A stretch of DNA of 25,564 bases from a virus (lineage: Duplodnaviria; Caudoviricetes), in IMG/VR virus record IMGVR_UViG_3300006752_000194, positions 1-25,564 of that record. One strand, given 5' to 3'. This document shows positions 1 through 25,564 of this stretch, piece after piece. Under the pieces are notes generated by a model. That model had not been told where the DNA came from. It saw nothing but the letters and a program-made list of their open reading frames with translations, and made no database searches. How positions within the stretch are numbered: the stretch's first letter is position 1; every line of letters begins with the position of its first letter. The position numbers were made by a program, and so were the translations under genes.

Positions 1-940
1 GCGCACCATAAACGTGAAGACCTCTTACTATATCACCAAATGAATCAGGGTCACGAATGACTTCTGTTGATGTTATAGCTTGGGCAGTTGCTGTAGATGA
101 GATGTGACCTGCCATAACTTTGCCGGTAGCATTAGATGTTGCTGCGACATTGTTAGACTTGTACATATCAAATCCACGTAATTTACCACTTGATACTAAA
201 CCATTTCTCAATGATCCTTGACCTGCGTTGAAGTCAACGGATAGTAACTTAGAATCTGATTGAGCAAGTTCCTCATAGAATGAAGGTGGTGCTAAGAACC
301 ATCTTCCTTCTTCAGGAATGTTTTGATCATCCAGTTTTCTAGCTAGTCTAGCCATAAGGTCTAGAGCATCGACACCAGTTCCATCAGAACCTAAAAGGTC
401 TACAGAATTAGTAGCGTGAGCTAGTGTTGCATCAGCAGTCGCACTGTCAGAACCGATCAAGTGATCAGGTGACGAAGTGGATATGCCTGCAAACATTTCA
501 GCAATAACACCTGCATCAAATGCATCTTTCAATGCGTATGCAGCAGATGAACTAGCTACTTCTTTGAAGTTCACGTGAGACATTGAAGTTTCAATATCAT
601 CAACGATGAATTTAAAAGCGTTAGCTATATCAACGACCATAGTTAGTTCTTGGTCAGTTAATGCTGTTTTAGTTACGTTAGCACCTCTTTCATATTGATA
701 GACAGTGATTTCCGGTTCTTTAATGATTCTTACAGTATCTCCGAAAGCAGATATTTCTCCTGAGTAATCAGTGTTAGTGATTGCTTCTGCTACCGAAGCT
801 TTTCTGAAAAAGTTTAAAACCTTTTTAGAATAGACTTTCGGTAAGAAAAAGGAGTTAGTCTGACCACTTACGGAATTACCAAAGTTACCATTAGTATCAG
901 TTGATTGCTCAAATAGAGCGTCAGATTGATTAAATGCCAT
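1..940 (-). CDS. Major capsid protein (5' part, runs off the window edge)
   Basis: Not in the ORF track. Translated by hand from ATG at 940: MAFNQSDALFEQSTDTNGNFGNSVSGQTNSFFLPKVYSKKVLNFFRKASVAEAITNTDYSGEISAFGDTVRIIKEPEITV. AAGGAG SD upstream. The F.P..YSK and GEI..GDTV.I motifs fit P22-gp5/T7-like coat proteins, and it follows the scaffold gene. Confidence 0.9.
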   Translation of the reverse strand, partial: MAFNQSDALFEQSTDTNGNFGNSVSGQTNSFFLPKVYSKKVLNFFRKASVAEAITNTDYSGEISAFGDTVRIIKEPEITVYQYERGANVTKTALTDQELTMVVDIANAFKFIVDDIETSMSHVNFKEVASSSAAYALKDAFDAGVIAEMFAGISTSSPDHLIGSDSATADATLAHATNSVDLLGSDGTGVDALDLMARLARKLDDQNIPEEGRWFLAPPSFYEELAQSDSKLLSVDFNAGQGSLRNGLVSSGKLRGFDMYKSNNVAATSNATGKVMAGHISSTATAQAITSTEVIRDPDSFGDIVRGLHVYGA

Positions 941-973
941 AATTATTCTCCTTGAATATTATTAACTTTGTTA

Positions 974-1843
974 TTATATAATTCTACCTTCTTCTAAAGC
1001 TTTGTCGATTTCTGTTTCCAGTCTATCATACTCGTCCATAGATAAGGCAGCAATTTCCTGTTGTGTCCAAATCTTAGGTTCAGTTACATCTGCAGGTTTG
1101 GTAGTCTTAGTAGATACTAAATCTGCTGCATCTGTCCTTGATTTGGTAGGAGTTGATTTCGCAGGTACGATTCCATTTTCAGCTTTAAAAAGATCGATAG
1201 CTTTACTAGCAAGAGTTGCATTGTTTGGATTATTATAAATCCAATCTTTGATCTCTTCAGGTTGGTCTTCTGCCCAATCATGAAATTCATTGCTACTTCT
1301 AAGTTCATCAAAGTCAGGATGTTTATTCAACAAATCTTTCTCTGCTTCTCTTTTTAGTATTTCTGATTCACGATCTTGCATTGCGTCTAATCTTTCTTGC
1401 AGGGTTGCAAGTTTATCTTCACTTTGCAAGTGGGCTACAGATTCAACCACTTCATAAACATCAGGATATTGAGCTTTAAATTGTTCTAGTTCTTCGGGAG
1501 TTTTAGGAGCTACATAATCAGGTTGCGTTTCCGTAACCTTTTGTAGTAACTCTTGCTCTCTAGTTCTAAAATTATTTAAACTATTATCATAATGCTTTTT
1601 CAAGTCATCATATCTTTTTTTGTAATCTGGACGTTTGTGAGTTTGTTGTTTAGTTGGAGCAGGCTCTGCATTCACAGGTTCTACTTCTTCTTCCGAACTT
1701 ACTTGTGGACGTTCAAAAAACAATCCTTCTGCCGTATCTCCATGTTTAGGCATTACATTATCTGTGTGCCATGTTTTTTTCTGGTTATACGGATTTGGTG
1801 TTGCTTCTACGGATTCCTCCTGTATTTGTTCAACTTCTGTCAT
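974..1843 (-). CDS. Capsid scaffolding protein
   Basis: Acidic coiled-coil 289 aa with YKKRYDDLKKHYD and C-terminal EYDRLETEIDKALEEGRII. Directly upstream of the capsid gene, AAGGAG SD. Confidence 0.8.
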   Translation of the reverse strand: MTEVEQIQEESVEATPNPYNQKKTWHTDNVMPKHGDTAEGLFFERPQVSSEEEVEPVNAEPAPTKQQTHKRPDYKKRYDDLKKHYDNSLNNFRTREQELLQKVTETQPDYVAPKTPEELEQFKAQYPDVYEVVESVAHLQSEDKLATLQERLDAMQDRESEILKREAEKDLLNKHPDFDELRSSNEFHDWAEDQPEEIKDWIYNNPNNATLASKAIDLFKAENGIVPAKSTPTKSRTDAADLVSTKTTKPADVTEPKIWTQQEIAALSMDEYDRLETEIDKALEEGRII

Positions 1844-1857
1844 TTTGGTTCTCCTTA

Positions 1858-1977
1858 AGGGCTTGTGCTATTTCCAAGGTAGCCTATTCTAAAAACGTCT
1901 TTTTTATTAGGGGCTTGTCTTACAAGGTAGCTAAAGGTTATAAATTTGGTAGGGGTTACTGACGTAAGTAGCCTACC
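1858..1977 (-). promoter_or_regulatory. Three tandem hairpins with a shared CUAC/C(1-3) internal loop in the scaffold gene leader
   Basis: Minus strand: GGTAGG-CTAC-TTAC-gtca-GTAA-CC-CCTACC; TTAG-CTAC-CTTGT-aag-ACAAG-CCC-CTAA; AGG-CTAC-CTTG-gaaatagca-CAAG-C-CCT. The last hairpin abuts the SD. Confidence 0.7.
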
Positions 1978-1982
1978 GGTTG

Positions 1983-3257
1983 TTAGCTTCTGACGTGTCT
2001 TTGATAAGGGTCAAGCATCATGTTTTCTTTAACTGCTTTACCAACTAAATCTTCTTCTTGACGAAGTAGACCTCCTTGATTATCAATCGTAGTCTTAGTT
2101 ACATTGATGTTTTGTTGTTGTGGTTCTTGTGGAGCAACCATAACTTCTTTCTCTTCTCTTATCATTCCACCTTCATAAGCCATCTGTCTTTGGTCTGCAG
2201 CAGCTTCTGCTTCTTTCATCATAGACATTAAATTGTCTTCTCCGATTTCTGCGGTTGCTTTTGTAGTAAAAACAAATTCTCCATCCGATAACCTTGCGGG
2301 TATCGAATCGGACCTACTAGTTCCCGGACCTTCTACAGTCCCTGAACCAGTAAATTCTGTTGCACTCTCGACTACTTGATCGAATATCTCACTTAGTTTT
2401 GCGTCTTTCTCGAGAGCTGCATTTAAATACATTTTATCTTCTGTAGCTAATGTTTCTTCTACAACATAGTCTACGTAATCTTCTTCCATCTCTTCATCAG
2501 GAAGCATTTCTTGTTCTTGTTCCATTGGCATTTCTTTAGCTTCAACTTTAGCAGGTGCTACAGATATTGCAAGTGCATTCATCTGGTCGTCCATTGCTCC
2601 ACCTTCTGCTTTTTGTCTTCTAATTCCTTCATCTGGGTCTTTGACTTTCCCTTCCCTTAATAAACTTCTCATCCTTGCTCTTTTAATATCTGGACTTATA
2701 TCAGTTTCTCCTTCTGCTCTTAATTGTTTTAGAGCTAATGTTTCGGCTGCCATTTCTTGTGATCTTGATATATCCATTCCGACATCTTGACCTCCCCTAC
2801 TCATTCTATATGTTTCTAACTCAGCTAGTTCTTCTTCTAACATATATTTTAAATTATTTAATTCTTGTTCATCAGCAGTCGTAGTATAGCCTTGTTTATT
2901 TAATTGATTTTCTTTTTGTTCTATTGCTGAAAGACTATCTTTTATTTTTTCATTATCTCCAAAACGATTTAGTAAACGCTTTGCTAACTTACTAGCAAGA
3001 CCACCTAACATAAACATTTGTCTATCTATATCAACTTGATTAGGATAACTAGGGAGAGGATTTAAAAATGCTTGAGCATCTGTTGAACTTCCATGACTTT
3101 TAGCTTGTCCAAATTTTTCTCTTATCGCTTTTGCTATACCGCCTAAAAATTTAGGATTACGTTTTTCTAAATCTTGAAGAAGTTTAAAGTCTTCACTACT
3201 AATTTTACCATCTTTATTAGCATCTAGTTTTTTTTGTTTACCTTTTAAGTTTGCCAT
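1983..3257 (-). CDS. Acidic putative virion/head-associated protein
   Basis: 424 aa between portal and scaffold. N-terminal EF-hand-like DANKDGKISSEDF, a GPGTSRSDSIPARLSDGEFV motif seen in phage structural proteins, and repeated xxxGG motifs. Confidence 0.6.
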   Translation of the reverse strand: MANLKGKQKKLDANKDGKISSEDFKLLQDLEKRNPKFLGGIAKAIREKFGQAKSHGSSTDAQAFLNPLPSYPNQVDIDRQMFMLGGLASKLAKRLLNRFGDNEKIKDSLSAIEQKENQLNKQGYTTTADEQELNNLKYMLEEELAELETYRMSRGGQDVGMDISRSQEMAAETLALKQLRAEGETDISPDIKRARMRSLLREGKVKDPDEGIRRQKAEGGAMDDQMNALAISVAPAKVEAKEMPMEQEQEMLPDEEMEEDYVDYVVEETLATEDKMYLNAALEKDAKLSEIFDQVVESATEFTGSGTVEGPGTSRSDSIPARLSDGEFVFTTKATAEIGEDNLMSMMKEAEAAADQRQMAYEGGMIREEKEVMVAPQEPQQQNINVTKTTIDNQGGLLRQEEDLVGKAVKENMMLDPYQRHVRS

Positions 3258-3487
3258 TAGTCTTCCTTTCTATCTAGTGTGACTTTTACTTCTTCTTTAA
3301 GTTTACTCAATGTTTCCACTAAAGCCCATTTCCCCCGGTTGAGGAACAATTCCTGTTCCGATGTTGCCACCACCAGACCCTGTACGATCAAGTTCTTCTG
3401 GTGATTGAGGTGGTCCTGTAGGGCTTCCCATGCCTGCGGGCTGTTGACCAGTGGGAGGAGTTTCTTCGCCTGTTGTTTGCTGAGCAT
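3257..3487 (-). CDS. Small protein overlapping the portal 3' end in another frame
   Basis: 76 aa, helical. GGA upstream of the ATG. Its stop overlaps the next start (TAATG at 3257), implying translational coupling. Confidence 0.65.
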   Translation of the reverse strand: MLSKQQAKKLLPLVNSPQAWEALQDHLNHQKNLIVQGLVVATSEQELFLNRGKWALVETLSKLKEEVKVTLDRKED

Positions 3488-5498
3488 TTTGCATTCCTAT
3501 TATTTGGGCAGCTATTGCAGCTTCTTCCGGACTGTTCAGAATTTCTTCTGGGTCTAGGTCGAGACTGAAAGCTAGTTCACTAATTAACTTAGACATCTTA
3601 ACAAATGGTGCAACTGCAGGATTCTGTGCAGTTTGCAAGAACATAGTAAGTCTTTGTGATCTAACTTCTTTCTGCATGAGACTTGCTGTACCCATTGCTT
3701 GTATTTCTAGATCACCAACGATATCTAAATCTTCTTCTATAAATTGCATATTCCAATGGAAGAAAGCTTCTCCTAAAGGTTTAAGCAAAAAATCGTCAAT
3801 GTTTTTTATAACTGTTTTAATATTTAAACTTGATGCACCGAGTAGCATTGACATACCTGATGCAGTCCTAGTCATGCTCTGTACTCCTGTCTGCCCATGA
3901 GAGTAACTAGGTATTCCAGTTTGTTCGTCTGCAAGTTGTCTAAACTTGTCAAACATCATCATATTTTCTTGTGCTGTATTTGGAAACTTAATTCCATGTA
4001 TAGACTGTCCCGGCATTCCTGCTTGTCTTCTAAATATCTTTCCGGGATATATATCCATAGACTGTCCACCTACTAAGGCAGACTCATCTACATCAAATAC
4101 TAATGAACCTGATAGGGCTAAGTTATCAATAGCCATCCTAGCATGTCCATTCATTATTTGTTGAGAGTCCAACATGTTTTCAGGAACTCCAATACCAAAG
4201 AAACTATATGGATTCTTTTCGTAAGGGAACGCATGATATGGTAGTGTTGGAGGTGTAAACGGATTTACAACAGCTCTTAATAAATTATGTCCACAAACCC
4301 ATGCATTAATCTGTACTTCATCTAAATCATCTACTGTGTCTGGTAAATCAATACCAACTTCACGAGCATAGTCTGCATCCATGACTCCCCAGTATTCTAA
4401 GATTTCATATCTATCTGAATAGTCTGTTTCACTTCTATCTTCGTCTGCAGTTATCTGATCTTCAAAGTCACGAGCTTCATAGTTCGGACCCATCTGTAAA
4501 CAGTTTCTAATAGCATCCTTATCAAAGTAAGGCATGTGTCTAAGATTACGAACTTGACTTCTATTAAACTTATGTCTGTGAACAATGTAATCACACTCTT
4601 CCATTGTAGTAGCATTAGGGTCAGGATAAAAATCCCAACAACTTACAAACTCTACTCTAGGAACTCGTACATGTGTAGGTGTATAGTTTCTACCTTCTTC
4701 TCCAGTTGTCCAACGATGTAATGTTTTATTAAAACTAAATGGTCCTTTAAGGATTCCAGTACCAAGCATAGCTGATTCAAACAATGCATTACGTAATTCA
4801 GATACACCATTTGATTCTTCTAGTTGATCATGGATTAGTTTTTCCATATTCCTAGCAGCGATCTGTGCAGGGTTTACACTAGGTACAGGCATAGGAGAAC
4901 GACCTGCTGTTAAAACTATTTCTCCATCTACTCCTGTGTAATTATCTTCTAATGAAGATAGAAAACTTTCACCACTTGTTAAAGTAGCTCCCGGTTTTAA
5001 AACATTACCATCACCTTCAAAACCTACATCAAAAGGATTCATAGTTGTTTCAACTTGTGAAACATCAATACCACTTTCTATTTGTGGTCCTTCAATACTT
5101 ACTGGTGCTTGATTTAATTCTATGTGAGCTTCTTTGGCTATACCTTCAGGCAGCCTTGTTTCTTTTACTGATATTGGAAACTCACCTGTTCCAAACAGTA
5201 CGTCAATAAGTTGACCATAGGCAGCTACTGTTTTAGTTTTAGTAACTTTAATGAATACTCTTGACTTTTCAGATTCTCTAAACCTAACTCGTTTACCATA
5301 TAAACCTCTAAAGTTTTGATATGATTGTAACCATCGTTCTTCATCACCCTGCCTAGCTCTTTCTGCTTCAGCAAAACGACTTTTAATAATCCCTACAAGA
5401 TTTCTACTTTGTCCTTCTTCAAGTTGTAGACTTTTTCCATCTTCACCTTCTACGTCTACGTAAAGGTTATCTGCATTTAGAAATGTATTTTCTTCCAT
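3303..5498 (-). CDS. Portal (head-tail connector) protein
   Basis: Follows terL. Motifs WDFYPDP, PYSFFGIG and TRTASGMSML. Start moved to the MEENTF ATG at 5498, just after the terL stop at 5500. Confidence 0.9.
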   Translation of the reverse strand: MEENTFLNADNLYVDVEGEDGKSLQLEEGQSRNLVGIIKSRFAEAERARQGDEERWLQSYQNFRGLYGKRVRFRESEKSRVFIKVTKTKTVAAYGQLIDVLFGTGEFPISVKETRLPEGIAKEAHIELNQAPVSIEGPQIESGIDVSQVETTMNPFDVGFEGDGNVLKPGATLTSGESFLSSLEDNYTGVDGEIVLTAGRSPMPVPSVNPAQIAARNMEKLIHDQLEESNGVSELRNALFESAMLGTGILKGPFSFNKTLHRWTTGEEGRNYTPTHVRVPRVEFVSCWDFYPDPNATTMEECDYIVHRHKFNRSQVRNLRHMPYFDKDAIRNCLQMGPNYEARDFEDQITADEDRSETDYSDRYEILEYWGVMDADYAREVGIDLPDTVDDLDEVQINAWVCGHNLLRAVVNPFTPPTLPYHAFPYEKNPYSFFGIGVPENMLDSQQIMNGHARMAIDNLALSGSLVFDVDESALVGGQSMDIYPGKIFRRQAGMPGQSIHGIKFPNTAQENMMMFDKFRQLADEQTGIPSYSHGQTGVQSMTRTASGMSMLLGASSLNIKTVIKNIDDFLLKPLGEAFFHWNMQFIEEDLDIVGDLEIQAMGTASLMQKEVRSQRLTMFLQTAQNPAVAPFVKMSKLISELAFSLDLDPEEILNSPEEAAIAAQIIGMQNAQQTTGEETPPTGQQPAGMGSPTGPPQSPEELDRTGSGGGNIGTGIVPQPGEMGFSGNIE

Positions 5499-5499
5499 A

Positions 5500-7221
5500 T
5501 TAATATCCAAAAGTAGAATCAGAAGCTTCAAATGTACGTTGCTTTAAACGTATCATATCTGAAATAGGGTCTGACATTCTAGGTCTACTCATTATTAAAT
5601 ACCTTAACGCATCATAAGCGTGATCCTGTGCATGCGTATCTACATCCTCAGGATTCGTTTTAGACAAAGGTATACTTTGTAATTCTTTTATTAAGTCAGG
5701 ACAAGTATTAAATATCTGCAAGCGTGGTCTACTTTCTGGAGTTGCTTGTTTTAAATATTCGTGTATTTGCACTTTTCCTGCTATTCTATTTTTATCTGCT
5801 CGTCTAAGTTTATGTCCTGCTTTAATCAAGACTTCACCAATGGTAGGACCTGTGTAACCTGTCCTAGCCCATGCAGCAGTATCTAGTACTCCTGCAATAG
5901 AACGATACTCTTCTTTTTCTCGTTCGGTAATCTGTGCTCCGAGTGCTTCACCTGTAAGACCTTTTTGATAAAGTTCTCTATATATAATGAGGGTCTTATC
6001 TTGTGGATCAACAGCAGCCCAAAGACAACAGCTTTCCGAAGCGTAACCATAGTCGATCCCCTTGACTCTTTCCCAATGTAAGGGTATGTCAAATGGTGGT
6101 ACTACGTGTACAGATGGATCAAACTCTACAAAAGCTGCTCCTTCATTTACTTCCCAGTTACCTTCTAATAATTGTTTTCTTTGGATTGGAGGTAGTGAAA
6201 GGAGCATGCGTTCATACTCACCATCTTTTGCTAAGTAAGGATTATCCATTAACTTAGCCGGAATAAACTTTCTTGTTAAACCATCCGAACCTATAAAAGA
6301 TTTATTAGGTTCATCTGATTCCAAATATCTTTTCTTTACCCAATGTGCTCCAACACCTCCCGGGTTTGCAGTACAACGTAAATAAGTTTTTATAGCAGGG
6401 TCTGTTGTTCTTAAACGTGAAGCTAAATAGTTCCACCCGAACTCAGTTGGTAAGTGAGTTATCTCATCAAACCCTATCCAACTGTATGCTTGACCTTGGT
6501 ATCTATATACGTCTGCATCTTTTTCCAAGAAACCAAATTCTATTTTAGCTCCACTTGGAAAGTTCCAAATCTTTTCTACTTCTCTAAACTTTGCACCGGG
6601 AAAAGCTTTTGGATATAATTCTCTACTTTTATCTATCAGTTCTCGTAACTCTGGCATAGACCTTCTAAGTATTAAAGCTCTATGTCCTTTAATGTGACAA
6701 GACCTCAATGGGTCTATCAACATTGCAAAACTTTTACCACCACCGGCTGCACCACCATAAAGAACATCTTTTTCGTCTGCTGCTAAGAAGTCTGTCTGTG
6801 GTCCTTCATTCGGCATAAACGCAACAAAAGAATTAGTCTCATTTAAATGAGCCTGTACAGAATCTGCAAGTTGGCTAACTTCGTTCTTAGTTACTACCTT
6901 CCCTTCTTTTGATACTGTCCCTTCATCCGATGCGTTCTCAAACTTACGGATGGTTGTTTCCTGTTGTCTGAGTGTTTGCTTTTTGGATCGTAATTTCTTT
7001 TCGAGTTTTTCAACTGCTTTCCTCTTTGAAGTTAATGATCTACGAGCTGCTTGTTTCTTCTGAACTGCAGAAGAATATGCATAATTAGATTTCGACCCTT
7101 TAGGTCTTCCTCCCTTCTTTCGAGGTGTTCCATCTTTCTTAAGTATAAGGTTACCTTCAGAATCTGTCAAGTATTGAGTTGAATTTATTTCTGTCGGATT
7201 CTTCTTGTCGTTGTCTGTCAT
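5500..7221 (-). CDS. terL: Terminase large subunit
   Basis: Walker A GGAAGGGKS, Walker B IGFDE, TANPGG coupling motif, nuclease GIDYG and DHAYDALRY. Confidence 0.95.
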   Translation of the reverse strand: MTDNDKKNPTEINSTQYLTDSEGNLILKKDGTPRKKGGRPKGSKSNYAYSSAVQKKQAARRSLTSKRKAVEKLEKKLRSKKQTLRQQETTIRKFENASDEGTVSKEGKVVTKNEVSQLADSVQAHLNETNSFVAFMPNEGPQTDFLAADEKDVLYGGAAGGGKSFAMLIDPLRSCHIKGHRALILRRSMPELRELIDKSRELYPKAFPGAKFREVEKIWNFPSGAKIEFGFLEKDADVYRYQGQAYSWIGFDEITHLPTEFGWNYLASRLRTTDPAIKTYLRCTANPGGVGAHWVKKRYLESDEPNKSFIGSDGLTRKFIPAKLMDNPYLAKDGEYERMLLSLPPIQRKQLLEGNWEVNEGAAFVEFDPSVHVVPPFDIPLHWERVKGIDYGYASESCCLWAAVDPQDKTLIIYRELYQKGLTGEALGAQITEREKEEYRSIAGVLDTAAWARTGYTGPTIGEVLIKAGHKLRRADKNRIAGKVQIHEYLKQATPESRPRLQIFNTCPDLIKELQSIPLSKTNPEDVDTHAQDHAYDALRYLIMSRPRMSDPISDMIRLKQRTFEASDSTFGY

Positions 7222-7456
7222 ACTTCTTATCTATGTGTTTTTTTAATCCCATCCTTGAGAGTTTACGATTTGTACTTGCTTCTAACCAGTCTACTGCAAC
7301 AGCTAAACTGATCTCATCATTCTTAACCATTTGTGATACAACATCTAATGCATGTATCTGTTCAGTAATAGGTTTAAGATAACCATCTACTTCTATATCA
7401 ACTTCATATCCAAAAGGTATGGTTGATGTTTTTCTTTTTATATATCCTTCTTTCAT
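7157..7456 (-). CDS. Hypothetical protein, possibly DNA-binding (IPFGY motif like recombinase DNA-binding domains)
   Basis: 99 aa, ATGA overlap with the iscU stop, overlaps the terL start. Confidence 0.65.
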   Translation of the reverse strand: MKEGYIKRKTSTIPFGYEVDIEVDGYLKPITEQIHALDVVSQMVKNDEISLAVAVDWLEASTNRKLSRMGLKKHIDKKYDRQRQEESDRNKFNSILDRF

Positions 7457-7869
7457 AACTGATTGTGCTTTCTATAAGCTGTCTTTGTTTCCCAATCTTC
7501 TATTGCTTTTGCAATACTATCTTCTGCAAGAACAGAACAATGTAACTTTATTGGTGGTAACTCTAATGCTTCTGCAATATCTTTATCTTTAATAAGCTTT
7601 GCTTCTTGTATTGTTTTACCCTTAAGCATATCTACAAACAATGTAGAGGATGCGATAGCACTACCACAACCATAGGTTTTAAACTTAACATCTTCTATTA
7701 AGTCCCCATCTAGTTTAAGTTGTAGTCTCATTACATCACCACAAGCCGGTGCACCTGTCATACCTGTAGCTACGTTAGGGTCTGTAGAATCAAACCTACC
7801 TACTGCATGTTTCTCAGGTTCGTTGAGTACACTATCAAACCTGTCAAGTACTTGTTGTGAATATGCCAT
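7453..7869 (-). CDS. iscU: Fe-S cluster scaffold protein IscU (auxiliary metabolic gene)
   Basis: MAYS start, GAPACGDVM, FKTYGCGSAIASS, LPPIKLHCS. All three Cys, the His and an LPPVK-like chaperone motif are present. Confidence 0.95.
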   Translation of the reverse strand: MAYSQQVLDRFDSVLNEPEKHAVGRFDSTDPNVATGMTGAPACGDVMRLQLKLDGDLIEDVKFKTYGCGSAIASSTLFVDMLKGKTIQEAKLIKDKDIAEALELPPIKLHCSVLAEDSIAKAIEDWETKTAYRKHNQL

Positions 7870-8018
7870 TACTTATTAAATATCCGATCCCAGTTGTTAT
7901 CAAATTCTTCTTTAGATATAGTCAAAGGTCTTGATCTAGAACCTTTACCTATACGTCCACCATTCTTTTTATTTGTCATAAGAACTGGTTTTTCATTACT
8001 TCCTATTTGATTACTCAT
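7869..8018 (-). CDS. Small hypothetical protein (49 aa)
   Basis: Hand translation MSNQIGSNEKPVLMTNKKNGGRIGKGSRSRPLTISKEEFDNNWDRIFNK. TAATG overlaps at both ends. Confidence 0.75.
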   Translation of the reverse strand: MSNQIGSNEKPVLMTNKKNGGRIGKGSRSRPLTISKEEFDNNWDRIFNK

Positions 8019-8164
8019 TAAAATATCCTTGAATTTATATACATTAGTAACATCATAAGTGCTAACATACTAACTTGAATAACTGACATAATAGCTACAA
8101 GACTTAATTGTTTCTTTGCCAACCAACTTAATTCTTTCTCTTGCCATTCTTCTGGTGTTACCAT
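8018..8164 (-). CDS. Small single-pass membrane protein (48 aa)
   Basis: Hand translation MVTPEEWQEKELSWLAKKQLSLVAIMSVIQVSMLALMMLLMYINSRIF. Exactly fills the gap, overlapping both neighbours. Confidence 0.65.
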   Translation of the reverse strand: MVTPEEWQEKELSWLAKKQLSLVAIMSVIQVSMLALMMLLMYINSRIF

Positions 8165-8469
8165 TTTACTTTATCAGCCCAATAAGCTGCTGACATCTTG
8201 CCTTTAGCTATGTTCTTTCCATGCCTAGCCTTAAAAGACTTACGCTTTGCTTTCATTCTAGCAGACTCACCTGCTTTAGGTTTACCTGCAGTCTTTGCAC
8301 CTTTCTGTCCAAACCTTATGGTTTTAATCTTATCCCCTTCTTTTGCCACAACTATGTGTGACTTCTTAGGATGATTAGGAGTTCTTTTAGGTTTGTTAAA
8401 ACCACTAACACCTGCTCTTTTTAAACGTGAGTCTTTAGCTTTCCCACCTTTTTTATATTCTTCTCTCAT
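8158..8469 (-). CDS. Highly basic hypothetical protein
   Basis: 103 aa, Lys-rich, with IRFGQ..G, SFKARH and SAAYWADKVKW. Overlaps neighbours. Confidence 0.8.
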   Translation of the reverse strand: MREEYKKGGKAKDSRLKRAGVSGFNKPKRTPNHPKKSHIVVAKEGDKIKTIRFGQKGAKTAGKPKAGESARMKAKRKSFKARHGKNIAKGKMSAAYWADKVKW

Positions 8470-8708
8470 CGTTTCTTTCCTTTATGTAGTCCATGCTTAG
8501 CATGTTGTTTACCTTTCTTAGTTGCTTCTCTTTTCTTTTTATTAGCTGCTGCAAGTTTACTCTTACCCTTTGCAGTTGATTTAAGTTTCTTTATTGTAGC
8601 TGCAGGTGCATAAACCTCTCCAGTTTCTGAAGACTTCTTTCCACTAGCAGTTCTCCACTTCTGTTTAGTCCAACGCTTTAAAGACTTCTGAGACTTCTTA
8701 AGTGCCAT
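8466..8708 (-). CDS. Highly basic protein (DUF5872-like, C-terminal half)
   Basis: SQKSLKRWTKQKWRT motif; family call from memory. Confidence 0.7.
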   Translation of the reverse strand: MALKKSQKSLKRWTKQKWRTASGKKSSETGEVYAPAATIKKLKSTAKGKSKLAAANKKKREATKKGKQHAKHGLHKGKKR

Positions 8709-8893
8709 TACTTATAACCTCCACCTTTAGCTTTGTATTCTTTAGCAAGCATCTGAGCCTTCCTAGCACTCCATTGTCCGGGTCTACCACCTTTACCCCC
8801 TGCTTTAATCTTATTGAAAAGATTCTTTCTCATCGTAGGTTTGGTATAGTTACCTGCTTTATTTACTGTCGATTTCTTTTTCTTTGCTGCCAT
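8708..8893 (-). CDS. Highly basic protein (DUF5872-like, N-terminal half)
   Basis: GQWSARKAQMLAKEYKAKGGGYK motif; TAATG coupling; family call from memory. Confidence 0.7.
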   Translation of the reverse strand: MAAKKKKSTVNKAGNYTKPTMRKNLFNKIKAGGKGGRPGQWSARKAQMLAKEYKAKGGGYK

Positions 8894-9390
8894 TACTCTT
8901 CCTCTTCATCATTAGTTTCTCCAACATCATATTGTTGGAATCCAGTTTCTGTTTCATAGTCAATGTCTTCTTCTTCATATTCTATTTCCTCTGCTTCTGC
9001 ATCTATAGGAGCTTTGTCTGGTAATATAAAGATACCACTAGATGCTTGCATATTAATGTCTAACTTCTCAGACTTAGAAACTCCTACACGATCTAATAAA
9101 GACTGTGCAGCTACAAGTTTATTACTAGCCTGAGGTATTGGTTTATCTGAATCCATAATCTCTAAAAGCTTAAAAGCTGCTTTAGGGGCATTGTGTGCTA
9201 GTACATCCTTAGTTAGTTCTAATACTTCATTCTTTAAAGCCTTCAAGACTTGATAGTGTCCACCAGAGTAACCGGCTAATTCTGCTGCTATCTTAGCATT
9301 ACCTTCTGTTTCTATCAGATTATCTAAGAATAGTTGTTGTTTTTCTGTAAGCTGCCTAGCTTGTTGTGTGGTTGGTATAATACTGCTCAT
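8893..9390 (-). CDS. terS: Terminase small subunit (putative)
   Basis: LTEKQQLFL...AAELAGYS HTH pattern typical of TerS. Acidic tail. First gene of the packaging operon. Confidence 0.7.
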   Translation of the reverse strand: MSSIIPTTQQARQLTEKQQLFLDNLIETEGNAKIAAELAGYSGGHYQVLKALKNEVLELTKDVLAHNAPKAAFKLLEIMDSDKPIPQASNKLVAAQSLLDRVGVSKSEKLDINMQASSGIFILPDKAPIDAEAEEIEYEEEDIDYETETGFQQYDVGETNDEEEE

Positions 9391-9397
9391 GTAAACC

Positions 9398-9425
9398 AGT
9401 ATAGGGTTATATTAAAAAAAGTCAA
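9398..9425 (-). promoter_or_regulatory. Sigma70-type promoter for terS/late operon, apparently leaderless
   Basis: TTGACT-16 nt-TATACT, then 7 nt to the ATG. No SD. Confidence 0.65.
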
Positions 9426-9432
9426 GAAGGAC

Positions 9433-9461
9433 TTGACAAAAAGCTCTCTGGACTGTAGAAT
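9433..9461 (+). promoter_or_regulatory. Sigma70-type promoter firing into the giant inverted repeat
   Basis: TTGACA-17 nt-TAGAAT. Confidence 0.75.
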
Positions 9462-10405
9462 GAGGCTTGTCCGGTAGGCAGGTTAGTACCTATAGGATAC
9501 ACCCTCCACTAATAGTCTATTAAGCCCGACCTAACTGGTTGACACCCTAAACCCCATAAAACATTTAACCATGCCATAGATATATACGGAGGGTGGTATG
9601 GTCTCCTGCGTACCCCTAAAGAACCTGACGTATGAGCAGGCACTAGACCTACTATTGATCTTTTATCACAAACTAGCAAGACTAAATAAACTTCAAGACT
9701 ACTGAGTCCTACTGGATATACTTTAGGAAACCCCTTATAGTTTTGTAAAGCTTAGAAGCTTTTAAAAGTTTATATAGTCTTCATCAGTAAGCAAACATAG
9801 CAAGCTCTGAGTACATTGAGTTGGCTCTCCCCTCATCTAACTACCATATGATAAGCTTTGCAAGCTACACAGGGGTTACTGAGCTTGCCAGACTACTATA
9901 AGTGTAGGCTTCAACTCCAAAAACTATCTAGTTTACAAAGTTTACTAAGTTTGTAAGCATTAATATTATTATGTTTAAATTAAGAACTTCATAAACTTCA
10001 AAGGGTTAGATAGTTTTTGTAGTATTTCATATCCATTCCATATCCATATTATAAGTATCCATAGTTTGATATAGTCTATGAGTGTAAGAGCAAGCTAGAT
10101 AGTCCCGATCTTATGTAATCTTCTTGTGTATCACACTAGCTTTTACACTTAGAAGACTTGAGAAGCTTGCTATCCTTGAAGCACTAATCCCATATCCCTG
10201 TCCTGAAACTGTGTGTTTCTAAGACCTTGTAACGTCATAAGTGATCATTAATATCTCCTTGTACTTTTAATTACATATTACATGAAAACTTTATAGCTCA
10301 CAAGAGTCAAGACCCTGTAACAGCTAAAGCTTAACAGGCTCTAACCTCTGCTCTTGTAATCTAAAAGATTTCCATGTCTAATGTATGTAATACAAGGAGA
10401 ATATT

Positions 10406-10588
10406 ATGATACTAATAACCTTTCAAGATCAAGAAACTCATCAGTTTCAAAACAGTTTTATGGCAAAGTGCTTCATTGGATACCAATCCACTCAAGACCT
10501 CTTTGTTGTAAAAGTTAGATGTGATAAGGCATCTGATTACATTGCAATCGAAGACTACCTTAGATTGCTTAACACTAATATCCAATAA
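10406..10588 (+). CDS. Hypothetical protein (60 aa) in the right arm of the inverted repeat
   Basis: AAGGAG SD, intact ORF. Confidence 0.75.
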   Translation: MILITFQDQETHQFQNSFMAKCFIGYQSTQDLFVVKVRCDKASDYIAIEDYLRLLNTNIQ

Positions 10589-10605
10589 AACTAAGGAGTT
10601 ATAAT

Positions 10606-10881
10606 ATGGATACTACATTTGATATGAAAAAAGTGAAGCCTGAAACACTTAAAGGTCAGGCAACCTATAACCAATGTGTAGGACTTGCAAAGAAGTTCTC
10701 ATATGGTTTGAAAGGAAAAGAGTGGGGAGAGTCTTACTCTAGAATCAGAGCTTGTTTGCTTGCTGCTTCTAAAGAAGGAACTCTTTCTTTTGAAAAAGCT
10801 TCTGATCTTTTCAAGAAGAAGAAGCTTCCTAAAGTATATCAAGATAGAATAGCTGCATATCTTGATATTCATTCCGGCTAG
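10606..10881 (+). CDS. Hypothetical basic protein (91 aa) in the right arm of the inverted repeat
   Basis: TAAGGAG SD, intact ORF, followed by terminators. Confidence 0.8.
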   Translation: MDTTFDMKKVKPETLKGQATYNQCVGLAKKFSYGLKGKEWGESYSRIRACLLAASKEGTLSFEKASDLFKKKKLPKVYQDRIAAYLDIHSG

Positions 10882-10896
10882 TTTGTAGCTTTAAAA

Positions 10897-10929
10897 GGGA
10901 GTAGGTCTTATCACCTGCTCCTTTTTTTT
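10897..10929 (+). terminator. Rho-independent terminator
   Basis: GGAGTAGGT/ACCTGCTCC stem followed by T8. Confidence 0.85.
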
Positions 10930-10947
10930 GTTCTTGGGGTATTAAGT

Positions 10948-10977
10948 AGGCTTGGCAGTAGCCAAGTCTTTTTATTT
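10948..10977 (+). terminator. Second tandem terminator
   Basis: AGGCTTGGC-agta-GCCAAGTCT followed by a T-rich tail. Confidence 0.75.
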
Positions 10978-11062
10978 GCAGGAGACCATACCATATTAAA
11001 TATAAATCTAAAGTACTTCGTTATCGGATGTTAAAATAGGCGGCGGTGGGTGGAGGGCATAT

Positions 11063-11126
11063 TGTAAATAAATTGTATATAACTTGTATATATCCTGTAT
11101 ATAACTTGTATATATCCTGTGGATAA
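11063..11126. repeat. Six DnaA-box-like 9-mers at exact 11-bp spacing
   Basis: TGTAAATAA 11063, TGTATATAA 11074, TGTATATAT 11085, TGTATATAA 11096, TGTATATAT 11107, TGTGGATAA 11118 (perfect TTATCCACA on the minus strand). Confidence 0.75.
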
Positions 11127-11175
11127 CTTTAGTATTATATTAAGTAGGGGGCAAGCGGTGGAGGGAGTTAAAACA

Positions 11176-11226
11176 TGTACCTTTGCCTACTGTACCTTAC
11201 TAAACTATGTACCTATATCTGTACCT
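11176..11226 (+). repeat. Four TGTACCT direct repeats
   Basis: Copies at 11176, 11191, 11208 and 11220. Confidence 0.7.
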
Positions 11227-11262
11227 TTTAGACTACAATACGTTAAAAACTATTAAGATAAT

Positions 11263-11305
11263 AGATATAATAGACTTGACAAGATCATGCCGGTTGGGAT
11301 AAACT
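11263..11305 (+). promoter_or_regulatory. Early promoter 1
   Basis: TTGACA(11276)-18 nt-TAAACT. The 21-mer AGATATAATAGACTTGACAAG is shared with 11955-11975. Confidence 0.75.
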
Positions 11306-11368
11306 TTAAAGGGTCAGGGCAACGACCCAGACGTTTGTTTAAAATATAATAACCTGAGGAGGTTTAAT

Positions 11369-11668
11369 ATGTCAAAAATAAGTATTGGTGCTCATAAAGT
11401 AAACGATGTGGTGGTTTCTAATCATGTACACAGAGATACTAAGGGAGATGGTTGGTTTGTTACTAAAGATATCTTAGTTGTTAATACAGAAGGCGAAGAA
11501 ATATTACAGATTACTTTGTTTGCTGAACACTTAAGTGAATTAAAATTTAAAACTGTTGAGTCTTATGAGGGCAGGGAGGATGATATAGTTACTAAACGCT
11601 TTGGTGAAACTTTAGTAGATGATTTAACTAAAAATGATATTGATAAACGAGCTGTGGAGAATTCATAA
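11369..11668 (+). CDS. Hypothetical early protein
   Basis: 99 aa, GAGGAGG SD. Confidence 0.8.
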   Translation: MSKISIGAHKVNDVVVSNHVHRDTKGDGWFVTKDILVVNTEGEEILQITLFAEHLSELKFKTVESYEGREDDIVTKRFGETLVDDLTKNDIDKRAVENS

Positions 11669-11763
11669 TGGAAAAGATTATTCAAGATTGGGAGCTAGTT
11701 AAACAGCTCATTAAAGATATTGAAGATACTAGTGATGATGAACTTAATTTCGAGGAGGATTAA
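11668..11763 (+). CDS. Small acidic protein (31 aa)
   Basis: MEKIIQDWELVKQLIKDIEDTSDDELNFEED. GGAG SD, TAATG overlaps at both ends. Confidence 0.65.
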   Translation: MEKIIQDWELVKQLIKDIEDTSDDELNFEED

Positions 11764-11948
11764 TGAGTTTTAGAACTAAAGATTTAGCGTTGTACCATTA
11801 TCGTAACAAAGGTTACTACTTTGATAACTCTATGAGTATCAGAGAAGATAAATGGTACATGTTGAAAAAGGGCAAAAGCTATGTAGTTATAACTCCCAAG
11901 TATGATAATATACTGGGAACTAGTTGGATAGCGAGAAGCTTTGTTTAA
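11763..11948 (+). CDS. Hypothetical protein
   Basis: 61 aa, GAGGAGG SD. Confidence 0.7.
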   Translation: MSFRTKDLALYHYRNKGYYFDNSMSIREDKWYMLKKGKSYVVITPKYDNILGTSWIARSFV

Positions 11949-11954
11949 AATAAA

Positions 11955-11997
11955 AGATATAATAGACTTGACAAGGATTGTCGGGTCGGGTTATACT
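11955..11997 (+). promoter_or_regulatory. Early promoter 2
   Basis: TTGACA(11968)-18 nt-TATACT. Confidence 0.8.
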
Positions 11998-12071
11998 TTT
12001 AGGGCTTCGGCAACGGAGGTATCTCTTAGATACTTTTTTAATAATAATAATACCTGAGGAGGTAACAAGAT

Positions 12072-12473
12072 ATGAGTAAAACTACTTATACTGTAAAAGG
12101 GAGTGCGACTTCCACATCAATCGCAAATGCACCATTATCAATCCAAAAGATTTGGAATAGAGGAACTGAGTTAGGAGTAAATATCCTAAGAGTCAGAGCT
12201 GTTCAAGATCGTAATGAGATATCTACTGGTGCTACATTCGATGGCTATCACAAAGATAAAGTTTCTATCTATAGTCAGAAAGACAATCCTGCTAGAGAGT
12301 TATGGTTCAGAAGGTTTGTTAAACTAAATGAAGCTAACAAGAGTATGCAAGTTCTTGAAGTTGCAGATAACTTAGATGTTCAAGATACATTTGAAGTTAT
12401 GGACTCTTACAATACATTTGCCAATGGTAATGTATTTACTAGGTTCTTTAGAAAAGCCTTTAGCTTAGTCTAA
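12072..12473 (+). CDS. Hypothetical early protein
   Basis: 133 aa, GAGGAGG SD, with its own promoter and terminator. Confidence 0.8.
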   Translation: MSKTTYTVKGSATSTSIANAPLSIQKIWNRGTELGVNILRVRAVQDRNEISTGATFDGYHKDKVSIYSQKDNPARELWFRRFVKLNEANKSMQVLEVADNLDVQDTFEVMDSYNTFANGNVFTRFFRKAFSLV

Positions 12474-12483
12474 AGCAATCTTA

Positions 12484-12525
12484 GTGTAGCTAGGTGGGAG
12501 TGAACTATCTAGCTACACACTTTTT
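12484..12525 (+). terminator. Terminator-like hairpin
   Basis: GTGTAGCTAG/CTAGCTACAC stem followed by T5. Confidence 0.7.
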
Positions 12526-12541
12526 ATTTGAGGAGATAAAT

Positions 12542-13270
12542 ATGCCAAGTTATAAATTACTATCACAGGGTAGTATGAAGATTGACAAGAGCAACAAGAT
12601 ACAAGATAAATACTTCAGTAGAATATTATATCTTGCACCACACAACTTAGCTGATGGCAAGCGTACTGTATGTCCATATGCTACAGTTGCTAAATGCCAT
12701 GAGCCCTGTTTAAATACTGCCGGTATGGGTAAGTTTTCCAATGTACAACAATCTAGAATACGTAAGACTTTGCTGTTCTTAGATGAGTATGATACCTTTA
12801 TGGAGTATTTAGTACAAGACATCAACAAGTTTATTGGAGAGTGTTACAAGCTTAACAAGATACCATGTGTCAGGCTCAATGGTACTTCGGATATACAATG
12901 GGAACATCAATTGATTGATGGTAGGAATGTATTTGAGATATTCCCTGATGTATTGTTTTATGATTACACCAAGATACCTACACGAAAAGTTTCACATATC
13001 AAAAACTATCATTTGACTTGGAGTTACTCACAAGCTAACGACAAGTATGCTGAGTTATTTGATGATGTACAATGCAACAAAGCTGTTGTATTTAGAAAAG
13101 AATTACCTGATACCTTCCGAGGTTTCAAAGTAATAGATGGTGACAAACACGATATGAGATTTCTTGACAAGTCTAATGTAGTAGTCGGGCTGACTGCTAA
13201 AGGACCTGCTAAGAAAGATTATTCAGGGTTTGTTGTTGATAATTTAATAGAAGCGAGGGCAGTAGTATGA
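12542..13270 (+). CDS. GP88-family protein (Cys-triad, radical-SAM-like)
   Basis: CPYATVAKCHEPC, RLNGTSDI and FYDYTK motifs. Start moved to ATG 12542 behind GAGGAG. Confidence 0.7.
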   Translation: MPSYKLLSQGSMKIDKSNKIQDKYFSRILYLAPHNLADGKRTVCPYATVAKCHEPCLNTAGMGKFSNVQQSRIRKTLLFLDEYDTFMEYLVQDINKFIGECYKLNKIPCVRLNGTSDIQWEHQLIDGRNVFEIFPDVLFYDYTKIPTRKVSHIKNYHLTWSYSQANDKYAELFDDVQCNKAVVFRKELPDTFRGFKVIDGDKHDMRFLDKSNVVVGLTAKGPAKKDYSGFVVDNLIEARAVV

Positions 13271-13479
13271 TGATACTAAATTACGAAAGTAAAAAAGAGT
13301 TGAAAGAAAACATTGGTAAACCATTAAGGTATACTGAAACTTCTTTCTTTGGTGAGGAGTATAAAAGCAATGGTAGATTTTCAGGTTGTAATAGACCACA
13401 CGACCCAAGAGGTACTGGAACTAGAGAGTTCTTTGCCGGTGTTACAATGGTAGATGATTTAATTAGTGAGGTAGAGTAA
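13267..13479 (+). CDS. Hypothetical protein
   Basis: 70 aa, ATGA overlap. Confidence 0.75.
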   Translation: MMILNYESKKELKENIGKPLRYTETSFFGEEYKSNGRFSGCNRPHDPRGTGTREFFAGVTMVDDLISEVE

Positions 13480-13736
13480 TGATAGACTGGTCAGCAAGTG
13501 TAATAAAAAATTTAAAAGGATATATCGAAGAAGTTATTGAATATTCGGAGGAGATAGATGGAATTAAAGACGAACTTTATCGTAACCATCAAGCATCAGA
13601 AGACAATCACAGATATACAATGGACCATATTCAAGATGAATATGATAGAATAGAGAGTGATCTACAAGATGATTTAGATTCATTTCAAAATCAAATTGAT
13701 GAACTAAAACAAATGATTGAGGACTTACAAAAATGA
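13479..13736 (+). CDS. Acidic coiled-coil hypothetical protein
   Basis: 85 aa, GAGG SD, TAATG overlap. Confidence 0.7.
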   Translation: MIDWSASVIKNLKGYIEEVIEYSEEIDGIKDELYRNHQASEDNHRYTMDHIQDEYDRIESDLQDDLDSFQNQIDELKQMIEDLQK

Positions 13737-13993
13737 GTAATGAATTCAGAGAACAAGTATTAGAATATGTAAGTGATACAGTAGGTGAGATGTGGCAGTT
13801 AGAAACACGACCTGACTTAGAAAAAGACTGTATTGATTTTATAGTAGACGAGTATGTTGATGAAGGGTTTTCAAAAGATGATTTGTATATAAACTTTTTA
13901 ATGATAAAGTTTCTATCTAATCATTGTAGAGATGCAGTATCATCACAAGATTTAGAATATATGGCACAACAACAACAAGGAAATAATACATGA
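13733..13993 (+). CDS. Hypothetical protein
   Basis: 86 aa, GAGGA SD, ATGA overlap. Confidence 0.7.
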   Translation: MSNEFREQVLEYVSDTVGEMWQLETRPDLEKDCIDFIVDEYVDEGFSKDDLYINFLMIKFLSNHCRDAVSSQDLEYMAQQQQGNNT

Positions 13994-14319
13994 AAGCAAT
14001 ATTAATAAACGTAAAAGACCAATCAATAACTGAGGTAGAACATGATGATACTTTAGATAATATTTATGATCTTTTAAACTGCAGAACTTTTACTGTAGTT
14101 AGGATTGATGAAACAGATAGTATCTATGTAGATGATGAAGGTTTGTATGTAGACGATCAGTTATTCTTTGAGTATGGTGGGGATGAACAAGCTGCTAGAT
14201 TAGCAGGTAATGGATTGATATTAGGTGTAGATGATGAAGGTAATTCTACTAGTCCTAATATAACTGTTGAAGAAGTCCAAGGTAGAGTAGGCTTTTTACC
14301 ACCACAATACAGATGGTAG
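13990..14319 (+). CDS. DUF3846-like protein
   Basis: MKAILI...YVDDEGL...LAGNGLILGVDDEG. Confidence 0.7.
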   Translation: MKAILINVKDQSITEVEHDDTLDNIYDLLNCRTFTVVRIDETDSIYVDDEGLYVDDQLFFEYGGDEQAARLAGNGLILGVDDEGNSTSPNITVEEVQGRVGFLPPQYRW

Positions 14320-14552
14320 ACGTTGAAGTTTATGAGTATGACTACAATGATACCATGGTTAAATGGTATTGGAGTGATCAAGTAAAGAAAAACTGGAAGA
14401 CTTGGAAACCTAAAGTTGAAGATGTATTATTAGTAGACTTGACAGGCAAGAAGGAAAAAGGTATAATTGCCTTAGAAATTTTTGAAGGGGTAATGGATAG
14501 AGAACATCCTAAGAAAGTTAAACCAAAAGGAATATATAAAGTAAGGAGATAG
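14313..14552 (+). CDS. Hypothetical protein
   Basis: 79 aa, in operon. Confidence 0.65.
   Translation: MVDVEVYEYDYNDTMVKWYWSDQVKKNWKTWKPKVEDVLLVDLTGKKEKGIIALEIFEGVMDREHPKKVKPKGIYKVRR
14439..14467 (+). promoter_or_regulatory. Consensus sigma70 promoter inside a CDS
   Basis: TTGACA-17 nt-TATAAT, preceded by TAGAC as in the early promoters. Confidence 0.75.
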
Positions 14553-14831
14553 ATGGAAAGTTATTTAGTAGAAGTTATAGATGAAGAACATGAGTCTTGT
14601 GTTATAATAAATTTTGCAGAAAGTATACAAGAACTAGTAGATAATATAGTTTGTATGGATCAATTTGTATTTATAAAAAGAATCAAAAGAGTATCTGACA
14701 ATGAAGAAATTAAACTAACAAAAGATGTAATAGACTTAGAAGACTTAAGAATGTACAGGTTATTAATTGAAGATGAAGTATCACTAAGACAAACATTAAC
14801 AGACACAGAAGAGGAACAAAGTATACAATGA
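14553..14831 (+). CDS. Hypothetical protein
   Basis: 92 aa, TAAGGAG SD. Confidence 0.75.
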   Translation: MESYLVEVIDEEHESCVIINFAESIQELVDNIVCMDQFVFIKRIKRVSDNEEIKLTKDVIDLEDLRMYRLLIEDEVSLRQTLTDTEEEQSIQ

Positions 14832-14977
14832 GAACAGCTAATAAACAGATAGATCATAAATCTAAGACTGGTTCTAGAGGTAAGAAGACTTCGATTGGTA
14901 GAGGGAATGTAGGTTACTCTACTATGCCGAAACGTAAACGACAAACCTACAAAGCTTATAGAGGGCAAGGCAAATGA
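14828..14977 (+). CDS. Small basic protein ending YRGQGK (49 aa)
   Basis: Hand translation MRTANKQIDHKSKTGSRGKKTSIGRGNVGYSTMPKRKRQTYKAYRGQGK. ATGA overlaps at both ends. Confidence 0.75.
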   Translation: MRTANKQIDHKSKTGSRGKKTSIGRGNVGYSTMPKRKRQTYKAYRGQGK

Positions 14978-15099
14978 AAACTAAAGAACTAGAAAAATTA
15001 TTTAAAGATAGATTAGCTAAAGATGGCATAGATAAGAAATGGATGGATGAAAAACTTATCTTTGTTGGTTTGGATGACGAAGATACCAAAGATGATTGA
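14974..15099 (+). CDS. Small hypothetical protein (41 aa)
   Basis: MKTKELEKLFKDRLAKDGIDKKWMDEKLIFVGLDDEDTKDD. Fills the gap with overlaps. Confidence 0.6.
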   Translation: MKTKELEKLFKDRLAKDGIDKKWMDEKLIFVGLDDEDTKDD

Positions 15100-15295
15100 C
15101 ATATCAAATGCAACACTAGATGTTATACAAGCTATCAAAACAAATAAAGAAATACAGTTTGTTCATAGTGGCAATGTTCTTTGTACTGTTAAGCCTACTG
15201 CTTTTCATGGAGACTTTGATGGTATTGTAACAGACAACGAACAAATAGATTTTAGTTATATAGATAAATGGTTAGGAATTGTGGAGGAACGATGA
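15092..15295 (+). CDS. Hypothetical protein, weakly WYL-domain-like
   Basis: AIKTNKEIQFVH......TVKP resembles the WYL N-terminal pattern. Start uncertain (15092 preferred). Confidence 0.55.
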   Translation: MIDISNATLDVIQAIKTNKEIQFVHSGNVLCTVKPTAFHGDFDGIVTDNEQIDFSYIDKWLGIVEER

Positions 15296-15786
15296 ACATA
15301 TTTTATTTTAACAAATGTCCAATCAAAGCAGCAGAAGATCAACCCGATAAGATGCTAGTCAAGATGCCATTAGAAACAGCACAGATGTTATGCACAGCTC
15401 ATAGAGAGCTTGATGGTGATGAGTATGCTGATGCTAATGGTTTATACAAACGAGCATACTGGAATCACCCATGTACTATATGGGCTAGAGAAGCTAGTGG
15501 TAACTACGAATGGTTATATCAACACTTCCTTGCTCTATCTTTTGAGTACACATATAGGTATGGTAAGCAACATGCAAGCTATGTTAAGTTACACAAAGCA
15601 TTAGCTAAATGCCCTGACAATATAACACAAAGTAAAATGACTAAGCTTGCACAAGCTATGCCTGATGAATACAAACATCCAGACCCTATCGTTGCTTACA
15701 GAACATACGTAGTCAATGAAAAGCATTATGCTAAATGGGAGAAGGGCAGAGAGCAACCTAAGTGGTGGTCACATGACAGAGTATGA
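15292..15786 (+). CDS. Pyrimidine-dimer DNA glycosylase/DenV-like protein
   Basis: MNIF..., VKMPLETAQML, NHPCTIWAR, QAMPDEYK. GGAGG SD before ATG 15292. Confidence 0.75.
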   Translation: MNIFYFNKCPIKAAEDQPDKMLVKMPLETAQMLCTAHRELDGDEYADANGLYKRAYWNHPCTIWAREASGNYEWLYQHFLALSFEYTYRYGKQHASYVKLHKALAKCPDNITQSKMTKLAQAMPDEYKHPDPIVAYRTYVVNEKHYAKWEKGREQPKWWSHDRV

Positions 15787-15946
15787 TGTACATAAAATGT
15801 ATGAAGAGCAAGTTGAAAAGAATAGAATCACTTCTCTGCATGCAAATCATGGAGTGCTTGAAGTTAGATATGCTGATGGTACAATGGAAGTCTACAAAAA
15901 AAGTAGATGGAGAAGTAAATTAAAAAAAATAAGGAGAAGACAATGA
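15773..15946 (+). CDS. Hypothetical protein
   Basis: MTEYDVHKMY... with GGTGG SD-like site. Confidence 0.6.
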   Translation: MTEYDVHKMYEEQVEKNRITSLHANHGVLEVRYADGTMEVYKKSRWRSKLKKIRRRQ

Positions 15947-16572
15947 AAATTGTAACAACACTAATAGCACTATTAACACTAGTGGTTGGAACAAATATCT
16001 TTATCAGAGTACAAGAACAAGACAGATTAGATACTGCTTTGCTTTTGTTAGATGAAAGAATTAATTCTAATCAAACAACTATTACAAACATTGAAGACTA
16101 TATGGTAGACACAGCATTAGACTTTGAGAAGATGCAGTATATTATGATGGACAATATTAAAGATGTAGCTACATCATTAGAAAAGCATGAACATGCACCA
16201 GTATACATTGAGAAACCGGAAGTTCCTGTTGTTAAAATTACAACTGAACCTGAACCTGTAATTAAAGACGATGTATTAGAAAGAACATACAATCCTGAAA
16301 CACAATTACATGTACCTAATCTTCCTCGTCCTGTTGTTTCGTGTCCTCAAACAAACAATAGACTAGGTAAATTTATTGAAGATGTTCCGTTACGTAGAGA
16401 CTATAAGTTTTTGGTTACGTATGATATCTTTAATGATACTGTAAGTAATGTAAGGTTTGACAAGAAATTACCTAGCAAATTAAAAACAGCTATGATAAAA
16501 TATATTAACTCGTTTACAATTAAAGGTGATGTAAAAAATTGTAAGCTATCAATTAAAGTATTGGAGAATTAA
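15943..16572 (+). CDS. Membrane-anchored protein with TonB-like architecture
   Basis: N-terminal TM helix, coiled coil, Pro/Glu/Val linker, C-terminal beta-beta-alpha-beta pattern. AAGGAG SD. The CDS is solid; the TonB call is tentative. Confidence 0.55.
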   Translation: MKIVTTLIALLTLVVGTNIFIRVQEQDRLDTALLLLDERINSNQTTITNIEDYMVDTALDFEKMQYIMMDNIKDVATSLEKHEHAPVYIEKPEVPVVKITTEPEPVIKDDVLERTYNPETQLHVPNLPRPVVSCPQTNNRLGKFIEDVPLRRDYKFLVTYDIFNDTVSNVRFDKKLPSKLKTAMIKYINSFTIKGDVKNCKLSIKVLEN

Positions 16573-16782
16573 ATGCAACAAGAATTTTATAGATTAACAA
16601 GAGATGAGTTCAGGCAATGGGATGTGTTTTGTACAGATAATGGAAAAGAAATGTATGAGAACAAAGATAGTTATGCTGTTATATACATGCCTAAGTCTGA
16701 CAGTTATCACTTGTATGTAGATCAAAAAGAACAATCAGGTATGCAAAACTTTTTACAAAAAATGCTTGCATATGATTTGTAG
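16573..16782 (+). CDS. Hypothetical protein
   Basis: 69 aa, GGAG SD. Confidence 0.7.
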   Translation: MQQEFYRLTRDEFRQWDVFCTDNGKEMYENKDSYAVIYMPKSDSYHLYVDQKEQSGMQNFLQKMLAYDL

Positions 16783-16794
16783 AGGTGGTATAAT
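16766..16794 (+). promoter_or_regulatory. Promoter for the replication module
   Basis: TTGCAT-17 nt-TATAAT with extended TGn. Confidence 0.75.
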
Positions 16795-16800
16795 GCACTT

Positions 16801-16960
16801 ACTCAAAGACATGACCTTGATATTAAAGGCTTTCCTTGAGTCATTAAGTAGCATTAGCCCTCTAAACTCCATCCTCCTCAAGGAGCTACTTAATTCAGTT
16901 ATCTGAGGTGATGGGGCAACTGACTCATAGCCCCAACTTGAAAAAGTTAGCTATGGTTTT
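16801..16960 (+). ncRNA. Candidate structured RNA / ssb leader
   Basis: Four adjacent stems: 16801-06/16836-41, 16843-52/16885-94 (10 bp perfect), 16895-900/16918-23 and 16926-31/16950-55 with a GAAA-capped inner stem. Confidence 0.6.
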
Positions 16961-16993
16961 TATAATACTGTTAAATAATAAAGGAGAAAAGAT

Positions 16994-17407
16994 ATGGCAG
17001 TAGTAAATGGAACTGCGTATTGGGCAAGTATTAAAACACCTAATACCAAATTTGAGCCGGTGTACACAGTCAACCTAGTGGTTGATGATGATACCGCAAA
17101 TGATTTTGCGTCACGAGGACACAAGATCAAACAGATGGATGAAGGTCCATCTATTGTTATCAAAAGAAAAGTTAACGGACCTAATGGAATGGTTCGCACA
17201 GCACCTAGATTGTTAGATGCTGAGAAGAATGAAGTTAATTATTCAGTTGGTAATGGTTCTAAAGTAAGAGTACAATACAATGAGTACGAAGGAGAAAATA
17301 AGTATGGACCTTATTCAGGTTTAGATTTACAAGCTATCCAAGTACTTGATCTTGTAGAGTACAGATCAGAAGATGGTGCAGAACTGTTGGATGGGGAGGA
17401 ATTCTAA
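16994..17407 (+). CDS. ssb: Single-stranded DNA-binding protein (T7 gp2.5-like)
   Basis: VGNGSKV and LQAIQVLDLVEY motifs, acidic tail ending in Phe, upstream of primase-helicase. Confidence 0.85.
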   Translation: MAVVNGTAYWASIKTPNTKFEPVYTVNLVVDDDTANDFASRGHKIKQMDEGPSIVIKRKVNGPNGMVRTAPRLLDAEKNEVNYSVGNGSKVRVQYNEYEGENKYGPYSGLDLQAIQVLDLVEYRSEDGAELLDGEEF

Positions 17408-17685
17408 TGGTAGATACTCCACAACTACAAGGTGCACCAATCACAATAAACCAAGAAGATGGTTCTTCTAAGGTTTATGACACAGGGTTGTTATCACCTG
17501 AAGCACAGCAGGCTGTAGATATGATTGCCTTTATCGGAAGATTAAGACAAGTATTAGATTCGTCTGGACAAGTATTCAGTAATGTAGTCACAAGTAACCT
17601 AACCGAAGAAGCTATGGTCGAAGAACTAGCTACGGAAGCAGAGGTTGTTGAAGAAGACAATACTGATGAAGAAGACACTAAGTAA
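17407..17685 (+). CDS. Acidic hypothetical protein
   Basis: 92 aa, GGAGG SD, TAATG overlap. Confidence 0.75.
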   Translation: MVDTPQLQGAPITINQEDGSSKVYDTGLLSPEAQQAVDMIAFIGRLRQVLDSSGQVFSNVVTSNLTEEAMVEELATEAEVVEEDNTDEEDTK

Positions 17686-17700
17686 TAGTGTTGATAACTC

Positions 17701-17735
17701 GAGGGCAGGTTCTCATGGCTTGCCCTCATTTTTTT
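17701..17735 (+). terminator. Rho-independent terminator
   Basis: GAGGGCAGGT/GCTTGCCCTC stem followed by T7. Confidence 0.8.
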
Positions 17736-17748
17736 ATGAGGAGATTAA

Positions 17749-19401
17749 ATGGAGAAAAGCAATTGGGAAAAACACAAACTACCCTGCCCTAAGTGTGGAG
17801 GTAGTGACCCAGTATCTACAAATACAGATGGCTCAGGTTATTGCTTTAGTTGTACCCACTATTTTAAAGACTATCAACAAGAAGTTGATGGAAATATTGT
17901 AGACATGGCTACACATAAAGAACCTAGTACATTTTTAAATTCATACACAGGAGTCTTTGGTGACTTAACTGATCGTAAGATTAGTGAGAATGTCGCAAAG
18001 AAATATGCTGTGCGTGTAGTTTATGACAACGAAGGTAAAGTAGCTAAGCATATCTATCCTTACTATAATAGTAATGAGATTGTTTCTACTAAGACACGTA
18101 CTGTAAGCACAAAAGGTTTTACAGTTGAAGGTGGGTATGAAGGCACAGGTTTATTTGGAGAACAACTCTTTGGTAAAGGAGGTAAGTACCTCACGATTAC
18201 AGAAGGTGAGTGTGATGCAATGGCTGTGTATGAAATATTTGATAAGAAGTGGGCATCAGTTTCTATAAAGCGTGGTGCTCAAGGTGCAGTACGAGATATA
18301 AGAGACAGCATAGAGTTTGTTGAATCGTTTGATAATGTTATCCTTTGTTTTGATAATGACAAACATGGTAGAGAAGCAGCACGTAAGGTTGCCCGTATTA
18401 TAAAACCGGGAAAGACTAAGATTGTTACTTTGCCTGAAGGATTTAAAGATGCTAATGCTATGCTTGAGCAAGGGCAGTATGCACAGTTTACGAAAGCTTG
18501 GTGGGATGCTAAGACATATACACCATCAGGTATCATGGAACTATCAAGTGCCAAAGACAAATGGTTGTACCGAGAGCAGAAAGAAAGCATTGCTTATCCT
18601 TGGGAAGGATTAAACAAAAAGCTTTATGGTATGCGTAAAGGAGAGTTAGTTACATTGACTGGTGGTACAGGACTTGGTAAGTCAAGCATCACACGAGAGC
18701 TTTCTCACTACTTAATCAAGCATACTACAGACAATGTAGGTATCATAGCCCTTGAAGAAAACTGGTTAAAGACTGCTGATGGTTTAGTTTCTATTGAAGC
18801 TAATGATCGTTTGTATCTTGAAGAGAAACGTAAGAAGTATACAGACGAGCAACTCACAGAATTATTTGATAGAGTTATTCAGAAAGATAAAGTATTTATT
18901 CATGCTCATCTTGGAGCTACAGATATCGATGAGATATTTTCTAAACTACGATATATGATTGTCGGTTGTGAATGTCAATGGGTTGTAGTAGATCACTTAC
19001 ATATGTTAGTTAATCAACTTACCGAAACAGATGAACGTAGAGGTATAGATAATCTTATGAATCGTTTGCGTTCTTTAGTTGAAGAAACTGGTGTCGGTAT
19101 GTTTTTAGTATCACACTTACGTAGAGCAGCAGGTGATCGAGGACATGAGCAAGGTATAGAAGTATCTCTTTCTCATCTCAAGGGATCTCAAGGTATATCT
19201 CAACTGTCTGACTGTGTGATTGCACTAGAACGTAACCAACAAGCAGAAGATGAAGTTGAATCTAATACAACAAAAGTTCGTGTACTTAAATCTAGATACA
19301 CAGGAGATACCGGATTAGCTTGTAGCTTACTTTATAATTCTGATACTGGTAGAATGAATGAAGTCACAGATGAAATGACGTTAGAAAACTCACCCTTTTA
19401 G
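17749..19401 (+). CDS. T7 gp4-like primase-helicase
   Basis: Zn ribbon CPKC...CFSC, TOPRIM ITEGECD and FDND, Walker A GGTGLGKS, VSHLRR. Confidence 0.95.
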   Translation: MEKSNWEKHKLPCPKCGGSDPVSTNTDGSGYCFSCTHYFKDYQQEVDGNIVDMATHKEPSTFLNSYTGVFGDLTDRKISENVAKKYAVRVVYDNEGKVAKHIYPYYNSNEIVSTKTRTVSTKGFTVEGGYEGTGLFGEQLFGKGGKYLTITEGECDAMAVYEIFDKKWASVSIKRGAQGAVRDIRDSIEFVESFDNVILCFDNDKHGREAARKVARIIKPGKTKIVTLPEGFKDANAMLEQGQYAQFTKAWWDAKTYTPSGIMELSSAKDKWLYREQKESIAYPWEGLNKKLYGMRKGELVTLTGGTGLGKSSITRELSHYLIKHTTDNVGIIALEENWLKTADGLVSIEANDRLYLEEKRKKYTDEQLTELFDRVIQKDKVFIHAHLGATDIDEIFSKLRYMIVGCECQWVVVDHLHMLVNQLTETDERRGIDNLMNRLRSLVEETGVGMFLVSHLRRAAGDRGHEQGIEVSLSHLKGSQGISQLSDCVIALERNQQAEDEVESNTTKVRVLKSRYTGDTGLACSLLYNSDTGRMNEVTDEMTLENSPF

Positions 19402-19409
19402 GAGACGAT

Positions 19410-21143
19410 ATGAAAGAAATTGTATTTGATATAGAAGCTAATGGTTTAAAACCTGATAAGATTTGGTGTATTGTAGCCAAGCCTTTAGGTCAACCTGTTG
19501 TTTCGTTTGGTCCGAACAAGATCAAAGAAGGTATAGAGTATTTAAAATCTGCTGATTCATTAATTGGTCATAACATTTTAGGATTTGATTTACCTGTGAT
19601 TAAAAAGTTATACAACGAAGACTTAACTAACTTAGTAATAAAAGATACATTAGTAATGTCTCGATTGTTTAATCCAGTACGAGAGAATGGTCATAGTTTA
19701 AAAACATGGGGATACATTATCGGGTTTACTAAAGATGAACAACCGGAAGACTGGGATCAGTTTTCACAAGACATGCTTAAGTATTGTCAGAAGGATGTAA
19801 TCTTAAATGAAAAAGTATACAACAAACTTTTACAAGAAGGTGAACAGTTCGATGAAGAATCTATCAAGTTAGAACATGGTGTTGCTACAGTCCTGAAAGA
19901 TCAGGAAGATTTTGGTTTTGAATTTAATCAAGAGTATGCCATGATGTTAGTAGCTCAACTCAAAGAACGTATGTTTAAAGTTGAGAAAGAAGTACAACAA
20001 GTATTCAAACCTAAGATGGTAGATGTTAAACAAGTGATACCTAAACTCAAGAAAGATGGTACGTTATCTAAGTCAGGCTTGACTGTTGAAGAATATGACA
20101 GACTTATTGTTGAAGGAGATTACTTACCTTTTATGAGACAGAAGTTACAACCTTTTAACTTAGGTTCTCGTAAACAAATTGGTGAGTATCTAACAGACTT
20201 TGGTTGGAAACCTAATAGGTTTACTCCAACTGGTCTTCCGATCGTAGATGAATCTTCGTTGGCTAAAGTAAAAAACATACCGGAAGCTAGGTTGATAGCA
20301 GAGTTTTTATTATTACAAAAACGCATAGCCCAAATTGATTCGTGGATATTAGCTGTACAAGAAGACAATAGAGTACATGGTTTTGTTATTCCTAATGGAA
20401 CAATTACTGGTCGTATGTCTCATCGTGCTCCTAATGTTGCACAAGTTCCTAGTGTTGCTAGTGAGTATGGTACAGAATGTAGATCATGTTGGACAGTACG
20501 TGATGGTTATAAATTAGTAGGTATAGATGCAAGTGGTTTAGAATTAAGAATGCTTGCACACTACATGGACGATGAGGAATACACAAATGAAGTTACAGAA
20601 GGAGATATACACACAGCTAATCAAAAAGCTGCAGGACTTAAATCAAGAGATCAGGCAAAGACATTCATCTATGCATTTATATACGGAGCAGGAGATGCTA
20701 AGATTGGGAGTGTGGTTGGAGGAGGTAAAAAACTTGGAGCAGAACTTAAGCAACGCTTCCTCGATAATAACCCATCACTTAAAGTCCTTCGAGACAGAGT
20801 ATCTAGAGCAGCTAAACGAGGATACCTCAAAGGATTAGATGGTCGTAAGATATTTATTCGCAACGAACATGCAGCACTTAATAGTTTATTACAAGGTGGT
20901 GGTGCAATAGTTATGAAGAGAGCTTTACTTATGCTACAGGATATGATAAAGTTACAAACTTTAGATGCTAAGTTTGTTGCTAACATTCACGATGAATGGC
21001 AGATGGAAGTACGTCAAGATTTATCTGACCATGTAGGTGAGTTAGCTATTGAATGTATTATTAAAGCGGGAGAATATTATAATCTTCGCTGTCCGATGGA
21101 TGGTGAATACAAAGTAGGAGATAATTGGAGTGAAACCCATTAA
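19410..21143 (+). CDS. Family A DNA polymerase (T7 gp5-like)
   Basis: Exonuclease FDIEANG, motif A DASGLELR, motif B RDQAKTFIYAFIYG, motif C IHDE. Confidence 0.95.
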   Translation: MKEIVFDIEANGLKPDKIWCIVAKPLGQPVVSFGPNKIKEGIEYLKSADSLIGHNILGFDLPVIKKLYNEDLTNLVIKDTLVMSRLFNPVRENGHSLKTWGYIIGFTKDEQPEDWDQFSQDMLKYCQKDVILNEKVYNKLLQEGEQFDEESIKLEHGVATVLKDQEDFGFEFNQEYAMMLVAQLKERMFKVEKEVQQVFKPKMVDVKQVIPKLKKDGTLSKSGLTVEEYDRLIVEGDYLPFMRQKLQPFNLGSRKQIGEYLTDFGWKPNRFTPTGLPIVDESSLAKVKNIPEARLIAEFLLLQKRIAQIDSWILAVQEDNRVHGFVIPNGTITGRMSHRAPNVAQVPSVASEYGTECRSCWTVRDGYKLVGIDASGLELRMLAHYMDDEEYTNEVTEGDIHTANQKAAGLKSRDQAKTFIYAFIYGAGDAKIGSVVGGGKKLGAELKQRFLDNNPSLKVLRDRVSRAAKRGYLKGLDGRKIFIRNEHAALNSLLQGGGAIVMKRALLMLQDMIKLQTLDAKFVANIHDEWQMEVRQDLSDHVGELAIECIIKAGEYYNLRCPMDGEYKVGDNWSETH

Positions 21144-21468
21144 CAATATAAATAGAAAAGGAGACTTAGCTGAGTACTATGCAGTTACATGGCTATGGGA
21201 TAATGGTTATGAAGTTTTTCAAAACTCAGGATGTACTGGTCCAATAGATATGATTGCAATGAAAGATGGTGCTACTACTTTCGTTGATGTTAAGACTATG
21301 TCTAAAGATAAAAAGCAACCTCAGTACCGAGGTAAGATGAGTCGTACAGCAGAACAAAAAGAATTAAATGTAAAGTTATTATTATTTCATCCTGACACAA
21401 GAAAATTAAGATGGGCACGACACGGAATAAAAGGGAGAATACCTAATGCAGAAAAAACAATTAGATAA
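21130..21468 (+). CDS. PD-(D/E)XK endonuclease, Hjc resolvase-like
   Basis: KGDLAE...GYEVF...IDMIA...VDVKT. Confidence 0.7.
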   Translation: MKPINNINRKGDLAEYYAVTWLWDNGYEVFQNSGCTGPIDMIAMKDGATTFVDVKTMSKDKKQPQYRGKMSRTAEQKELNVKLLLFHPDTRKLRWARHGIKGRIPNAEKTIR

Positions 21469-22324
21469 TTTAGTACAAGATATTTACAAAGCACTCTCAC
21501 CTCTATCCAAAGGTGAAGGACTCACATTATCAGACGAACTTATAGATTCGTTTGGTGAGGATATGAAAGATGCGTTACGAGGTTGGGCAAAGAAACAACC
21601 AAAGACTAAAGATTCTTTACGTATGTCTAATGTAGGTAAGCCTGCTCGTCAACTTTGGTATAACAAACATTCAAAGATTAAAGCTAAAGACTTTCAATCT
21701 ACATTGCTTATTAAATTTTTGTATGGTCATTTACTAGAAGCTCTTGTAGTTTTCTTTGTAAAACTATCCGGTCATGAGATTACTGATCAACAAAAAGAAG
21801 TTAATGTAAGTGGTATCAAAGGTCACATGGATTGTAAAATAGATGGAGAAGTAGTAGATATTAAATCTACCTCCGGCTTTGCCTTTAATAAATTTAAGAA
21901 TGGGACTTTACCTGAGAATGATAGCTTTGGATACATGGCACAGCTTGCCGGATACGAAGAAGCAGAGGGTACAGATCAAGGAGGTTTCTTAGCAATCAAT
22001 AAAGAAACTGGAGAACTTTGGTTTTTTAGACCTGATGAGCTTGACAAACCTGATATAAAGTCTAAAATTAAAAGGTTGAAGGCAACTTTAAAAAAGCCTG
22101 AACCCCCTGAGTTATGTTATCAACCGATAGCAGATGGCACTCAGGGGAATTTCAAACTTCCAAAAGAATGTACATGGTGTCCCCACAAAATAGAATGTCA
22201 TTCGGAATCTAATAACGGACAAGGATTGCGTATCTTTGATTACGCAAGAGGTCCTGTGTTTTTCACAGATGTAGTTACTCAACCACGAGTACAGGAGATC
22301 ACCAATGAATGGCAAGAAAAGTAA
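21446..22324 (+). CDS. PD-(D/E)XK exonuclease (Cas4/RecB-like)
   Basis: GHMDC, VDIKS, QLAGY and C-terminal CTWCPHKIEC. Confidence 0.85.
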   Translation: MQKKQLDNLVQDIYKALSPLSKGEGLTLSDELIDSFGEDMKDALRGWAKKQPKTKDSLRMSNVGKPARQLWYNKHSKIKAKDFQSTLLIKFLYGHLLEALVVFFVKLSGHEITDQQKEVNVSGIKGHMDCKIDGEVVDIKSTSGFAFNKFKNGTLPENDSFGYMAQLAGYEEAEGTDQGGFLAINKETGELWFFRPDELDKPDIKSKIKRLKATLKKPEPPELCYQPIADGTQGNFKLPKECTWCPHKIECHSESNNGQGLRIFDYARGPVFFTDVVTQPRVQEITNEWQEK

Positions 22325-22556
22325 ATTAATACGTAGACAAGCAGAGAAACTTCAGGTACAATGGATCAATAGTTTATTGACAGAGGATGCTGATAAAGTA
22401 ACACCTCAAAGTTTAGACAAAGCTCTACCCGATCAAGAATATTATTACAAAGGTTATACAATACATCATTCATTCATGAATCATAAATGGGTTGAGAAAA
22501 AATTAAAGAAAAATATAAACATAAGTTTAGATGAATTAACTGGAAGTCATGGCTGA
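22305..22556 (+). CDS. Hypothetical protein
   Basis: 83 aa, AGGAG SD. Confidence 0.75.
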   Translation: MNGKKSKLIRRQAEKLQVQWINSLLTEDADKVTPQSLDKALPDQEYYYKGYTIHHSFMNHKWVEKKLKKNINISLDELTGSHG

Positions 22557-22734
22557 GGTTAATCTAGATGATTTAAAATTAGAAGACTTATTATTTATAG
22601 TAGGTGGTTCAATCTTTCAAGGAAGTACTGCTGATGATATAGAGTTAGAAGTATTATTAAAACTAGAAGAATTACTTAATATTAAAATTGATGAAAGATT
22701 AAATGGTGTACCAGTAAATGCTGTTATACATTAA
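22549..22734 (+). CDS. Hypothetical protein
   Basis: 61 aa, overlaps the upstream gene. Confidence 0.65.
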   Translation: MAEVNLDDLKLEDLLFIVGGSIFQGSTADDIELEVLLKLEELLNIKIDERLNGVPVNAVIH

Positions 22735-22743
22735 GGAGATAAG

Positions 22744-23016
22744 ATGGAATATAAATTTGATGAGAATATAAATTTAAGAGGAGTACAACAGTACATTGAT
22801 AGTACCTACACACAACACTATGCTCACTCTAAGTATCAAGCAACCGATATGATTATTGATGCAGGACATGGTGAAGGTTTCTGTATAGGTAACATCATGA
22901 AGTATGCTATGAGGTATGGTAAGAAGAATGGTAAGTCTGATGCAGACCTACTTAAAATTATTCATTATACTTTAATCGCTTTATACTTAAATCAGGATGA
23001 TACAAAAGATGATTAA
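22744..23016 (+). CDS. DUF3310-like protein (T7 gp1.7-related)
   Basis: HY...GFCIGNIMKYAMRYGKKNG...DLLKIIHY. Confidence 0.75.
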   Translation: MEYKFDENINLRGVQQYIDSTYTQHYAHSKYQATDMIIDAGHGEGFCIGNIMKYAMRYGKKNGKSDADLLKIIHYTLIALYLNQDDTKDD

Positions 23017-24886
23017 AGAATACTTAGGAATACAAATAGATTACAGTAAAGATAAGAAACTAGATAAGTTTAGCATTGATACTCTACAAGACAGGTACTA
23101 TTGGGAAAACGAACAGAGCCCACAAGAAGCTTTCGCAAGAGCTGCAGTATTTGGAGCTACACATAGAGGACATATAAATTTTAGTTTAGCACAGAGGTTA
23201 TATAATTATGCATCCGATCATTGGTTTATGTTTAGCACTCCTATACTTTCTAACGGGGGAACAACTCGTGGCTTACCTATTAGCTGCTTTCTCAATTACG
23301 TACCTGATTCGAGGGATGGTCTTTCTGATCACTATGATGAAAACATATGGCTCGCAAGTTCAGGTGGAGGTATCGGTGGATATTGGGGAGATGTTAGGAG
23401 TGATGGTGTGTCAACTGGCAATGGTTCTCGTTCTACTGGATCAATCCCGTTTATGCATGTCGTAGATTCTCAGATGCTTGCCTTTAATCAAGGCACTACA
23501 AGAAGAGGAAGCTATGCAGCTTACTCGGATATATCTCATCCGGAGATTGAAGAGTTTATTAACATGCGTAAATCATCAGGTGGAGATATCAATAGAAAGA
23601 ATCTTAACTTACACAACGGAGTAAACATTACAAACGAATTCTTAGAAGCTGTTAAGACTGATGATGAATGGAGATTGATAGACCCTAAGACTAATGAGCC
23701 TACTAAAGTTATTAGTGCTAGAGAGTTATGGATGAGGTTACTTGAGACTAGAGCAGAGACTGGTGAGCCTTATCTAATTAACATTGATAGATGTAATGAA
23801 GCTCTACCCAAAGGACAAAAAGATTTAGGATTAGAGATCAGACAAAGTAATCTTTGTTCAGAAATTACTCTACCTACAAATGAAGAAAGGACTGCTGTGT
23901 GTTGTTTGTCTAGTGTTAATTTAGAATACTATGATGCATGGAAAGATGATGAAAAGTTTATAAAAGATTTAGTTACTATGCTTGATAATGTGTTAGAACA
24001 TTTTATTGGAGAGATAGTACATACAGAAAAATTAGGTGGTTATACTGCAAATTATAAAAGGTTTAAAAGTTATGTTAAAGAAGGTAAAAAAGGTTTGGTT
24101 AAAGCTGCGTACTCCGCATATAGAGAACGATCAATTGGATTGGGTGCAATGGGATTCCACTCCTATCTCCAAAGCAAAGGATTATCTTTCAATGGTCTAC
24201 AACAAACTGGGATTAACAACACGATCTTTTCTAATATTAAATCCAAAGCTGTCCATGCTACTACAGTCCTTGCGGAAATGCGTGGTGAAGCTCCTGACAT
24301 ACATGGTAGCAATAAGCGTAACACTCATCTGTTGGCTGTTGCTCCTAATGCCAGTAGTTCTATTATATGTGGTGGCACTTCCCCTAGCATTGAACCATAT
24401 CGTGCTAACGTATATACACACAAAACTTTATCAGGTAACTACAAAGTAAAGAATAAATATTTAGAAAAGTTATTAAAGAAGAAAGGACTCAATGCAGATG
24501 AAAGAGAACAGGTATGGAAAGATATTTCAAATGAAAGAGGTTCAATACAAAATATTAAAATATTTAATAAAGAAGAAAAAGAAATATTTAAAACAGCAGA
24601 CGAACTAAATCAATTACATTTAGTAGAACATGCAAAGATTAGACAAGAATACATTTGTCAAAGTCAAAGTGTAAATCTTTTCTTCGTACCACCTAAGGCT
24701 ACAGAACCTCAAGAAGTACACGATGAATTTTTACAATACTTAAATGATGTACATTGGTATGCTATGTATAATTTAAAATCATTGTACTACTTAAGATCAG
24801 ATGCAGCTAAATCTGCAGAGAATGTAAACGTAAGAATACCAAGAATTAATTTAGAAGACACAGAATGTATAAGCTGTGAAGGATAG
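22997..24886 (+). CDS. nrdA: Class I ribonucleotide reductase alpha subunit (no ATP cone)
   Basis: FSTPIL, ISCF, SNLCSEI, APNASSS, LYYLRS and C-terminal CISCEG. Start may be 23009. Confidence 0.95.
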   Translation: MIQKMIKEYLGIQIDYSKDKKLDKFSIDTLQDRYYWENEQSPQEAFARAAVFGATHRGHINFSLAQRLYNYASDHWFMFSTPILSNGGTTRGLPISCFLNYVPDSRDGLSDHYDENIWLASSGGGIGGYWGDVRSDGVSTGNGSRSTGSIPFMHVVDSQMLAFNQGTTRRGSYAAYSDISHPEIEEFINMRKSSGGDINRKNLNLHNGVNITNEFLEAVKTDDEWRLIDPKTNEPTKVISARELWMRLLETRAETGEPYLINIDRCNEALPKGQKDLGLEIRQSNLCSEITLPTNEERTAVCCLSSVNLEYYDAWKDDEKFIKDLVTMLDNVLEHFIGEIVHTEKLGGYTANYKRFKSYVKEGKKGLVKAAYSAYRERSIGLGAMGFHSYLQSKGLSFNGLQQTGINNTIFSNIKSKAVHATTVLAEMRGEAPDIHGSNKRNTHLLAVAPNASSSIICGGTSPSIEPYRANVYTHKTLSGNYKVKNKYLEKLLKKKGLNADEREQVWKDISNERGSIQNIKIFNKEEKEIFKTADELNQLHLVEHAKIRQEYICQSQSVNLFFVPPKATEPQEVHDEFLQYLNDVHWYAMYNLKSLYYLRSDAAKSAENVNVRIPRINLEDTECISCEG

Positions 24887-24889
24887 AAT

Positions 24890-25111
24890 ATGACAGAAGA
24901 AAAATTTGATAGAATGTATGAAGGCAGATTTGATGCTCTTAAAAAGAAGTACGAAGCTGAGATAGCTATTGCAAAAACTGAAATAGATACTTATTTTCAA
25001 TTAAGTGTTGGAGTAGCTGAGCATCCTCACATTATTGAATCAATGGATTTACTATTAGAAAAAATTGCAACTGCTCAAGAAAAACTAGAGTTACTACTCA
25101 AGGAGTTTTAA
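24890..25111 (+). CDS. Hypothetical protein
   Basis: 73 aa with VGVAEHP motif. Confidence 0.75.
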   Translation: MTEEKFDRMYEGRFDALKKKYEAEIAIAKTEIDTYFQLSVGVAEHPHIIESMDLLLEKIATAQEKLELLLKEF

Positions 25112-25269
25112 TGGAAGATTCATTTAGTGAGTTCTGCAGACGTATGTGGTTAGATCATTGCGATGAAAACAAAACACCACACTCTACAACATACACAGAA
25201 CAAGAATATAAAAAACAATTTAACAAATGGCTACTTAAAAAGTATGCCGAAGAACAGGAAAAAATATGA
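25111..25269 (+). CDS. Small hypothetical protein (52 aa)
   Basis: MEDSFSEFCRRMWLDHCDENKTPHSTTYTEQEYKKQFNKWLLKKYAEEQEKI. AAGGAG SD. Confidence 0.7.
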   Translation: MEDSFSEFCRRMWLDHCDENKTPHSTTYTEQEYKKQFNKWLLKKYAEEQEKI

Positions 25270-25564
25270 GCCTATTAAGCACTAGAAATTATTACAAACC
25301 TTTTGACCACCCATGGATGTTTGATTATTATGTATTACAAAATCAAATGCATTGGATGCCTGAGTCAATCCCTTTACACACAGACGTAAAAGATTGGCAA
25401 GAGCTTACAGATATCGAAAAGAATTTACTCACACAAATCTTTAGATTGTTTACACAATCAGATGTAGATGTCGGAGCAGGTTATGTAGATAAATATATGC
25501 GTATGTTTAGAAAGCCTGAAGCAAGAATGATGATGGGGTCATTTGCTAATATGGAGTCTATACA
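25266..25564 (+). CDS. nrdB: Ribonucleotide reductase beta subunit (partial)
   Basis: MSLLSTRNYYKPFDHPW...HWMPE...FTQSDVDV...FANMESI. Confidence 0.92.
   Translation, partial: MSLLSTRNYYKPFDHPWMFDYYVLQNQMHWMPESIPLHTDVKDWQELTDIEKNLLTQIFRLFTQSDVDVGAGYVDKYMRMFRKPEARMMMGSFANMESI

What the first reader, a model, noticed from the sequence alone, without database searches (positions are those of the whole stretch)
9594..10993. Kilobase-scale imperfect hairpin whose one arm encodes two genes and whose other arm is a non-coding complement
Seen: the apparently empty 9594-10320 region is, block by block, the reverse complement of 10330-10993. It is closed by a perfect 16-bp stem (TGGTATGGTCTCCTGC/GCAGGAGACCATACCA) and capped at AGCT-AA-AGCT (10322-10331). 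Perfect blocks of 5-16 bp alternate with mismatches and small indels, roughly two-thirds pairing by eye. The complement covers both SDs/start regions, both ORFs (10406-10588, 10606-10881) and the first terminator. The left-arm copies stop within 10 codons (MITYDVTRS*, MDMEWI*). Inference: pairing rather than coding is being maintained. One model is a ~1.5-kb transcript from the 9433 promoter folding into a rod that silences two possibly toxic early genes. The other is an ssDNA/cruciform structure at the genome end used in ejection, replication or packaging. I know no described system with this architecture, but could not search the literature.
Basis: partly seen in the sequence, partly recalled or inferred. 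Interest (0 to 1): 0.92.

Follow-up and report, generated by a model that had tools for sequence, protein, structure and literature searches.

The report
Co-evolving kilobase palindrome in marine phages
A 1.4-kb imperfect DNA palindrome, in which one arm carries the phage's first two early genes and the other arm is a non-coding mirror copy, is real and is kept self-complementary in every related marine phage examined, so it is likely a working fold-back structure of a kind not described for phages in the papers searched.

Summary
Window 9594-10993 is a genuine quasi-palindrome. Arm-versus-arm alignment scores 124 against 18±2.5 for shuffles. RNA folding energy is -523/-561 kcal/mol against -299±8. 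Contigs from three DNA runs bridge the tip.

The genome is an uncultured HTVC103P/HMO-2011-like marine phage. The palindrome lies between the TerS gene with its back-to-back divergent promoters and an 11-bp-phased iteron array that ends in the window's only perfect DnaA-box 9-mer.

Of 30 evaluable relatives carrying the right-arm 91-aa gene, 27 hold a 0.85-1.37 kb palindrome covering it. These fall into 14 lineages whose left arms no longer align with each other. Each left arm still matches its own right arm at 75-88%. Compensated double changes run 2.4-16 times above expectation, and the left arm tracks the right.

Wobble statistics and folding energies favour the minus strand in 19 of 20 genomes. 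My best reading (about 0.35) is a minus-strand single-stranded DNA fold-back beside a predicted replication origin. The rivals are an early-mRNA hairpin, a self-perpetuating neutral palindrome and an antisense RNA. Function is untested.

The parts
9398..9425 (-). Promoter-like site (TTGACT-16-TATACT) facing the TerS/structural operon. Its -35 hexamer lies back-to-back with that of the early promoter, and together they form the small inverted repeat at 9421-9437.
   Evidence: invariant in 15 of 15 aligned relatives
9433..9461 (+). Near-consensus sigma-70-type early promoter (TTGACA-17-TAGAAT) reading into the left arm.
   Evidence: equivalent 11-12 of 12 matches 130-205 nt upstream of the palindrome in L029, L034, L017, L105 and L102
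9466..9593 (+). Non-coding leader that is more conserved than the arms (87-98% identity in close relatives). It ends in a G-rich box, GGAGGG.
   Evidence: no covariation-supported fold on either strand
9594..9609 (.). Left half of the perfect 16-bp closing stem.
   Evidence: invariant in 8 of 8 sequences of alignment A1; covaries with its partner between clades
9610..10326 (.). Left arm: a non-coding, degenerate reverse complement of the right arm. It includes mirror copies of both ribosome-binding sites, both ORFs and terminator 1.
   Evidence: it diverges at about the rate of TerL four-fold sites
9914..10023 (.). Conserved AT-rich side-branch ('island') of the left arm with no right-arm partner. 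It is a local hairpin (9914-9930 with 10007-10023), carries AAGTTTAC repeats and has a promoter-like TTTACT-17-TATTAT site.
   Evidence: (I10, I13)
10322..10331 (.). Tip of the palindrome (AGCT-AA-AGCT). The surrounding ~37 nt are conserved in 6 of 8 close relatives.
10327..10977 (+). Right arm: the coding arm.
10406..10588 (+). Gene 1, 60 aa, no known family. It is present only in the lineages with the longer palindrome.
10606..10881 (+). Gene 2, 91 aa, an all-helical orphan family found in every palindrome-bearing lineage (30-48% aa identity between groups).
10893..10926 (+). Terminator-like hairpin 1, mirrored in degenerate form in the left arm at about 9620-9660.
10948..10969 (+). Terminator-like hairpin 2 plus a T-run. 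It is a side-branch with no left-arm partner and lies just inside the right closing half.
10978..10993 (.). Right half of the closing stem. It lies downstream of both terminators.
11034..11057 (.). G-rich box (GGTGGGTGGAGGG), the first of two direct copies. It is related to the GGAGGGTGG at 9589.
   Evidence: (D4)
11062..11129 (-). Array of six 11-nt iterons (TTGTATATAAC). The last unit is the window's only perfect TTATCCACA (11118-11126). This is the predicted replication origin or an operator array.
   Evidence: (D1); lineage-specific 11-nt arrays at the same place in L104, L105 and L109
11142..11165 (.). Second G-rich box.
   Evidence: (D4)
11174..11232 (.). Second set of short repeats (TGTACCT, about four copies; bounds approximate).
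   Evidence: read

Best explanation
This is a real 1.4-kb imperfect palindrome lying between the early promoter and an iteron array, and its two arms co-evolve in every lineage of related marine phages examined. It likely works as a fold-back of the minus strand when that strand is single-stranded, most probably as DNA during replication from the predicted origin next to it.

Shown directly:
(i) The palindrome exists and is not a chimera.
(ii) 27 of 30 evaluable loci that carry the gene-2 family have a 0.85-1.37 kb palindrome covering that gene.
(iii) The palindromes fall into 14 lineages whose left arms no longer align with each other, yet each left arm is 75-88% complementary to its own right arm.
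(iv) The non-coding left arm changes toward the coding right arm more often than chance allows, and not the reverse.
(v) Mismatches are of the benign kinds (G·T/U, G·G) on the minus strand and of the disruptive kinds (A·C, C·C) on the plus strand.
(vi) The closing stem covaries between clades and lies outside the predicted early transcription unit.
(vii) An 11-bp-phased iteron array sits 70-200 nt beyond the right arm in all four lineages checked. In the window it contains a perfect DnaA-box 9-mer.

Inferred:
- The iterons are a replication origin.
- A leftward fork from that origin exposes the minus strand as lagging-strand template, and that strand snaps back into the rod.
- The rod serves as a structural signal, for example for helicase-primase loading, priming or fork control. 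Which of these it does is unknown.
- The sense-mRNA hairpin that the same sequence must also form is a side effect, which the A·C and C·C mismatches would weaken.
For: Position and conservation
- Self-complement scores are 216-362 in 20 of 36 loci scanned upstream of TerL, 99 and 75 in the L013/L014 variant, and 28-72 in the other 14 (13 distant relatives and the cut contig L008).
- In the gene-2-based set, 27 of 30 evaluable loci have a palindrome that covers gene 2.

Co-evolution of the arms
- The left arm scored against its own right arm gives 106-176. Scored against other clades' right arms it gives 14-30.
- Among 22 hairpins in 14 lineages, within-genome complementarity exceeded cross-genome complementarity in 231 of 231 pairs.
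- In alignment A1, 87 of 316 pairs changed on both sides, against 29-36 in slid controls and 40.8±4.5 in shuffles.
- Compensated doubles against expectation: 8 vs 0.5, 5 vs 0.7, 6 vs 0.9, 10 vs 2.0, 24 vs 4.5, 34 vs 14 and 45 vs 13.5.
- Right-arm codon positions 1, 2 and 3 are paired equally: 0.745, 0.757 and 0.740.
- Pair-restoring changes on the left arm number 22 (14 after removing one register artefact) against 6.1 expected. On the right arm they number 5 against 3.1.

Which strand folds
- Among embedded mismatches, C:C outnumbers G:G 29 to 1, and A:C-type outnumbers G:T-type 51 to 20.
- Wobble pairs on the minus versus the plus strand: 290 vs 177 in 14 genomes, and 53/7, 32/7, 34/6, 23/9 and 22/9 in further or repeated lineages.
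- The minus strand is the more stable in 13 of 14 and in 6 of 6 hairpins, by up to 174 kcal/mol. It is also more stable with DNA parameters.
- Ordinary plus-coded regions of this genome show the opposite bias.

Closing stem
- It covaries between clades, and its right half lies after a stem-loop and T-run in all groups.

Origin-like flank
-; the cumulative GC-skew minimum falls at 9.5-10.5 kb.
Against: - No experiment or read-level data shows single-stranded DNA, an origin or any function here.
- The iterons could be operator sites. The DnaA-box consensus is recalled, and one perfect 9-mer in 25.5 kb has roughly a 1-in-5 chance of occurring somewhere.
- The GC-skew minimum also coincides with the switch of coding strand.
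- The strand asymmetry could be partly mutational (cytosine loss on a lagging-strand template) rather than selective. It is weak in the window's own clade: on alignment A1, 122 A·C-type versus 108 G·U-type. L034 and L112 show the reverse bias.
- A hairpin-based signal would not need 1.4 kb or need to contain genes.
- The left arm is certainly downstream of a consensus early promoter, so an RNA-level effect on genes 1 and 2 is physically unavoidable and may be the selected one.
- One lineage, L013/L014, keeps gene 2 without the large palindrome.
Confidence: 0.35

Rival explanations
1. Sense-strand RNA rod. The early transcript from the promoter at 9433 contains both arms and folds into a long imperfect hairpin. 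This masks the ribosome-binding sites of genes 1 and 2, so their expression is delayed, limited or made to depend on RNase III-type processing.
For: - A near-consensus promoter lies 130-205 nt upstream of the left arm in all six lineages scanned.
- No terminator is predicted between the promoter and the genes.
- Both Shine-Dalgarno and start regions are paired: 10244-10263 with 10391-10410, and 10041-10054 with 10599-10612, the latter perfect over 14 bp (pairs I12 and I17). The second is the most conserved helix (helix 26).
- The plus-strand fold is -523 kcal/mol against -299±8 for shuffles.
- L013/L014, which lack the gene-complementary arm, still have a long leader made of local palindromes.
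- RNA-library contigs from relatives cover both arms, although their strand and any DNA carry-over are unknown.
Against: - Wobble pairs are depleted on the plus strand and enriched on the minus strand.
- The plus strand is the less stable strand in 19 of 20 hairpins.
- The covarying closing stem has its 3' half beyond both terminators.
- The left arm evolves at about the neutral rate.
Confidence: 0.25
2. Self-perpetuating neutral quasi-palindrome. An old inverted duplication is kept similar by DNA-level correction alone, through intramolecular template switching or short-patch gene conversion from the right arm to the left. Selection acts only against arms that become too perfect. The structure has no function.
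For: - The left arm diverges at about the rate of TerL four-fold sites.
- Lengths of perfect blocks fit random placement, with the longest at 12-22 bp.
- Pairing does not depend on codon position.
- A ~40-nt insertion at the tip in L007 is itself palindromic.
- In the window's own clade, A·C-type and G·U-type breaks are equal.
- Template-switch correction of quasi-palindromes is an established mutational process. A yeast example appeared in the listing (PMC3820800, abstract only seen).
Against: - The element persists in 14 lineages that have diverged beyond left-arm alignability, always at 75-88% arm identity, and was lost in only one lineage.
- Phage genomes are compact and long palindromes are costly.
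- A strand-blind copying process does not predict the minus-strand wobble bias of up to 7.6 to 1.
- No long perfect tracts from recent conversion are seen.
Confidence: 0.2
3. Minus-strand RNA. A leftward transcript, antisense to genes 1 and 2, folds into the rod. It would act as a regulator or as a structured leader ahead of the late (TerS) operon.
For: - The frequency of minus-strand G·U (about 11% of pairs in L105) is typical of RNA helices.
- With RNA parameters the minus strand is favoured in 19 of 20 hairpins.
- On this strand the closing stem lies inside the molecule.
Against: - No conserved leftward promoter lies to the right of the palindrome. The 11/12 match at 11375-11346 overlaps the next gene's start and is not conserved. 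None was found in L105 or L029.
- The apparent leftward terminator at 9421-9437 is explained by two back-to-back -35 hexamers.
Confidence: 0.08
4. Genome-end structure. The palindrome is a concatemer junction, or the precursor of a hairpin telomere, that is resolved into fold-back ends in the manner of poxvirus junctions.
For: - Imperfect palindromes with a conserved tip are what such junctions look like (recalled).
- Two contigs end 24-37 nt upstream of gene 2, near where the tip would be (L107, L110).
- A Cas4/RecB-type exonuclease and a gp2.5-like annealing protein are encoded in the window.
Against: - 27 of 30 evaluable contigs and three DNA runs read straight through.
- The two flanks are unique rather than inverted copies of each other.
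- No protelomerase or resolvase was seen among the 22 ORFs scanned.
- Assemblers often break at palindrome centres.
Confidence: 0.05

Closest known systems
Large palindromes kept alike by arm-to-arm gene conversion (human Y-chromosome palindromes, plastid inverted repeats; recalled), and the long inverted repeats reported as actively maintained in C. elegans (PMC1803023, abstract seen in the listing)
   Same: Kilobase-scale inverted repeats whose arms evolve in concert rather than drifting apart.
   Different: In those cases the arms are nearly identical and usually both coding. Here the arms stay at 75-88% identity, only one arm codes, the spacer is only a few bases, and the host is a roughly 50-kb lytic-type phage.
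Quasi-palindrome correction by template switching (recalled from work in E. coli; PMC3820800 for yeast, abstract only)
   Same: A DNA-level process that makes one arm of an imperfect inverted repeat match the other. This is a plausible source of the left-arm changes toward the right arm.
   Different: It is described for hairpins of tens of bases as a mutational hotspot, not as the upkeep of a 1.4-kb element across diverged lineages.
Rod-shaped RNA replicons with one coding side (hepatitis delta virus, Obelisks; recalled)
   Same: About 70% self-complementary unbranched rods of 1-1.7 kb, in which an ORF occupies one side and the other side is its non-coding complement.
   Different: Those are circular RNA genomes. 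This is a segment of a dsDNA phage. There is no evidence of RNA-templated copying or ribozymes, and Rfam gave no match.
Hairpins that work in single-stranded DNA: single-strand origins of rolling-circle plasmids, the M13 minus-strand origin, the F-plasmid Frpo single-strand promoter, and mitochondrial OriL used by a T7-like replisome (all recalled)
   Same: Imperfect fold-backs of one specific strand, formed only when that strand is exposed and read by a polymerase or primase. The window encodes a T7-like primase-helicase, a family-A polymerase and a gp2.5-like SSB.
   Different: Those are 30-330 nt and contain no genes. None is known in a tailed phage at this scale.
RNase III-processed hairpins of phage early mRNAs (T7 early region, lambda sib; recalled), and co-transcribed sRNA/antagonist hairpins (PMC8687705, abstract seen in the listing)
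   Same: Imperfect hairpins in early transcripts that control the stability or translation of neighbouring genes.
   Different: Those are tens of base pairs long and lie beside genes. They are not a mirror image of whole genes.

Membership tests
Functional RNA hairpin on the sense (plus) strand | G·U wobble is tolerated and so exceeds A·C in helices on the transcribed strand. | tested here: not met
   Plus-strand G·U against A·C: 177 vs 290; 20 vs 51 among embedded mismatches; 7 vs 53 in L105.
Functional RNA hairpin on the sense (plus) strand | Both arms lie inside one transcription unit. | tested here: inconclusive
   The promoter lies upstream of the left arm in six lineages. The right half of the closing stem lies after both predicted terminators. 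No stranded reads were available.
Any structure kept by pairing | Compensatory changes exceed those in shuffled and slid controls. | tested here: met
   87 pairs changed on both sides, against 29-36 in slid controls and 40.8±4.5 in shuffles, 0 of 500 shuffles reaching the observed value.
Neutral decayed inverted duplication | A left arm is no closer to its own right arm than to the right arms of relatives. | tested here: not met
   Within-genome complementarity exceeds cross-genome complementarity in 231 of 231 pairs and throughout the matrix.
Invertible DNA switch (Hin/Gin type) | Both orientations of the segment occur among copies, and a recombinase gene lies nearby. | tested here: not met
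   Gene 2 lies in the TerL-distal arm on the strand opposite to TerL in 24 of 25 loci. The exception is a weak 29%-identity hit. No recombinase was found among the 22 ORFs scanned.
Foldback or MITE-type mobile element | Several copies at different sites. | tested here: not met
   The terminal 16-mer occurs only as the one inverted pair in the window. The element is at the same place in all relatives. Target-site duplications were not examined.
Diversity-generating retroelement (template and variable repeats) | Differences between the copies sit at adenines of the silent copy, and a reverse transcriptase is present. | tested here: not met
   On the sense-equivalent strand of the left arm, the bases at mismatches are T 427, G 388, C 200 and A 385, with no adenine bias. 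No reverse transcriptase was found among the scanned ORFs. The window covers only about half of a genome.
Hairpin telomere or concatemer junction | Molecules end at the palindrome. | not testable with these tools
   Only contigs were served. 27 of 30 evaluable contigs read through, and 2 further contigs end near the tip.
Iteron-type replication origin with a DnaA box | Phased direct repeats, an AT-rich stretch and a DnaA box. | tested here: inconclusive
   Six 11-nt repeats; the only perfect TTATCCACA in the window forms their last unit; lineage-specific arrays in three other lineages. Initiation itself is untested, and the box consensus is recalled.
Known RNA families (Rfam 15) | A covariance-model match. 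| tested here: not met
   Only two chance-level matches, E 0.39 and 0.65, far below the gathering scores.

The most novel reading that the evidence does not exclude
A clade of abundant marine phages hides its first early genes inside one arm of a kilobase-long fold-back element. That element is part of the replication origin and is kept foldable on one specific strand by selection. This would be a new origin and regulatory architecture in which a coding region doubles as half of a giant single-stranded hairpin. It would be the DNA-phage counterpart of the one-sided coding rods of hepatitis delta virus and Obelisks.
Probability: 0.35. Interest if true: 0.9.

Novelty: new variant of a known kind. 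Interest (0 to 1): 0.8.

Why it matters
- Long palindromes are normally unstable and costly. A phage lineage that keeps one for long enough that its arms are rewritten many times over points to a strong benefit that is not yet understood.
- If the element is part of an origin, it would give the first handle on how this abundant and largely uncultured group of ocean phages starts replication. It would also extend single-strand hairpin signals from tens of bases to a kilobase.
- If it acts on the mRNA, it would be an unusually large built-in antisense control of the very first phage genes.
- In either case it is a clean natural system for separating selection on structure from DNA-level copy correction. 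Dozens of diverged natural variants are already in public data.
- The 91-aa gene that always travels with the element belongs to an orphan family of 72 cluster representatives with no known fold.

Tried and rejected
Checks that led nowhere
- blastn of 9300-11200 against 50,697 phage records: no match.
- Rfam: nothing.
- PHROGs and Pfam for genes 1 and 2: nothing.
- Foldseek of the gene 2 model (pLDDT 83.6) against the PDB: no hit at E <= 0.001.
- Pfam on seven longer family members: one stray CtaA hit only.
- The conserved leader (9415-9612): no covariation-supported fold on either strand.
- RNA-library contigs (X15-X18) cover both arms. They give no strand, ends or DNA-carry-over control, so they do not show expression.
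- The parts without cover in those runs are not evidence of anything.
- Earlier-findings look-ups returned nothing relevant.

Ideas considered and dropped
- Leftward terminator at 9421-9437: reinterpreted as two back-to-back -35 hexamers.
- Leftward promoter at 11375-11346: not conserved.
- Gene-scale mirrored indel (gene 1 absent from both arms in some lineages) as proof of copying: dropped, because one deletion across the tip explains it.
- Slower change at paired sites than at unpaired sites: dropped as evidence, because conditioning on the window's own pairs predicts a ratio of about 0.5.
- A cluster of eight 'gains' at 10250-10274: an indel-register artefact.
- Silent-cassette donor model (left arm feeding variation into gene 2): right-arm changes toward the left arm are not in excess, 5 against 3.1 expected.
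- DGR, invertible switch, MITE: see the membership tests.
- HTVC115P, the nearest isolate (TerL 64% identity): no gene 2 homologue and only two smaller palindromes. Its self-complement scores are 74 and 70, or 112 when the record's ends are joined.

Literature
- Four searches (and term look-ups inside two group-specific papers) found no description of this element.
- 'palindrom', 'hairpin' and 'terminal repeat' occur 0 times in PMC9038755 and in bioRxiv 2019.12.14.876532.
- Supplements were not read.
Full report
**1. What the window is**

PHROG scans place a structural and packaging module on the minus strand. It holds TerS (8893-9390), TerL (5500-7221), portal (3303-5531) and major head protein (2-940). 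A T7-like replication module lies on the plus strand. It holds primase-helicase (17749-19401), family-A DNA polymerase (19410-21143), a gp2.5-like SSB, a Cas4-type exonuclease and ribonucleotide reductase.

The best TerL matches among cultured phages are Pelagibacter phages HTVC115P, HTVC103P and HTVC104P at 64-65% amino-acid identity. The HMO-2011-type roseophages follow at about 45%. The whole held genome is this one 25,564-base contig. The finding sits exactly where the two modules diverge.

**2.

- The sequence features are as described: the 16-bp perfect closing stem, the AGCT-AA-AGCT tip, the two ORFs, the two terminator-like hairpins and the promoter at 9433.
- The left arm aligned to the reverse complement of the right arm scores 124. 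Shuffles give 18.1±2.5, and the best of 130 other window segments gives 33.
- About 80% of aligned bases match, and about 65% of left-arm bases are paired.
- Folded as RNA, the plus strand reaches -523 kcal/mol and the minus strand -561. Shuffles give -299±8.
- Contigs from three DNA runs bridge the tip, so the element is not an assembly chimera.
A conserved, roughly 110-nt AT-rich side-branch (9914-10023) interrupts the left arm. Terminator 2 is a side-branch of the right arm.

**3. Relatives**

TerL retrieved 80 viral contigs. I scanned up to 7 kb upstream of TerL in the 36 loci with at least 3.5 kb of sequence there.
- Twenty have a self-complementary region of 605-1,359 nt at the same place, with symmetric scores of 216-362.
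- Two (L013, L014) score 99 and 75.
- Fourteen score 28-72. Thirteen are mostly distant relatives with TerL at 65-70% identity, and one is L008, a close relative whose contig is cut.

A profile of the right-arm 91-aa gene retrieved 32 loci.
- Two have no upstream sequence.
- Two are cut by the contig end.
- One shows only the inner 605 nt.
- The other 27 have a palindrome of 847-1,367 nt at 75-88% arm identity that covers the gene fully.

L063 also has the palindrome. L013 and L014 keep the gene but have only three smaller local palindromes in the leader. HTVC115P has no homologue of the gene and only two short palindromes.

The right arm always carries the 91-aa gene, at 30-48% identity between groups. 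The 60-aa gene 1 is present only in the longer versions.

**4. The arms co-evolve**

- In a 14-genome matrix, each left arm scored against its own right arm gives 106-176. Against the right arms of other clades it gives 14-30. Left arms of different clades score 13-30 against each other.
- With 22 hairpins from 14 left-arm sequence clusters, within-genome complementarity exceeded cross-genome complementarity in 231 of 231 pairs.
- I aligned eight orthologous hairpins and used a structure taken from the window (316 pairs). There, 83.8% of cells pair, against 40-44% when partners are slid by 1-3 columns. Eighty-seven pairs show changes on both sides, against 29-36 in slid controls and 40.8±4.5 in shuffles.
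- With the window's own row left out, compensated double changes exceed the independence expectation in all seven genomes: 8 vs 0.5, 5 vs 0.7, 6 vs 0.9, 10 vs 2.0, 24 vs 4.5, 34 vs 14 and 45 vs 13.5.
- In close relatives these are scattered single pairs and include double transversions.
- The closing stem itself covaries between clades.

This rejects a decaying neutral duplication.

**5. How the match is kept**

- The left arm diverges at about the rate of TerL four-fold sites and breaks pairs one to four times as often as the right arm does.
- Right-arm codon positions 1, 2 and 3 are equally paired, at 0.745, 0.757 and 0.740 with n = 1,635 each. Fast-changing synonymous sites are therefore followed as well as constrained ones.
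- With changes polarised among six close genomes, pair-restoring changes on the left arm number 22 against 6.1 expected. The count is 14 after removing one alignment-register artefact. On the right arm they number 5 against 3.1 expected.
- The left arm therefore tracks the right arm. Whether this happens by selection on point changes or by short-patch copying cannot be told from these data.
- Lengths of perfect blocks fit random placement, with the longest at 12-22 bp and no long fresh tracts.
- A ~40-nt insertion at the tip in L007 is itself palindromic, which hints at fold-back copying.

**6. Which strand folds**

- If the sense mRNA rod were what selection sees, G·U should outnumber A·C on the plus strand. 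The reverse holds: 177 against 290 over 14 genomes.
- Among mismatches embedded in helices, G·U-type against A·C-type is 20 against 51, and C·C against G·G is 29 against 1.
- In further or repeated lineages, plus-strand against minus-strand wobble counts are 7/53, 7/32, 6/34, 9/23 and 9/22. One lineage goes the other way, at 7/4.
- The minus strand folds more stably in 13 of 14 and in 6 of 6 hairpins, by 9-174 kcal/mol. L034 is the exception. The minus strand is also favoured with DNA parameters.
- This is not the genome's usual coding-strand bias. In ordinary plus-coded stretches the plus strand is the more stable by 13-88 kcal/mol per 1,400 nt in nine of ten segments (the tenth favours the minus strand by 3.5).
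- Caveats. In the window's own clade the asymmetry is weak, 122 against 108. A replication-linked loss of cytosine on the minus strand could contribute, although the substitution spectrum among close relatives shows no strong bias of that kind.

**7. Transcription layout**

- A near-consensus sigma-70-type promoter points into the left arm, 130-205 nt upstream of it, in the window, L029, L034, L017, L105 and L102.
- The left arm is therefore predicted to be the 5' leader of the first early mRNA. A sense-strand hairpin that masks both ribosome-binding sites would form whether or not it is the selected function.
- I found no conserved leftward promoter to the right of the element.
- The small hairpin at 9421-9437, which looked like a leftward terminator, is made of the back-to-back -35 hexamers of the two divergent promoters.
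- The right half of the closing stem lies after a stem-loop and T-run in all groups. In a terminated sense transcript the stem could not form.
- RNA-library contigs of relatives cover both arms but carry no strand information.

**8. The flank**

- From 69 nt beyond the right closing half, the window has six 11-nt repeats (TTGTATATAAC).
- Read on the minus strand, these are DnaA-box-like 9-mers in phase. They end in the window's only perfect TTATCCACA (the consensus is recalled).
- The array is flanked by two G-rich boxes and followed by a second repeat set.
- Three other lineages have their own 11-nt-period arrays at the same place, each with a different unit sequence.
- An AT-rich stretch lies between the closing stem and the array.
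- The cumulative GC-skew minimum falls at 9.5-10.5 kb, although this also coincides with the coding-strand switch.
- This is the layout of an iteron-type origin. An operator array is the alternative reading.

**9. Reading**

Taken together, the data show an element selected or corrected for intramolecular complementarity. Its non-coding arm follows the coding arm. It is better foldable on the minus strand, is closed by a covarying stem outside the early transcription unit, and lies next to an origin-like array.

I therefore rank the explanations as follows.

| Explanation | Confidence |
|---|---|
| Minus-strand single-stranded DNA fold-back tied to replication | 0.35 |
| Sense-mRNA rod | 0.25 |
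| Self-perpetuating neutral quasi-palindrome | 0.20 |
| Minus-strand RNA | 0.08 |
| Genome-end junction | 0.05 |

A leftward fork from the array would expose the minus strand as lagging-strand template. What the hairpin would do there (helicase-primase loading, priming or fork control) is not shown by anything here.

**10. Novelty**

- Searches of the held literature found no description of this element: plus term look-ups in the two papers on this phage group.
- Concerted evolution of inverted repeats, quasi-palindrome correction, single-strand origin hairpins and one-sided coding RNA rods are all known. This element combines features of each at a scale and in a setting not described.
- I file it as a new variant of a known kind, with a substantial chance of being more than that.

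Noticed in passing
window 11062-11129 and 11174-11232; L104 3519-3574; L105 3442-3499 and 3568-3592; L109 3539-3574: Arrays of direct repeats with an 11-nt period lie just beyond the palindrome, and the unit sequence is specific to each lineage. The fast-evolving 91-aa gene 2 next to them is a candidate for the protein that binds them.
   Followed up: partly
window 9391-9593: The non-coding leader after the early promoter is 87-98% identical in close relatives and 76-79% in farther ones. That is more conserved than either arm and than TerL synonymous sites. No fold is supported on either strand.
   Followed up: partly
window 9589-9597, 11046-11057, 11154-11165: A G-rich box (GGAGGGTGG / GGTGGAGGG) occurs three times: once just before the palindrome and twice among the iterons. 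Its role is unknown.
   Followed up: no
window 9598-9705: A short ORF with a strong Shine-Dalgarno-like GGAGGG starts inside the left closing half. A start codon (ATG, GTG or TTG) is kept at this spot in 7 of 9 lineages inspected by eye. The peptide's length and sequence are not conserved.
   Followed up: partly
window 9991-10009 and 11299-11317: The motif ATAAACTTnAAAGGGT occurs in the left-arm island and again at the -10/start region of the next promoter (11276-11305). This suggests an internal promoter or a shared regulator site in the island.
   Followed up: no
L013 1387-2127; L014 1141-1870: One lineage keeps genes 1 and 2 and the closing-stem motif, but its long leader folds into three local palindromes instead of mirroring the genes.
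   Followed up: partly
L107 and L110 (contigs of 13,146 and 53,141 bases): Two contigs end 24-37 nt upstream of gene 2, about where the palindrome tip should be. This could be an assembler break at a palindrome centre or a real molecular end.
   Followed up: no
alignment A1 and TerL (window vs L005, L007, L021): The whole palindrome module is far more diverged than TerL synonymous sites in these genomes: gene 2 is 56-76% identical at the nucleotide level against 73-80% at TerL four-fold sites. This suggests the module is exchanged as a unit between conserved flanks.
   Followed up: partly
window 7453-7869 (-): A NifU-like Fe-S cluster assembly gene sits between the TerS and TerL genes in the packaging module.
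   Followed up: no
L081/L082 (Pelagibacter phage HTVC115P, record ends): The nearest isolate has about 590 nt of non-coding DNA after TerS. It has two palindromes of about 280 and 360 nt around the point where the record was opened.
   Followed up: partly
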